A DNA stretch of 64,000 nucleotides from positions 2,496,001-2,560,000 of the forward strand of contig CP147780.1 in the NCBI GenBank assembly GCA_037310415.1. The letters run 5' to 3'. The stretch comes from Candidatus Atabeyarchaeum deiterrae. GTDB lineage: Archaea; Asgardarchaeota; Atabeyarchaeia; Atabeyarchaeales; Atabeyarchaeaceae. The position numbers and the translations under genes are program-made. This document shows positions 1 through 64,000 of this stretch, piece by piece. Position 1 is the first letter of the stretch. Each line of letters begins with the position of its first letter. The notes beneath the pieces were generated by a model. The model saw only the letters and a list, made by a program, of their open reading frames with translations, ran no database searches and was not told the origin of the DNA.

Positions 1-128
1 TAACTTTGGCTATGGTCGCCTCTTCTTAATATGCCGAGATGGTTGCTACGACTAGAGGATTTTCATTCAAGTCTGTACTCCAATCTTCAGTAAACGTTGC
101 TGATGAGCATCGCTAATTCGAAGTTCTA

Positions 129-1232
129 TTATCTGATTACTTTGTAGCCCTTTAATTTACTCAAGACCTTTTCGTGGTAGCAATCATTCATAGCTAAGAA
201 AACGGTCTTGCATGGGTATTTTGACATGTCGTGCGGGGGAATTACGGGTTTTCCATCTAGCCGCAGTTTCCAATACGAGGGATTATCATCGACGAAAGCT
301 ACGACATTTTCGGGTTTAACGAATCCTTTTGCTTTTAGAAACAGGTATATCAACCCGAGTCCGTACACGAATATTTCCTTATGTATGATATCGCCTGCCT
401 TCCATTGCTCAACAACGCGTTCTATGTAACTTGTCGACTTCTGTATGTAAGGGTTGACATCCATCTTTTCCACGCGTCTCTCAACATCTTTCACAGCCAG
501 ATACCTCATAGGAACACCCTTGGAGACCTCCTTCTCAATTACGCGTAGTCCACTCAAGTTGAAGATATTCGATAGACTTCCCTCTGTAAACTTCCACTTG
601 TGATCAACGACTAATAGATCGGTCTTATTATTATCAAAGTTGGGAACATCCACTAGCAACACCGTATCATTATGCATACATTTCCTTATTAAAGAAAGAA
701 ACTCTCTAGGGTTATCGACATGCTCTAAGACTTCAATCAATGTTATGATATCAAACTGCTCTCCTACGAAAGGAGAATCTTCAAAAAAACCTTTGAACTT
801 GTTTATTTTGACTAGTCGCTTACTCAACATTTCGAAAGACTCGCTTGGTTCAACGCCGTATAAGGCTAGATTAGGGAAATGCTCATGGAGATAATAGAGA
901 AAGTCTCCCTTACCGCAACCTACATCCAGAAGAGACCCTACACTCAGCCTTGTAAGATAGGGACTTATGAAATCGACGAGATACTTGCCTTGTTCAACAG
1001 CGCCTTCCGCAGTTATGATTGAACACTCGGTTTCTTCATGTAGAAGCTGATATCCCCTGTAGAACATTCTAGCATTAATGCTTGAGCCGTCTGCTACTTT
1101 GACTGCACCGCAATTGACGCAGAAATCATGCGAAAGGTCGCGTCTAAGAATTCTGTAGTCAGAAGTCAAAGCCACATCAGTAGCAAATTCAAGGGGCTTC
1201 AGCAGACCCCCACAGATTTCGCATTTAGACAT
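129..1232 (-). CDS. Class I SAM-dependent methyltransferase with N-terminal Zn-binding motif (sugar-methyltransferase-like)
   Basis: CxxC...CxxC N-terminus, LLDVGCGKG motif I, FDIITLIEVLEHV; lies in a glycan cluster. Confidence 0.85.
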   Translation of the reverse strand: MSKCEICGGLLKPLEFATDVALTSDYRILRRDLSHDFCVNCGAVKVADGSSINARMFYRGYQLLHEETECSIITAEGAVEQGKYLVDFISPYLTRLSVGSLLDVGCGKGDFLYYLHEHFPNLALYGVEPSESFEMLSKRLVKINKFKGFFEDSPFVGEQFDIITLIEVLEHVDNPREFLSLIRKCMHNDTVLLVDVPNFDNNKTDLLVVDHKWKFTEGSLSNIFNLSGLRVIEKEVSKGVPMRYLAVKDVERRVEKMDVNPYIQKSTSYIERVVEQWKAGDIIHKEIFVYGLGLIYLFLKAKGFVKPENVVAFVDDNPSYWKLRLDGKPVIPPHDMSKYPCKTVFLAMNDCYHEKVLSKLKGYKVIR

Positions 1233-1250
1233 ATTCTGGACTTCCCTTAG

Positions 1251-2090
1251 CTAGATTAGGGATCCTAAGGCTTCGGATAAGGCGGTTCTGGCTCTCCATC
1301 CAAGAAGATGAAAACCCTGTGCAGGGTCAACCACTAGGTTGGACGTTTTATTGTTTATGGAGACTATTTCTATCTCAGATCGTGAATTCGAAAGGTCTCT
1401 AATCAGTTCAGCCAACTGAAGAATAGAAGTCCCTGTTCCAGTTCCAACATTGATGGTCTCCCGCACGAATGACCATTGTTTCAGGCTTGCCACTATCGCT
1501 TCAGCAAGGTCCTCTTTGTGGAGATAATCTAGTACTTGGAAGCCATTTACATATTTGTGGACAGTGATCCGCACATTTCTTTTCGCGTTGTCAATGAACT
1601 TGTATATGACTCTGCTCTTGTCCATTCCTGGACCGTATATGTAGCTTGGTCTTAGTAAGACGGCTTTCAAGCCATAAAGCTCTTCATACGATTCAATTAG
1701 CTTCTCACAAAGATATTTGGTTTGGCCATAGACTCCTTCTGGTAGAGGTCGAGTCTCGGGAGATATAGTTTCCAAATTGTGATAACCAGTAAACACTGCG
1801 AGACTAGACAGGTAAAGTAGGGGTATATTGTTTAATCTACAGACTTCAAGTATATTTCTCAGCATCATGATTGCTTCTGACATGGAATTCAGAATATGCG
1901 GTAACCTTGGATGAGCTAGATGCACAATGAACTCGATGTTCTCTTTCTTTACTGCTAGGTCCAATTCGACTGGGCTGTTGACTGAGTCTAGATCGGTTCT
2001 CCCAGGACAGACAAGTCGATGATTACCCTCCAGTTTGGGAACCAGAGCACTTCCTACAAAGCCTGTCGAGCCCGTTAACAGTATGTTCAT
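1251..2090 (-). CDS. NAD-dependent epimerase/dehydratase (extended SDR)
   Basis: TGSTGFVG Rossmann motif, YGQTK catalytic YxxxK, LRPSYIYGPG. Confidence 0.9.
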   Translation of the reverse strand: MNILLTGSTGFVGSALVPKLEGNHRLVCPGRTDLDSVNSPVELDLAVKKENIEFIVHLAHPRLPHILNSMSEAIMMLRNILEVCRLNNIPLLYLSSLAVFTGYHNLETISPETRPLPEGVYGQTKYLCEKLIESYEELYGLKAVLLRPSYIYGPGMDKSRVIYKFIDNAKRNVRITVHKYVNGFQVLDYLHKEDLAEAIVASLKQWSFVRETINVGTGTGTSILQLAELIRDLSNSRSEIEIVSINNKTSNLVVDPAQGFHLLGWRARTALSEALGSLI

Positions 2091-2437
2091 AAGGTCCTTG
2101 TGACCTCCATTATGTCATTGAGTAATTCCAGGTTTATTGCTTGAGCCCCCATTTTTCTGGACACAAGTTTTATGGCTTCTTCGAGTGTTAGACCTAAGTA
2201 TGTTAATACTCCAATGGCAAGAGTATTGCTTCTAACGATGCCCTTGTCGCAGCGAATGACAACTTTTCTCCCTGCCTTAATTTCTCTTATGCACTGAAGC
2301 ATTCTCTCCTTTAGGATACGTCTATCATTTCCTTTTCCCTCAACTAAGTCTCTGACTTCAATTACCTGAACACCATTCTCATCGAGTTTCTCAGCGTAAG
2401 ATGCGGTTCCCAGGTTATCCTTCAGCCATACCACCAC
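2087..2437 (-). CDS. Small dual-specificity/PTP-like phosphatase
   Basis: KVVIRCDKGIVRS = CX5R(S) P-loop, followed by a DSP-like LTLEEAIKLV helix; overlaps both neighbours. Confidence 0.75.
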   Translation of the reverse strand: MVVWLKDNLGTASYAEKLDENGVQVIEVRDLVEGKGNDRRILKERMLQCIREIKAGRKVVIRCDKGIVRSNTLAIGVLTYLGLTLEEAIKLVSRKMGAQAINLELLNDIMEVTRTL

Positions 2438-3497
2438 TCTTCTTCACCTTCTCAAAAGGAATGTACAGCTCCGTTAATCCACGAAGATAATAACCCTTGT
2501 TTAATCTTTCAGGTTTCAACAGCCTATCTCCAAAAACAGACTGTAACAGTATATCAGGCTCGTTGAAGCCTGCCAAGGCTCTTAGGTATGTTGTTCCAGA
2601 GTGCCTAGGGTTTATTTCAAAAACGTAGAAAACGTCGCCTACTAGACGACCTTGAACATTCAAGCTCCACTTGCTTCCTAATATTCGGGCGATTCTCTCT
2701 GATTGCTCCTGCACGAGGCTGAAATTATCTATGATACCCTGACTAACCCCTGTGGACAGAACTCTTTCACCATATCTTATCATGTAAGATAGTCTATTAT
2801 GCAAAAGCCTCTTCAGAGCTATAGAACCAATGATATCTCCATGTGGAGTTGACAACACTCCAACCGTATACTCGCCTTCTTGTTCACCAATATATTCTTG
2901 CATTAGAGGACTGATGCTCCTTCTCATCAGATATTTCACAAAGAATTTGGCTTCTTCCTCGTCTTCAGCAAGAAATGCAAACCTCGAACCCCCGCTTGAA
3001 GTGGAGGGTTTAACGACAGACGGATAGACACCAAATTCTGTTACATCCTCTTCTCTGGAGATGATTTCAGTCTTCGGCACAGGAATGCCGTTCTCCTGCA
3101 GGTATTTGGTTTGTTTCGCCTTGTCACTGCATATGCGAATAACCTTGGGATCATTAATCATAAGCATGATTCCTGTTTCATCGAATGTCTTCTTATTATC
3201 GGCCAAAACCATGAGCTCTGCTTCTGAACCCGGCGCCAAAGCGCTGACCCTCTCCTTCTTGCACAGAGACAACATTGTCGACAAATAAGATGAGTTGTCT
3301 GCCCTGGGAACCATGAAGGTCCTTTCAAATTCTTCCATGTATAGCCCCATGCTTAGGGGTGATGCATCAACGCCAAGGAGCCGATATCTATTGGCAAGCC
3401 TCAACGCCTTGAATATCTCTAATCCTACTCCTCCTCCACTTACCCCTGTTATGAGAACCGTTTTCTGCGTGTCTCTGAGGGGAATCCGTATGGTCAT
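2415..3497 (-). CDS. ATP-grasp protein (CarB-like, glycan-modification type)
   Basis: CSDKAK, VVKPSTSSGGS, MQEYI, FEINPR motifs. Confidence 0.85.
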   Translation of the reverse strand: MTIRIPLRDTQKTVLITGVSGGGVGLEIFKALRLANRYRLLGVDASPLSMGLYMEEFERTFMVPRADNSSYLSTMLSLCKKERVSALAPGSEAELMVLADNKKTFDETGIMLMINDPKVIRICSDKAKQTKYLQENGIPVPKTEIISREEDVTEFGVYPSVVKPSTSSGGSRFAFLAEDEEEAKFFVKYLMRRSISPLMQEYIGEQEGEYTVGVLSTPHGDIIGSIALKRLLHNRLSYMIRYGERVLSTGVSQGIIDNFSLVQEQSERIARILGSKWSLNVQGRLVGDVFYVFEINPRHSGTTYLRALAGFNEPDILLQSVFGDRLLKPERLNKGYYLRGLTELYIPFEKVKKSGGMAEG

Positions 3498-3711
3498 TCT
3501 CCATAAACCTCCAGACCATTTCTCAAACGAAGTCTATTCGACATTGCTCAGTCTTCACTCTCCTAATAGTTTACTAGTAAATGCTATTAGCTTTGAGGTC
3601 TGGTACCACTCTATCTGAGCTATCCTGTTCAAGAAATGCCTTCTCTCTTTCTATAGGACAGTCTCCCGTTATCTTTGTCTGATGATAGCAACCTGTTCAG
3701 CAAAGCAGTAA

Positions 3712-4632
3712 TCACTTCTCTGTTTCTGACGCCATTAACCTCTTAACGAATTCCCTCTTCTTCGCAAAATCAGATACAGGCTCAGCAGGGACACCTGCCA
3801 CCGTTGTATTGTCAGGAATATCCTTTGTTACCACAGCACCCATACCTACCAGACAGTTTCTGCCAATCCTGATGTGTTCCAAGACGGAAGCGTTTCCTCC
3901 GATCCATGTGCCATCTCCTACGCTACAACTTCCCCCCAGTAATGCGCATGCTACTACCATACAGTTCTTACCTAGGTGAACACTATGAGCCACGTGAACC
4001 AGGTTGTCAATCTTGGTTCCTCTGCCGATTATCGTCGCGTCCAAGGGCGCTCTGTCAATAACTGTGTTTGCCCCAATTTCAACATCATCCTCTATCATAA
4101 CTTTCCCAACATGAGGGAACTTCAACCAAGCTCCGTCTTTGTCTCGCTCGTAGCCAAAACCCGACTTACCGATAACAACCCCTGCGTGAATAACAACTCT
4201 ATCGCCTATCTCTGTGTCTCCGTAAATTATCGCAGAAGGATGTATTACTGCATGATGTCCAATAGTCGGTTTTCTGAAAGATCTGAAGTATTGGCTCTTC
4301 ACATCTTCCTCAGGCAAGATCAGATTGCACGCTTTTATGAAGTCAAGTCTGGGATTTTCGGAGATAATCACTCCCAGACTAGTATCCTTCAATATTGGGC
4401 CCGAAATCGAATCATAGACCTTTCTCGGCATTATCACTATCAGGGGCTGTGAGAACCCGCTGACGCTGCGTAGATACTCCAGGAATTTCACATCCTTAAT
4501 AAAAGTCAGACTGTCCGATCGTGGATTCACCGCCGAACAAATATCTTTCACCGCATATTCTTTGCCAATATACACAAGACCTAACTTCTTAGCAATCTGT
4601 CCACCAGTTAGGTTCCTAACTACGTAATCCAT
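3712..4632 (-). CDS. LpxD-like hexapeptide-repeat acyltransferase
   Basis: LpxD-type N-domain (ENPRLDF), [31 protein letters not shown] and hexapeptide repeats. Confidence 0.85.
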
Positions 4633-4787
4633 CCAACCACCTCAGCACTTGGACAAACTTAGGATTGTCTTTCCTAATCTTGGCAATACATTCACAAGCT
4701 TCCTAGAAGAATACTATCTGAATTCAAACTGCTCTGACTTTCTCATAGGAGTGAAGCTCCAACAATCCAATTTACTGTTTCCTGAAT

Positions 4788-5564
4788 CTAGAATTCTGAT
4801 TGCTCACCCTTTCCAGCCAGTTTTTTCGCCACATGGTCAAGCAAATTTCTATTGCCTGCTATAGCGCGATATGTACTATTCGGACGGAAGTGTGCATCTA
4901 TTTCCAAAGCCATTTCGATTATGAAATCAGAGAATATGTCAAGATAGTTCGATCCCTTGTCAGTGTAGTGCAGTGGATGCAACAATATCTGGATAGGATG
5001 TTCCTTGGCTTTCATGACAATCTTGTATGGATCTTTGCCCTTGAAATCCATGCAGGAATCAGAAATATAGCGGTCGTCGGCATATATCTTACTGTCATAT
5101 GCGTTCCTGTAGCCTTGAGTAGTGGGATATTTGCCGCTCAGAGAAGGATTGTGTAGACTAAGAGATCTTACTTTCTTGCCGACGATAGATTCGAGGATTT
5201 TTGCCTCCCGATCGGCTTCATCGTTCAATCGGTCTATTGGTATTTCACCATATACTACTGGGTCGAAATGCAGACCAATCTCAAAATTCATTCTCGATAT
5301 TTCGAGTAGTAGTTTCCTATTGGAAATCGACATCGGGTTGTAGGTGTGGCAAGTTGTCATTACTAGGAACGTTGCGGGAATGCCGCATTCATGTTCCAAA
5401 ACTGCGAACCTGTAAGCTGCTTTTAAGTCAAAATCAACGTCATGCCTAATGATGACGGCATTGGATCCGTCCCAGTCGCCAAGAGTGGTTACTTTGAAGT
5501 TATCTCTCAGGTAATTAAGGAATTTTCTCATCTCTGTGTAGCGAAAAATCGTGTTCTTGCTCAT
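4788..5564 (-). CDS. Polysaccharide deacetylase-like (CE4/WbmS-like) protein
   Basis: IIRHDVD, ATFLV, EIGLHFD, SLHNP, LLHPLHY; start set at ATG 5564. Confidence 0.75.
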   Translation of the reverse strand: MSKNTIFRYTEMRKFLNYLRDNFKVTTLGDWDGSNAVIIRHDVDFDLKAAYRFAVLEHECGIPATFLVMTTCHTYNPMSISNRKLLLEISRMNFEIGLHFDPVVYGEIPIDRLNDEADREAKILESIVGKKVRSLSLHNPSLSGKYPTTQGYRNAYDSKIYADDRYISDSCMDFKGKDPYKIVMKAKEHPIQILLHPLHYTDKGSNYLDIFSDFIIEMALEIDAHFRPNSTYRAIAGNRNLLDHVAKKLAGKGEQSEF

Positions 5565-5619
5565 GTATTGTCCGCCCTTCCTTTGCTGGATTGGCTCGTG
5601 TTCTCGATTTCCAATAGGT

Positions 5620-6729
5620 TCAAGCGTTGCTCTTGGCTTTCTCTTCACCTCTCAGGAGACTTACGATTCTCTGACTTGCATTGCCATCTCCGTATGGATT
5701 AATGACATTCTTGAATCGCATCAGAAGGTCATCTTGATGCTTGATTGCATATTGGATGGTTTTGATGATCTTGTCCTTCTGAGTTCCGGCGAGTAAGTTT
5801 ACACCGAGTTTATTTGTCTCGATCCACTCGGTTTCGTTTCTTAGAGTTATGCAAGGCACTTTTGACCAAAAAGCTTCCTTCTGTAGACCTCCAGAGTCTG
5901 TTAGCGCGAATCTGGCGGATGTGAGCAGATTTAGCATATCATGGTATCCCAATGGTTCAATTAAAGTCAAGTTTTTAGCAGATGGTTCGATTCCCAGTTC
6001 TTTTATCTTACTCTTGGATCTTGGATGAATGGGAAAAACTATTTTCAGATCGGACGCTAGAATCGCTTCAATCATTCCAAGGAACGTGTCTTTGTCATCG
6101 ACATTCTCAGCCCTATGAAGGGTCAATAAGTCGTACTCCTTGTTGTCCAAATCGAGCTTGTCCAATATGTTGCACTTCTTCGCTTGAGGCAGGTGCTTAA
6201 GATATGCGTCATACATCGTGTCTCCAGTTACGTCTACGTCCCCTAGCACACTTTCTTTGTGGAGGTTATTCTTACAGTTTTCAGAAACAGCAAAAAGCGA
6301 GGAGGAGATATGGTCGATGATGCGCCTGTTTACTTCTTCAGCCATGAACATGTCGTAGCTTCTGGCGCCGGCTTCGACATGTGCAACTTTGAGGTGAAGT
6401 TTAACAGAGGTGAGAGCCGCGCCCAGCGCTGAATTCGTGTCACCAGGTACCAAAACTATATCAGGTTTATAGTCCAGAAGGATCGCTTCAAGTTTAGTCA
6501 TTATCTGAGCAGTCTGATACGCATGTGAACCGGAACCAACCTCCAGATTAGCTCTGGGGGGAGGAAGGTCATTCTCGTCGAAGAAGATCTTTGATAATTC
6601 GTAGTCGTAGTGTTGTCCCGTGTGGACAAGTTGCAGTTCGACATCTCTGTGCTTCTCCGCTTCGTGAACAATGGGCGCTGATTTGATTATCTGAGGTCTA
6701 GTTCCAACGACAACCATTAGCTTGAGCAT
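5620..6729 (-). CDS. wecB: UDP-N-acetylglucosamine 2-epimerase (non-hydrolysing)
   Basis: VVGTRPQIIK, HTGQHYD, GDTNS, HVEAGARS, TDSGGLQKEA, NPYGDG. Confidence 0.95.
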   Translation of the reverse strand: MLKLMVVVGTRPQIIKSAPIVHEAEKHRDVELQLVHTGQHYDYELSKIFFDENDLPPPRANLEVGSGSHAYQTAQIMTKLEAILLDYKPDIVLVPGDTNSALGAALTSVKLHLKVAHVEAGARSYDMFMAEEVNRRIIDHISSSLFAVSENCKNNLHKESVLGDVDVTGDTMYDAYLKHLPQAKKCNILDKLDLDNKEYDLLTLHRAENVDDKDTFLGMIEAILASDLKIVFPIHPRSKSKIKELGIEPSAKNLTLIEPLGYHDMLNLLTSARFALTDSGGLQKEAFWSKVPCITLRNETEWIETNKLGVNLLAGTQKDKIIKTIQYAIKHQDDLLMRFKNVINPYGDGNASQRIVSLLRGEEKAKSNA

Positions 6730-6878
6730 AATGCGCCCAACCTTGTTACCAAGGGTACTAGTTACTAGCTATCCTTTTTACCATCTATTTAAGTAGGATG
6801 TTAATCGCATACCTTGACAATTAAGAAGCGCTTGGAACCTTATGGTTTTTCTCCAGCTAGACTCACACTTGTCTAGTT

Positions 6879-8282
6879 TCACTTGATGAATATGTTGAAG
6901 CCTTCGACCTGCCTAAGAATGAGTCCCTCCATGGCTGCGTCAGAGATGTTTATGGGAAGTATGTTCCGTGCGTCGATCAGTATGGCGTGTGCTGCCGCTG
7001 TCTTCAACACTTCACCTGCTGTCAACGAATCCTTGAAAGCTGAGTGTTCGGTCATAATGATTAACAGTTCCGCGTCTCTAGCAGCTTCACTTGTGCTGTG
7101 GGCAAGTCGTATCTTCTTATCGCCTAAGCTCAGATCTTCCGATACGTAAGGATCATAAGCAGTTATTGCCCCAACTCCTTTCTTCAGTAACAACTCTATG
7201 ACTTCATAGCTGGGAGAGTTCCTTGTATCCGCAATGTCTCCGCGGAATGCCAGTCCAAGGATTGTCACTTTGGAGTTCTTGAGTCCTTTTCCGCGGACTT
7301 CCCTAAGTGTGGAATCAGCCACTCTGATAAGCAGTTCAGGTTTGTCCTCGTTTACCTTCCTTGCAAGACTAGTCAATGGCAGTTCCTCGTTCTTATCCTG
7401 GGCGACTTGCAGCACGAAATAAGGGTAGAAGGGGATACACCATCCTCCCACGAACCCCGGGTAGTGGAGATAGCAAAAGGGTTGCGAGTTGGCTATTTTT
7501 CTGACTTCTATGAAGTCTATTCCCACGGATGTGCAGAACCTCGTGAGCTCATTGGCCAATGCTATGTTTACGTCTCTGTAAATTCCTTCGAAAAGTTTTT
7601 CAGTCTCAGCCACGGTTGAACTTGATGTCTTTATGACGCCTTGCTTGGCTATCACACCATATAATGCCGCTCCAGCTTCCGTGCTCTTGGATCCAATCCC
7701 GCCTACCACTTTTGGGTACCTTCTTTCTATGTCTTCAATTGCTCGTCCTTCAAAAACTCTTTCAGGGCTAAACGCCAATCCGAAATCCTCTTCAACTCTG
7801 AGTCTACTGCCCATCTCAAGTATTGGCTGAGCTACTTTGATAGTTGTCGTTGGAGGCACGCTTGATTCAATTATAACGAGATCGCCTTTCTTCAGTCCTC
7901 TGGCGATGACTTGTAAGACCTGCTTGAGAGCAGCAATGTCACAGTTTTTCTCCTTGCTCAGAGTCGTTGGTACGGCTATGATCTTGACATCAGATTCTCT
8001 AGACGCTTTGACTCCATCAAGAGTGGTTCTTAGTTTTCCTTCGGCGACGGACTCGCTAATGGCTTCGGGAATACCCGGTTCGTCTTTTATTGGCGATACA
8101 CCGGCACCTATTGATCTTACAACGTCCTCTCTCACATCGACTCCAATGACTTTTGCTCCAGCGCGGAGCCATACGGTGGCGATCGACAAACCCACATGTC
8201 CAAGACCATAGACTGCCACAGTGATCTTTCCTTCCTTTAGACTACTGTTAAGCGATTCTGGAGTACTATGAAGAACGTCCAT
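6879..8282 (-). CDS. wecC: UDP-N-acetyl-D-mannosamine/nucleotide-sugar dehydrogenase
   Basis: GLGHVG, ESSVPP, SPERV, K..E..YRDVNIALANE, GGWCIP, D.RNSPS; next to wecB; start set at ATG 8282. Confidence 0.85.
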   Translation of the reverse strand: MDVLHSTPESLNSSLKEGKITVAVYGLGHVGLSIATVWLRAGAKVIGVDVREDVVRSIGAGVSPIKDEPGIPEAISESVAEGKLRTTLDGVKASRESDVKIIAVPTTLSKEKNCDIAALKQVLQVIARGLKKGDLVIIESSVPPTTTIKVAQPILEMGSRLRVEEDFGLAFSPERVFEGRAIEDIERRYPKVVGGIGSKSTEAGAALYGVIAKQGVIKTSSSTVAETEKLFEGIYRDVNIALANELTRFCTSVGIDFIEVRKIANSQPFCYLHYPGFVGGWCIPFYPYFVLQVAQDKNEELPLTSLARKVNEDKPELLIRVADSTLREVRGKGLKNSKVTILGLAFRGDIADTRNSPSYEVIELLLKKGVGAITAYDPYVSEDLSLGDKKIRLAHSTSEAARDAELLIIMTEHSAFKDSLTAGEVLKTAAAHAILIDARNILPINISDAAMEGLILRQVEGFNIFIK

Positions 8283-8528
8283 AATACGAACACAACTCCG
8301 CAAAACCATTCGGAGAGCAGGAATGCTGATTGATACCAAGTTTTACGATGAAGAATATGCTCCTATAAAGAAAGGCCGTTTATGAAGATTGCGATGGAAA
8401 GCGATAAATAATGTAAGTATTTGTTTTTGTCATCAATCCGACACCTTGCCCGGTTTACCGAGTTTCACCAAATTGGACGTTAAAAACTGGGGAAAAGCCA
8501 ATAACTGGAATTCAGAGGTAATTCAATC

Positions 8529-9254
8529 ATGAGCGCCAAGAAAGCACTACAATTCCTTAGGAATGAGGCAGACACGCTGAGGAATTTCGTCCGTTATGGG
8601 AACTATATCAATCCCATGCAAGAGAAAAACAACATGGACTGGTTCCACAAAACGTACTACAACGCTGCCTCTCGTGGTCAAACATGGGACAACACATATT
8701 GGCTTGGAGTCAAGGCTCTGAAGTGCCCATTCGACCTCTGGGTCTATCAAGAACTAATCTGGGAACTAAAGCCAGACCTTCTAATTGAGTGCGGCACAGC
8801 AAATGGAGGAGGAGCTTTGTTCTTAGCCACAATGTGTGACATTGCAAACAATGGCAAGGTTGTGACGATAGATATCGAGGATAGAAAAGACAGACCGAGA
8901 CATAAGCGAATAGAATATCTCACTGGATCATCAACCTCAGAGGAGATTGTGCAGCACGTAAGCAAAATGGTGCCTAGTAGGGGCAAAGTGATGGTACTGC
9001 TGGACTCCGATCATCACAAAGAGCATGTCCTTAACGAGTTGAGGATTTACAGCAAGTTCGTAACGAAAGGAAGCTACTTGATAGTTGAAGACACAAACAT
9101 GAACGGTCACCCCGTAGCGCCCGATTTTGGTCCAGGTCCGATGGAAGCAGTGGAAGAATTCCTAAAAGGGAACAAGAACTTCATCATAGACAAAGCGAAA
9201 GAGAAATTCTATTTGACATTCAACCCGAATGGCTATCTAAAAAGAATGAGATGA
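8529..9254 (+). CDS. CmcI (cephalosporin hydroxylase)-family methyltransferase
   Basis: WLGVKALKCPFDLWVYQE, IECGTANGG, LDSDHHKEHV, YLIVEDT, NPNGYLKR. Confidence 0.9.
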   Translation: MSAKKALQFLRNEADTLRNFVRYGNYINPMQEKNNMDWFHKTYYNAASRGQTWDNTYWLGVKALKCPFDLWVYQELIWELKPDLLIECGTANGGGALFLATMCDIANNGKVVTIDIEDRKDRPRHKRIEYLTGSSTSEEIVQHVSKMVPSRGKVMVLLDSDHHKEHVLNELRIYSKFVTKGSYLIVEDTNMNGHPVAPDFGPGPMEAVEEFLKGNKNFIIDKAKEKFYLTFNPNGYLKRMR

Positions 9255-9287
9255 ATAAGATATCCACTTCGTAAATCCAACTTCGAG

Positions 9288-9839
9288 ATGAAATCCCATT
9301 TGAGTCCAAAAATAGACAAGGGGCTTGTCCAAGTTTACACTGGAAATGGCAAGGGAAAAACTAGCGCCGCGCTAGGTCTAGCCTTGAGAGCGATTGGTAG
9401 AGGATTCAAGGTCTGCTTTATCTGCTTCTTCAAGAAGAATGTGTCTGGGGAGATGCTGGCGGCCAAAGAATATTTTCCCGAAAAACTCGTCATCTATCAG
9501 ACTGGTCGCCCTGGTTTCATCTGGATCGATACCAAACCCTTGCCCAAAGACTATGAGCTCGCTAAGACAGCATTGGAGCTAGCGAAGAAAGTTGTTGAAA
9601 GTGAGGAGTACGATATTGTCGTATTAGACGAGATCAACCCCGCCATGGATCTCGGACTGATCAGTGTCGATGATGTCATCAAATTGATCAAGGAGAAGCC
9701 TCCCATTCTTGAATTGGTTCTGACCGGGCGAAGCGCCCCAAAAGAGATCCTGGATGTAGCTGATCTTGTAACCGACATGGTCGAAGTGAAACACTGGTAC
9801 AACAAGGGAGTATCAGGTAGACTCGGCATAGAATTTTAG
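9288..9839 (+). CDS. cobO: Cob(I)alamin adenosyltransferase (CobO/BtuR)
   Basis: QVYTGNGKGKTSAALG, LDEIN, ELVLTGR, ADLVT, GIEF. Confidence 0.93.
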   Translation: MKSHLSPKIDKGLVQVYTGNGKGKTSAALGLALRAIGRGFKVCFICFFKKNVSGEMLAAKEYFPEKLVIYQTGRPGFIWIDTKPLPKDYELAKTALELAKKVVESEEYDIVVLDEINPAMDLGLISVDDVIKLIKEKPPILELVLTGRSAPKEILDVADLVTDMVEVKHWYNKGVSGRLGIEF

Positions 9840-9871
9840 AAATACCCTCAGGATTTTTAGCGGGGATCGGA

Positions 9872-10690
9872 ATGCTCGGTTTCATGGTCTTAGTCGATGA
9901 AGTGTTCAACCGCGAACGACTCATGATCAGCTATCAAAATGCAGAGAAGAAATACCCAAAGGAAGCCACGAAACTCATAGAAAGAATCTGGCTTGAGAAA
10001 AAAGCCTCTGGAATCAGGTTGTTTGACGGAAAGCTTTTCGAAGTCATATCCTACAAGACGAGAGATCAAATACTATCCCTTGAGTTGCAGAATACGTCGT
10101 ACAAGTACCTCGTTGGAACCAGGGAAGCGGAGTTTGTGTCCAAGTTTGGTTCGGAGATGATATCCAACTCACTATCTGTCGGCGCGGTAGTTGTATCATC
10201 TGATGACTGTTTTGTTCTGGGCAAAAGGCGCAGCGACCTTTACTTCAATCCCGGAAAGTATAGCACAATTGCTGGAACAATGGACCCAGAAAAAGACTTC
10301 AAGGGTGGCAACCCAGATCCTTTCGAAGCTATTCTGAGAGAGCTATTTGAAGAGAAGGGTGTTGAAGAAAGCAATGTTCGGGATGCTCTTTGTTTGGGAC
10401 TAATCTATAACATCGAATACAAGCAGACATACATGCCGTTTTATATCAAGCTCGGCATATCTTGCGGTGCTCTTCAGAATAGCTCGCCGCGTGAGGAGGA
10501 GTTTGAGAGGTTCATATATGTTAAAGCTGATGGCAATGGAGTGTCCGATTTCCTCGCGAAGAATCTAGAGCAAGTATCTCAGACCTGCCAAGGAAATATA
10601 CTGATGTTCGGCAAAAGAATGTTTGGAATACCTTGGTTCAAGGATATTCTGAGCAGACTCAAAGTAGAACCAGAGTTCATCAGTTCTTAA
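9872..10690 (+). CDS. Nudix hydrolase (NUDT22-like)
   Basis: Nudix box AILRELFEEKGV; LFDGKLFEV and LSVGAVVVSSD elements. Confidence 0.75.
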   Translation: MLGFMVLVDEVFNRERLMISYQNAEKKYPKEATKLIERIWLEKKASGIRLFDGKLFEVISYKTRDQILSLELQNTSYKYLVGTREAEFVSKFGSEMISNSLSVGAVVVSSDDCFVLGKRRSDLYFNPGKYSTIAGTMDPEKDFKGGNPDPFEAILRELFEEKGVEESNVRDALCLGLIYNIEYKQTYMPFYIKLGISCGALQNSSPREEEFERFIYVKADGNGVSDFLAKNLEQVSQTCQGNILMFGKRMFGIPWFKDILSRLKVEPEFISS

Positions 10691-12239
10691 TGGCGCCCCC
10701 CGCTTCCTGAAACGTAATCTTCCCACTGATTAGCTTTCTGATTGTCGATGGCAACTCCTCCGCAGATGCTCGCACTTGTTTTGCGCTGTCTCTGTCTCTG
10801 ATGGTTACAGTGTTGTCTTCCAAGGTAGTATAGTCGACTGTAACAGCGAATGGAATACCGATCTCATCTGCCCTCGCATAGATCTTGCCCACAGATCCTT
10901 TCTCGTCGTACGTTACATCAAGACCATCTATCTTTAGCGCTCTGTAGATTTCTTTCGCCTTCTCAGGCAGCTTGTCTTTTCTCATTAGAGGGACTACTAT
11001 TGTGTGTATCGGGGCAATCTTCAGCGGGAACTGGAACCATGTCCAGTCACGGTCTCCTTCTCTAAAGCAATGCTCCAACACGCAGTAGGTTATCCGCTCG
11101 ACCCCGATTGAAGGCTCGATCACATGTGGAATTATCCGGTCCTTTTCATCAGGCAACATGACAGATAGGTCTTCTCCACTCGTCTTCCCGTGGCTCTTCA
11201 AGTCATAGTCGGTTCTATACGCGTTTCCAATGATCTCCTTCCATCCCATGCTGAGTTCAACTTCTGCGTCGATGTTTCCGCCAGAGTAGTGTGGAGTTTC
11301 CTCAGGCATCATATACCTAAATCTGAGCCTTTCGAAGGGGATCCCAAGCGTAGTGAAAAGCAGTGTCTCTTTCACAATGAAATAGGCAATATATTGGTTA
11401 GGCACGAGTTTTCTGTTGACCGCTTCTTGCGCTGTGACTTCGACAACTTCTCCATCCCCACCGGGTTCCTTGTTTTGTTTTTGTGCTTCCCTCGGGAGAA
11501 TTCTAATATGGATATTTTTCACTTCGTCGAATCTCGGGTGATTGTTAAGTTGTCTTTGGTCCACAAACATCTCGATCTCCATCTGTGTGAATTCGCGGAC
11601 CCTTATGACTCCTTGTCTCGGAGATATTTCGTTTCTAAAGACTCTACCTACTTGGGCAATCCCAAAAGGCAGTGTTCCTCTCATCGTGGGGAAGACCCGT
11701 TTGAATGCCGTGAAAATGTTCTGTGCGGTTTCTGGGCGTAAGAATCCTTGGTTAGCTTCTGCACCTATGCCAACCCCAAACATCAGTTGGAAAGGCTTGA
11801 CATCAGAAAGGTCTCCTCCACACTTGGGGCATTTTACCTTCTCTTTTCGAATGATTTCAGTCATCGCGTCAAACGGGACTCCCTCAACGTTCCGTCCAGT
11901 GACCTCTTCTATCAAGTGGTCTGCTCGGAAAACTTTCTTGCATTTCGTGCATTCAACTTTCGGATCGGTGAAGTGGTCAACATGTCCAGAAGCCTTCAGC
12001 ACATTATATGGAAGAATAGTTGAGCCCTCAATCTCATGGACATTGTCTTCAGATTTGACGAAAATCTCTCTCCAAGCATCAATTACTTTTCTTCTAAGAA
12101 GAGAACCGACTGGCCCCCAATCGTAGAACCCGGCCACGCCGCCATAGATCTCTGCAGTAGGGAAGAATATGGCTCTGCGTGCAGCGACATCGTTTATCTT
12201 TTCAGTAAGTGTCCTCTCTTTCTTGCTATCTGGAGTCAA
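10680..12239 (-). CDS. glyS: Glycyl-tRNA synthetase (archaeal/eukaryotic type)
   Basis: EIYGG..GFYDWGP, LRPETAQ, FRNEISPRQG..RVREFTQMEIE, VIEPSIG, C-terminal anticodon-binding domain; start set at TTG 12239 after GGAGGTTGA. Confidence 0.96.
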   Translation of the reverse strand: MTPDSKKERTLTEKINDVAARRAIFFPTAEIYGGVAGFYDWGPVGSLLRRKVIDAWREIFVKSEDNVHEIEGSTILPYNVLKASGHVDHFTDPKVECTKCKKVFRADHLIEEVTGRNVEGVPFDAMTEIIRKEKVKCPKCGGDLSDVKPFQLMFGVGIGAEANQGFLRPETAQNIFTAFKRVFPTMRGTLPFGIAQVGRVFRNEISPRQGVIRVREFTQMEIEMFVDQRQLNNHPRFDEVKNIHIRILPREAQKQNKEPGGDGEVVEVTAQEAVNRKLVPNQYIAYFIVKETLLFTTLGIPFERLRFRYMMPEETPHYSGGNIDAEVELSMGWKEIIGNAYRTDYDLKSHGKTSGEDLSVMLPDEKDRIIPHVIEPSIGVERITYCVLEHCFREGDRDWTWFQFPLKIAPIHTIVVPLMRKDKLPEKAKEIYRALKIDGLDVTYDEKGSVGKIYARADEIGIPFAVTVDYTTLEDNTVTIRDRDSAKQVRASAEELPSTIRKLISGKITFQEAGGAIKN

Positions 12240-12442
12240 TATGGAATCAACCTCCACAAGACCTCTCCGCGAAAGTGGTTTGCTTGATCTGCAGGCAATG
12301 TCTGAGTCCTGACGTATCGAATGACAATCCAATAGTCCCCAATTAGATGCTGGTTCTCAAGTTGATATGTTGGCAATATATTTTAATCTATTCTCTGCAT
12401 CAAGTGACGACGACCACATGATCAACGGAGGGTTATGCTAAA

Positions 12443-12787
12443 TTGAAAGTTTGGCTAGATGGAAGCTCAAAGGGTAACCCAGGTCCCGCGAAAGCGAGTG
12501 TCGTATTCGAAGACGGGGAGAAGATTAGCAAGGAACTTGGTGTAACGACCAACAATAGGGCCGAGTACAGTGCGCTCATACTTTGTTTGAAGATGGCCGC
12601 TAAGAAGGGTGTTAATGATCTGACAATCTTGACTGACAGCCAATTAATAGATGGTCATATCAACAAGGGGTGGAAAGTCAACGAGAACGGCGACTTGGTC
12701 AGTGAAGCCAAATCATTATTGAAGAAATTCAAACGTCCCAAGATCATTTGGATTAGAAGAGAAGAGAACAAGGCACATATTGATTGA
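12443..12787 (+). CDS. rnhA: Ribonuclease HI family protein
   Basis: DGSSKGNPGPA, TNNRAEY, TDSQL, WIRREEN. Confidence 0.88.
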   Translation: MKVWLDGSSKGNPGPAKASVVFEDGEKISKELGVTTNNRAEYSALILCLKMAAKKGVNDLTILTDSQLIDGHINKGWKVNENGDLVSEAKSLLKKFKRPKIIWIRREENKAHID

Positions 12788-12802
12788 AATTAGTGTTCGA
12801 AG

Positions 12803-13420
12803 CTAATCGACGAGTATGAGCGCATAGTTCGTCCAGTTCTCGTATATGCCAGTCTTTACATTTACGCGCCACCCTGTGTTCTTCACAGTCGAAAACATGT
12901 CAATTCCGAGGCTTTCTGGCGATGGTCGTGCTTCCGCCGGGTGTCTACATCTATCTCCTTGTCTAACACATTCTTCGCATCGAGTGCATATTCCCGGTTC
13001 CATTGAGAATGTCTTGTAATAACCTCTCAACATCAGTTCATTCTCGATCTTCAATGTAATATCGTTTACCTCGCTTTGCCGCTTGTTGAACTCCTTCATG
13101 AATCCCTCTGCGCCAACTTTTTCGGGAATTGGCGGCTGCTCGAACCGTACCAGCAGGATATTCCTGTATTCTGAGAGCATCCTCCTAACTTGCTCGATTG
13201 ACGGCGTGAATGGTGGGCACGTAAGTCTTCTACCATATTCAGGACACCCGTATTGGCATTTGAATCTCACCCACTCGCTCACGACGACTTCGCTTGGGTT
13301 TATTCGCTTGGCATCTGAAGCGCCGAGCTTCAAAGCAACATCAATGATAAGGTCATCATGTCTTGTGAAGTTCTGGCTATTCTTTCTGGTACTTCGGTGC
13401 TTCTGGGAACGCATATTCAC
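12803..13420 (-). CDS. DUF2284-like Cys-rich metal-binding protein
   Basis: KCQYGCPEYG..LTCPP, CTRCEEC, CRHP..ARPSPESLGID. Confidence 0.8.
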   Translation of the reverse strand: MNMRSQKHRSTRKNSQNFTRHDDLIIDVALKLGASDAKRINPSEVVVSEWVRFKCQYGCPEYGRRLTCPPFTPSIEQVRRMLSEYRNILLVRFEQPPIPEKVGAEGFMKEFNKRQSEVNDITLKIENELMLRGYYKTFSMEPGICTRCEECVRQGDRCRHPAEARPSPESLGIDMFSTVKNTGWRVNVKTGIYENWTNYALILVD

Positions 13421-13482
13421 GGCAGCTCCTTGAACAGGGAATTGAGATTCAAACGCTGGAAGAAGTATCTTATCGGTTCTGG

Positions 13483-14424
13483 CTAGGCTTTCTCGAGCAC
13501 GCTTTGTTGTAACCCGATGTCCTTTGGCTTTACGCCTTTGTTACGGAGGTTTGCAGCTTTTGCCTTTCCTTCAGGGTGCCCAAGCCCAGCGGCAACATCG
13601 TAGCAGTACAGTGCGTTGCTCTCTTTCTTCTGATCAGCAAATATGTCTCCAGTCAGTATCCACGTTGAGGAGGTATTGAATCTGACCACGGCTTTACGGC
13701 ATGTTTCAATTGCCTCTTTGTATTTTCTTGCCACTGCATGTGATAGTGCTAGGTCTTCCCATCTTCCGACATCATCTTGGTCAAGTTCAAGTAGCTTGGC
13801 TTTAGTCTTGATTGCTTTCTCGTGTTCTCCGATCGTAGTGTACATGATGGACAGTTTCTGCAGAATCGGCTCGGAATCAGGCTTAAGCCGAAGAGCTTTT
13901 TCCAAGGCTATGATAGCATTGTTCGGTTGACCCAGCTTCTCGCAAAAGAATGAGTAGCTGTACAGAAGATTGGGGTCATTAGGGGTCAGACCAAGTGCCT
14001 TTGCGTAGTATAGGTTAGCATCTTGAATCCTTCCAGATTTCTCGTAGGCACGAGCTGCCTTCCCCACTATTGACCGATCTTCAGGAGACTTCTGCTGCAA
14101 AGCAGTATAGGTTTCCACTTCCTTCTCAAAGTTAGCCGCTTTTGAATATGCGTCAGCGAGACCATTCAAGATGAGAATCTCTTGTTTCTTATCAGGAGAC
14201 ATAAGCAGAGCCTTGTCATAGCACTTGAGAGCTTCGTCGTGCTCACCCTTGCCACTGTAGGCATTTCCTAGGTTAATCAATGTCACAACATCTGTATTAC
14301 CTGACCTGATCTCTGCTTCATACTTCTCAATCACAGCAGCATAATCTTCATCGCCGCCTTTGCCTTCCCCACCACCCTTTGGGGACCTTCCTTCGTGAGG
14401 ACGAGCCTTTTCGACTGGATCCAA
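13483..14424 (-). CDS. Tetratricopeptide-repeat protein
   Basis: Repeated TPR units such as NLGNAYSGKGEHDEALKCYDKAL and AIIALEKALRLKP. Confidence 0.88.
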   Translation of the reverse strand: MDPVEKARPHEGRSPKGGGEGKGGDEDYAAVIEKYEAEIRSGNTDVVTLINLGNAYSGKGEHDEALKCYDKALLMSPDKKQEILILNGLADAYSKAANFEKEVETYTALQQKSPEDRSIVGKAARAYEKSGRIQDANLYYAKALGLTPNDPNLLYSYSFFCEKLGQPNNAIIALEKALRLKPDSEPILQKLSIMYTTIGEHEKAIKTKAKLLELDQDDVGRWEDLALSHAVARKYKEAIETCRKAVVRFNTSSTWILTGDIFADQKKESNALYCYDVAAGLGHPEGKAKAANLRNKGVKPKDIGLQQSVLEKA

Positions 14425-14553
14425 GCCGCTTCTCCCCTTCTACAACTTGCAGGTATTCACTCTGCTTAGTGTCAACAAATTCAGTTTGCAGCAGTCTGTT
14501 AGAGTGTGGCTATTATTATATAAAAAGAGGTAGATGAGTGTTGTGTTTTGCAC

Positions 14554-15432
14554 TCATGCGCCTTTGGCGATTCCACGGAATCCAAATGCGAGCGACAGGA
14601 ACGCAAACATCGTTAGGATAGGAATCGTTATCATCTTGAGAAATACGCCGACCCCGAACAATATCAGTGGTACAAGCAATGATGAGATGTCTGGAATGCC
14701 GCCGCCACCGCCGCCCAGCCCACTGATCAAGGTTGTTATGGCTCCTTGAAGGAGTGGGACAGCTATGAACAGTGCGACCATGGAGATTAGATTCATGATT
14801 GAGACCGTTAGAATGAGCCTTCCTCCGCGTGCTATTTTTCCATAGGTGTTGTTGATTTTGTTTAGTGTTTTCCGCGTGAAGAGTCCAAAGATGAAGAATG
14901 CGATCCCTTGAATCAGGAAGATTGTTACGAAACCGAAAAGCCCCAAGACGATGCTTCCGAATATGATTATGTTCATCGGCGATCCTGCTATAGCCATCTG
15001 GTCGAATGACAACATTATCGGGGGCAATAGGAAGAAGCGAACGTACAATGCAATTCCTGCGAAGAAGAAAGCTCCGAGTGCAGCCATGAACGCGCTTCCG
15101 CCAGATTCCTTGATTTTCATCCACAAAAGAATGAGTGCAATGCCCATGAAAATGAATGCCATGATGTCCAAATAGAATGTGAAACTTACGCTAGACGTAG
15201 AGGCACTCACGATGCCTAAGGCTTGACCGATGAGGTTGAATGGATCACTGAATCCGATTGTCTGAAATAGCCCAACGATGCTGTATATTGAGGATAATAT
15301 AAGGTAGACTGTGAGGGCGTTGACTATGAAGAGTACCAAACCTGCTGCTGCCCCAAAAGCGCCTGCGAGTCCTGCTCTTGTTCCAGCTCCGCCAACTGAC
15401 ACTACCTTAACATCTTTACCTGCTTTGGCCAT
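14554..15432 (-). CDS. Polytopic membrane protein, function unknown
   Basis: About 6 long hydrophobic segments; GGAGGTAAGGTGA SD-like sequence upstream. Confidence 0.75.
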   Translation of the reverse strand: MAKAGKDVKVVSVGGAGTRAGLAGAFGAAAGLVLFIVNALTVYLILSSIYSIVGLFQTIGFSDPFNLIGQALGIVSASTSSVSFTFYLDIMAFIFMGIALILLWMKIKESGGSAFMAALGAFFFAGIALYVRFFLLPPIMLSFDQMAIAGSPMNIIIFGSIVLGLFGFVTIFLIQGIAFFIFGLFTRKTLNKINNTYGKIARGGRLILTVSIMNLISMVALFIAVPLLQGAITTLISGLGGGGGGIPDISSLLVPLILFGVGVFLKMITIPILTMFAFLSLAFGFRGIAKGA

Positions 15433-15459
15433 TCTTGATTCACCTTACCTCCCTTGAGA

Positions 15460-16266
15460 TCACTTTCTCCGAGGACGTATCACCACAGCGAAGAGCACTG
15501 AGAGTCCAAAGAGGATACCCGCCGCTTCGAGCCAAAGAACTATGTCGCCACCGATGTTCCATGAGAAACTAAAGATGTTTGTGCTGTTCATGACCACTGG
15601 GAAACTGATAATGGACACACCTGGTAGAAATGAACCGATTCCCAACGCAGTGGCATTGATGGATAGTGCTTCCGCCATCAGTACATGCGTTTGAGTGTCA
15701 TAGTACTTCGTTACACCAATCGTTCCAATCATTGGAATTGGAATACTCAGATTGCCCGTATTCTTGACACAACTTCGGCCTCCAATTGAGAATGGTGAAG
15801 GCTGCATGCCAGCTATACTCTCAACCCACAATGTAGTATTGTGTCCATTCTGTTCCTGCATGAAGAGATCGAAATAGTGCGTCTGGATTACTTGGCTTAT
15901 GCTGAGGTCGATCCATTCGTACCCCCCCGGGGTTGAGGTATAGAGAGCCGAGGCACTCATGTTTGCCATGGTAATATTCAGTAGAGCGAGAAAAGCGAAT
16001 GAACCAGTTACGTATGCCGTAGTATCATTTGACTGTGGACCTACTTCCCAGTTGAACTCAACCATCACCAAGATCTTTATGTATGTTGGCTCACCAGGGT
16101 TTCCAAATTGTAGGTTGATTCCGCCTTGATACTTGGCGTATTTGCCGGAGCTGTTAGGAGGCTGCATCCATGAAGGAGCCCATCCACTTGCAGGTGCCAT
16201 AGCACTGAACCCAAGCAACGTTGCGATGAGAAGGATTCCCACGAATTTGTACTTGTTGCTGCCCAA
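15460..16266 (-). CDS. Secreted/surface protein with C-terminal membrane anchor
   Basis: N-terminal signal peptide, beta-rich body with N-x-S/T sequons, C-terminal TM plus basic tail RPRRK. Confidence 0.75.
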   Translation of the reverse strand: MGSNKYKFVGILLIATLLGFSAMAPASGWAPSWMQPPNSSGKYAKYQGGINLQFGNPGEPTYIKILVMVEFNWEVGPQSNDTTAYVTGSFAFLALLNITMANMSASALYTSTPGGYEWIDLSISQVIQTHYFDLFMQEQNGHNTTLWVESIAGMQPSPFSIGGRSCVKNTGNLSIPIPMIGTIGVTKYYDTQTHVLMAEALSINATALGIGSFLPGVSIISFPVVMNSTNIFSFSWNIGGDIVLWLEAAGILFGLSVLFAVVIRPRRK

Positions 16267-16399
16267 TTGACTTCTCTCACACCTTTTTTGATCTGATCTT
16301 CTACGCTAAGATTTATCCGTAGTCGGCAAATTTAAATGTTCTTTATAAAGAGAATACTGGAGCCAAGGTCGTTGCGAGGTCGGCAAAATGAGAGACGGG

Positions 16400-16425
16400 C
16401 GGCTACGCCATATTGGCGTAGACCG
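16400..16425. terminator. GC-rich hairpin immediately downstream of the Bet3-like gene
   Basis: CGG-CTACGCCA-TAT-TGGCGTAG-A-CCG inverted repeat, 3 nt from the stop codon; role inferred. Confidence 0.4.
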
Positions 16426-16428
16426 TTG

Positions 16429-16968
16429 CTATTTGGTGTTCGATTCAAGTCTTCTAACGCATCTTATCTCAGTGAGGCATGACGGTGCGCCAGCTGCCTT
16501 GCATTGTATTTCTCGTCCGATCCCTTCATAACCTCGTAGCGTTAGCACCTCTAGGAATACGCCTGCTAGAGTATTGCAGTATTTCAGGTCTTTTAGCTCG
16601 GGTGATAGTGTGATTCCTCGGCACAAGGGACAATCTTTGTCCTCATAGATGATTCTCTCTCCGTCTCCGTCGTTTAGATATGTGATTTTGTCGAACTCCT
16701 TGCCAAAGTTGTACTTGTAGGCTAGGTTGAGTGTGTTTTTGAATTCCTTGAATTCGGCCGCGTGCTGGCCGACTCTATCATGGAATCTGGCGAGAAGCTT
16801 TGGAGCTAACGACCTTCCTGTCTCCATGATACCTTCATTTGTTTTCGGTATGTCACCAGCGTTCATCTGGAGAAGCAGTTCAGTGACACTTCCGTACAGT
16901 GCTTGCAGAAGTGTCAGGTTGGCTTTCTCCGCCATGAATCTCCAAGCGATCTTACCTTTCATTCCCAT
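16429..16968 (-). CDS. Bet3/TRAPPC3-like (V4R/H-NOX superfamily) protein
   Basis: LLQALYGSVTELL, ETGRSLAPKLLARF, CPLCRGITL...LKYCNTLAGV, TEIR parallel the recalled Bet3 motifs LFTLTYGALV, MGFNIGVRLIEDF, NPLVDFVEL...LIYSNLLCGV, TEIR; also carries V4R-type Cys. Confidence 0.75.
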   Translation of the reverse strand: MGMKGKIAWRFMAEKANLTLLQALYGSVTELLLQMNAGDIPKTNEGIMETGRSLAPKLLARFHDRVGQHAAEFKEFKNTLNLAYKYNFGKEFDKITYLNDGDGERIIYEDKDCPLCRGITLSPELKDLKYCNTLAGVFLEVLTLRGYEGIGREIQCKAAGAPSCLTEIRCVRRLESNTK

Positions 16969-16976
16969 GGATATAG

Positions 16977-17843
16977 TTACCCCCTGAATACTTCTTTGAT
17001 TTCCACCTTACGGGCATTCTTGTATTTGTTTGCAACCTGGAGGGCGTCAAAATACGGTACGCCAAGCCTTCTGGCGATTTCGTTCAAGCTGAGGTTTCCA
17101 TCAAATAGCTCAAGGAACCTGCGATCTTTATCTGGGCATTTCTCCAAGACTTTCGGATCGGTTAGTACCGGTACCGTGACCCGTTCCATTGACTTCCGCT
17201 GTGCAGTGACTGGTGCAACAGCAACCGTGGACTGCGGTGCCTTAGGCTTCGGCTTCGTTTCCGGCTGTGGCGGTGGCTGTATTTTGGGCTCCGGTCTAAC
17301 CTGGGGTTGAATCTTCGGCTCGGGCTGAGCTTGTGGCTGATACTGAGTCTGCCGCTGTTCTTCTTGCGGTATCTGTGGTTGAACTGTATTAGATGTTTGA
17401 ACCTCTTCGACGACAGAGGATGACTCATTGTAGCTGGAAACCGTCTCCACTGTCGGATTTCTTGAACTCTGATCAGGTCCACTCCTTGATTCATCCATAG
17501 TTATGAGTTCATCTAATAGTCTACCAAACTTGTCAGCTACCCCACTCATCTTAGTGAGAACGATCCCCACTTTCTTGTCTGTCAAGGCGATTAAGATCGC
17601 CCTGTTGGAGATTCTTGAGGCTATGATTGTCTTTACGTTGTCCAAAGCCAGTGAGAGGTTGTCTCCCAGCCCCATAATCAGCATGCTATCGTAGAAGGGG
17701 GAGATTCTACTCATGGCAGGCCTGCTCAAGTCAGAATACAACACCTTGCCTGTGTTTGATATGAGAGCCATCTCAAGTACCGACGGGATTCCCAGGGTTG
17801 TTAGTTCCTTTCTTATGGCCTCAGACAGACTTGGTATGCTCAG
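16977..17843 (-). CDS. Roadblock/longin/profilin-like N-domain + Pro/Gln-rich linker + C-terminal winged HTH
   Basis: EMALISNTGKVLYSD hairpin and AILIALTDKKVGIVLTKM end are typical of that fold; FLELFDGNLSLNEIARRLGV wHTH; frame open to a CTG at 17843 preceded by GGAGGG. Confidence 0.65.
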   Translation of the reverse strand: MSIPSLSEAIRKELTTLGIPSVLEMALISNTGKVLYSDLSRPAMSRISPFYDSMLIMGLGDNLSLALDNVKTIIASRISNRAILIALTDKKVGIVLTKMSGVADKFGRLLDELITMDESRSGPDQSSRNPTVETVSSYNESSSVVEEVQTSNTVQPQIPQEEQRQTQYQPQAQPEPKIQPQVRPEPKIQPPPQPETKPKPKAPQSTVAVAPVTAQRKSMERVTVPVLTDPKVLEKCPDKDRRFLELFDGNLSLNEIARRLGVPYFDALQVANKYKNARKVEIKEVFRG

Positions 17844-18053
17844 GTGGCGACCCTCCGCTTGGTCATTGTCGATCCTGCTCGATGAATCAACTAAATCGTT
17901 TCGTCCTTATTGCCTTTTCTATATACGCAATGATAGTTGGTCTCCCCTTGCGACATTCTGAATTGACGAGGTGATATCTATCGCGTCGTTGTTAGGTTTT
18001 TGGTCTTGATTCTTCATGATTATCCCCGTTATCCTTAAATTCCTGTTGAAATA

Positions 18054-18067
18054 TATCGTATTAGATA
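18054..18067. promoter_or_regulatory. Putative PadR operator (TATC-N6-GATA)
   Basis: TATCgtattaGATA upstream of padR; same palindrome recurs twice upstream of the ABC genes. Confidence 0.6.
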
Positions 18068-18094
18068 CAGGGTTGCGCGGAGAGTGGACTGACG

Positions 18095-18658
18095 TTGGTA
18101 AGAGAGCCACATGCGGTTCCAAGAGGGTTGCTCAGATTCTATATTCTGAGGCTACTTGTGAACAAACCCATGAAAGGATATGAAGTAATCACTGATATCG
18201 AGAGCAGGACAGAAGGGATCTGGAAACCAGGACCAGGTTCGATTTATCCCATGCTCGAGTCACTTAAGAACGAGGGCTTAATAAAACCAGCTTCCGCTTC
18301 AAAGGGCAAAAAGACCCAGACGAGAGGAACGACGCTTCAGATTACAGAGAAGGGAAAGGAGTCACTTGCCGAGTTTAGACAGAATGTGACACACGGTATT
18401 ACTGCAAGATCAAGAAATCTCTTCAAGATTTTCATGGATTTGGCATACCCAGGCTTGGGGTTTGATGAGGTAGTTCTTGCTCAGCGCAGAAGAGAAATTG
18501 ATACGCTCAAGGAAGTGTTAAGCGATGACTACTGGAATACCGTTTCAGACGAGAAAAGAAGGAAGTTTCTTGATGCTTTCTCGAAAATAACTGAAGAGGA
18601 GCTTGAGATAGTCAAGAAAGAGTTGCTGACTGTTCGGAAGAAGGAGGATAAAGTTTAA
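18095..18658 (+). CDS. PadR-family transcriptional regulator
   Basis: RGLLRFYILRLL..PMKGYEV, WKPGPGSIYPML, ITEKG. Confidence 0.92.
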   Translation: MVREPHAVPRGLLRFYILRLLVNKPMKGYEVITDIESRTEGIWKPGPGSIYPMLESLKNEGLIKPASASKGKKTQTRGTTLQITEKGKESLAEFRQNVTHGITARSRNLFKIFMDLAYPGLGFDEVVLAQRRREIDTLKEVLSDDYWNTVSDEKRRKFLDAFSKITEEELEIVKKELLTVRKKEDKV

Positions 18659-18659
18659 A

Positions 18660-18687
18660 TATCTTATTAGATATATCGAATACGATA
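18660..18687. promoter_or_regulatory. Two tandem putative PadR operators overlapping a TATA-like box
   Basis: TATCttattaGATA (18660-18673) and TATCgaatacGATA (18674-18687); TTTAAATA at 18654-18661. Confidence 0.65.
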
Positions 18688-18733
18688 ATTCTGACTACAC
18701 AAAACAAAAAAAGTTTTAGGTCGTGTACACAAA

Positions 18734-19924
18734 ATGGCAAATGAGCATATACACTCGCATGCAATAGAAGCAAAGAACCTTACCAAAGTTTTCCCCGGAG
18801 GACTAAAGGCGGTCGACAATGTATCATTTGACATCAATGAAGGCGAAATATTCGGGTTCCTAGGCCCGAACGGAGCGGGCAAAACTACAACCATTATGAT
18901 GCTGATCACACTTACCAATCCAACAAGCGGAACGGCTACGATCTGTGGGCATGACATTCGAGAAGAAAGGGATGCTGTGCGTAACTGTATTGGCTATGTG
19001 AGTCAAGACACAGCTGTTGACGATCAGCTCACGGGACGAGAGAATATAATGCTCCAAGGAAGATTCTACCACGTGCCCAAAGATGTACTGCAGGAACGGG
19101 TTGACGAGGTTCTCAAGCTGCTTGAATTGAGCGACAGAGACAATGACAAAGTTGAGACATACTCCGGTGGCATGCGAAAGCGTCTAGATATCGCCGAAGG
19201 ACTAATTCACAGACCTGAAGTCCTGTTTCTTGACGAACCAACACTAGGCTTGGACATTCAGACGAGAGAGAAAATCCATGAGTACATCAGACTACTACAA
19301 GAAGAGAAGAAAATGACCATATTCATTACAACACACTACATGGACGAAGCGGACAAACTGTGCGACAGAGTCGCAATCATAGACCACGGACAGATAAAAG
19401 CCATGGATAACCCTGAGAAACTGAAAAGCGATCTCGGAGGGGAAATCGTCACCCTGAAAATCGCACCCGAGTCAAAAGACAAGGTGCAACAAACCATTGC
19501 AGAGATCAAGAAGCAACCATTCGTTCAGAACATTATAGAGACACAGAATGCGCCACAAATGAGCCCAGAGCAACTTGCAAAAATCGCTGAAATGATGAAG
19601 AAAGGTGGGGGAATGCCAGAAGGTTCCCCAGCAGGACCGGGTGCAGAAGCCATGAAATCTTGGATGGCAACGCAGTCAGCCAAGAAATCAAGCATTAACG
19701 GGGACAACGTCTACAATATCGTGGTGAAGGAAGGCGCAACAGCTATACCTCAGATATTCAAGGTCGCCGCACTCACTGGCGCTACGATAGAAAGTATCTC
19801 TACGAAAAGACCATCACTTGATGACGTATTCTTGTCTTTCACTGGCAGAGCGCTTCGTGAAGAGGAAGGCAGCCGAATAGAACACATAATGCAAACGATG
19901 AGAATGAGGAGGGCAAGACAATAA
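18734..19924 (+). CDS. ABC-2 exporter ATP-binding subunit (DrrA-like)
   Basis: GPNGAGKTT, YSGGMRKRL, FLDEPT, TTHYMDEA, PSLDDVF. Confidence 0.95.
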   Translation: MANEHIHSHAIEAKNLTKVFPGGLKAVDNVSFDINEGEIFGFLGPNGAGKTTTIMMLITLTNPTSGTATICGHDIREERDAVRNCIGYVSQDTAVDDQLTGRENIMLQGRFYHVPKDVLQERVDEVLKLLELSDRDNDKVETYSGGMRKRLDIAEGLIHRPEVLFLDEPTLGLDIQTREKIHEYIRLLQEEKKMTIFITTHYMDEADKLCDRVAIIDHGQIKAMDNPEKLKSDLGGEIVTLKIAPESKDKVQQTIAEIKKQPFVQNIIETQNAPQMSPEQLAKIAEMMKKGGGMPEGSPAGPGAEAMKSWMATQSAKKSSINGDNVYNIVVKEGATAIPQIFKVAALTGATIESISTKRPSLDDVFLSFTGRALREEEGSRIEHIMQTMRMRRARQ

Positions 19925-20817
19925 TGGTAGCAAGAGGACTTGCAGATACATGGAACGTGACTTGGAGAGAGCTAAAGCATTTCTCTAGATCAAGGGCGGC
20001 AATGTTCTCGACGCTCATCCAGCCATTCATATGGCTAGCATTCATGGGAAACGCCTTCAACTTCTCAAACATTGGGACACAGGCCATGAGCCAATTCATG
20101 CAGTCGTTCGCGAATACAATACCACCCTCACTTCTGGCGCAGCTCCTACCATACTTGGGCAGCATACAAATCCCAAATTTCACCGCATTGGCCTTTAATG
20201 GCGCGCCGACTTTCTTGAACTACTTCACTCCTGGTGTAATAGCGATGACAACGCTGTTCGGTGGAATCTTCGGAGGGTTCTCGATAGTCTGGGATCGTCG
20301 ACTTGGGTTTCTTAACAAGATGCTTGCGGCGCCGATTTCAAGAACGTCGATAGGTACAGGTAAGATATTCTCGGCTAGCATTAGAACAGGGCTTCAAACC
20401 GCGATAATCGGTATGATAGCTGTTTTTCTGCTTGGCGTCACAGTAGCGACCGGTGTACTAGGATTCATAGTTGCAATCCTGATAGCTATGCTGTTGTGCT
20501 TAGCCTTTGCAGGATTGTCGATGGCAATCGGGGCATCGGTGAAGAATGTGGAGGCTATGATGCCCGTAATGAACCTGTTGACTATGCCACTACTCTTCAT
20601 GAGTACCGCTATGTTCTCAACGACTATGATGCCCGATTGGATGGTTACTGCAACAAGGTTTAATCCGGTGACTTATGCCGTCGACCCTATCAGAGCGTTG
20701 TTCAATAACGACTGGACTACTTTCTTCGGACTATTGCCTGATCTTCTCGTGGTAGGCGTATTTGCATTGGCCTTGATGACTTTAGCAACGATTCTCTTCA
20801 GAAGGAGCGTCGCTTAG
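19924..20817 (+). CDS. ABC-2 exporter permease (DrrB-like)
   Basis: WRELKHF, LIQPFIWL, DRRLGFL, NPVTYAVD; 6 TM segments. Confidence 0.93.
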   Translation: MVARGLADTWNVTWRELKHFSRSRAAMFSTLIQPFIWLAFMGNAFNFSNIGTQAMSQFMQSFANTIPPSLLAQLLPYLGSIQIPNFTALAFNGAPTFLNYFTPGVIAMTTLFGGIFGGFSIVWDRRLGFLNKMLAAPISRTSIGTGKIFSASIRTGLQTAIIGMIAVFLLGVTVATGVLGFIVAILIAMLLCLAFAGLSMAIGASVKNVEAMMPVMNLLTMPLLFMSTAMFSTTMMPDWMVTATRFNPVTYAVDPIRALFNNDWTTFFGLLPDLLVVGVFALALMTLATILFRRSVA

Positions 20818-20829
20818 AAGATACTCCTT

Positions 20830-22182
20830 TCATTTTTTTTCTTTCAGGAGTTTCTTAGCTTTTTCTTTGTGCAGGGATTCCACATCTTTTTTCAGTTTTG
20901 ACAGTCTCTCGCCGACTAGTGGGTACTTCGCTAGTACTACGAGCCCTATTGCCACAGGAACCAATGTTACTAGTCCCATAAGGAGGCGTATGCCAAGTAT
21001 TGCAGACGCCGGCTGCACCGAGTAAGTGGAGACATATCCAGAGAATGCCAGAACGCTAGTCACTATTAACCCGGACATCGAAATCGATAGCTTCACTATG
21101 AAACCTGAGATTCCCGTGTACATTCCCTCTCTTCTTGCATCCGTTTTAAGTTCATCTTCATCACAGACGTCAGCAAGCATCATTGTCGGGATCATCATTG
21201 GCCCCGCTAGAGCGATCCCCGCTACGATCAGGACAGCAATAACTTCGATGGTCTCCGTAACGAACAGCGTCAAGAAGAGTGCAATCATTAGAATCACCAT
21301 CGAGACTGACAACGCTTTTCTGGGACCACTTCTGCGGCTGAACACAAACCACACTGCCAGACCGACAACGATAAAGACGAACATTATTATTAGAAGCGTG
21401 AACAGATCTCCTCCGAGAACATCATTGACGAAGAATGGAATTGTCATCACAGCAATTGAATAAGTTAGCTGCAATGTCAGTTGCGTGCCGAGGTAAGTCA
21501 GAAATGATCTGTTCTTGACCGATGTACCAAGAGCCTTTCTGAATGAGAGGGGCTTGTCTAGGCTAAATTCGCCGTGCTCCTTGACAGAGATTACGGGCAT
21601 GTAGAAAGAGACCAGTATGATAGCGCAGAGGATCAACGCTATGGTATTCCAGCCGTATCCCATACGGGTAAGCAGAGAGGGAACGGCATATGCGAAAGCG
21701 AGACCCAAGATTCCAAAAACCTGAAGATATGTGGATATCTCCAGCCTGTCACCCATAGTTGTCGAGATCTCGGGGTACATAGCATACCACAGCGTCGACA
21801 TAGTGAGAAAAGTATCATAGATGCAGAGCAATACCGCAAGAATGAAGAACATCAAAAATACATCCGTTGAGACTACCGGATTCCAAAGCAGGTAGTAGAA
21901 GACAACCAAGAACGGTACGCCAAACATTATGAACGGCTTTCTTCGTCCCCATCTGCTTCTTGTTCTGTCGGACCATTGCCCTATTAAAGGATCATTCGAT
22001 GCATCCCAAATCGTGAAGATTAACAGTGCAATCCCCACCAGCAGAATGCCGCCAGAAGACTGCCCCAACACAGTACCATTAACATAATTGTATACCAGAT
22101 ACATCCCTACAGCTTGCGGCGCCATCAGACTGCCGAAATTTGTAAGACCAAAACCTACCTTTCGCTTCCTGCTTAGAGACAA
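20830..22182 (-). CDS. MFS transporter, GPH (MelB-like) family
   Basis: WDASNDPLIGQWSDRTRSRWGRRKPF, ADVCDEDE...RREGMY; about 12 TM segments. Confidence 0.92.
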   Translation of the reverse strand: MSLSRKRKVGFGLTNFGSLMAPQAVGMYLVYNYVNGTVLGQSSGGILLVGIALLIFTIWDASNDPLIGQWSDRTRSRWGRRKPFIMFGVPFLVVFYYLLWNPVVSTDVFLMFFILAVLLCIYDTFLTMSTLWYAMYPEISTTMGDRLEISTYLQVFGILGLAFAYAVPSLLTRMGYGWNTIALILCAIILVSFYMPVISVKEHGEFSLDKPLSFRKALGTSVKNRSFLTYLGTQLTLQLTYSIAVMTIPFFVNDVLGGDLFTLLIIMFVFIVVGLAVWFVFSRRSGPRKALSVSMVILMIALFLTLFVTETIEVIAVLIVAGIALAGPMMIPTMMLADVCDEDELKTDARREGMYTGISGFIVKLSISMSGLIVTSVLAFSGYVSTYSVQPASAILGIRLLMGLVTLVPVAIGLVVLAKYPLVGERLSKLKKDVESLHKEKAKKLLKEKK

Positions 22183-22292
22183 GTGGAGACCTCTCCTCCG
22201 AATGAAATCCGAGGATCCTATTCAGGAACGTTTTGTCTGTTCTTGTGGACTTGTTATATAAGGATTTACTTTTCTAATTCGCTCAAAGATAT

Positions 22293-23438
22293 TCACACGT
22301 GGTCAAGTGTAATCTGGGTCGACGATCTTGCTGTAGCGTAAAGAATCTTCTTGTCATATGGGAACTGTAAAGCAAGTTGAGACTTTCCGCAGGGAGGATT
22401 CTTTGAGTTCGGGCAACTTCTAACACAATCAGCGTTGCATATTGGTTTGAATTTCCCTTCTTTAGTTCTTATCATCATGTAAGAGTTGGGCGAGCCTTCA
22501 CAATGTGAGAGTTGAGAAGAGTCGAATGATCTTTCAAGCTCCATGCAGACAGCATAGGTCATGCCGAGTCTTTCAGTCTCTGCCTTGAGTCGTTTGTGGA
22601 ATCGTTCACGTTTCTCTCGGGGAACTCTCAGCCATCCATTCTCGCGAGCGTAGCTTTCCTTGATTTGCAGGTATGATTTGTCCATTCCTTCTCTCAGCAG
22701 TCGATCCTTCACTGCTTGAAGCCCTAATGAATCAAATCTTGTTGTACTTGTAATGATATGCTTGACACCAATTCTCTTTGCGATTTGCAGAAGTTGAGTT
22801 AGCTCGTTGTGGTCATTACTGTATCCGAATATTATCGGGTCGATCCGCATCACCGTGTAGAAGCCTCGTGCCGCAAAGAGTCGTAGCGTTTCGATTCTCT
22901 CTTTTATGGGCGAGGAGTATGGAGATAGTACTCTTCTTTTTTCGTCATCGATTGTTTCCACGGACATCTGAAGGAAGAAGTACGGGTAATTTGTGAATCC
23001 TGGGATCTCGAGGAGCCTCTTAACCTGCATATTCTTTGTGATGATGTGAAATGAGACGCCAAACCTCATTATTGTTCTAACGGCTTTCATAGTTGATTGA
23101 ATTATATCCTCAACTGGCTGGAACACGTCCGTCGTAGCACAGAGGTAAAGTGGAGGACAAAGTACTATTTCGGAAAGCTCGTTTTCAAGTTTGTCGGGGA
23201 TATTATCGTAATAGGTGACTTCCCCAGTTTCCTCAGGATGAGCGCTCCACTTGTATCCTCTCGCATAGCAGTATGCACATAAATGTGTACATTGCCCAGG
23301 TGGCGTAAGATTGACCAGGCCCATGTGGGGGCACTTTCTGTTGGGCAGTTGATAAGTGAAATCGTGTATCAATCTGCCTTTTAGGCTTAGCGGCACAGCT
23401 TCAAACATGTGTCTGACTTTCACCACAGGGAAACTCAT
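22293..23438 (-). CDS. Radical SAM protein (SplB/Rv2578c-like)
   Basis: CTHLCAYCYAR, TDVFQP, IITKN, MRIDPII; extra Cys-rich C-terminus; start set at ATG 23438. Confidence 0.85.
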   Translation of the reverse strand: MSFPVVKVRHMFEAVPLSLKGRLIHDFTYQLPNRKCPHMGLVNLTPPGQCTHLCAYCYARGYKWSAHPEETGEVTYYDNIPDKLENELSEIVLCPPLYLCATTDVFQPVEDIIQSTMKAVRTIMRFGVSFHIITKNMQVKRLLEIPGFTNYPYFFLQMSVETIDDEKRRVLSPYSSPIKERIETLRLFAARGFYTVMRIDPIIFGYSNDHNELTQLLQIAKRIGVKHIITSTTRFDSLGLQAVKDRLLREGMDKSYLQIKESYARENGWLRVPREKRERFHKRLKAETERLGMTYAVCMELERSFDSSQLSHCEGSPNSYMMIRTKEGKFKPICNADCVRSCPNSKNPPCGKSQLALQFPYDKKILYATARSSTQITLDHV

Positions 23439-23540
23439 AGTGAAGCATATTAATCCCTTTGCGTATAGTCTGATTGTTGTTTTTTGGACAACAGACATAG
23501 GAAACAAGAGCTGGAATCGTGTTGTCTGGCCAAGGAGGGA

Positions 23541-23777
23541 ATGTGCATATTGAAGCGCGTGGTTATTGAGAAGTTGGGGCCAGAGGGTCACACAACGCTT
23601 GAAACTGATTTTGACGCGGCACTAGTCCTGTTGACCGATGAGATGGCTCGTGGATATCTTATTTTCAGTAGAGATACCCAGCAACGCGTAGCGAAGCAAG
23701 AGGATTTGGAGTCGCTAAAGGATCGTGTGGAAGACTCCATTAGAGTCATGGTCATACCACCTGTGGCTGGTGGGTAG
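23541..23777 (+). CDS. Small ubiquitin-like (beta-grasp candidate) protein with C-terminal GG
   Basis: About 75-78 aa ending RVMVIPPVAGG-stop; GGAGG at 23534-23538; start ATG 23541 or TTG 23550. Confidence 0.7.
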   Translation: MCILKRVVIEKLGPEGHTTLETDFDAALVLLTDEMARGYLIFSRDTQQRVAKQEDLESLKDRVEDSIRVMVIPPVAGG

Positions 23778-24613
23778 TGGTGACGGAGAACCTCATGCGC
23801 AATCAGAACATTGAAGTGGAAAAAAGAGCTCTGGCTCTCCTCAAAAGGATTTTGGAGGAGAACAGGCAGTCATTCAGATTGGAAGATGGCGCACTCAACG
23901 TAACGGCGCAGAATGGCGTTAAATACTCCATAGATACGAAGTCAGCCAGAGTCTACGACGACTCTGGCAAGTTCATATGTCTGAGAGTGTTGAGCCCAAG
24001 GTTGCCCGTCATTGACCAAGTCATAGCCAAGTCTCTCTACCTGTTGACTAATCCTCGACCGTCAATCGGCATTGATCATGACATGTTGTTCAAAGTTGCC
24101 TTCTTGGGATCCGACCCCGAAATTGAATGGCCTTGGATAAAATCAATCTCCCTCGCCACCCTTGGGGACGATTTTTCGAGTCTAATCGGAGTTGATTTTG
24201 CCGTCAAAAGAATTGAGACAATGGATCATGTGATAAAACTGCAGATGTGGTATTTGAACTGCGTCAATAGATTCAAGTCGGTGGGTGCAAGGTACATTCA
24301 TGGTGCGATGGGAGGAGTCGTACTGTGGAATGCAAGTGAAGATCCTGGTAAGATCGTTGATTTGCAGAGAAGCATTAATGATTTCTATTTCTGCAACGAA
24401 AGAAGCATGCCAACAATAATCATTGGATTGTGCGACGATACGAATGGCTGCAATGGAGATGAAAGGGCGCTGGAGGCTGGGGAAGATATCGCCAGGCGCA
24501 ATAACATACCTTTCTTTAAATGTGAACTCGGTCATCCTTCAACGACCGAAGCCCCTCTCAAATACTTAGCGAACATAATTATCAAGATGACCAACGTTTG
24601 CGCCTCAGGATGA
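23777..24613 (+). CDS. Fusion of an unknown Cys-containing N-domain with a degenerate Rab-like small GTPase
   Basis: RabF-like motifs IGVDF, KLQMW, RFKSV, YIHGA retained; P-loop, DxxG and NKxD lost. Confidence 0.75.
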   Translation: MVTENLMRNQNIEVEKRALALLKRILEENRQSFRLEDGALNVTAQNGVKYSIDTKSARVYDDSGKFICLRVLSPRLPVIDQVIAKSLYLLTNPRPSIGIDHDMLFKVAFLGSDPEIEWPWIKSISLATLGDDFSSLIGVDFAVKRIETMDHVIKLQMWYLNCVNRFKSVGARYIHGAMGGVVLWNASEDPGKIVDLQRSINDFYFCNERSMPTIIIGLCDDTNGCNGDERALEAGEDIARRNNIPFFKCELGHPSTTEAPLKYLANIIIKMTNVCASG

Positions 24614-24684
24614 TGATCTCTCTCTAGTCATTGAGCAAGTGCTTGGAGATTCCTTCTTTTTCATCAAGTGTGCGGGGAATTAGG

Positions 24685-25251
24685 ATGACACAAGAAGTAC
24701 TACTAGTCTCTACTAGTGGTTTGCCCAAAAGCGAAGCGCGACATGCCATCAAAGTTCTTGAGGAAAAACTCGGTCAGATCTTTTCGTTCAGGTCAAGCCA
24801 TGCAGGTGTCTTGCCTCTTGGTGCGTACGACAACAAAAGGAGGCAGTACGCCGCAGAAGCTTTTCTATCAATTGCAGAAGACATCAGAGTGAAAGAGAAG
24901 TGCGTTGCATCACTTGTGCTCACAGAAGTTGATATATTCGCCGCATCCACAAACTATGTCTTCGGGCTAGCTGACCTAGAGAGAGGCGTTGCTGTTGTGT
25001 CAAGTCACAGGATACATCCTTCTTTCTGGGGGATTGTGGAGCGTAGAGATTTCTTTGAGACTCAGTGGGGGAAAGTGGTGACTCATGAATTCGGGCATAC
25101 AGTTGGATTAATACACTGTCAAGATTGGAGTTGCGTTATGAAGTTCAGTAACTCGCCATCAGAGCTCTATGCGAAGGGAACGGGCTTCTGCAAGAAATGT
25201 GGAATAGAGCTGCAAGAAGTAGTCACAAAACTAGTAGAACAGAGACGATAA
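24685..25251 (+). CDS. amzA: Archaemetzincin (peptidase M54)
   Basis: RRQY, NYVFGLA, HEFGHTVGLIHC..SCVMKFSNS, FCKKC; start set at ATG 24685. Confidence 0.9.
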   Translation: MTQEVLLVSTSGLPKSEARHAIKVLEEKLGQIFSFRSSHAGVLPLGAYDNKRRQYAAEAFLSIAEDIRVKEKCVASLVLTEVDIFAASTNYVFGLADLERGVAVVSSHRIHPSFWGIVERRDFFETQWGKVVTHEFGHTVGLIHCQDWSCVMKFSNSPSELYAKGTGFCKKCGIELQEVVTKLVEQRR

Positions 25252-25293
25252 GAAACGGGCAAAATGGGGCAGTCGAATCATGGCCAAATGTCC

Positions 25294-26034
25294 TCATTTA
25301 TCATTTTGTGTTCTTGTATAGTCTTCTCTAGTATACTTAGCACCAGGAACTTTTCTCTTCAAGAGAAAACTGAGCACTGCCTTTCCCATAAGTGAATAGT
25401 ATTTTCTTATCCCGATTTTCTGAATCCGGCGCGCCGAGGTATACACAACCCAATTCTTGTCAAACACGATCTTACCATACTCTCTTGCTCTCATGCCTAT
25501 TTCCACATCATGTATCATGCTAAACTCTGGCTTGTAACCACCTATTCTCCTGAAGACATCCAGACTTATTGCGCTTCCCTGACCTGAAAGCAGCGGCCTT
25601 CCAGCGAAGGCACAGACCCTTGCCCAAACTGCTAGCAGATCTAAGCTTACCCTCGACATGGAATCGCGTTCGATTGAATGGCTTACCCCGGCAAGACCAA
25701 TCACACGTCTGTCTCGAAATCTCTCAAGAATTGTTGCCACCCAGGTTTTCGGTGCGATGACATCTGCATCCATTGTTGCGACTATTTTTCCTTTCGCGAT
25801 AGCAGCAGCGTCGTTCTTTGCTCCTGCAACGCCCTCACCTTTCTGAATAATGATTCTGTCGGCACCGTAGTTTTTCGCAAGCTCTCTTGTTCCATCATTA
25901 GATCCGCCATCCACCACGATTATCTCATAGTTCACCCTGAGAGTAGTCTGGTGGTTGAGTGCCCTCAGGCAGGTTCCTATGTTCTCCCTTTCGTTGAAAG
26001 TTGGGATTATTATGGACAGCTCTGGTCCTGCCAT
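25294..26034 (-). CDS. GT2 glycosyltransferase
   Basis: SIIIPTFNE, EIIVVDGGSNDGT, MDAD, TSARR. Confidence 0.92.
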   Translation of the reverse strand: MAGPELSIIIPTFNERENIGTCLRALNHQTTLRVNYEIIVVDGGSNDGTRELAKNYGADRIIIQKGEGVAGAKNDAAAIAKGKIVATMDADVIAPKTWVATILERFRDRRVIGLAGVSHSIERDSMSRVSLDLLAVWARVCAFAGRPLLSGQGSAISLDVFRRIGGYKPEFSMIHDVEIGMRAREYGKIVFDKNWVVYTSARRIQKIGIRKYYSLMGKAVLSFLLKRKVPGAKYTREDYTRTQNDK

Positions 26035-26094
26035 TTCCAGCACCACACAAAAGTATATCACTGGGGGCTCTGCAATTCTCCGCCAGTTCCAGCT

Positions 26095-26865
26095 TTATTT
26101 CCAGACCACTGAGTACAGATCGCCCTTTGTTCGACCTTTCTTGGGTTTATCTCGAAGTCTGAGATTGACGTTTGCATAGTCATTTGAGATCAGCCGCAAT
26201 GTGAAACTGTCAGAGCCCTTCCCGTACTTTGGCAGCTCATACGTTAGCGTATTGATGACCGTCTGTGCCAGATCTTTACATGTCTCCGAGAGATCCTCGA
26301 TCATTGTCGCGCCATACTTCCGTATTCCCTCTACGTTTCTATTCATAAGCTTCCTCAATCTTGACTGACCATAGAATTGCAGTCCGAAAACTAGTACGAA
26401 AGCCCCGATAACAATGTATATGAAGTACGGTCCGTTGAAAACGTACAATGAAACCATCAAAACAGCGAAAGCAATGAATCCCCCAAGGAGGCTTATCAAT
26501 CTCCACGGATTCTTCCCCGATGATAGCTTCATGAGTTCCCCCAAGGCTTCCTTGATCTTGGGAGCTGTCCTGACTTTCTGCACTTTTTCAGTCAGTGTGC
26601 TCCAGCCGTCAATAACCTTCTTGAAGTCTCCTGCACTAGTCTTGACAGCTTGATCGGCACGACTCAGATTCGTGAAGAGCAAAGATGATGGCTCAAGTCT
26701 CCAGTAGTCCAAAGTTGTTGCAAGACTGCCCAATAGGTTCAACTTTGAGTCGATTTCCTCTGGAGCGCCAGCTGAGGCTCTCTTCTCTGATGAATCGTTC
26801 TCCTTGTCGTCTTTTGATCTGCTAGGCAAATGACACAGCTCCTTTATCTGCTGATCTTGCAGCAA
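26095..26865 (-). CDS. Hypothetical protein with two central TM helices
   Basis: 256-aa ORF filling the gap between genes; hydrophobic hairpin. Confidence 0.65.
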   Translation of the reverse strand: MLQDQQIKELCHLPSRSKDDKENDSSEKRASAGAPEEIDSKLNLLGSLATTLDYWRLEPSSLLFTNLSRADQAVKTSAGDFKKVIDGWSTLTEKVQKVRTAPKIKEALGELMKLSSGKNPWRLISLLGGFIAFAVLMVSLYVFNGPYFIYIVIGAFVLVFGLQFYGQSRLRKLMNRNVEGIRKYGATMIEDLSETCKDLAQTVINTLTYELPKYGKGSDSFTLRLISNDYANVNLRLRDKPKKGRTKGDLYSVVWK

Positions 26866-27013
26866 TATCTGTATTCGGTATGGAAGATTAGACAGGTTGG
26901 CTTTAGTAAGAAGAGTTCTAGTAATTAAACTCTATGATTAAGGAACCCCGAAGCAGATGATTTATAGCTTAGAACGATCGAAGTCAAGAAATGAGTTTAG
27001 TTTGGAGTGAAGA

Positions 27014-28885
27014 CTATTTCTTTTGTGCCCAAAGGTTCTCTGCTTCCTTCTGAAGTCCAAGCTCGATTAGTCTCTGCTCCGTAGGTTTGCCCGTCGCGTC
27101 CCACTTTCTCAGTGAGTAATACTCCTTTATCAAGCCCGCAAAGTTCTGAATGGCTTGACCTTGGTTGCCACCCTCAGTCTGCGGCTGCATGAGGCGCTTA
27201 GGAAGCACGTCATCCTTCGCCGTCAAACCTTGCCGTATGTTAAAAGCTCTTGTGACGTTAGAGATACGTTCGCCTGCTTTCATGAGGTCATCCACAGATA
27301 TTGTCCAGCCAGTTGCAGCATTTAGTAGGGAAGCCAATTGTCCAACACTGAAACCCGTTGACGTAGCATACGTGCAGACGCCGAGAGCATCGATTATCAT
27401 GTTCAGGTTGATTGCGGCCAGTGAGAGAGCTGCCTTGTGATCTTCTGAAGTAGCGTCGACTGACTCTGAGAGAGCTGGAACATCTGGTACGGGCGACTGA
27501 CCCATCTCTGCCGATTGTCCTTCAGTGTGTCGTCCACCTGTTGAGCCTACGGCATAGGTGACCGCCAATGATTTGTTGTATCTTGGGTCATGCATGGCCA
27601 CTTCAAGACCTTTGACATGAAGAGCGAATTCATCCGAGCCCTTGCCTATTTTCTTGGAAGCTCTCAGAACACCCTCAGCTAATGTGTTTCCAATGTCTTT
27701 CCGATATGCTATTTTTCCTATCATTTCAATTGTCGCGTTGCTGTCTCCCCATTTCAGTTCGATTTCGCCACATTCCCTCTTTGTTATCAAACCTTTTTCG
27801 TAACACTCCATGGCGAACGCTATAACCGTGCCAGTAGATATCGTGTCCAATCCCAGTCTATTGCACATGTCGTTTGCTTTGCAGAGCGCTGGAAGGTTGT
27901 CATTCATGCACAGTGTACCGAGAGAAGCGCATGTTTCATACTCTGGTCCGCACCCTTCGCAGACATAAGGCTTCTCAGTTATCTTCACCCATCGACCGCA
28001 TGCGATCTGACAGTTATAACAAGCGTATTTCCTTTTCAGATATGTTTCAGCCAATGCTCCTCCAGAGATCTTAATAGCATTCTCGAATTCGCCTTTGCTC
28101 CAATTCTTGACTGGTGTGTCTCCAGTGCCGACAAGCATGATCAGGCCGCCGCTCGATCCGTAGGCTGATAGTGCGGGAGTGATGGGGCTTTCTTTTATCA
28201 TTCTGATCGCTTCAAGACTCAGCTTTCTTAGCTCTCCCTCGTCTGCCAGGAGAGGCTTACGTGTTCCTCGGGCTGCAATGGCTTTCAGGTTCTTTGAGCC
28301 CATTACCGCGCCCATGCCACACCTTCCGGCTGCTCGATGCTTGTCGTTCATGACCGCCGCGAATCTAACAAGGTTCTCTCCTGCAGGACCACAGCATGCA
28401 GTTCTAATCTTCTTATCGCCCAAATCGTCTTGAATGATATCCTCCGTCTCAAATGCATCTTTTCCCCAGAGGTGGTCAGCTGACTTGAGCTCGGTTTCTC
28501 CATCATGAACCCAAAGGTATACTGGTTTGGGTGCTTTGCCTTGGAAGACTATCCCATCAAAGCCAGCACATTTCAGTTCGGGACCGAAATATCCACCACT
28601 GTTCGCATCTCCCCATGCCTCTGATGCAGGAGACTTGGCACACACTTCGTAGCGCCCACTTGAGGGGACTTGTGTCCCAGTTAGCGGACCGGTCATGAAA
28701 ACTATTCTATTCTCAGGATCAAAGGCGCCGACCTTCGGGTCAACCTCATCATAGATGATCCTGGCTCCAATGCCTCGCCCCCCTATGTAGGATTTGGCGA
28801 TGCTCTCTTTCAGAGGAGACTTTGTGATTTTCTGCTTAGTGAGGTCAACTCGAAGTATTTGACCAGCGTATCCGTATTTTGTCAT
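27014..28885 (-). CDS. aor: Tungsten-type aldehyde:ferredoxin oxidoreductase family
   Basis: GYAGQILRVDL, GGRG, AGRCGMGAVMGSKNLKA, CYNCQIAC, EYET, GLDTIS, HDPR. Confidence 0.95.
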   Translation of the reverse strand: MTKYGYAGQILRVDLTKQKITKSPLKESIAKSYIGGRGIGARIIYDEVDPKVGAFDPENRIVFMTGPLTGTQVPSSGRYEVCAKSPASEAWGDANSGGYFGPELKCAGFDGIVFQGKAPKPVYLWVHDGETELKSADHLWGKDAFETEDIIQDDLGDKKIRTACCGPAGENLVRFAAVMNDKHRAAGRCGMGAVMGSKNLKAIAARGTRKPLLADEGELRKLSLEAIRMIKESPITPALSAYGSSGGLIMLVGTGDTPVKNWSKGEFENAIKISGGALAETYLKRKYACYNCQIACGRWVKITEKPYVCEGCGPEYETCASLGTLCMNDNLPALCKANDMCNRLGLDTISTGTVIAFAMECYEKGLITKRECGEIELKWGDSNATIEMIGKIAYRKDIGNTLAEGVLRASKKIGKGSDEFALHVKGLEVAMHDPRYNKSLAVTYAVGSTGGRHTEGQSAEMGQSPVPDVPALSESVDATSEDHKAALSLAAINLNMIIDALGVCTYATSTGFSVGQLASLLNAATGWTISVDDLMKAGERISNVTRAFNIRQGLTAKDDVLPKRLMQPQTEGGNQGQAIQNFAGLIKEYYSLRKWDATGKPTEQRLIELGLQKEAENLWAQKK

Positions 28886-29087
28886 TTTGGATTGTTCCTC
28901 CACAGAGGTACGATTCGCGCTGAGGTCGTAACCAAATAATTAGCTAATGCAGATGTCACCAAAGAACGTTGATGATCCCATGACTAAAAAAGCATTTTGG
29001 ATTCTGTCCCGCTATAGGCAACACCTCAGTCGTTGTCAACCTATAAGTTAAAACAGTCTCGAAAATGTGCTCGATTCCTTCGTTCTG

Positions 29088-30050
29088 CTATAAATGCCTT
29101 CGTCGCAATGGGAGTGAGCGTCCCCTCTTCTTTTCTGCTCTGGTGTCAAAAAGTGCGTAGTCTGCAGCAACTGAACAGCGATGTCCTTCGACAAATGGCT
29201 TCCCTAAGTGTCTTATGGCATGAATTACATTAGGATCCAGTAGGCATCCGCTTTGCGCGCTCGGACATGAATGAGGACACGATCCATCATGCGCCGTGTA
29301 GCTGTTTATGAAGGCAATGTCTCCCTGCAATAGATCGAGTGGATCCTTCGGCAACACTCCCTTGACAACATCTGAGTTCGGAACTAGCAGCGCAACGGAA
29401 TCTGATGGTGGATCGAGGAAAACGATGCCGTCTCGCAATGACTTTATCGCGGGAGAGCATTTTCCATCTTTGGCAACATTCTGATATTCATCTTTTAGCT
29501 TCGAGGGGCTACCAAGCACTCTCAGAGAAGTGGGGGAGAATTGATGCGACTCAAGAAGCTTGAACATCACACTCTCGCTTAGAGAATCCGTATTGTACAT
29601 CAGAACTGAAGTCACGTTTCTGGCTGAACAAATCAGGCTAATAATTTCTTTGTGAAAAGAAAGTGCATCTTCGTCTGTCGCACTCTCTTTCAGAAAAGGA
29701 ACTGAAGTAAGTTCAGCTGCCATGCTTAACCGCGCATCTCCCTCAAGTTTACTGACTTCTCTCTGGATTGTGTTCAGGTACAAGGATCTGCCAGACTCTT
29801 CCATGTTTGGCGCATGGGAGCCATTGAGCAGAGTATAGCTGCTGATGCTTAGTAGCTTGACATATTGTTCTGCGTCTGCATCAATTAGGAGTCTATTAGA
29901 AAGAGCTTCAATTCTTGATGCCTTCAAAAAGGAGTTCAGGAATGCTAGTTTTTCTCCTAAGCCTGAGTAAAGGAAGAGGTAGCATCCGTCGCGCTCTGCC
30001 ATCCGGCTGTATATTAGTTCCCGCAATGATATGTTCAGACCTTTGGACAT
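29088..30050 (-). CDS. MEDS-like sensor domain protein with Cys-rich C-terminus
   Basis: CYLFLYSGLGEKLAFLNSFLK and VLMYN....LLESH resemble MEDS; CPHSC...C...HRC tail. Confidence 0.5.
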   Translation of the reverse strand: MSKGLNISLRELIYSRMAERDGCYLFLYSGLGEKLAFLNSFLKASRIEALSNRLLIDADAEQYVKLLSISSYTLLNGSHAPNMEESGRSLYLNTIQREVSKLEGDARLSMAAELTSVPFLKESATDEDALSFHKEIISLICSARNVTSVLMYNTDSLSESVMFKLLESHQFSPTSLRVLGSPSKLKDEYQNVAKDGKCSPAIKSLRDGIVFLDPPSDSVALLVPNSDVVKGVLPKDPLDLLQGDIAFINSYTAHDGSCPHSCPSAQSGCLLDPNVIHAIRHLGKPFVEGHRCSVAADYALFDTRAEKKRGRSLPLRRRHL

Positions 30051-30364
30051 TTGCGGCACCTCCTGCAAAAACTACCTGAATATGAAGCTCCACACTCACC
30101 ATCCACTCAGGCGGCTCCTTGATGCAAACGGCATGGATGGAGAGGCACTCAAACTATCAGACTTTCTTAATCCCTCTCAACATACTCGTTTTTCTGCTAC
30201 TATTGTGGGACATGAGAAGCAGTTGTTGCAACGATCTTAAATGTCTATCGTATCGCGTGAGATAGTCGCAACAAGTTGGATACACAGTTGGTATTTCCGC
30301 AATCAACAACTCGCCTAAGGGAATTGGATCTGCTTGATTATAGGGCTGACGGGCCAAAACCCAC

Positions 30365-31210
30365 CTATGCCTTAAGTTTTTCAGGATTCTCCGTCGATTT
30401 CTCTTCGATCTTGGCGCCTGCTTTGATCGCACCTTCCATGATCATCTGAGTAGCTTTCCGCACTCTCCTTTCGGCTTCATCTTCCGTCAGTGCCGTTGTT
30501 GAGATGCATACTTCTGACTTCCCGTGGCCTTTGACGCAACTCTTTATCCATGTGTCGCCCACCGTTCTCATAGCTTCAACAATTGTCGGCGCGAGCAAGG
30601 CCTCCGCGACGCCTGTGACCAGTAGGGTTTTTTCAAAATGGAAAGCACTCCCTAGATGGTTTTTGATCCATGGGATTATGCTGTAGTTGAATATTGCTTT
30701 CATTTCCGAAGGGACCCCAGGGACAGAGAAAATGACGGTGGCTTCATGCTCAATCATTACTCCGGGGGCAGCGCCAGCTGGATTTGGGAGAGGAGTTGAC
30801 TGCCATGGCAAGGTTGCCATTTTTCCCATTGATGACTCGACGTCCGTTATTCTAAGTATTCCTGCTTTCTCCGCAAGGTGGTACCTTTCCTGCACCATTC
30901 TTAGAGCGATCGAGTTGGTCTGAAGCTTTTTATTAAGTGCTTTTGCCACACCTTCGAGGGTCACATCGTCGTATGTTGGTCCGAGTCCACCAGACGTTAT
31001 GATGTAGTTTGGTCTTCTGCCAAGAGCTCCTCGAATAGCATCAGCAATAATATCGACGCGGTCTTCGATCACGGTCATCCTTCTGACTTGAATGCCTATG
31101 GATGTGAGCTCCTTTGCTATCCATTGTGAGTTTGTGTCTAGAATGTTACCATTTAGCAGTTCATTTCCAGTAAGTATCAGTTCAGCAGTCTTCCAAGCGT
31201 TGTCATTCAA
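30365..31210 (-). CDS. CinA N-terminal/molybdopterin-binding domain protein (COG1058)
   Basis: GNELLNGNILDTN, TSGGLGPTYDDVT, NPAGAAPG, PGVPSEM. Confidence 0.9.
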   Translation of the reverse strand: MNDNAWKTAELILTGNELLNGNILDTNSQWIAKELTSIGIQVRRMTVIEDRVDIIADAIRGALGRRPNYIITSGGLGPTYDDVTLEGVAKALNKKLQTNSIALRMVQERYHLAEKAGILRITDVESSMGKMATLPWQSTPLPNPAGAAPGVMIEHEATVIFSVPGVPSEMKAIFNYSIIPWIKNHLGSAFHFEKTLLVTGVAEALLAPTIVEAMRTVGDTWIKSCVKGHGKSEVCISTTALTEDEAERRVRKATQMIMEGAIKAGAKIEEKSTENPEKLKA

Positions 31211-31294
31211 GGTACCACCAGAGAGAGTATTGAATAGCCAGTCTTACAAACAGACCTGTCTCAGTGTTCTACGAGTTTGTAATTTCGGGGGTTC

Positions 31295-32242
31295 CTACTT
31301 CTTGAGCCTGCATATTACGTCGAATCCTCTGTTGAAGTACTCCACTTTGCCTTCTTTTCGGAGTTTGCTTAGATATGCAAGGACACATGATGCTAAGAAG
31401 TAGACCTCACTCGGAGGGCAATCGTACACCTCTTTTGTGATAGTCCAGATGTCTTTCTCATCGACTCCTTTAATGGATTCAATAATTGACTTTTCCCGTT
31501 TGAGTTTCCTTTCTATTGTTTCGTCTATTCTTTTGTATGGTTCCGTAACAAGCGGTCCATGACTTGGCAGAATCAGATTCAGATCAAGTTCTTTCAGTCT
31601 CTTGAGAGATGCTAGGTAATCACCCATGTCTCCGCTTGCATCATATCCCCATCGACCCACATAGGGTGTACCCGTGCCCAGCACTTGATCTCCTGAGAAC
31701 AGAGTCTTCTTATCTTCATCGTACAGGCATATGTGTCCTCTGGCGTGCCCTGGGGTGTGAATGACTCGGAGTGCCTTACCATCCACTTGATCCAGCAAGT
31801 CCCCATCTTCGACGATCCTACTCACTTTGGTTGGCTTGATAAGATTGAAAAAGCTGCCCCATCGTCTCAGTTGATCACCGGCTTCTTTGGGCAGGCTCTT
31901 TATGACATCCTCTCCTTCGACCATCCTTGATGGGTTCTCAATATACTCTCTGGCGATTCTGTGGGCAACTATTAGTGCGCCTGTCGACTCGACCAGTGAG
32001 TAGTTTCCTGAGAAGTGCTCTATGTGTTCATGCGTGTTCACTACGAAGGACACGTCTCTTCTGCGTAGTCCTAGTTCGTCAATTCCTTTCGTGAGGAATC
32101 GGTCTGACGTAGCGTCTCCCATTCCTGTATCTATGACAATTGAGGATTTTGTGCCCTTAATTATGTAAACGTTCAGGACAGGAGTATCATGAAAAGGTAG
32201 TTTCAGTTCAATAATATGTACAGATTCTGAGACTTGTATCAT
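31295..32242 (-). CDS. Metallo-beta-lactamase-fold hydrolase with C-terminal wHTH
   Basis: IDTG, THEHIEHF, TPGHARGH, FSGD, PSHG. Confidence 0.9.
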   Translation of the reverse strand: MIQVSESVHIIELKLPFHDTPVLNVYIIKGTKSSIVIDTGMGDATSDRFLTKGIDELGLRRRDVSFVVNTHEHIEHFSGNYSLVESTGALIVAHRIAREYIENPSRMVEGEDVIKSLPKEAGDQLRRWGSFFNLIKPTKVSRIVEDGDLLDQVDGKALRVIHTPGHARGHICLYDEDKKTLFSGDQVLGTGTPYVGRWGYDASGDMGDYLASLKRLKELDLNLILPSHGPLVTEPYKRIDETIERKLKREKSIIESIKGVDEKDIWTITKEVYDCPPSEVYFLASCVLAYLSKLRKEGKVEYFNRGFDVICRLKK

Positions 32243-32428
32243 GGGGAAGCCTTCGCGACATAAGTTTCTAAGACCTTATTTCAAGTTGATATATAATGAT
32301 TGCTGACACGGAAGAAGCGCTGAGTGAACAGCAGAATAGTGACTGCAATTCGATAAATCAGATTGTATGTAAGTCTGAGAACATATCCCCAGCAGAGGGA
32401 GAAATGAGGAGGTAAACCATTCCTTTCG

Positions 32429-32962
32429 CTAGTAGAGCTTTCGTTTGACGGTTACCTCTTGAGTCGTCTCATTGTAGTTAACCAGGTTAGCGTTCGCAAG
32501 ATCATATATGCTTTTCAATACGATGGCAGGTTGAACGCCAGATGTGTTATTTATTTCGCTTCGGGTCAAACTTTGTTTCTTGCCATGAAGCAGCCAAAGT
32601 ATCTTTGCGTGAGGCCTGCCTTCAAAAACCTCTTCGAGCAAAGTCACGTAAATTGTCAGAAGCTCTTTGACATCAACTTGCTCCGTTACCCTGCCAGAGA
32701 GCTCTTGGTATGTCTTGGAAAGTTTCTGAAGTTGAGTTTCATAACCTCCGAGCTTTGATACAAGATCGACGTTAGACTGTTTTAGCTTCGACAACTCCAC
32801 GTCCTTCGTGTCAAGTTCAGCTTTCTTGTCTTCCTCGGCTTTCCTGGCAACTTCTAATGCTTCCTTGATTCTGGTGCGTAAGTCTCCAAATCTACTCTCA
32901 AACTCTGATAATCTGCTGTCAATATCCTTTAGAATTGACGACTGTCGGTTCGATGAGCTCAT
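32429..32962 (-). CDS. Coiled-coil + winged-helix protein
   Basis: Heptad-rich N-terminal ~95 aa, then HAKILWLL...TRSEI...IYDLANANLV wHTH. Confidence 0.7.
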   Translation of the reverse strand: MSSSNRQSSILKDIDSRLSEFESRFGDLRTRIKEALEVARKAEEDKKAELDTKDVELSKLKQSNVDLVSKLGGYETQLQKLSKTYQELSGRVTEQVDVKELLTIYVTLLEEVFEGRPHAKILWLLHGKKQSLTRSEINNTSGVQPAIVLKSIYDLANANLVNYNETTQEVTVKRKLY

Positions 32963-33576
32963 ATTGATAGGCTCCTTTCTCTTTGAGTCCAGAGTGAGAA
33001 TTTCCAGTTGAGAATACTTGAAATGGATAGTTTATAACTCTTTACTCGGTCATGAATCGACGTGATCCGTAGACCCATCTTCTCAGAGTCGTAGCGCGAT
33101 TCTTTTTCTCTTCTTTATGAGATAGCTGTTGGTAAGACGCCATCTTGATATTTGAACTTTAATACGAGTATTCTCTACCCGTTTAGATGGGTGGGCTTCG
33201 AGTATTCCTGACTTGAAGGCTGAGGCCGAGAGCCATTGGTGGCGACAACTGTTGTGCGATTTCACTCTTGCCCAAGTTGCAGGTCACATTGGGAAACTGT
33301 ACCTGTTAATTAGAGACGGATACAATTAAGACAAATAGTTGAAGCTATTGATGAAAGTACTTATACTCGGAAGACGATCTTAGGTGGGAAATTCAACACC
33401 CATCGCCCGAAGCCCAATTATAAACGGTCTGGAATACCGACAGACTCGAAGGTCGATGCAAGCACTTTTCATCGAGGGCAGAGGAAAATGGATTCAGAGA
33501 CCGGGACTAATGAGAGACTGCTTCGCTCGTTGGGATTGCACCACCATCAGCTGCTATTGCAGGAAAGTCTAACTAG

Positions 33577-35928
33577 GTGAGCGGCGGCATGTACACTGAT
33601 TTTCTCATCGGCATCGGCTATCTCCTTGGACAAAAGGATAGAACCAAGTTGCTCAGATTGACTCTAAGCCTGACGAACAGAGAATCAGACGATTTTGCCC
33701 GCGTGTTTTATGAGTTGGCGCCATATCTCAAAGTGGAAGAAAAGCGCAAGTATGGTAGTGAAGCGCTAGAGAGTGACGCTTCTTCGCTTTCTAATCTCGT
33801 AATTTTGTCAAGCTGCTCTAATTACCTGCCAAAGGACAATGTTACCAGAAGAATCAGATTGTGCCTAGAATCAATAAGAAGAGAGCTTCCATCCGTGAAA
33901 CCCGACTTGATCAGTAAATCGCATCACGGTTTCGTTTCATTCATGATTCAGCAAGGACTGTCCACCATCATCGACTATGAGAGTGATTCCATCTCAGTCA
34001 TAGCTAATATTGTGGAGCAAGAAGACCGACTTAACGAAGCAGCCGAGTACTTCAGTAAGTCGCGAATCTGGTTGAGCAGGATCTCGTTGGCACAAGCTTC
34101 ACTGACGTACCTGCGAGCAACAAAAACCACGAGCATAAAAGTGCCAGAAACACTTGATCAAGCGCGGCGAAAAGCTCTTGCATCGACCAGCAACATGAAG
34201 AAGTTCAGCGACTATGGCACGCTATTCACAGGATTCAGGGTCTTGTACCTGATCGATTATAGAATTTATACGATGTCACATACAAGTAACAAAAAGGCAT
34301 TGAAGATTTCGAGCCGGATGAGACACGATGCTCGACTCATGATCGTCGCGGGGGAAAATGTAGCTGATGTCGAAAAGCTTGCAGGTGCCTACACTGATAT
34401 GGGAATAGCTTTGAGGATCCAAGGCGAACTCGAGAAGAAACTTGCCAAGAAGAGGCTACTACTCGAGTCAGCAAGAGAAATGCATCTGAAAGCAGCTTCC
34501 ATGATGAGAGGAATAAATGATGGCTCATTTGCCCTGCATCTCTATAACGCGGGTTCAACTCTGATTGGTCTAGCGTCATTTGAACCAAATGATGTTAAGC
34601 TCAACGACCTTTACGAAAGGGCGTCGAAGGAAATGGATGAAGTGATTAGTCTGTCTAGCGCTTCAGTCGAAGCCAAGACCCGCGTTATGGCAATAATAAC
34701 CAAACTTCTTTGCATGGAGGAGACGAGTGAATCAAAGCCAGTCTCAGTTACAGCGGATGCTCTGGCGGAGTTGGACCGCCTTAGCAAACAGCTCGAAGAA
34801 ATCAGAGCGAGAGCTTACGAGCTCTATGTCCTCCCCTATGCATACATGAATCTATCACGATACTATCTGAAGTTGCTGAGAAACAGCGGAAGGCATCGCA
34901 AGGAATTCATTGAGAAAGCCAATACAAACGCGATAAAGGCATACGAGATTGCCGAGAGCATTTCTAATATTGAGATTCTGTGGGCTATTCTTCTTCTTGA
35001 GGCAGAGATTCTGACGGCAAAAGGAATTATGAACAATGACCTGGAAGCGCTTGACAAGGCCAGCGTCATGATCGAGAAATCCTGTGAACTGGTGGAAGGA
35101 AACGTAGATTCGAGAATCTTCAGGAGCTTATCTTTCGCCCCAGAGATCCATCTCGCCAAGTATGGTTTCACTGGCAATCCGAAAGAGTTGAGCAAAGCCA
35201 TTGCATATTCAAAGCGATGTATCGCGATATGTGTGAAGCTCCGATATCTGCAATTCGCCGGAGAGGAATCATTCAGGTTGGCAACAATGTATGTTCTCGC
35301 AGGTGAGGACAGAAGAGCAGAAGAATCCCTAGATCAGGCAGCAAGACTATTCAAGAAGTCAGGTGAAGCCAATCTTGCATTTAAGCGCGAGCTCGACAAT
35401 TCGTCAAGAATATGCAAAGCGACGAAGAAACTAGTTAAGGCTCAGACGGCACTAAAGGCTGGTCAAAAAGCAAGGGCTAGAGCACTGGCGGAACAAGCTG
35501 AGAACGAGATGGTTAAGGCAAATGCTAGATGGAGAGAAGTTTGGTTAGTCAGAGGATTGAAGGAACTGATCTTGGGCAACCCAGAAGAAGCAAAGAAGAA
35601 TCTTATAAGGATCCTCGAGGAATCGCTTGATGAAAAAAACCCGATTTCAACAGGGTACACTGCCAAGAGACTGATGAGCTTCATTGATGAGGATTCAGAG
35701 ATGGGCAAGAAAATACTTCCGCCAACCGTGATCGACATGCCTCTCAAAAGTGAGACAATACTCGCAGTAATTAGACTGGACAGGATCGGCAAAGAGATTT
35801 CATCAATGGTGGGAGCAGGGCAAGAAGAGCAAAAGGAACTCAACATAGATGAGATTCGTGAGACAATCAGAAGACTAACGGGAACTGGGAATAGGGAAGA
35901 GAAGAACTCGGCGAAGAAAACACCCTAG
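33577..35928 (+). CDS. Large alpha-solenoid (TPR-like) protein
   Basis: 783-aa helical ORF with degenerate TPR units (LAGAYTDMGIAL, AEESLDQAARLF). Confidence 0.7.
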   Translation: MSGGMYTDFLIGIGYLLGQKDRTKLLRLTLSLTNRESDDFARVFYELAPYLKVEEKRKYGSEALESDASSLSNLVILSSCSNYLPKDNVTRRIRLCLESIRRELPSVKPDLISKSHHGFVSFMIQQGLSTIIDYESDSISVIANIVEQEDRLNEAAEYFSKSRIWLSRISLAQASLTYLRATKTTSIKVPETLDQARRKALASTSNMKKFSDYGTLFTGFRVLYLIDYRIYTMSHTSNKKALKISSRMRHDARLMIVAGENVADVEKLAGAYTDMGIALRIQGELEKKLAKKRLLLESAREMHLKAASMMRGINDGSFALHLYNAGSTLIGLASFEPNDVKLNDLYERASKEMDEVISLSSASVEAKTRVMAIITKLLCMEETSESKPVSVTADALAELDRLSKQLEEIRARAYELYVLPYAYMNLSRYYLKLLRNSGRHRKEFIEKANTNAIKAYEIAESISNIEILWAILLLEAEILTAKGIMNNDLEALDKASVMIEKSCELVEGNVDSRIFRSLSFAPEIHLAKYGFTGNPKELSKAIAYSKRCIAICVKLRYLQFAGEESFRLATMYVLAGEDRRAEESLDQAARLFKKSGEANLAFKRELDNSSRICKATKKLVKAQTALKAGQKARARALAEQAENEMVKANARWREVWLVRGLKELILGNPEEAKKNLIRILEESLDEKNPISTGYTAKRLMSFIDEDSEMGKKILPPTVIDMPLKSETILAVIRLDRIGKEISSMVGAGQEEQKELNIDEIRETIRRLTGTGNREEKNSAKKTP

Positions 35929-35931
35929 TGA

Positions 35932-36423
35932 GTGGTTTCAGCAATGAGTATCGAGAAAAACTATCTGGTGCTCAGATGCCCCAACTGTAGTTACTACGCG
36001 ATTGCGCAAGCGGGGCAGAAGACTCATATGTGTGTCAGGTGCGGGAACAGAAACAAGGTAGACAATTCGTTCCCAAGAGTAATTCAAGGTTTTGATGAAG
36101 CACATAGACTAGTCAAGGAGCTAAACTCTAAGGAAGTACTGGACAATACAAGTACTTCAAAAGATCCGTCGAAAGCTGCTCTGGTGAATGAGAGCTTGAA
36201 GGGAAACGTCATTGCCAAGGATCGAGCCAAGGGTTTGCTAAGGACATTCAGGGAAGATGTATTGCCAAAATATCTAGACAAGGAAGTCGAAGAGTCCAGA
36301 CTCATTTCAGAGTGTAGAAATGCGGGCATACCGAATGCCTATGCTGAGAAGATTATTGCAGAGTCTGTAGAGAACGGTTTAGCATACCGTCCGAGAAAAG
36401 ATTGGATAAGATTTCTGTCATGA
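35932..36423 (+). CDS. Zn-ribbon (DUF1922-like) + wHTH protein
   Basis: RCPNC...MCVRCG; C-terminal ENGLAYRPRKDWIRFL wHTH end. Confidence 0.7.
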   Translation: MVSAMSIEKNYLVLRCPNCSYYAIAQAGQKTHMCVRCGNRNKVDNSFPRVIQGFDEAHRLVKELNSKEVLDNTSTSKDPSKAALVNESLKGNVIAKDRAKGLLRTFREDVLPKYLDKEVEESRLISECRNAGIPNAYAEKIIAESVENGLAYRPRKDWIRFLS

Positions 36424-38922
36424 CAACGAGGCAAGTTGCCTGTGATTGATGATCCTCGCAACGTATTCTATTATCATCGATGCCGTGCTTTCATGCAACT
36501 TCACGACTTCAGCAAGTTCTTCAACTGAAGCTCTGCCAAGTTCGTCCAAGCCTGTGTATCCTAGATCATAGAGAGCCCTGGCTGATTTTCGCCCTATCGA
36601 TGGTATTGATGGTTCAACTAGGGGCAGAAGCTCTTCTCTAACTCCGAACCGAATCCTTTTGCCAATCGTTGACAAATCCTTTGAGAGGTTTACGAGTCCA
36701 AGAAGTCGTGCCACATTTGCCGTCGCATTCGCTAGTCTAGCAACTTCCACAATCAGCTCGTGGAAGTCCCCTGGGGCCAACGCTTTGGATCCTGTAATCG
36801 TCTCTTCGTTTCTCTCGTCGATCCATTCTACTATCGCCTTCATGACGGCGCGTTGGTTCGTGACTAGTCGTTCTCCACTTTCAATGATCAAGGCTCTCAA
36901 AACGATGTTGATCATTGACTCCACTTCGAGTCTAGTATCGGTATGCAGTTCCGCGAAAGCGTTTTTTATGAAAATCGCTGTAAGTACATGCAAATATGAT
37001 GTCGCGGTGATATGCCCGAGTTCAGTGCACTCATATTTCCTGTCAACGATTGTGACTAGTCCAGAGCTCACTAGCCGGTCCAATGGTAATGAGGTTGAAA
37101 GGGAACGAAAGATGATGTCTTCAGAGTGTAGTCTGGTCGCGGAGGCATGGAGCGCACACCTAGCCAAGCCTAATAGATGTTTGCACAGTTTACCGTTACT
37201 ATTCCATTCTGCTTCTGAGTGTTTCAAATGCATCTCCTGGCAATCACATCTTGCACCTCTGCTTGAATCGAAGGAGCATGAAATCCAAATCCGTCCGCCT
37301 TCATCCATTACCCTTGCTTCAATCCTCTCCCTGGAGATATCCAGAATTCTCACAAAGGATCGCTTGTGATGGTTCTTGTTGTCTTCTTCTCTTCTTGGAG
37401 ATGAGAGTAGTCTCAGTAATCCTTGAATATCAAATGAATCTGCCCTCAGCAGTAGATTAACATCGGAGTCTCTCTTGTTTCTTGTTTTCCACCAAAGTGT
37501 TTTTGAGAGATAGTCAAGTAGATCGCTTTCACCACATTCTCCCAACTCATGAATCCGGATTAGGAGTTGTTCGAGCATCGCGTCCTCTTCGTTCATTCTA
37601 GACTCGATTAAGGGGAGCCTGTACCTCAGTCTGGGTCCTTGTTTTTCTTTGATGTCTTGGTCGAAATACATTCTCTTTACGAACTCCTGCTCAGCTATGC
37701 TATCAACGAGTATCACTCCATGCCCAGACGTGTCATAGCCAAGACGACCGGCTCTGCCAAGCATTTGATCCAGCCTATCAGGTTCGACCCTTCTAAGCAG
37801 GGGCAGAGGAGCAAAGGCACCATGGGATTCTGACTCAACGTATGAGGTGTCTGTGATGATAACCATGCTCGCGGGAGTGTTAATTCCTGTTCCGAGCGTT
37901 GTTGTGCAAACAATTGCCTTGATGATACGTTTTCTGAACCCTTCTTCAACGATATTTCGCTCTTCGGCTTTCAGTCCAGCATGATGGAATGACACTCCAT
38001 CAGCGATTAGTGATGCTAGTTTCCGCGTTACCATCGGGATTTCATCATTGTTTGTCAGCAATGTTGAGGAGAGCCCTTCTGTATCAGTTCTTTCTTCAAC
38101 GGTCAATGTTTCCCGAAGAGCGTTGGAGAGAAGAAATGCGATTTGTTCCGACCGAGATCTACTATTCGTGAATACGATCACGCTTCCTCCTTGCGAGATA
38201 CTTCTCAGTGAAAGCGCGATTGCTGACCTAACCTTGTTGCTTGTTATCGTTACATCTAAGTAGAGTGGTACTGGTCGTTTGTCCAATCTTATCAGCTTGC
38301 AGCCAAGCCAGTTGGCTACTTCGTCAGCATTCCTGATTGGAGGACAAAGAGCGATGAGTTGAACGTCGGGCAGCTTCTCCTTCAATCTGATTATAGTAGA
38401 TTCGAGTCTCGGACCTCTACTCTTGTGAGATAAATAGTTGATCTCGTCAGTCACAACTAGACTGATTCTTTTCAGCCACCAGACCTTCGATCTGATTGAG
38501 GAGTCGAATCGTTCGTATGTAACAACCATGGCCTGACAATTAGCAAGAGAGTCTTCACTCAAGTGAGGGGGAAAATCCCCTGTATTCATAACCACTCTGA
38601 AGCCTTTGTATCCCAATGCTTGCCTGAGTAAGTTGAACAACTGATGAGCAAGTGCCTTCAAGGGAACGAGGAAAACGGCTTTTCTATTAGCATTCGTCTC
38701 AACCAAGAGCTTCAAAGCTGCAATTAGTCCGATGAGTGTTTTTCCACTCCCTGAGGGGGCAACAACAATCAGATTGGCCCCCTCAAGTAGGCCCTCATCT
38801 AGTGCTTGCCTCTGAATTCTGTTCAACTCATGTATATCGAGTCTTCTGAGTGCACCGTCCAATGCCGACTGGAAGTTCTCCCCGTGCGTCCTATTAATAT
38901 CACCAGGTGACTCGGGAGTCAA
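36418..38922 (-). CDS. Hel308/Ski2-like SF2 helicase with inserted SWIM zinc finger
   Basis: APSGSGKT, VPLKALA, DEIN, FHHAGL, TTTLGTGINTPA, QMLGRAGR, C-terminal HhH; CDC...CKH insert. Confidence 0.88.
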   Translation of the reverse strand: MTPESPGDINRTHGENFQSALDGALRRLDIHELNRIQRQALDEGLLEGANLIVVAPSGSGKTLIGLIAALKLLVETNANRKAVFLVPLKALAHQLFNLLRQALGYKGFRVVMNTGDFPPHLSEDSLANCQAMVVTYERFDSSIRSKVWWLKRISLVVTDEINYLSHKSRGPRLESTIIRLKEKLPDVQLIALCPPIRNADEVANWLGCKLIRLDKRPVPLYLDVTITSNKVRSAIALSLRSISQGGSVIVFTNSRSRSEQIAFLLSNALRETLTVEERTDTEGLSSTLLTNNDEIPMVTRKLASLIADGVSFHHAGLKAEERNIVEEGFRKRIIKAIVCTTTLGTGINTPASMVIITDTSYVESESHGAFAPLPLLRRVEPDRLDQMLGRAGRLGYDTSGHGVILVDSIAEQEFVKRMYFDQDIKEKQGPRLRYRLPLIESRMNEEDAMLEQLLIRIHELGECGESDLLDYLSKTLWWKTRNKRDSDVNLLLRADSFDIQGLLRLLSSPRREEDNKNHHKRSFVRILDISRERIEARVMDEGGRIWISCSFDSSRGARCDCQEMHLKHSEAEWNSNGKLCKHLLGLARCALHASATRLHSEDIIFRSLSTSLPLDRLVSSGLVTIVDRKYECTELGHITATSYLHVLTAIFIKNAFAELHTDTRLEVESMINIVLRALIIESGERLVTNQRAVMKAIVEWIDERNEETITGSKALAPGDFHELIVEVARLANATANVARLLGLVNLSKDLSTIGKRIRFGVREELLPLVEPSIPSIGRKSARALYDLGYTGLDELGRASVEELAEVVKLHESTASMIIEYVARIINHRQLASLS

Positions 38923-39003
38923 GCAACAGCATCCCTCTCATGGAAAGGCGTTTCGCATTTGACCAAAAAACCGATCGGAGATATTCGCATTGAAGTAGAG
39001 TAA

Positions 39004-42000
39004 CTAGTCACGTCTGTGGAACCGCCTCTTGGAATTCGCTGCCTTATCTCCTCTTTTGGTGCTTTGGTTGTCTCTGTTGTTGAGTGAATCCAATTCTCTC
39101 TGTCTGGCTCTGAGCACGTATGTTGCTGACATCAGACATCCTGAACCTATTAGAAGGCTGAAACCAAGAGGTGAAAAGATGGCGTCTAAGATGGAGGTTT
39201 CCCAGCTCTCACCGGTTCCGTCATTATTGTCACCATTGTTCGAGGTCGAGCGCGGGGTAGCTTCCACCAACAGGACCTCCGACGTTGATCCAGAATAGTA
39301 CTCGGTTGTTTGGAATTCGCAGTAGATGGAATAGTTGCCATTCTCATTCACTGTGAATTGCGCCGAGGCGGAGCCATTGAGCCTCGTTGTTGATAACAGA
39401 GTTGTTTGCTTCTCTGAAGGACCCAGAACGACGAATGTTATGCTCGAATTTGCAACCGCTTTGCTACTAGTTATTTCTGAGAGCTGTGCTCCAAGTTGCA
39501 GAATAGAACCAACGCATATCGGATCCAAGGCAACATGATTTGACGAGATCGCGAGTCTGGTGGCTGTCTTATTGACATAGATTGCTTTTGACGAATTTGC
39601 AGGGCTAAGTGTACGAGAGCCGTCGAAGATGATGCTAATACAGTATGCGGCTGAGCAGTACGGTTTCCAAGCGAAGGCGAGTTGACCTGACGAATTTGAT
39701 GATGCGGTTTCCGACAGCGAGCTATTCACATAGAGACGAAGGCTGGCTCCGATGATAGGTGTCCAACTTGCATTCAGCGCATGAATTGATGCTGAAACGG
39801 AAGTGTTTGAAGTTGTGAGATAGCAGACGTCGACAGGAGTAGTTATGACTAGATCAATCAGGGTCCTGTTATTCGATATTGTCACCGTAAGCTGGGTGAG
39901 ACTGGTCTGATATCTTTCCTTGGAACATCTGAAAGTCACGCATTGCGATCCTAGGAGAGAGTTATCATATGGAACACTGATGTTTGAAGCGTACTTTCCG
40001 CTGCTGACCGGCGTTTCAAAGCATGAATAGGCGTGGGTTCCGAGCTTGATTCTCGCTGTCGCACCAGTCATTGGTGACAGGAATTTGTCATCGGTCATTG
40101 TAAAATTGGCGGCATAGCAGAGTCCTTGTTGCATTTCACTAGGTGCACTGACTGAGTGGATGGCAGTTTTTAGTTGCTTCGCTGCAACCCAGGTGTAGTT
40201 GCAGTCACTGAGGATCTCCACTGACATTCTCGTTGTATCAAGCCGGTAATTGACCTTGTCATTATCCTCGAATGCTCCGTCAGGTTTCTCAAAGCTCTTC
40301 ACAAACTTGACTAGTGATGTCTTGTTGATGATGGAGAGTTCGTTGAGTGCTTGCAGTCCCTTGAAGGAGTAATAGCTGTCAACTAGATTTGAGAATAAGC
40401 TGGACTGGAGGAATGCAGTTGTTTTTCCGTAGTCCACCTGCGACAATGCATTCAGCAGCTTTAGTGAGGCTAAGGACATAAAGGTGGCTTCAGCTGGAGA
40501 GTAGGGCTCCATCATGTAGCTGTCATCATTGAAGGAGCCTGTCGACGGATCGTAAAGACTCATTATTCTCTGTACTGTAAGAGCCGTGTCGGTTAGGTGA
40601 CTTGTGAATTCGTTTGTGAAGTTTAGGAAGGCAGCTAGGTTCCTCATACAGTTGAGGGCGTGATATGTGTAGCGCAGTCCTGCGGTTAGGTTACTTGCAG
40701 GTGCACTGGAGAAGCTCTTGTAGTAGCCACAATAAGACCCTGTGGTGACTTCGCACTGGCAAATTTCGTTCCAAATCTGCAATGCATGGCTATTTATCCA
40801 GCTATTGCGGTCGAGGTTCAGTAGAGAGGTTGTGGCTAGATCTGTTAGTATTACACCGGTTCGACCTCTTTGAATGGACGAGTATTCAAAGGGCTCTTCC
40901 ACGATGAAGCTACTGTAACCGTCCGAGCTTGCAGGGTAGCTGATTCTGAGCCATTCAAAACGGGCCGAAATATCGCTGTATGAATAGATTATTGAGTTGA
41001 ACAAATGGGTCGATTCTGCTGAATCTAGGAGACCGAGGTTGCAGAGAGTTGATATCGCGTTAGTGGTCTGCCAGAGGTTAGACAAAGTTCGTGGGATATT
41101 TGAGAAACCATACATTGGCTCTGGAGAAAGACATCTATTCAGAAACTCGATGAACCCTCCGATGTCCCTAATCATGTTGGTGTAGCCTATCAGTTGTAGC
41201 CCAAGAATCACTGGATAGCAGTCCCTGACTTCATCTACAGCTTCATCTGTGCAATTAGCTTCGGACCATCCTCCGTCTTTGAACTGGACTGCTGTCAGAT
41301 AATTGGCCACAAGCCATTGATCAATGTTCTGCGTTTTGCCAAGTATGTAGAGGCTTGCAATGGAGTAGCCTGTTCCATCATTAACTAGGTTACGTTTGTG
41401 AAAAATGTGCTCATCATAGAATATCCCTTTTGATGGTACGTATCCATTCATCAACCATTGCTCAGCGATTATTCGATTCGCTGAGTCCAACGCGCCAAGC
41501 AATTTGAGACTAGTTAGTGCCATGTAAGTGGAAGTAGCGAAGGATATGCCGGCGGGTGCATTAGAAAACCCACCATAGTTGGCAGTATCCCATTGGTTCT
41601 GGTTCTGGCAGGATAGAAGGTAGTCTACGACTCGAGTTCTGTTGATAGTATTGAGGCTTCCCGCAGCATTCAATCCTTGCAATGCCCAATAGGTATTCGT
41701 AACATCCCTCGAAGTGTCTCCACGGAAGCGGACGAATCCATCCCCAAGCTGGCACGATCGAAGGTATTTTGAAGTCTTCGTTACATTGATCTTGCCCAAT
41801 GCGCCAAAGCTGGAAAGCGTGAGGAGGGCCATCCCGGTCTCGACCACCGTGGGTTCGGACGACTGTGTAGAATATCTTTGAGGGGACCAGAATGCCCCTT
41901 CTGTGAACGAGTAGCAGTAGTCTACGAGCCAGTCAGCCAAGGCTGAGGTGTTGATAACGTCAAGTCTCCCAACAAGTTTCAATGACTCGCAAGCGTAATA

Positions 42001-42960
42001 CGTTGCGGAGATCTCGGGTTCAAAGTAGTCACCGAATCCACCTGTCCAATATTCTGACTCGGATGCGTTTAGACTCTCAGCTTCATTTAAGAAGTCATGA
42101 ACTAGTTCAAGATCTGTATACCCACCCATCCACTCAACAGTATTTGCAAAGAGATGTTTGCCATTTTCATTCAGAGTTGATGGATCCTGGAATGCCCACC
42201 AGAAGACTCGCCCATTACTTCCACGCGAACTGTAGAGGGCTCCGACGACCGATTCAGTAACTCCTACAACAATACCAAAACTGTAGAGATGGTCAATCGT
42301 GTTCGCTGGATATGATTCAACGCTTACGGCTTGACAGAACATCTCAATCGAGTGAGGCGGGCCAAATCCAGATTCGATAACCTGGTAAGGGGAAGTGAAC
42401 AGCGAGTGGCCATATCTATCAGAGGTTTTCTGAATAATCCCTGTGATGGCTACTCGACCCATAGCTTGGGTGAAGTTAGAGATTCTATCTATAATACCGT
42501 GTGACGCGCCGAGAAGTATTAGAGGCTGCGCCGTTTCGCCGAGTGATTCAGCTTCCTGCAGCGTTATCTCTTTCCCATTAGTTCCTCCACAAGAACTATC
42601 CAACAAGACCAGATTGTAATTCCGCATTAGACTAGAATTTCCGATTGCTGCTTGAATCGGGAGAACTGCCATCTCGTATCCGTAGCTTGTGAGAAACAGA
42701 CTCCAATCATTTGCAAATGAATGTGCTCCTGTTGTAGGGTCATATAAAACGAGGAGCCGGATACTGGAAGCAAGATAATAGAAATCGCCCGAAGGTGAAG
42801 GCAATGAGGAGGAATAAGGCTTGGCGAGTTCATGGAGCGATCTCCCCGACATGGTTGGCAGTCCGGCAGCCTGCAGCCCCGCAGTCAAAGCGCTCCATGA
42901 TAAGAGGATCAGTAAAGAGACTGCCATCTTTGAGGTGTGACATGTTGCGTGGCGGTGCAT
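39004..42960 (-). CDS. Secreted, membrane-anchored protein with prenyltransferase/squalene-oxidase-type repeats and Ig-like domains
   Basis: Signal peptide; repeats such as DYLLSCQ...GGFSNAP...TYMALTSL and YLTAVQFKDGGWS; Ser/Thr-rich Ig-like domains; C-terminal TM. Confidence 0.8.
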   Translation of the reverse strand: MHRHATCHTSKMAVSLLILLSWSALTAGLQAAGLPTMSGRSLHELAKPYSSSLPSPSGDFYYLASSIRLLVLYDPTTGAHSFANDWSLFLTSYGYEMAVLPIQAAIGNSSLMRNYNLVLLDSSCGGTNGKEITLQEAESLGETAQPLILLGASHGIIDRISNFTQAMGRVAITGIIQKTSDRYGHSLFTSPYQVIESGFGPPHSIEMFCQAVSVESYPANTIDHLYSFGIVVGVTESVVGALYSSRGSNGRVFWWAFQDPSTLNENGKHLFANTVEWMGGYTDLELVHDFLNEAESLNASESEYWTGGFGDYFEPEISATYYACESLKLVGRLDVINTSALADWLVDYCYSFTEGAFWSPQRYSTQSSEPTVVETGMALLTLSSFGALGKINVTKTSKYLRSCQLGDGFVRFRGDTSRDVTNTYWALQGLNAAGSLNTINRTRVVDYLLSCQNQNQWDTANYGGFSNAPAGISFATSTYMALTSLKLLGALDSANRIIAEQWLMNGYVPSKGIFYDEHIFHKRNLVNDGTGYSIASLYILGKTQNIDQWLVANYLTAVQFKDGGWSEANCTDEAVDEVRDCYPVILGLQLIGYTNMIRDIGGFIEFLNRCLSPEPMYGFSNIPRTLSNLWQTTNAISTLCNLGLLDSAESTHLFNSIIYSYSDISARFEWLRISYPASSDGYSSFIVEEPFEYSSIQRGRTGVILTDLATTSLLNLDRNSWINSHALQIWNEICQCEVTTGSYCGYYKSFSSAPASNLTAGLRYTYHALNCMRNLAAFLNFTNEFTSHLTDTALTVQRIMSLYDPSTGSFNDDSYMMEPYSPAEATFMSLASLKLLNALSQVDYGKTTAFLQSSLFSNLVDSYYSFKGLQALNELSIINKTSLVKFVKSFEKPDGAFEDNDKVNYRLDTTRMSVEILSDCNYTWVAAKQLKTAIHSVSAPSEMQQGLCYAANFTMTDDKFLSPMTGATARIKLGTHAYSCFETPVSSGKYASNISVPYDNSLLGSQCVTFRCSKERYQTSLTQLTVTISNNRTLIDLVITTPVDVCYLTTSNTSVSASIHALNASWTPIIGASLRLYVNSSLSETASSNSSGQLAFAWKPYCSAAYCISIIFDGSRTLSPANSSKAIYVNKTATRLAISSNHVALDPICVGSILQLGAQLSEITSSKAVANSSITFVVLGPSEKQTTLLSTTRLNGSASAQFTVNENGNYSIYCEFQTTEYYSGSTSEVLLVEATPRSTSNNGDNNDGTGESWETSILDAIFSPLGFSLLIGSGCLMSATYVLRARQRELDSLNNRDNQSTKRGDKAANSKRRFHRRD

Positions 42961-43181
42961 TGATCTGACTGCCCTCCTTCATGATTCTACCGAAAGTGCA
43001 TGAAAGACCCATAGTATTTAAGGCTGAGAAAGGCATTCAGATCCGCTCAGCAAGTTCACTACAGAATGGCCTGGTCGTCAAGGGGGACCACGAAACATAT
43101 CTTCCGTGAAAATCGGCATATCCCGTTTTGATCAAGCGAAATACGAATGAAAAAAAGTAAAGTCTGCCCTGGGTATTCGGA

Positions 43182-44243
43182 CTACACTTCATTCAATATT
43201 TCTTTCTCATCCATGTGGTGGTGACAAATTGGGCAGTAGTCCTTCACGTGCAACCATTCCAACAAGTGGGTCTTGTGACTGGCGTTGCCGCAGTAGGGAC
43301 ACCACATGATCTGGTCACTTCTGTTCAATTCCAAGCCACAAACCATGCATCTTCCCATCCTAGCAGTCGTTCTGCGCTGTCTACCCCTAGCGACAGCTGA
43401 GGCAACAAGGGCTCCTCGCCTTTTCGCTCCAGTTCCTATTGATGCGCTTTCGCTAACGCGAGGATTGGCAGTTCCTGAGTGAACCTCCAAGTTTGCCCCG
43501 CAGTTCCAGCAGAAATTTGCAACTGGAAGGCGCGAGTTTTCACCACAGTATGGACAGAAATTCGCGGATGCTCTTGGTGTGATAGGCTCTTCAAACTCAT
43601 TTGAGTGTTCAGCTTCATCTGGTTCTTGAACCCCGAGAGTTGGAACTAACGTGTCAATTTCCTCTTGACTCAGGGAAGTTGTGTGACTTGACCGTCTCCC
43701 CCCCACTCTACCCGATTGAATGTTCCTTACCAGTCTTCTCCTTCTAACACCCAGAAACACGATCATCACAAGTGCCACTAGGAGCACGATGGAAGTTGGC
43801 ACCAGAACGCCGCCAAGAAACGGCGCGGTGTACATTGTGACTACTATAGAGTTATCTTGGTTGACTACAACGGTAACATCTTTGGTTACATCAGCGTACC
43901 CTTCGTACGAGACCTGGATCGTGTAATATCCAGGTAATACGCTCGCAAAATAGGCGCGCCCTTGGTAGTCCGTATAACCGTTCAACGCGGGTTGACCTCC
44001 GGGTGTCGCGATTGATATAACATGGGCTAAAGAGAGACCTTGTCCATTCTTGTTAACAACGACGACATTCAATCCGCCCGTTGTTGCGTTATAATTGGCA
44101 TTGAAAACGGTTTGCTCGCGGAAAGCATAGCTCTCACGAGGCGACTGATTCGCGCTGCCATTAGCAGCCACAAATGGTGTCATAGCCACTGTTAATAGAA
44201 TCAGAAAAATGAACAATGTTTTCCTGCTAACAGTTGCAGTCAT
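43182..44243 (-). CDS. Single-pass membrane protein: carboxypeptidase-regulatory-like ectodomain, cytoplasmic Zn ribbon + RING-like domain
   Basis: Signal peptide; TDYQG..F..VLPGYYTIQVSYEGY; TM + RRRR; CPYC..CWNC; C-x2-C-x12-C-x2-C-x4-H-x2-H-x10-C-x2-C. Confidence 0.8.
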   Translation of the reverse strand: MTATVSRKTLFIFLILLTVAMTPFVAANGSANQSPRESYAFREQTVFNANYNATTGGLNVVVVNKNGQGLSLAHVISIATPGGQPALNGYTDYQGRAYFASVLPGYYTIQVSYEGYADVTKDVTVVVNQDNSIVVTMYTAPFLGGVLVPTSIVLLVALVMIVFLGVRRRRLVRNIQSGRVGGRRSSHTTSLSQEEIDTLVPTLGVQEPDEAEHSNEFEEPITPRASANFCPYCGENSRLPVANFCWNCGANLEVHSGTANPRVSESASIGTGAKRRGALVASAVARGRQRRTTARMGRCMVCGLELNRSDQIMWCPYCGNASHKTHLLEWLHVKDYCPICHHHMDEKEILNEV

Positions 44244-44408
44244 TTTTTCCCCCCGGAGTTTTTGAACTCGTTTCCCATGCAAGGACACACTATATCAATC
44301 AATGAAAACGTTCCGCTTTTATATTTTGTCTTTCTGCTAAAAGAGGAGAACTCAAGACTGAAGCAAGGGTCTGCAATCTGATGAAAATGAAGATCTAATT
44401 TCTTGTCA

Positions 44409-46043
44409 CTACTGCGAAACTTTTCCCCTAGGCAGGGTTGCCTCGGTTTCATCTACATGTGCTCCGTTCTCGCATTCCTTGGTTGCGAATGTGTCGCTTC
44501 TCTTAAGCACTAGAGATGCCAACCCTTTGCCGCTAACCTTTCCCAGAGAGGATGCCAGATCTCTTCTGACGATGCGTCGCACATCTGGAAGTCGACCCCT
44601 AACGACTGAGAGTTTATTATCTGAGTCTAAGGACGACAAATTCTCGCTGAGCACTCTTGATATGCTTTCGGCCACAGGCGGCTCACCTAAGATTGTGAGG
44701 CTGACTTCAAAATAACCTGAACTTTCTGCTTCCTTCAGGTGTTTGAACGTATTCTTTGCCTCTTCCGTTCTTCTTGTCGCGTCTGCCACAACATTTTGAC
44801 GTTCTGGTGGCAATATCCTGTTCTTTGATCTCCGAGTGAGTATTCCACTCTTGAATTGCTCGACGACTTGGCTCATGGCATATTGGTAGGTCTCGCCTGT
44901 TTCAACGAGTTCCTTGCAAAGAACACTTTCAGGTAGGGGCTTTACGTGAAGGATAACCGCAAAGTTCTTCAGAGTCCTTTGGTTCGAGGTCAGTTTATCA
45001 AGTTCATCGACGATATTGGCGCTATCAGTTTCACTTGTTTGTTTTGGGCCAATTAGATGAATCAAGCGTAGTCTGGTGGTCCTTCCTGAATTGCCTGAAG
45101 TGAGTACCTTGACATTGTAGCCATCACTCTCGATATACTCAACGTCCTCGAGCTTGGTTGAGAAAGGAGCCATGAGCACCTTCTTAGCGATGGTGTTGTC
45201 ATCTACTGGTCTTACTGAGAGCGATGTAAGACCAGCTGCTTTGATACTATCGGACAGTGTTCGGGAGAAGTCGTCAATAATCGCTCGACACTTTCGATAG
45301 TCCCGTCCCTCGCAAGCTGATGAAACAAAGAAGAGCGGAGCGCCGTCTTGGAAAAACATGTCTAGGCTTGTCTCTATACCTAGTTTTCTCGCCATGATCA
45401 ACGGCCTCATCAACCTCTTAGTCATCTCTTTGCCGTTTCCACAAGGGACAAGAAGTCTTGTTTTGCTGGCATGTTGTTGCCTGACTTCTATGAATTTTAG
45501 CACTTTGAAGCCTCTTCTTCCTGCACCGTATACTATGTGACCTTCCTCTAGGCCCTTAGGTAGCAGGGCGTGTCCTTTCAATCTCCAATGATGCTTGAAA
45601 CCAGTTTGGCTTGACAAGAATCTGCCAATATGCTGCCTTTTCCGATAGATGACATAGACTATAAATGGAAGTGACAAAGCAGACAACTTCATTGGGACGC
45701 TCATCGGGTATGGAATCGGCGCGGATACGACCATATTGAAGATGAATAGTAGTGGAACGACTGTGATGAAAAGAAACTTCGTTAATCCTGATAATGGTCT
45801 TAGGCGATCTAGTCTCGTCGTGAGGACGAGTGAGACCGCTAATACAAGAACAGCGGTCACAATCTGGGATAGCAAGCTCAAACCGCCAAATGTCGCCATT
45901 GACCATCCAAGAACCTGTAGGAATAGGTAGACCGCGACAATGATGAAGAAGAAACTCAATAGCCATCTATTGAAGAAAAGGCGCAACAAGCCCATGATGA
46001 ACACCACCATCCGCCTAAACGCTGTATAAGCAAGCATCCTCAA
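44409..46043 (-). CDS. Hypothetical protein with N-terminal TM bundle and large soluble domain
   Basis: 4-5 hydrophobic segments, then an alpha/beta region with a coiled hairpin; no NTPase motif seen. Confidence 0.65.
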   Translation of the reverse strand: MRMLAYTAFRRMVVFIMGLLRLFFNRWLLSFFFIIVAVYLFLQVLGWSMATFGGLSLLSQIVTAVLVLAVSLVLTTRLDRLRPLSGLTKFLFITVVPLLFIFNMVVSAPIPYPMSVPMKLSALSLPFIVYVIYRKRQHIGRFLSSQTGFKHHWRLKGHALLPKGLEEGHIVYGAGRRGFKVLKFIEVRQQHASKTRLLVPCGNGKEMTKRLMRPLIMARKLGIETSLDMFFQDGAPLFFVSSACEGRDYRKCRAIIDDFSRTLSDSIKAAGLTSLSVRPVDDNTIAKKVLMAPFSTKLEDVEYIESDGYNVKVLTSGNSGRTTRLRLIHLIGPKQTSETDSANIVDELDKLTSNQRTLKNFAVILHVKPLPESVLCKELVETGETYQYAMSQVVEQFKSGILTRRSKNRILPPERQNVVADATRRTEEAKNTFKHLKEAESSGYFEVSLTILGEPPVAESISRVLSENLSSLDSDNKLSVVRGRLPDVRRIVRRDLASSLGKVSGKGLASLVLKRSDTFATKECENGAHVDETEATLPRGKVSQ

Positions 46044-46148
46044 ACTACGGGAGGCATGTTTGCTACGTAGATTCGTATCATTGAGTGGTTCCTTATAAGA
46101 TCATAATTCGATCGATCTCACGCGGCGCCAGCCTTTCGTCTGAAGTGC

Positions 46149-46853
46149 TCAAACGCTTGCGGTTTGCGTTATACCCAGATGAGTGATTGCATATTCTGCA
46201 CTGCTCCCGATTTGCCTTATCAATGGGCTCTTTGTAATCGTTGCCAACCCAATGTGCTTCATTGTATCCAGTATCTCGAGTTTGAGCTCGTACTTCGCAG
46301 CTCTGGAGACTGCATCTCCTCCAACTGGTTTCGATATCTGCGGATCCGATGGATCCGCTGTCACTTGATTGAGGAGGAGGATCGCGATATCGAACTTTCT
46401 TGCAATTTTGAGGAGGGCAGGAATCTGCTCTTCTGCAAATCTCCTGAATACTTTGGTGAAAGGACTTAGCGCGACTTCGATCCGGTAGTGTTTCGCAATA
46501 GTGTCAACGATTATGAGTCCAAGGTTGGTCATACTCCACGATCTCCCTCCCGAGTTATGCAGGGTTAAGAACTGGTCATGTTGTTCTTCGAAAGACAGTG
46601 GTTGGGCAACAGCGATCCTTTGCATAAAGGCAGGATCCCTACCATCAAGTATTTGACGCAATCTTGAGGCTGGAAACATTTGTTCTGTGTCGAAATATAG
46701 TACATCGTAACCAAGCGAGCATGCTGTGATCGATAATTGAAGTGCGAAAGTAGTCTTGCCACACCCTGCGCACCCGTAAACGTGGGTTAGTAGACCCGTC
46801 TGAACTCCCCCGTCAAGCAAGTTATCTATGGGGCTACCTGAAGAGATTCTCAT
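46149..46853 (-). CDS. radB: DNA repair/recombination protein RadB-like
   Basis: IDNLLDGG, GCAGCGKTT, YFDTE, IIVDTIAKHYR, NQV, PVGGD; lacks the RadA N-domain. Confidence 0.8.
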   Translation of the reverse strand: MRISSGSPIDNLLDGGVQTGLLTHVYGCAGCGKTTFALQLSITACSLGYDVLYFDTEQMFPASRLRQILDGRDPAFMQRIAVAQPLSFEEQHDQFLTLHNSGGRSWSMTNLGLIIVDTIAKHYRIEVALSPFTKVFRRFAEEQIPALLKIARKFDIAILLLNQVTADPSDPQISKPVGGDAVSRAAKYELKLEILDTMKHIGLATITKSPLIRQIGSSAEYAITHLGITQTASV

Positions 46854-47054
46854 GCTCTGATTCCTCTCTGTATGCAGGAAGCGAAGCATTCTGAGGCAAT
46901 GGAAGGGGTCTGCTACAGCCCTCTTCTTTCAAGTCGATTTTGGGAGATGGGAATTGAAGGAGAGAACTGTAGTCGGATCATTGAGGACCCCGTATGTTGC
47001 CTCAGGGAGGCATTGCTTATAAGACTAAAAACCCGAAAGCCAGCCGACTCTAGT

Positions 47055-47864
47055 CTAGAGCAAAACCCTCGAGATTTCCTTGATGGACTGAGTGTAAATG
47101 TGGTCAGGGTTCCGGAGTATGAACAATTGATCCAGTTTGCTCAGCATTACGTCACAAAGGCATGGGATTATCGTCACGACTGGATACTTCAGCCGTTTCT
47201 TCAAGTCTCGCTTCATTTTCTCTTTATCCTCTTCTTTGGATATCGCGCTCGGAAAGGCGAAGTTCACCACGATGTGAGGGTCCAGAGGCTGGAGCTGGCG
47301 GTAGAACCCTTTTATTAGCTTTTCTGTCCCGATGAGGTCCGGCACGTCCATCCTAGTTAGCAGAAGTAGCTTGTCGCTGGAGACCATCGCGTTAACTGAG
47401 GAGTGAGCTACTCCAGGACTTGTGTCAAAAACTATGAAATCATAGTTGAGTTCGCCTAATGCAGCGCCCTTCAGTTTGCTTATTTTCGTTAGAGCGTTAA
47501 TCTGCCATTGCTCAGTCAGAAGCTTCAAGGTGATCAGGTCGATGGACTGAGGATCTGAATCAGCGAGAATAACATCTAGCGGCAGATCTATTTTCTTTGG
47601 GTGGATCACTACTTCATCTGCGTCCGTCTTGTCAAAAAGATAGTCATTTACGTACACTTTCACTTCGTCATCATTGATTCCGAACAGGGCTTGAATGCTT
47701 GGAGCTCTGAAGTCCATGTCAACAAGTAGTACTTTTTTTCCTGTTTGAGCGAGGTATATGGAGAGGTTTGATGCAATTGAGGTTTTGCCAGTTCCTCCCT
47801 TATAGCTGTGAACTGAAACTGCAAGCTTCCTGCTGCTGCTGCTCTTTCTCTTCCGGTCGCTCAC
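47055..47864 (-). CDS. MinD/ParA-family ATPase
   Basis: HSYKGGTGKTS deviant Walker A, VDMDFRAP, FDTSPG. Confidence 0.9.
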   Translation of the reverse strand: MSDRKRKSSSSRKLAVSVHSYKGGTGKTSIASNLSIYLAQTGKKVLLVDMDFRAPSIQALFGINDDEVKVYVNDYLFDKTDADEVVIHPKKIDLPLDVILADSDPQSIDLITLKLLTEQWQINALTKISKLKGAALGELNYDFIVFDTSPGVAHSSVNAMVSSDKLLLLTRMDVPDLIGTEKLIKGFYRQLQPLDPHIVVNFAFPSAISKEEDKEKMKRDLKKRLKYPVVTIIPCLCDVMLSKLDQLFILRNPDHIYTQSIKEISRVLL

Positions 47865-47914
47865 TTCGAACCACTCCTCTTGCTTTTCCGTTTCGGTTCT
47901 TGGAAAGTTGTTTG

Positions 47915-47927
47915 TGTGTCGGACACA
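47915..47927. promoter_or_regulatory. Palindrome in the divergent ParA/HTH promoter region
   Basis: TGTGTC-G-GACACA next to AT-rich TTATAAT/TATATTAA boxes. Confidence 0.4.
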
Positions 47928-48000
47928 ATTAACTTATAATAGTTCTATATTAATAAGGTGTGTGCATTCCTTGCCATGAACAAGGGAGGGAAAGAGAATA

Positions 48001-48480
48001 GTGGGGCGCTTGCCAGAATCCTCGCCGCCGTCATCGCCGTCTACAGGTGGTTTGTTGCCAGCAAATGAAAACAGCGTCATCATAACGCGGCTGGACAAGA
48101 TAGCATCGCTACTCGAAAAGTTGCTGAACGTTCTTGCTGAGATATCGGAGCGCCTTGAAAACAAGAACGGAATAGACAAAGTTAGCAGGAACGCTGAAGA
48201 CAAGGACATAACAAAGTATCTCCCAAAGGGGGCGAACCTTTCAACGTTGCTGGAGTTACCTGACCACCTACGCAACCCTCTGATGGCACTATTCAAGTTG
48301 GGGGGCAAAGGCACTGCAAAGCAGGTGAGTCAGAAGCTTGGGATAAGTAGACCTCAAGCCAGCGCAACCTTGAATAGCCTCGTGCATCTGCATCTATTGG
48401 TCAAGAAACGAGAAAGCAAAGAAGGACGGAGGGGAGCTGACGCAATCTTCTCAGTTCCCGATGGAAAACTGCAGAAATGA
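48001..48480 (+). CDS. Coiled-coil + winged-HTH DNA-binding protein
   Basis: LLELPDHLR...GTAKQVSQKLGISRPQASATLNSLV. Confidence 0.78.
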   Translation: MGRLPESSPPSSPSTGGLLPANENSVIITRLDKIASLLEKLLNVLAEISERLENKNGIDKVSRNAEDKDITKYLPKGANLSTLLELPDHLRNPLMALFKLGGKGTAKQVSQKLGISRPQASATLNSLVHLHLLVKKRESKEGRRGADAIFSVPDGKLQK

Positions 48481-48555
48481 CGACAGAGACAACGACATTG
48501 TCAGACATCACGTATGCTACCTTTCTGGTCAGAGAATGAAAGAGATAAAAAGAGG

Positions 48556-48981
48556 CTACTGATGTTTCTTCGGGCTCTGTTTTGCCAGACTACTCTGCTT
48601 TTCTTGGCTGCTCTTCTCCATCTTTTCGCCTTTCCAGCTCTTAAGCCAATCAGCGACTTCCCGTGCCACTGTGCTTCTTGACATGTCGATAACAGGGATG
48701 TCAACTGTTCCAATGCTAACCCTCTCTGCGTATTGAGGCATGGGTGCAAAACTGATACTAAGCCAGTAACTGCGACCTTGGATAAGCTCCTTAAACAAAG
48801 GTGTGGATGTAGGAGTAAGAGGCACCCCCGTGAAAACTATCCCATCGGCCCAGTTCAGTAGGCTAGGCTGTCCTATTCGGAAGAGAACTGCTGCGATGTT
48901 TGCCAGTTCTTCCTTTGTTTCGTATTGAACAACTTCCATAATGAAGATTTGTTTAACCGGATTGTAGAGGATTTCGATCAT
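48556..48981 (-). CDS. Archaeal hypothetical protein
   Basis: GGAGGTG SD; globular composition (IEILYNP..IFIME, LNWADGIVF, ISFAPMPQY). Confidence 0.7.
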   Translation of the reverse strand: MIEILYNPVKQIFIMEVVQYETKEELANIAAVLFRIGQPSLLNWADGIVFTGVPLTPTSTPLFKELIQGRSYWLSISFAPMPQYAERVSIGTVDIPVIDMSRSTVAREVADWLKSWKGEKMEKSSQEKQSSLAKQSPKKHQ

Positions 48982-49068
48982 GGAGTTCAACAACACCTCC
49001 AGACGCGGTTCCCATCAAGTTGCTTTGGACGAATTGCCTTGGTGATTAGAGTGTTAAGTAGTCGCCTT

Positions 49069-50769
49069 TTATTTAAGCTCATCTCTTGCTGCTAACGTCT
49101 CCATAGAACTTAAGATGTGTCTAGCAGGCGACCTGCGCCCAAGTCCCCAGTAATTGGAGAAGCTCAGAGGCTTTACCTCCACTACTTTAACTTCTTCAAG
49201 TCTGGATTTTCTCATTCGTCGCACTATGATGATGCATGCTATCGCTATGACTGTAATTATTGGAGAAGCAATCACCAACGCCAATGTCAGGTCGAAATAG
49301 ATATAGTTCCCTCCACCATTGTTCGCGACTGCAAGATTTCCCGCGTAGTCGTATGCTTCGATATAATACTCGACCGATGAAGAGTGTTGAGGGGGTATTA
49401 CGGCAGAGTATATGTCGTCGTCTCCGATGGGAGTCATTGCAGTTCTTAGCCATGTCTTTCCGCTATCAGATGAATATACTAGAGTGGCATTCTTGACGGC
49501 GCTTGAACTGCTTCCAACATCAGTTATGGAGACTTGGATAGTCGCCGGCATTGATGTCGGCCAAAGAAACTGAATAGCGCTACTTATATCGATCTTGGGT
49601 GGGGTATTGTCCTGACTAATCAAGCTGATTGATACACGGAAGGACTGCGAGTACTGAGCCAAGATCGTTATGTTTATGTTATTTGAATAATCTAGAAGCT
49701 TGTTTGAGCTCGGGCTAACTGTGAAGGGAGCTTGTGAAAGTGTGCGATTAGGATGCTGCACCTGCACTATTCCTTGACCTGATTCACGGGTCTCATCACA
49801 ATAGAGGATCAACGTCCCATTTGAGGGCAGATTTACATCATATGGGAAATCTCTTTGTCTGTCCTCAACCAAATAGTATGTTTTAGTAGTGATTGGAATC
49901 TTTATTGCTGTGAAGTTAGTTCCTTGAATCTCAAGCGGATCAAGAATGCCGATGAGCATTCTCCCGACAAGAGTCGAATTTGCAGAGATCCATCCTAGTG
50001 CGATTCTGCTCCATGATGTCATCTGCGAAGGAAGCCAAGCTCCAGTCGCCATCAGATCCCACGGACCCACATAGGTGTCAGGACTGCTCTTGTACAAGTC
50101 TGGTAATCCCAAGAGGTGCCCGAATTCGTGTGCAAATATCCCCGCTGGGTCCGACTCTGCCACAATGGACGCTTCCTGAATGACAACACCGTCATTTGTC
50201 TGTAACCATATGCCGCTCCAAGTGGCTGACCAAATATCGTTTGGGCTATGTGATGATGCTTGATCGTTGCCTGAGTGTACAACCACTACTTTGTCGTAGT
50301 CGGCAAAGTTGACATAGGTGTCGACATTTTTGACGACATCCCGTACCAGCCACCAACTATAGTCGTCCGATCCGTACTGTATTGTGGTGTTGCTGAGGTG
50401 CACCCAATCAGTCGTGTTTCCAGTTATTGTCATCTTGTCGTATGATACTTCTTCGTAGTATGACCTCATATCCGTAAAAACGGTGGAGTTTATCTGCGAA
50501 CGAGTCTTGGAGTAAGGCACGTCAGAGAGTTCAGCAAGTATCACAATCACGCTATGGTTCTGAATAGGCGGTGCGCCGTCTTGATGAATCTGCTGGTTGG
50601 TCCACACTTCATTCAAGGTCTTTCCTGATTGGGCACTATTCAACATGGCTCCTGCGATAGGAGTATACGCGGCTGCAACATAATATGCAGGAATTATGAG
50701 AACCGCTATCAGTACGCCGATCTTGAGAAAACTCTTCTGTCCGGTCTGAGCTGCGGGATTGTTCTTCAA
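49069..50769 (-). CDS. M6 (immune inhibitor A)-family metalloprotease, membrane anchored
   Basis: YYEEVSY, VVHSG, AHEFGHLLGLPDLY, WDLMATG, YYLVEDR; signal peptide and C-terminal TM. Confidence 0.9.
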   Translation of the reverse strand: MKNNPAAQTGQKSFLKIGVLIAVLIIPAYYVAAAYTPIAGAMLNSAQSGKTLNEVWTNQQIHQDGAPPIQNHSVIVILAELSDVPYSKTRSQINSTVFTDMRSYYEEVSYDKMTITGNTTDWVHLSNTTIQYGSDDYSWWLVRDVVKNVDTYVNFADYDKVVVVHSGNDQASSHSPNDIWSATWSGIWLQTNDGVVIQEASIVAESDPAGIFAHEFGHLLGLPDLYKSSPDTYVGPWDLMATGAWLPSQMTSWSRIALGWISANSTLVGRMLIGILDPLEIQGTNFTAIKIPITTKTYYLVEDRQRDFPYDVNLPSNGTLILYCDETRESGQGIVQVQHPNRTLSQAPFTVSPSSNKLLDYSNNINITILAQYSQSFRVSISLISQDNTPPKIDISSAIQFLWPTSMPATIQVSITDVGSSSSAVKNATLVYSSDSGKTWLRTAMTPIGDDDIYSAVIPPQHSSSVEYYIEAYDYAGNLAVANNGGGNYIYFDLTLALVIASPIITVIAIACIIIVRRMRKSRLEEVKVVEVKPLSFSNYWGLGRRSPARHILSSMETLAARDELK

Positions 50770-50779
50770 GGAGTGCTTC

Positions 50780-51040
50780 TCATCCTCCAGCCACCGGCAA
50801 TATCAAGGATACTTCATCTCCTTCTTTCAGAAGAGGCGCGTCGAGCTCAGCTTTCCTCACTATTCTTCCTCCTATGAATGCGCCTGCTTGCTTCAAGTTC
50901 TCTTCTGCCTTCGGATATTCTTCCAAGATGTTGTCTAGGAGTTCTTTGATTGTGCCTTTCTTAAGCTGAAATATATGTCTTTCTTCGCCGATCACTTGTT
51001 TCAAAGGCCCAACGAATCTTGCGCTGACTTTCAACGTCAT
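50780..51040 (-). CDS. MoaD/ThiS/SAMP ubiquitin-like sulfur carrier
   Basis: TIKELLDNI, LKEGDEVSLILPVAGG-stop. Confidence 0.92.
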   Translation of the reverse strand: MTLKVSARFVGPLKQVIGEERHIFQLKKGTIKELLDNILEEYPKAEENLKQAGAFIGGRIVRKAELDAPLLKEGDEVSLILPVAGG

Positions 51041-51143
51041 GTCCCTCGGTTGCACCCGTTTTGCTGGCACCTTGTGCGCTTTGATGGAATCTGAAAGTTG
51101 GCCTGGAATTTCCCCTAGTCCGCTATGTCGTACACCTATTGAA

Positions 51144-51782
51144 CTAGGAAATAAGTCTTAGCTCAACAGAGCCAAGAGTTTTCTGCATCATTTCCTCGAC
51201 GTGGAGTTTTCCCTCTTCTCTAATGACTCTCACAGGTTCGGTTGATGTCGCTGGTTTGCTGGGAACCGCCGTACAGCAAAGACCTGGCGAGATCGAGATG
51301 TCGTAAGTTCCTATTTGCTTCGCTATATCCATTATCTCCTGCTTATCCAACCCTATCAAAGGACGCAGGATAGGTATACTCACAGCTGAACTGATCGCCC
51401 TCAGGTTCTTTAGAGTTTGACTTGCCACTTGACCGATTGATTCACCAGTTACGAGGGCTTGGCATCCTTCTTTTGCAGCAATCTGTTCGCCCGTTCTGTA
51501 CATGAATCTCCTGCAAAGCACGCAGGTTAGATGTCGATCACAGTTTCTCATGATCTCAGTCTGGTTTGCGCCGTGTCCAGCTATGTAGAGTTTCAAAGGT
51601 TGATCGTAGAACCCTCTCAGAAGTTTTGCGAGAGTCTCGACCTTGCCTATGTTTTTCTTGTCCGAGTATGGCCAATTACTGAGGTGAAGTAGAACCATAT
51701 CGAATCCTCTTTTGATCATCATGTAGCAGGCAACTGCTGAGTCTATGCCACCCGAAATCAAGCATAACAACTTAGCTTTCAT
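51144..51782 (-). CDS. thiI: ThiI/TtuI-like PP-loop thiouridylase, catalytic domain only
   Basis: SGGIDS, CVLCRR, TGESIGQVASQTLKNL, LRPLIGLDK, GLCC; no THUMP domain. Confidence 0.85.
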   Translation of the reverse strand: MKAKLLCLISGGIDSAVACYMMIKRGFDMVLLHLSNWPYSDKKNIGKVETLAKLLRGFYDQPLKLYIAGHGANQTEIMRNCDRHLTCVLCRRFMYRTGEQIAAKEGCQALVTGESIGQVASQTLKNLRAISSAVSIPILRPLIGLDKQEIMDIAKQIGTYDISISPGLCCTAVPSKPATSTEPVRVIREEGKLHVEEMMQKTLGSVELRLIS

Positions 51783-52053
51783 ATAGACCTAGATCCTCGA
51801 GCAACTTTTCAATTAGACTCTTTGCAACATTCATGTCTTCAATGTCCTTGATCAAAACTCTTCCTGAAGGGAATACGGTAAATTCGTAGTCCCTTTTTAC
51901 GACCATAACGTAGTCTGTTACGGCTATTAACTCGTATCCTTTGCTCTCGAGTTCCTTTGAAGACTCGGTGAGGTTAATTCTCACCTGGCGCTTCAATACA
52001 GCTTCAAAAGCTGCTTTCGTTGAACACGGTCTTATTATGAACATGCTAACCAC
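51772..52053 (-). CDS. Small alpha/beta protein resembling a TBP-half/MoeB C-terminal domain
   Basis: FTVFPSGRVLIKDIEDMNVAKSL; overlaps the thiI start. Confidence 0.6.
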   Translation of the reverse strand: MVSMFIIRPCSTKAAFEAVLKRQVRINLTESSKELESKGYELIAVTDYVMVVKRDYEFTVFPSGRVLIKDIEDMNVAKSLIEKLLEDLGLYES

Positions 52054-52252
52054 ATCATGCCAGCATGAACCCGTCTACTCCTACAAGAGAGAATTCACCG
52101 TTTCTTTAATAAGCGTCTGCATCGTACCGCAGAGTCACGCGGCGTTGCTGGTAACTCGTATTCTGATCCACTATCAGAAAAAGGTGTCTATTGCGAGTAA
52201 CGATGTGTCTCGCTGAACGTTTGAGAAAGCAAGCAAGGGTTTGGTGTTGGTG

Positions 52253-53362
52253 ATGGTCGAAAAACGATGGAGGCTCTTAGACCTAGGCGGAATTGAGCCA
52301 GTTGCCACCCAAGCGGTTTACGAGGCGGTAGCTTTGGCAAGGAGCAAGGGGATTGTTCCTGACACTTTGGTCATATGCTGGCCTAGATCCCCTGTTGTCT
52401 GTGTTGGCTATTTTCAGGAAGTGGACAAGGAAGTCGATGTCGAATACTGCAGAGCAAAGAAGATCCCCATAGTCAGAAGAATTCTTGGCGGGGGCGCAGT
52501 CTACTTGGATTCGAATCAGGTGTTCTACCAGGTCATAGGTCAAAGAGGAAGCGACGCGATCCCAGTTGCAGTTGAATCGATTTTTGGCAAAATGCTGGGG
52601 GCGCCAGTCAAGACCCTCAATGAAATCGGAATTCAGGCAACTTACAAACCCGTGAATGATATTGAGGTGGAAGGTAGAAAGATCTCAGGTAATGGCGCAG
52701 GCGAGGTCGATGGAATGGCTATTCTAACAGGGAATATTATTCTCGATTTCAATTACGATGAGATGACCAAGATACTGAAGGTTCCAGATGAGAAATTCAG
52801 AGACAAACTGGTCAAATCTCTTAGGGAAAGAGTCACCACGGTGAAGCGAGAACTTGGGCAGGTGCCTCACCGACAGAAGATAATGGAGCTGCTTGTGAAT
52901 AACTTTGAGAAAACGCTGGGAGTCAGATTCGATCATGGGGTTCTAACAAAAGAAGAGCAAAGACTACTTGACAAGCTCACAAAGGAGAAGTATGCATCAA
53001 AGGAATGGACATATGAGAATAGCAGTAGACACCCTGCCTTGTCACAAACAAGAATAGTAAAGATAAGCGGTCGTTCCACGATCGGACAGGGAGTCTACAA
53101 GTCATCCGGCGGTCTGATCAGAGTCTCCGGCGAGTTCGTAGAGAGCAGCATTAATGACATATTGATTAGTGGTGACTTCACACTGATTCCGTCAAATAAA
53201 ATACCAGAATTGGAGAAAGTACTCATTACCGCGAAACTTGACGATCAGAATCTGACAGGCATCATCAGAAAGTTCTATGAGAGCCACAAAATTGAGGCAC
53301 CTGGTTCTAGTCCCGGTGACTTCGCCAGAGCAATCTTGATTGCCTCAGGAGTAAGCCACTAA
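52253..53362 (+). CDS. lplA: Lipoate-protein ligase A with C-terminal accessory domain
   Basis: VRRILGGGAVYLD, NDIEVEGRKISGNG, KSSGGLIR...ISGDF. Confidence 0.92.
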   Translation: MVEKRWRLLDLGGIEPVATQAVYEAVALARSKGIVPDTLVICWPRSPVVCVGYFQEVDKEVDVEYCRAKKIPIVRRILGGGAVYLDSNQVFYQVIGQRGSDAIPVAVESIFGKMLGAPVKTLNEIGIQATYKPVNDIEVEGRKISGNGAGEVDGMAILTGNIILDFNYDEMTKILKVPDEKFRDKLVKSLRERVTTVKRELGQVPHRQKIMELLVNNFEKTLGVRFDHGVLTKEEQRLLDKLTKEKYASKEWTYENSSRHPALSQTRIVKISGRSTIGQGVYKSSGGLIRVSGEFVESSINDILISGDFTLIPSNKIPELEKVLITAKLDDQNLTGIIRKFYESHKIEAPGSSPGDFARAILIASGVSH

Positions 53363-53475
53363 CATCAGGAAACCATAGCCCAAGTATTGTCGCACGAAGA
53401 CGAAGGCGGTCCCTTCACAGAATTCTGCATCTCACCGTCTTGCTTCCAAGCCTTATCTTGATGAAGTTTTCTTTA

Positions 53476-54723
53476 TCATGTCTGCAGATTTGCACCACAC
53501 TGTGGACAATAGTTCACATGAAAGCCTTTTAAAGCCAAGCCACAATATGGACAGAAGCTGGGAGATGTACGAACCATTACTCCCCTTCCATCCTCGCTTT
53601 CCCCGAGAGTCCGATCTTCCCTGTTCTGAAGCACTGGGCGGATCTCTGCACCCCGAGCGCTGCTTCTTCTTCCCAATGTCTTTACCACTGCGCCGATGAG
53701 AAACAATCCTGCAAGCAGACCTCCGCCGCCGATTATCAGAATGATCACAGGGTCGACAGGAAATGCGATGGGTCCAGTATCAGGCGATGGCACTTTCTCA
53801 ATAATGAATCCATACCAGAATTGACTACCGGAATAAATTGTGAAGGGGTGGACTTGGCTGTAGTATCCATCTTTAGAGCATTCAAATTGATAGAATCCCG
53901 TCAATATATTGTTGAAATAGACGGCCCCCCATGAATCTGTAACATTCGACAGCGCGGGTTGACCGAATGGTTCGAAACTTGAGACAACGACAACACCAGC
54001 GACAGGTGCATTTGTGACCGAGTCTACGACCCAGATAGCCAACGACCCATTTGTCGGGTTCCATAACGATTCTGCCAATCCAAGGACGTCGTATGCAGTA
54101 CAGCAAATGCCTCCTTGTTGGCATGTTATGTCTATGACCTTTCCGCTCAAGTACTGGGATGCGCCCTTCATGACCAAGTCATTTGTCAGGTTGCGATTCC
54201 ATGAATACCAATGGCTGAGTTGTGTTCCAATAAGGAAGTACTTGTCGGCCGCAGTGTCAGTAGGCTGACTGCTCTGCAACCTGTAGTGCAAGTACAAGAT
54301 AGGTTGTCCTGGAGCTGTTATTGTCAGCACTGTTTCATGCCAATCCGAATCGTCAATTGACACAATTGCGAGCATAGCGCCTTGGAATCGGCTGACATTG
54401 GAGATCGAGTACGACAGTGGCTGGAAGAAGTAGTCATAGTAATGATTGTTCAACCCAGAGCATAATCCCTCATATTTCGAAATCCAGTCATCTGAATCAG
54501 CAACCAAGGGATGATTCACTACTGTCCATCCAGTGAAATCATCTGTCTCAAAGTCGCCATTTATTATTGCGTTTGTGCCATTGCTTGGTGAAGAATGATA
54601 TGCTGGATATGCCAACGCACTGCCGATGCTGGTACCTGGCTTAGCGATTGGGACAGGAGTCGCCAAGGCTACCAGCAGGACAGCAATGATTAACCCACTG
54701 GCCAGAATTCTCTGCTTTCTCAG
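53476..54723 (-). CDS. Single-pass membrane protein: beta-sandwich + carboxypeptidase-regulatory-like ectodomain, cytoplasmic Zn ribbon
   Basis: INGDFET..TGW; TDSWG..F..ILTGFYQFECSKDGY; TM; CPYC...CPQC; signal peptide is complete only if started at CTG 54723 or ACG 54732. Confidence 0.78.
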   Translation of the reverse strand: MRKQRILASGLIIAVLLVALATPVPIAKPGTSIGSALAYPAYHSSPSNGTNAIINGDFETDDFTGWTVVNHPLVADSDDWISKYEGLCSGLNNHYYDYFFQPLSYSISNVSRFQGAMLAIVSIDDSDWHETVLTITAPGQPILYLHYRLQSSQPTDTAADKYFLIGTQLSHWYSWNRNLTNDLVMKGASQYLSGKVIDITCQQGGICCTAYDVLGLAESLWNPTNGSLAIWVVDSVTNAPVAGVVVVSSFEPFGQPALSNVTDSWGAVYFNNILTGFYQFECSKDGYYSQVHPFTIYSGSQFWYGFIIEKVPSPDTGPIAFPVDPVIILIIGGGGLLAGLFLIGAVVKTLGRRSSARGAEIRPVLQNREDRTLGESEDGRGVMVRTSPSFCPYCGLALKGFHVNYCPQCGANLQT

Positions 54724-54821
54724 CTTGTCCGTCTCTCTTGTTCCTCCTCAATTGCACTAAACAATGAAATCGATTTCACACTCTTAAGTTCTTCTCTTGT
54801 AGCCACGTTGGTCTCCTTCTC

Positions 54822-56669
54822 TCAGGAATGGCGGATGATTAGTCTGCGCCCAGTATGCTCATCTTTGAGGTCTCCTTCGTTCAAATGGCTACCGCACATC
54901 GGACAGTAGTTCCTCAAATGGATCCACTGAAGCAGATGAGCTCTGTGCCCAGCATTTCCACAGTGTGGACAGTACAGGATCGGCTCACTTGATTCGACAT
55001 TTGAGCCACAGACCATGCATTTTCCTCCAACACGAGGTTCGATCTTTGCTCTCTCAATAGGTTTTATGGTCGACCTAGGAAACGTTCCCAGCCTTACCCC
55101 GCAGTTGAAGCAATACAATGAGTCAGGATGTGAAACCTCGGCGCCACAGTTGTGGCAATATCTCGGAGTGGAAATGGGAGCCGCCTCTCCGCGGACAGAT
55201 TCAGTCTCTTGTCGAAGGTCCCTTCCGATCGGATAGTCACGCATCGACGCTCTTACTTGACGACGTCGTATCGTCGAGACAACACCCATGATTGCGATCA
55301 GAAAGACTGCCCCTCCCGATATCAATAGAAAGTTGAAGTCAAAAGTGCTACCAGGATTCCCATCACCACCCAGATTACCACCGGTAAGCGGGGAAAGAGC
55401 AGTACCTATGCAGTAGACAGAATTTGAACCTACTGCCACTACGATTTCCTGTCTGCCATCTGCATTCAGATCTGCGAAGGATGGAGGCGCGCTTAAGTAA
55501 TCACCCAAATAGAATTTCCACTCAAGGCCATAAACCGTGTCACCGCAGTAGAGATTGTTATCAGAGCCTGCCACCACAACTTCGTTGCGGAGGTTTCCGT
55601 CCATATCGGCAATCCCGGGAGAGAAACTGTAGAGATAGGAGTCCGCCATAAAAAGATATTTCACTCCCTCGATCCCGTCAAGGAACAAGACGCTGGATCC
55701 TCCTGAGGGAATCACAACTTCCTGTTGGGAATCTGTGTCGATATTGCCGACCGCAGCGATTCCTCCAGATGGCGATTTGTAAATAGACTTTACTGAACCA
55801 TTGCCATTGAGACAGTAGATGTTGCCATCGTAAGATCCCACTACTATTACTGGCTTTCCACTTCCATCTCCATTGAAAACGACTGGGGGAAAAGTATAGT
55901 AGTTGTAATAGCTTGGTCCTTGGCTGCGACTCCAGTTCAAAGCGCCTGTTTCATTAAGACAGTAGATTGTGGTGGTTACCTGTCCATACTGGTCATACGC
56001 ACTTGAGAATAACACTATCTCAGGTTTGCCATCCTCGTTTAAGTCGGCGACGACAGGCGGCGAAAGACTGCCTCCTGCATTGAACTTCCACTGTAGTCCC
56101 CCCGTCCCATTTAAGCAGTACAGTGTATAGTTGTCCGATTCTGCAAATATCTTTTGGCCAACGCCTCCGCCAACTTTCGCTATTACCAGAGCCGGAGTGA
56201 TTGGACTTCCCGTCGCAAAGCTCCACTTCAAGCCACCAGTACTGTTCAGGCAGTAGACATACGAATTATAGGACCCAAGCACTATTTCCTTCTGTCCGTC
56301 ACCGTCCACATCTGCAGCCACAACAGAGGAAACGGAGTCTGGCACGCTTTGGGACACCCATTTCAAACTTCCATTATTGCCTAGCCAGTAGAAACCATAG
56401 TAACCGCCCTGACCGAAAAGGATCTCCAGCTTTCCATCATTGTCAATGTCATCGACGCAAGGTCTGCAGTTGAAGTAGCCCCCATATGTCTGATAGCGCC
56501 ATTCTATTGTCGGCACAATATAGCCATATACGAAATTTCGTTGGGTATGATTGTCCACCATCAACTTCGTAATGCCAAGTTGGCTTGTTCTAGCACTAGA
56601 CGGACTGCTTATCAATAGGGAAATAATCACTACCGCTCCGATGGCGAACAATCGATTTCGCGTTTTCAG
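54822..56669 (-). CDS. Single-pass membrane protein: FG-GAP/PQQ-type beta-propeller ectodomain, Zn ribbon + RING-like domain
   Basis: Repeats ADVDGDGQKEIVLGS...YCLN..G.LKW; TM; CHNC..CFNC; same RING spacing as the 43 kb gene; CTG start at 56669 inferred. Confidence 0.82.
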   Translation of the reverse strand: MKTRNRLFAIGAVVIISLLISSPSSARTSQLGITKLMVDNHTQRNFVYGYIVPTIEWRYQTYGGYFNCRPCVDDIDNDGKLEILFGQGGYYGFYWLGNNGSLKWVSQSVPDSVSSVVAADVDGDGQKEIVLGSYNSYVYCLNSTGGLKWSFATGSPITPALVIAKVGGGVGQKIFAESDNYTLYCLNGTGGLQWKFNAGGSLSPPVVADLNEDGKPEIVLFSSAYDQYGQVTTTIYCLNETGALNWSRSQGPSYYNYYTFPPVVFNGDGSGKPVIVVGSYDGNIYCLNGNGSVKSIYKSPSGGIAAVGNIDTDSQQEVVIPSGGSSVLFLDGIEGVKYLFMADSYLYSFSPGIADMDGNLRNEVVVAGSDNNLYCGDTVYGLEWKFYLGDYLSAPPSFADLNADGRQEIVVAVGSNSVYCIGTALSPLTGGNLGGDGNPGSTFDFNFLLISGGAVFLIAIMGVVSTIRRRQVRASMRDYPIGRDLRQETESVRGEAAPISTPRYCHNCGAEVSHPDSLYCFNCGVRLGTFPRSTIKPIERAKIEPRVGGKCMVCGSNVESSEPILYCPHCGNAGHRAHLLQWIHLRNYCPMCGSHLNEGDLKDEHTGRRLIIRHS

Positions 56670-56871
56670 GTATGACTCATCCCCCGGATACCCTCATCTT
56701 GATCTTTTAACGGGGGGAGATGCTCCTTTATATCTATCGTTTTCAAGGGTCTTGGCTTGTCCAGGTAAATCTTTTGCGTTGGAGGTAGGATAATGTATGG
56801 TCTACCCAGTCACCTTGAAATGAGCATACGTGACTCTAGAGATTCTAATGGAGAAGACCATCATAGGAGGT

Positions 56872-58011
56872 CTACCATGTCTGAGTTCCAGATATGATCT
56901 CTGCGATGTCAAGCACTGGCAGCTTTCTTTCTCCCTGCACACTTCTGTTTTGGACTTCGATCATCTGATCTTTGCAGAATGGGCAAGCAGTGGAGATAGA
57001 ATCCGCGCTGGTTGCGCGCGCCTCTTCTAGTCGCCTAAGACCAACTGACTCGGCAATATTCGGGTACGATGTTCTTAGACCGCCGCCACTCCCGCAGCAG
57101 TTGCTGTTCTTCTTGTTCCAGTCCATCTCAACAAGTTTGAGTTCCTTGACTTGTTGGAGGATGTTCCTCGGTTGGTCGTAGATGTTGCTGTGTCTTCCTA
57201 AGTGGCATGGGTCATGGTATGTGACTTTTCCAGCATGGGTTACTTCGGGGAGTGTTCTGCCTGATGAGTCAAGGTATTCAGTCAGATGCATTACTTTCGC
57301 GTCCAGTTTGAATCCTAGTCGTGGGTAGTCTTCCTTGAGAGTTCTGTGGCAACCTGGACACCCTGTGACTATTGTGTTGCATCCAAGCTTGTTTATTGAC
57401 TCAGCATTGTGTGTCAGAAGTCTCTTTGCTGAGTCCTCTAGCCCTAATCTGATTAGAGGTGAGCCGCAGCATTTTTCTGAGTCGGCCATCACGGTGTAAT
57501 TCTCATTCATCGTTTTGAAGATGGTTGTTATTGCGTTGGCGATCTCTGGATGCCGATAAGCTGTCGTGCAACCTACGAAGTACAAGGTTTCTGCTTTCTT
57601 AGCGCTCTTCTGGGTTCCCAGTTTGATTCTTGAGAATCTTTTGTTGTTTGCTTCCCCGTAGGGGTTGAAGTCTCTCAGCGTGGTCTCGTTCATCCGGGTT
57701 ACGCTTTGTGGTGACAATCCTTGGTGAACTATTTCCTTTCTGGCGGTCTCCATTATGCTGGCGACATCTACCTCCGGTTTACACCAAGTCTTGCATAAAC
57801 CACATGTGGCGCACTGGTAGATTGCCTCAACTGCTTTTGGGGAATATGCCATTTTCTTTATTGATGCAAGATAATAAGCAGAGCTGCGCCCGTAAGGTGT
57901 AATTGACTCATTCTTAGTTACTATGCCAGTCGGGCAAACAAATCTGCACATCTTATAGCATCCAGTACACATCTTAGCGTCGAAAAGCGAATCTCTTTGA
58001 ACTGTCGCCAA
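56872..58011 (-). CDS. Fe-S oxidoreductase with two CCG domains (GlpC/HdrD-like)
   Basis: CTGCYKMCRFVCP, CATCGLCKTWC, CCGSP, YHDPCHLGR, CCGSGGG, CPFC. Confidence 0.9.
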   Translation of the reverse strand: MATVQRDSLFDAKMCTGCYKMCRFVCPTGIVTKNESITPYGRSSAYYLASIKKMAYSPKAVEAIYQCATCGLCKTWCKPEVDVASIMETARKEIVHQGLSPQSVTRMNETTLRDFNPYGEANNKRFSRIKLGTQKSAKKAETLYFVGCTTAYRHPEIANAITTIFKTMNENYTVMADSEKCCGSPLIRLGLEDSAKRLLTHNAESINKLGCNTIVTGCPGCHRTLKEDYPRLGFKLDAKVMHLTEYLDSSGRTLPEVTHAGKVTYHDPCHLGRHSNIYDQPRNILQQVKELKLVEMDWNKKNSNCCGSGGGLRTSYPNIAESVGLRRLEEARATSADSISTACPFCKDQMIEVQNRSVQGERKLPVLDIAEIISGTQTW

Positions 58012-58026
58012 TGTGAGTCCACTTCC

Positions 58027-59463
58027 TCAGGTGATATCTAAACCGAGTTTTCCTGGGTTCATTATATTGTTCGGATCTAATGCCTTCTTCAATTTCACGA
58101 GGACTTCGTACGAGGAACCGAGTTCAGTTTTCAGGAATTTCCCTTTTAGCAGTCCTATGCTGTGGTGGTGACTCATTGTTCCTCCTGTGTCTAATGCGGC
58201 TTTCATTCCTTCTTCCCAGCATTTCTTGTAGATCTCTTCAGCTCGAATGTCATCAGACTCAGTTAAGACGAATATCATGTATATGGATCCGCCTTCAGTG
58301 TAGAAGTGTGAGAAGTGAGCCATGGCTTGAACCCGACCGCTTTTTTCGACGGCTTTCTTGACGTTCTGGTACAAATCCTCAAGCTTGTCATATGTGGCTC
58401 CGACATCAATTGTGTCGGCCAGCATGTGCATTCTTGCGTAGACGGGGTTCGGGTAGTACATGTTGTATCTCTTGCCAAACCATTTTTCCGCTTCTTCTGG
58501 TCCTAGGTCATTTCCTCCTTCTTCTTGGCAGATCTGGGTTGCTGCTTTCTCCTCAGCTCTAACAACGTCTTCGTTTCCTTCGAAGGTGAGTATTAGGAAG
58601 CAGTGTTTCCTTGGGATCTTTACCATCCCGAGGACTAGCATTGCATCCGTCTCGTCGTAGAGTCTAATGAGGCAGGGAATCACGTTCTTCCTGTAGAGTT
58701 TTCTCACTGCCTCGAGCCCACTGTGTAAGCTCGGTAAAATGAAACCTCTGAAGCGCCTCTCTTCAGGAAGCGGCATTATCCTGAACGTCAGCTCCGTTAT
58801 GATCCCCAACGTTCCTTCGGAACCTATGAAAATCTGGTTCAGGTTTGGACCAGTTGATGACTTTGGAGCTTTCCTTGTTCTGATGACTTCCCCCGTGGGT
58901 AGCACAGCTTCTAAACAGACAACCATGTCTTCTACTCTGCCGTATTTCGATGAGAATGTTCCAGCTGAGCGGCAGGCAGCAAATCCGCCTACCGATGAGC
59001 AGTACATGGAGGCTGGTTGATGAGGAAAGGTATAACCTCGCTTGTTGAGTGCATTCTCCAAGTCTTGACCAATGACTCCTGCTTGCACAGTCACCGTTGC
59101 AGACTTCTCATCTATCTCAAGTATCTTATCGAGTTTCTTTAGGTCAACAATCACGCCACCGTGAATGGGAATGGTTCCACCAGTTACTCCCGCACCGCCT
59201 CCATAAGGAATTACTGGTATCGTTTTTTCATTGGCTACTTTGACTATCTCTGCAACTTGCAACGTGTTTTCGGGCCAAACAATCACGTCGGGGAAAGGTT
59301 TGATGATACCTCTCTTGAACTCCATCAGTCTAAGAGACCAAGTATCTTTGCTATACGAGATTTTATCGAACAGAGCATCAGATACATTCTCTTCTCCAAC
59401 GATGTCTGTCAACGCTTGTTTGACATTCCCAACTTCTTCCTGTGGAATCCTACTGCTACTCAA
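58027..59463 (-). CDS. FAD-linked oxidase (VAO/PCMH), alkyl-DHAP synthase/GlcD-like
   Basis: PYGGGAGVTGG, SSVGGFAACRSAG..SSKYG, GSEGTLGIIT, HFSHFY..GGSIY, GTMSHHHSIG, DPNNIMNPGK. Confidence 0.88.
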   Translation of the reverse strand: MSSSRIPQEEVGNVKQALTDIVGEENVSDALFDKISYSKDTWSLRLMEFKRGIIKPFPDVIVWPENTLQVAEIVKVANEKTIPVIPYGGGAGVTGGTIPIHGGVIVDLKKLDKILEIDEKSATVTVQAGVIGQDLENALNKRGYTFPHQPASMYCSSVGGFAACRSAGTFSSKYGRVEDMVVCLEAVLPTGEVIRTRKAPKSSTGPNLNQIFIGSEGTLGIITELTFRIMPLPEERRFRGFILPSLHSGLEAVRKLYRKNVIPCLIRLYDETDAMLVLGMVKIPRKHCFLILTFEGNEDVVRAEEKAATQICQEEGGNDLGPEEAEKWFGKRYNMYYPNPVYARMHMLADTIDVGATYDKLEDLYQNVKKAVEKSGRVQAMAHFSHFYTEGGSIYMIFVLTESDDIRAEEIYKKCWEEGMKAALDTGGTMSHHHSIGLLKGKFLKTELGSSYEVLVKLKKALDPNNIMNPGKLGLDIT

Positions 59464-60089
59464 TTTTCATCCTTCCTCAAGATACACATAGATTTGCATC
59501 TTGCGAAAACCTTGATTACAGATACCAGTCGAAGTTACGAAGTTGTACGACATGCAAGATTACATATTATACTTCGTACTCGGCTCATTTTTCTTAGAAC
59601 TCCATGCCATTGTCTCATACAGCTTTTTCGCTGCCTTAAAAGCTTTGTAGCGATCTTTCAGTAAGAAACTTGCTTCTAACGATCTAAGTCGTCGTTCCTA
59701 TCTTTTTCTCCAAGAAGTATAGTGTGCGTTTGAACATGCAACTCCCCAACGATATCATTTTTGTCAATAAAAACAAACATCACTTTTCTTTATGTACTTC
59801 CCCTTGGTCGCGTTGCTACTGATCATAATTGAGCCGATACCATCTATGGGCAAGCGCATTATCGAGAACTTGACCAGCCTGCTAGATTCCGAATCCTAGT
59901 TATTAGTCGCTTGATTCGAGTCGGCCTCTCGGCAGAGATAATGCTCTGAGATAGAAAGACCTGCGCCATTACATGCCATTCGCAAGCCAAAGCCTTCTCT
60001 CTGCCTCGACATAAATCCGAGGATAGTGTGTGCATATCAAATCCTAAGACACGTGCAACCTTCCCCACGCCAAACCACTTTCCCGTTTA

Positions 60090-61055
60090 CTACATTTTCG
60101 CCTGCTCATCACCGCTCTTTCTCAGCTCAGACTCAAGCCTTCTAAATTCCTCCACCGGGATCAGATGCATGTAGTACTTGGACTTGGGGCTGCCACGAAT
60201 GAGAATGTGCTTAATGTGGCCGCTCCTACACCATCTTATCACAGTTGAAAGCGAGATAAGACCATGCAACCTCTGAGCAACTTCAAAAGGCGAGTAGAAT
60301 CTCAACTTCAACTCTGAAAGCGCACTGCTCAACTTCTCAACCTTCAACAGCCACCGTTGCACCTTCCACGAGTACTCGGTTATTCCCCTGCTCAACAAAG
60401 CTTCCCTCCCACGTTTCAAGATAGAGACAACTCTACCATTACTCTCAGAACCTGCATACCCCACCGAGACACCGTTAGGAGTCAAGCCGTCGACATACGC
60501 TTCAAGGAAATCAATTAGAAACGGGAACAATGTTTGAGCGAAACCCCAATGGGAAACCACCGCACCAAAGACACTATCCCTGTAATCCATCCTTACACTA
60601 GCATGCCCATCTCCGTCAATGAGACCAGCAATGAAAGGAACACCACACCTTATACCAAATAACTTGTTCTCCACCAGAAAACTCTCGACTTCTGCAATAC
60701 CCTTCCCTCTAAGAGCTTGCTTATCGGGAAGAAATCTACAGAGGTCCTTCGAGTTTACAGCCACTGTCACCATCTTCTTCTTCGAATGCTTCCACTTGAA
60801 TGGATTCAAACCAACACGCTTTAACAATTTAACCACCCTACATGCCAACTCCTCCTCCTTGCCCTCAGTGAGAAGAAAGCTAACGGTATACGATGTACTA
60901 CTCCTCCTCGCATAAGTGTAGGACTGTCCATCGGCAAGAAATAACCCGCGAAGGTAGCTCCATTCCTCAACGGAGAGCGCATGAACTTGAAGCACACGCA
61001 GCCCACTGGGGCATGAGGAACCAGATCCCCCGGAACAACTATTATTATTGCACAA
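60090..61055 (-). mobile_element. Free-standing double-LAGLIDADG homing-endonuclease-like gene with C-terminal excisionase-type HTH
   Basis: YLRGLFLADGQ and FIAGLIDGDGH motifs; FYSPFEVAQRL...STVIRWCRSGHIK HTH; base composition differs from the flanks; exact start uncertain. Confidence 0.75.
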
Positions 61056-61059
61056 TTTT

Positions 61060-61250
61060 GGAAATCAACTCGAACGCCAGAGAGAGGCGATTTCCCAGGA
61101 TACTGTGAGACGGCCGAAGCATTCGCCCGACTCCGAGCCCACAGGGCGAGGGGAAAAGAACAAAGTAGACGTAGGTGGAACGTCCTCCAAACGTACGCCA
61201 CTTGTCCTTCTAGGACGAAGGCAGGGGAGCAGAGCCACTTTCTCCAAGCG
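61060..61250 (-). ncRNA. Candidate structured RNA/leader upstream of the LAGLIDADG gene
   Basis: Four adjacent stems: 61060-61095, 61123-61149, 61168-61199, 61201-61220; G-U pairs favour the minus strand. Confidence 0.45.
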
Positions 61251-61726
61251 ACAACACAGCAATCAGTATGAGGAGGAGCTATAAGAACCCCTAAAACGCA
61301 AACCAAAACAAAATCTGCACCAAAAACGCCAAGAAGAATCAAGATAAAACGAAAATACTATGCGAGCACCGTACGACGCCGTAAAACGAACCACTGTAAA
61401 ATGTGGAAAAGCCCAGCATGAACTTCAAATACTATGCAAAAAGCAGAGCACTTTCATCAACAGAAAAAGCCCGATAGAGCACGATTTCACGGATTCGAGC
61501 AAGGAAACCACCCAGCCCAACCAAAAAGACATGATCAACTGGAGAAATAAGAAATCTTGCCGAACTCCGAGTCAGAGATATTTCCTTTTCCAACTATGCC
61601 CATTGGAGCTTGTTAAATAGTCTCAAGTTCTTCGACTGGAATTCCACTTTCGCTCAATTCTAGGCGCTCCTTTAGAATAGACTCTGATATGTTTCGCCAA
61701 CGGTCTCAGGTTTTGAGGCTGTAAGC

Positions 61727-63010
61727 TCAGACGATCTTTTTGGCCAGTAGAACAGTCAGATCTTCGACTTTGGTCATTAGAGATGAATTTGAGACTTCTT
61801 CGCTAAGTCGTATTACACATGTGGGGCAGGGGGCCACAATTCGCTGCGGGTTCTTTCCCTGTTGGAGGATTTCTTTCAATCTTGCACTTGTGATCTTTGA
61901 TGCGACATTTGGTTTGTATGTGCTAAGAAGCCCTCCTGCGCCACAGCATTGCTGGCGGATGTTTCGAGTTGTCACCTCAACTCCGGGTAGTGTTTTCGCG
62001 ACTTCAATGATGTAATCTTGAATTCGCCTGCTTAGATGTCTGGTCAAGTGACATGCGGGGTGAATAGCAACTCTTTCGATAGTCTCCTTCTTCTTTCCCT
62101 GTTTTGCCTTCGCTAGCTTCATGACTTTGTCCAAGCCAACGTCCTCAACCAAATACTCCGTGAGATGTTTCACGCGTATCCCCGAATTCGATTCTAACTT
62201 CGTAAACGAATTTTGAAGCGTATTTGCACATCCAGCGCACGTGGCTACAACTGTCTTCGCTCCGACTTGCTTGACTCTCTCAAATGTTGAGGCTGCCAGC
62301 TTGCTGGCTAGCTCGACATCCCCTATTAGGGTTGCCGGGAGACCGCAGCATGCTTCATTCTTCATTAGTGTGTAGTCTGTTCCAAGTTTCTCTAGGGTAA
62401 GTTTTCCTGACTCTCTGATTTCAAGTGATCTGTGAGTTGATATGCAACCCGCAAAGTAAACGACATCTGCTGACTCCTTATAGATGTCCCGCTTGTACGG
62501 TAGACCGAGGTCCTTCACTGCTGATTCCGCCAGATCAATTCGAAGCTGTTCATCTTCGGGAACCAAACTCGTCCCGTATCGGGATAGGTTCTTATGCATC
62601 ACTTTATGGCTCTCGGGGATAATTTCTGGCCTCAATTTGAATATCTTTGCTCTAATTGCACTCACGATTTCTGGAACCGGTACTTTCTCAGGGCATATTT
62701 CTTCGCACGCTCCGCATTCACTACAACTGTAAACCAGGTCCTTAACGTTCCAGAAATCTGGATTCACACGCGAGAGAGTTGTTGCCATACTTCTCGGACC
62801 AAGAAAGACGTCGAATGATGTTGCTTCCAAGACAGGACAAGACGGAAGACATACGCCACAGTTCAAGCATTTGCCGAGCTCCGCAATCAACTTGTCCTCT
62901 CCTGGCTCAGCCTGAAGCAAGTTCAGTGACTTCACTTTTTCCTTTATGAAGTCATATCCTGCAATACTGCTACTTGAAGTCGTTTTGCCTTCTGCGGTCA
63001 TTTCTATCAT
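61727..63010 (-). CDS. glpC: Anaerobic glycerol-3-phosphate dehydrogenase subunit C-like Fe-S/CCG protein
   Basis: CLNCGVCLPSCP, CSECGACEEICP, two CCG domains; directly downstream of glpB. Confidence 0.75.
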   Translation of the reverse strand: MIEMTAEGKTTSSSSIAGYDFIKEKVKSLNLLQAEPGEDKLIAELGKCLNCGVCLPSCPVLEATSFDVFLGPRSMATTLSRVNPDFWNVKDLVYSCSECGACEEICPEKVPVPEIVSAIRAKIFKLRPEIIPESHKVMHKNLSRYGTSLVPEDEQLRIDLAESAVKDLGLPYKRDIYKESADVVYFAGCISTHRSLEIRESGKLTLEKLGTDYTLMKNEACCGLPATLIGDVELASKLAASTFERVKQVGAKTVVATCAGCANTLQNSFTKLESNSGIRVKHLTEYLVEDVGLDKVMKLAKAKQGKKKETIERVAIHPACHLTRHLSRRIQDYIIEVAKTLPGVEVTTRNIRQQCCGAGGLLSTYKPNVASKITSARLKEILQQGKNPQRIVAPCPTCVIRLSEEVSNSSLMTKVEDLTVLLAKKIV

Positions 63011-63035
63011 TGCACCCCAATGTTGTTCTTCCTTG

Positions 63036-64000
63036 TCAATTCCTTGATGCCTCATCGCCTGCCACGTAGCCTGTGCTTATTGCTACGCCGTACCGACATC
63101 CACCACTTGTATGACTGAAGCCAGAGAGGATGTTTCCGCAGGCGAACAGATTGCCGTATATGACCTCTCCTTGAGTCGTAGTCGGTTGCATGTTTTCGTT
63201 CACTTTGACCCCGATCGAGAACACTGAATGCCCCCCCATTGGAACAGCTTCGCTGGAGAGCATCGTTCTAATGAACACGCCATCTGCTTCCCTGCCGTTT
63301 TCGTCGAAGAGCGGTAAGTTCAGAAGCGGTTCTTTGGCTGTTTCGTCCTTCTCGACGATTCCTCCACCAATGAAGCTGCCAGTTGCTAGGACAAACTTCT
63401 CAGCTTCGACCTGGAATTTTCTTTCACCTGACACTACAGTCATATTTCTCAAGGTTTTTCCTTCAGCTTCGAACGCGCTAGTCTCGTATGGCAGCATAAT
63501 GGGGACTCCTGAGTCACTGGCAGAGTCATCTAACGCCAGCTGCAACCTGTAGCCGAGAACTGAAGGTGGAGTCAGATTCACGCATTCAAATGGTATCAGA
63601 CCAGATTCTTCACCAATGATTTTCATGTTTTCCTCGACGTTTCTTATTCCCATGCATGGCGGCAAACATGCGTGCGTTGCTCCCAGCCCATTCGCAGCAC
63701 CTGCAATCATGCGCCCGACTTTTTTCGCAACTCCTTCCTCGCGTTCGATCTCTCTAGCCACTTCGATGCTGAGCAACGTGTTTCTGCCTTCAAAGTTGGG
63801 CAAGTCGATTACTGTACTGCTGCACCCGTTCACTTCGAGGGGGAGACGTAGAATGCTCTTTATCGACGTGAAATTCTGATAACATCGATTGGGGTCGTAG
63901 TCAGAGTGTCTCTTGAATCCTACAAACACAATTCTCCCCTTCTCCATTCGTGTCAGATCTCCTCTTCCAACGCTTGGAGGAGCGAGACAAGTTGTTCTGA
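63036..64000 (-). CDS. glpB: Anaerobic glycerol-3-phosphate dehydrogenase subunit B (5' end outside window)
   Basis: PPSVLGYRLQ, VLATGSFIGGG, EPLLNLP, GVKVN, NLFACG, GVAISTG; frame open to the window edge. Confidence 0.88.
   Translation of the reverse strand, partial: RTTCLAPPSVGRGDLTRMEKGRIVFVGFKRHSDYDPNRCYQNFTSIKSILRLPLEVNGCSSTVIDLPNFEGRNTLLSIEVAREIEREEGVAKKVGRMIAGAANGLGATHACLPPCMGIRNVEENMKIIGEESGLIPFECVNLTPPSVLGYRLQLALDDSASDSGVPIMLPYETSAFEAEGKTLRNMTVVSGERKFQVEAEKFVLATGSFIGGGIVEKDETAKEPLLNLPLFDENGREADGVFIRTMLSSEAVPMGGHSVFSIGVKVNENMQPTTTQGEVIYGNLFACGNILSGFSHTSGGCRYGVAISTGYVAGDEASRN

Follow-up and report, generated by a model that had tools for sequence, protein, structure and literature searches.

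In the window analysed here (64,000 nucleotides, G000:C1:2496001-2560000 of the 2.76-Mb single-contig genome G000), a gene for a LAGLIDADG-HTH protein is preceded by a conserved block of about 190 nt, which recurs directly upstream of related genes and is a non-coding RNA element absent from Rfam. We put at roughly 60% the probability that this block is a cis-acting 5' leader of mobile, free-standing LAGLIDADG-HTH genes that keeps translation of the nuclease low by occlusion of its Shine-Dalgarno (SD) sequence; both its transcription as a leader and the translational repression are what we infer. A first-pass annotation had flagged a structured RNA candidate directly 5' of the gene and had offered a nuclease-associated RNA, a ribozyme, or a regulatory leader as its interpretation. 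All the complementary segments that it listed are present in the sequence where it had placed them, and the observation and its interpretation are each upheld in part. The leader and its surroundings comprise the following features.

61050-61240, minus strand: conserved leader RNA block, from the 5' untranslated region (UTR) through the start codon (covariance-model matches)
61213-61222, minus strand: 5' strand of helix P1, sense GCCUUCGUCC (RNAalifold consensus)
61119-61128, minus strand: partner strand of helix P1, sense GGGCGAAUGC
61154-61211, minus strand: P2, a long hairpin of 24 bp (paired cells and covariation)
61060-61095, minus strand: predicted SD-sequestering hairpin of 10 bp beside the start codon (alignment of 17 copies)
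61084-61093, minus strand: 5' arm of the SD hairpin, sense AAAUCGCCUC, which mimics the 3' end of 16S rRNA
61064-61071, minus strand: SD sequence in the 3' arm of the hairpin, sense GAGUUGAU (family consensus GAGGUGAU)
61279-61291, minus strand: predicted TATA-type archaeal promoter, sense GGGGTTCTTATAG (motif conservation)
60090-61055, minus strand: LAGLIDADG-HTH ORF of 321 aa (Pfam, motifs, and PDB profile matches)
61053-61055, minus strand: UUG start codon of the LAGLIDADG-HTH ORF
59464-61546, minus strand: insertion of about 2.1 kb relative to an empty site (comparison with Atabeyarchaeia-1, G001)
61547-61657, minus strand: decayed remnant of the first 37 codons of an FAD-oxidase (glcD-like) gene, with an in-frame stop (tblastn)

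Copies of the leader and the genes behind them

Two covariance models were built, R1 from six copies and R2 from 17 copies, and the window block at 61050-61240 matched them with 175.3 and 152.8 bits, respectively. With these models, the ~190-nt block was found in 17 distinct full copies, and a further copy survives as a decayed remnant; the 17 copies were drawn from the window's genome (G000), Atabeyarchaeia-1 (G001), a related genome (G002), a further NCBI assembly, and several metagenome assemblies (JGI, ENA, and Logan). In every full copy, the 3' boundary is the start codon of a LAGLIDADG-HTH ORF, and R1 and R2 searches of genomes and metagenomes found no copy without the gene. As a statement of genomic association, the earlier term "nuclease-associated" is thus correct. 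About half of the paralogues have no leader, and the leader-bearing genes are dispersed across the protein tree. Clustered at 50% identity, the members of the protein family in public data (E <= 1e-30) fall into about 90 groups, and the family has expanded, with no fewer than 13 copies in a single genome. In a search of 151 genomes of the phylum, the model matched only three genomes, which belong to the window's own family, and it had no match in the 148 genomes from 26 other families.

Metagenome and MAG contigs often stop inside or beside the leader (L015/L035, L017, L029, L073, L099, and L100), and those of P0076 and P0006 end within or just after it and provide no usable upstream DNA. Because contigs break at the leader, as repeats make assemblies do, the copy numbers given above are probably underestimates. 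Among viral contigs, 24 loci with the SD-hairpin pattern were considered and none of them was a true leader (at most 24 bits with R2).

The decayed remnant (G000:C1:40027-40136; L024:1501-1610, minus strand) precedes a frameshifted, decayed LAGLIDADG gene. P1 and the SD hairpin are retained in it, whereas 5 nt stand in place of the 83 model positions that make up P2, P3, and the variable loop. A second leader-bearing locus of the same genome, L002 (G000:C1:1080210-1081703), carries a duplicate of the promoter together with the first ~35 nt of the leader, 1.25 kb upstream of the full copy (L002:190-275 and L002:1440-1683), and an ORF of 225 aa with a signal-peptide-like N-terminus lies between the partial and the full leader copy. 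This resembles the outcome of an insertion into the leader at the 5' strand of P1.

The window ORF matches the Pfam family LAGLIDADG_3 (E = 4.1e-08; 33.8 bits against a cut-off of 22.5) and, more weakly, HTH_17 (E = 2.3e-04). Its two LAGLIDADG motifs read YLRGLFLADG and PFIAGLIDGDG, residues D42 and D149 are invariant in six paralogues, and the family profile matches the PDB entries of I-MsoI and of an I-DmoI/I-CreI chimera. With two motifs, each carrying a predicted catalytic acidic residue, the adjacent protein has the features of a LAGLIDADG homing endonuclease. In all copies, a UUG or AUG in frame with the LAGLIDADG domain stands at the same position after the hairpin. The public record for the window gene (P0001) has 252 aa and begins at an internal ATG; since the conserved UUG gives 321 aa, public gene calls probably shorten the members of this family.

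Conservation and secondary structure of the RNA

A block of ~220 nt (61237 down to 61016 in the sense direction) shares 77% identity with the block in front of a LAGLIDADG paralogue elsewhere in this genome and 68-81% with those upstream of the G002 paralogues, while the proteins behind these blocks share 34-43% identity. The block boundaries are sharp, and the outer flanks are unrelated between copies. Over the family, pairs of leaders have a median identity of 78% and pairs of proteins one of 37% (amino acid), most protein pairs being 28-48% identical, and leader identity correlates weakly with protein identity (rho = 0.26). The domain of P1 to P3, the ~150 nt upstream of the SD hairpin, is nearly invariant in sequence, and conservation in both stems and loops exceeds what base pairing needs. 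A coding N-terminal extension or a leader peptide was ruled out: indels break the frame, and eight of the 17 copies have stops in all three frames (three are open in the frame of the ORF). The Rfam scan that had been proposed for the region matched no family, either at the gathering score in the window or at E <= 5 in 59300-61800.

Four elements, P1, P2, P3, and the 3' hairpin, emerged from RNAalifold and the model alignment. P1 pairs GCCU..GCCC with GGGC..AGGC and closes a three-way junction with P2 and P3, the latter being a short CCC/GGG helix around a variable loop that is expanded by 25-35 nt in some copies. Over the 17 sequences, 94.1% of cells are paired, and controls in which the partner columns were slid reached at most 51%. 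P2 carries the covariation: 95.8% of its cells are paired, four of its pairs are altered on both sides, and pair 48:73, as an example, takes the forms UG (11 copies), AU (four), CG (one), and UA (one). The covariation score of 0.107 lies above all 500 shuffles and all controls with slid partner columns; it is the comparison among copies that upholds the candidate. In P1, 88% of cells are paired and no compensatory changes occur. P1, P3, and a possible outer helix P0 are tentative, since they vary on one side only or break. P0 (GGCGCC/GGCGCC) is predicted by RNAfold in many copies and was not adopted, its cells being paired in 81% of cases with no compensatory change. A pseudoknot (CUGUGGG/CUCACAG), judged by eye in the poorly aligned variable region, was likewise set aside; it is possible in the window copy and L072 and is missing in L002 and L033.

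The stems of the first-pass annotation map onto this model unevenly. Of its stems, GGAAATC/GATTTCC (61060-61095) is the conserved 10-bp 3' hairpin with 95.8% of cells paired, and GACGTA/TACGCC enclosing TGGA/TCCA (61168-61199) is the apex of the 24-bp P2 with its four covarying pairs. By contrast, TCGCCC/GGGCGA (61123-61149) is specific to the window copy, and the family model pairs its GGGC with GUCC/GCCC further 5' to form P1. GTCCT/AGGAC (61204-61216) is also confined to the window copy and is incompatible with P1 and P2. Nor is a C-UUCG-G tetraloop conserved: only three of 17 copies contain CUUCGG (the window copy, L066, and L070), in the window copy through a small insertion beside the 3' strand of P1, and in L066 and L070 within the 3' strand and internal loop of P1.

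Folding energies differed between copies. Thirteen of the 17 copies fold with z below -2.5, the lowest value being -8.65, and the weak folders are the window copy (-0.84), L070 (-0.99), and the G001 copy (+2.9). In the window, the sense strand of 61056-61300 folds at -76.5 kcal/mol, compared with -74.0 +/- 4.6 for dinucleotide shuffles (z = -0.55; antisense z = -1.27), and the exact leader 61050-61240 folds at z = -0.84. The window copy is among the structurally weakest of its family, and when it is taken by itself, the folding energy that had been suggested as a yardstick speaks against the candidate, with z of about -0.6 to -0.8. Folding of the window and G001 copies is weak or worse than that of shuffles, yet both ORFs are intact. 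Their little or no excess folding stability is what a block without function, similar merely through recent spread of the copies, would show. We regard such an origin as extremely improbable, because the ORFs have diverged to ~37% identity and the outer flanks are unrelated, while the block has stayed ~78% identical with sharp boundaries.

Antisense strands fold with z-scores as low as those of the sense strands, so the sense strand cannot be assigned by folding energy. The argument made earlier from G-U pairs holds weakly in the alignment, where 45 G-U cells stand against 14 A-C cells, and does not carry over to stability, the antisense z-scores being equally low. We assigned the sense strand from these cell counts together with the direction of the promoter and the logic of the ribosome-binding site, which fits that strand only. 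That both strands fold equally well would also be expected of a DNA-level element, either a promoter-operator or a site of recombination or homology for movement or cargo swap, in which RNA structure is incidental. The scatter of leader-bearing genes over the protein tree is compatible with modular exchange, and the duplication at L002 implies a DNA rearrangement that broke within the leader. Nevertheless, compensatory changes in P2 preserve pairing, G-U cells outnumber A-C cells by 45 to 14, and the pairing of SD with anti-SD at a fixed spacing to the start codon makes sense for RNA only. Thus, we judge a DNA-level role to be unlikely.

The 3' hairpin and the promoter

The consensus of the 3' hairpin is AAAUCACCUC, a loop of ~12 nt, and GAGGUGAUUU, which form a stem of 10 bp with 95.8% of cells paired across the 17 copies. 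The start codon, mostly UUG and AUG in two copies, follows 4-9 nt after it. Because the 16S rRNA of the window's genome ends in GGAUCACCUCCU, the 3' arm is identified as an 8-nt SD sequence, and the 5' arm as a copy of the anti-SD. In this genome, long ORFs show a 4-5-fold upstream enrichment of SD-like motifs: in front of 1072 such ORFs, GGTGA was found 59 times and GAGGT 77 times, compared with 14 times each at a control position. The ATCACC...GGTGAT hairpin is present in leader-bearing paralogues only. In the window copy, one substitution in each arm leaves one G-U pair and one C-U mismatch. We looked in the copies for a conserved alternative partner of the anti-SD arm, through which repression might be lifted, and did not find one.

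The TTATA element noticed earlier upstream of the candidate proved to be part of a conserved motif, an exact or near variant of sense GGGGTTCTTATAG (61279-61291) being kept in most copies. In most of 16 inspected copies, GCATTTTGGGGGTTCTTATAG or a near variant lies 38-50 nt upstream of the block, and a conserved CACTTGTTCTTGATTTG follows downstream of GCATTTTGGGGGTTCTTATAG, roughly where the start of transcription would be expected. From the usual geometry of archaeal promoters, transcription would start ~23 nt downstream of the TATA element, near 61255-61262, and the leader, ~190 nt as a conserved block, would then be ~215 nt long. The only RNA contig that could be placed here covers 59300-59396, within the neighbouring gene. 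An internal promoter was sought by eye in the aligned copies, and no TATA-like box was seen 20-30 nt upstream of the hairpin loop. The option of a regulatory leader, one of those offered by the first-pass annotation, fits these data: the RNA spans the distance from promoter to start codon, always lies beside the ORF, and ends in a hairpin that buries the SD.

On this basis, we propose that a TATA-type promoter drives an mRNA whose 5' UTR would fold into two parts. The first would be the three-way junction, in which P1 closes onto the long P2 and the short P3 around the variable loop. The second would be the 10-bp hairpin, in which the 8-nt SD GAGGUGAU is paired with AUCACCUC, a copy of the 3' end of 16S rRNA, and is followed 4-9 nt later by a weak start codon, mostly UUG. 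Occlusion of a strong SD ahead of a weak start would hold a potentially genome-damaging nuclease at a very low level, in cis.

The SD hairpin alone leaves the near-invariance of ~150 further nucleotides unaccounted for. Conservation of stems and loops beyond the needs of pairing, as well as a GGCUCGG direct repeat whose two occurrences are ~105 nt apart, would be explained if P1 to P3 were an autoregulatory platform, as RNA or as DNA, to which the LAGLIDADG-HTH protein or a host factor binds to repress its own expression. The HTH_17 domain of the protein is in line with this idea, LAGLIDADG proteins can bind RNA as maturases, and I-TevI is an example of a homing endonuclease that acts as an autorepressor. 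However, the leader is nearly constant although the proteins are 28-48% identical, so that a shared specific recognition would call for a conserved protein surface. We therefore consider autoregulation rather unlikely as the main role of the leader, and it could operate alongside SD sequestration. That P1 to P3 serve as a dedicated RNA partner of the LAGLIDADG-HTH protein, either as a ribonucleoprotein cofactor for homing or integration or as an autoregulatory aptamer, seems quite improbable.

The surrounding insertion and known systems

In G001, the genes flanking the element are only ~97 bp apart, compared with ~2.3 kb in the window, which places the leader within an insertion of ~2.1 kb (59464-61546). 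The insertion consists of a T-rich (sense) 5' tract at 61290-61546, the leader, the ORF, and a 3' region of 626 nt, and the leader begins ~300 nt inside it. Two copies exist of the first 37 codons of the glcD-like gene, a decayed one upstream of the element (61547-61657) and the functional one downstream of it (59353-59463). The remnant is 54% identical to the glcD-like gene over 37 aa (E = 1e-08, tblastn), and a three-way alignment with the empty site of G001 was made. A third candidate remnant of the glcD 5' end at 59734-59756 had an E value of 1.2 and was treated as a chance match. At L066, the 5' part of a LUD-domain gene is duplicated in the same manner over 104 codons with 72% identity (L066:494-955 and 2771-3232). 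These arrangements suggest a mode of insertion in which the 5' end of the target gene is replaced, without use of an intron or intein. A self-cleaving ribozyme, the option raised earlier, a group I intron, and an archaeal BHB intron found no support, since Rfam gave no match even at E <= 5 and a duplicated 5' gene fragment is found in place of exons.

Duplicated 5' parts of host genes were also seen at L028, L038, L039, L040, L055, and L059, in elements with and without the leader. Such flanking direct duplications span 19-154 codons with 51-77% amino-acid identity, and in them the upstream copy is the truncated remnant and the downstream copy is joined to the intact gene. The T-rich tract at 61290-61546 has several oligo-T runs on the sense strand and is 68% similar to a far-upstream block of the L002 locus; it may stop read-through from the upstream glpC-like gene.

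A structured RNA strictly tied to a nuclease gene within a mobile insertion recalls the HEARO and omega RNAs of IscB and TnpB and the bridge RNA of IS110, which likewise lies 5' of its recombinase gene. All of these are conserved structured non-coding RNAs beside a nuclease or recombinase gene of a mobile element, and the leader might accordingly be a LAGLIDADG counterpart acting in trans as a guide, scaffold, or mobility cofactor. The leader differs from them in having no variable guide segment and no complementarity to target or flank. In the two elements compared, the leader can form Watson-Crick runs of at most 6-8 nt with the insertion junctions; shuffles yield ~7 on average and up to 9-11, and guide-like pairing with the junctions was dismissed as being at chance level. 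Moreover, the leader lies ~300 nt inside the element, away from its boundary, is nearly identical in elements inserted into different genes, and has no Rfam match; the nuclease belongs to a protein-guided family, as LAGLIDADG enzymes read DNA through protein contacts. Thus, a partner RNA like HEARO or omega RNA, which had been mentioned as a possible parallel, is in our view very improbable.

The reading as a cis-acting leader that occludes the SD has its closest parallel in T-even phages, where hairpins sequestering the ribosome-binding site were described for I-TevI, I-TevII, I-TevIII, segB, and mobE (PMC2988022). Both systems enclose in a stable hairpin a consensus SD that precedes the start codon by a few nucleotides, presumably to limit the nuclease. 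In the present case, however, the host is an Asgard archaeon and not a phage, the enzyme is of the LAGLIDADG-HTH type, and the 5' arm of the hairpin is a literal copy of the 16S rRNA 3' end. Furthermore, no internal late-type promoter that would free the ribosome-binding site was found in the leader copies, and the hairpin accounts for just the final fifth of a leader whose whole ~190 nt are conserved. Cis-regulatory leaders of bacteria and archaea, such as ribosomal-protein leaders and riboswitches, resemble it in that a long, conserved, structured 5' UTR ends in a helix occluding the ribosome-binding site. Unlike these, the leader described here occurs only with a single mobile gene family, within a single archaeal family, and no alternative (ON) conformation was identified.

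To our knowledge, little is known of cis-regulatory RNAs in archaea, and almost nothing in Asgard archaea. The leader represents a structured RNA family that is new and has no Rfam entry; it is tied to an expanded family of mobile nucleases in Atabeyarchaeia, and its model can serve as an annotation marker for LAGLIDADG-HTH elements and for their UUG starts, which public gene calls miss. Through the domain that is conserved far beyond the protein, the question of whether LAGLIDADG elements employ RNA partners can be addressed concretely; if P1 to P3 were such a partner, it would be the first described RNA component of a free-standing LAGLIDADG mobile element, and that in an Asgard archaeon. 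The SD hairpin points to a restraint on selfish nucleases, in the closest prokaryotic relatives of eukaryotes, like that on phage homing endonucleases: occlusion of the ribosome-binding site, with an occluding arm that in Atabeyarchaeia mimics the 3' end of 16S rRNA.
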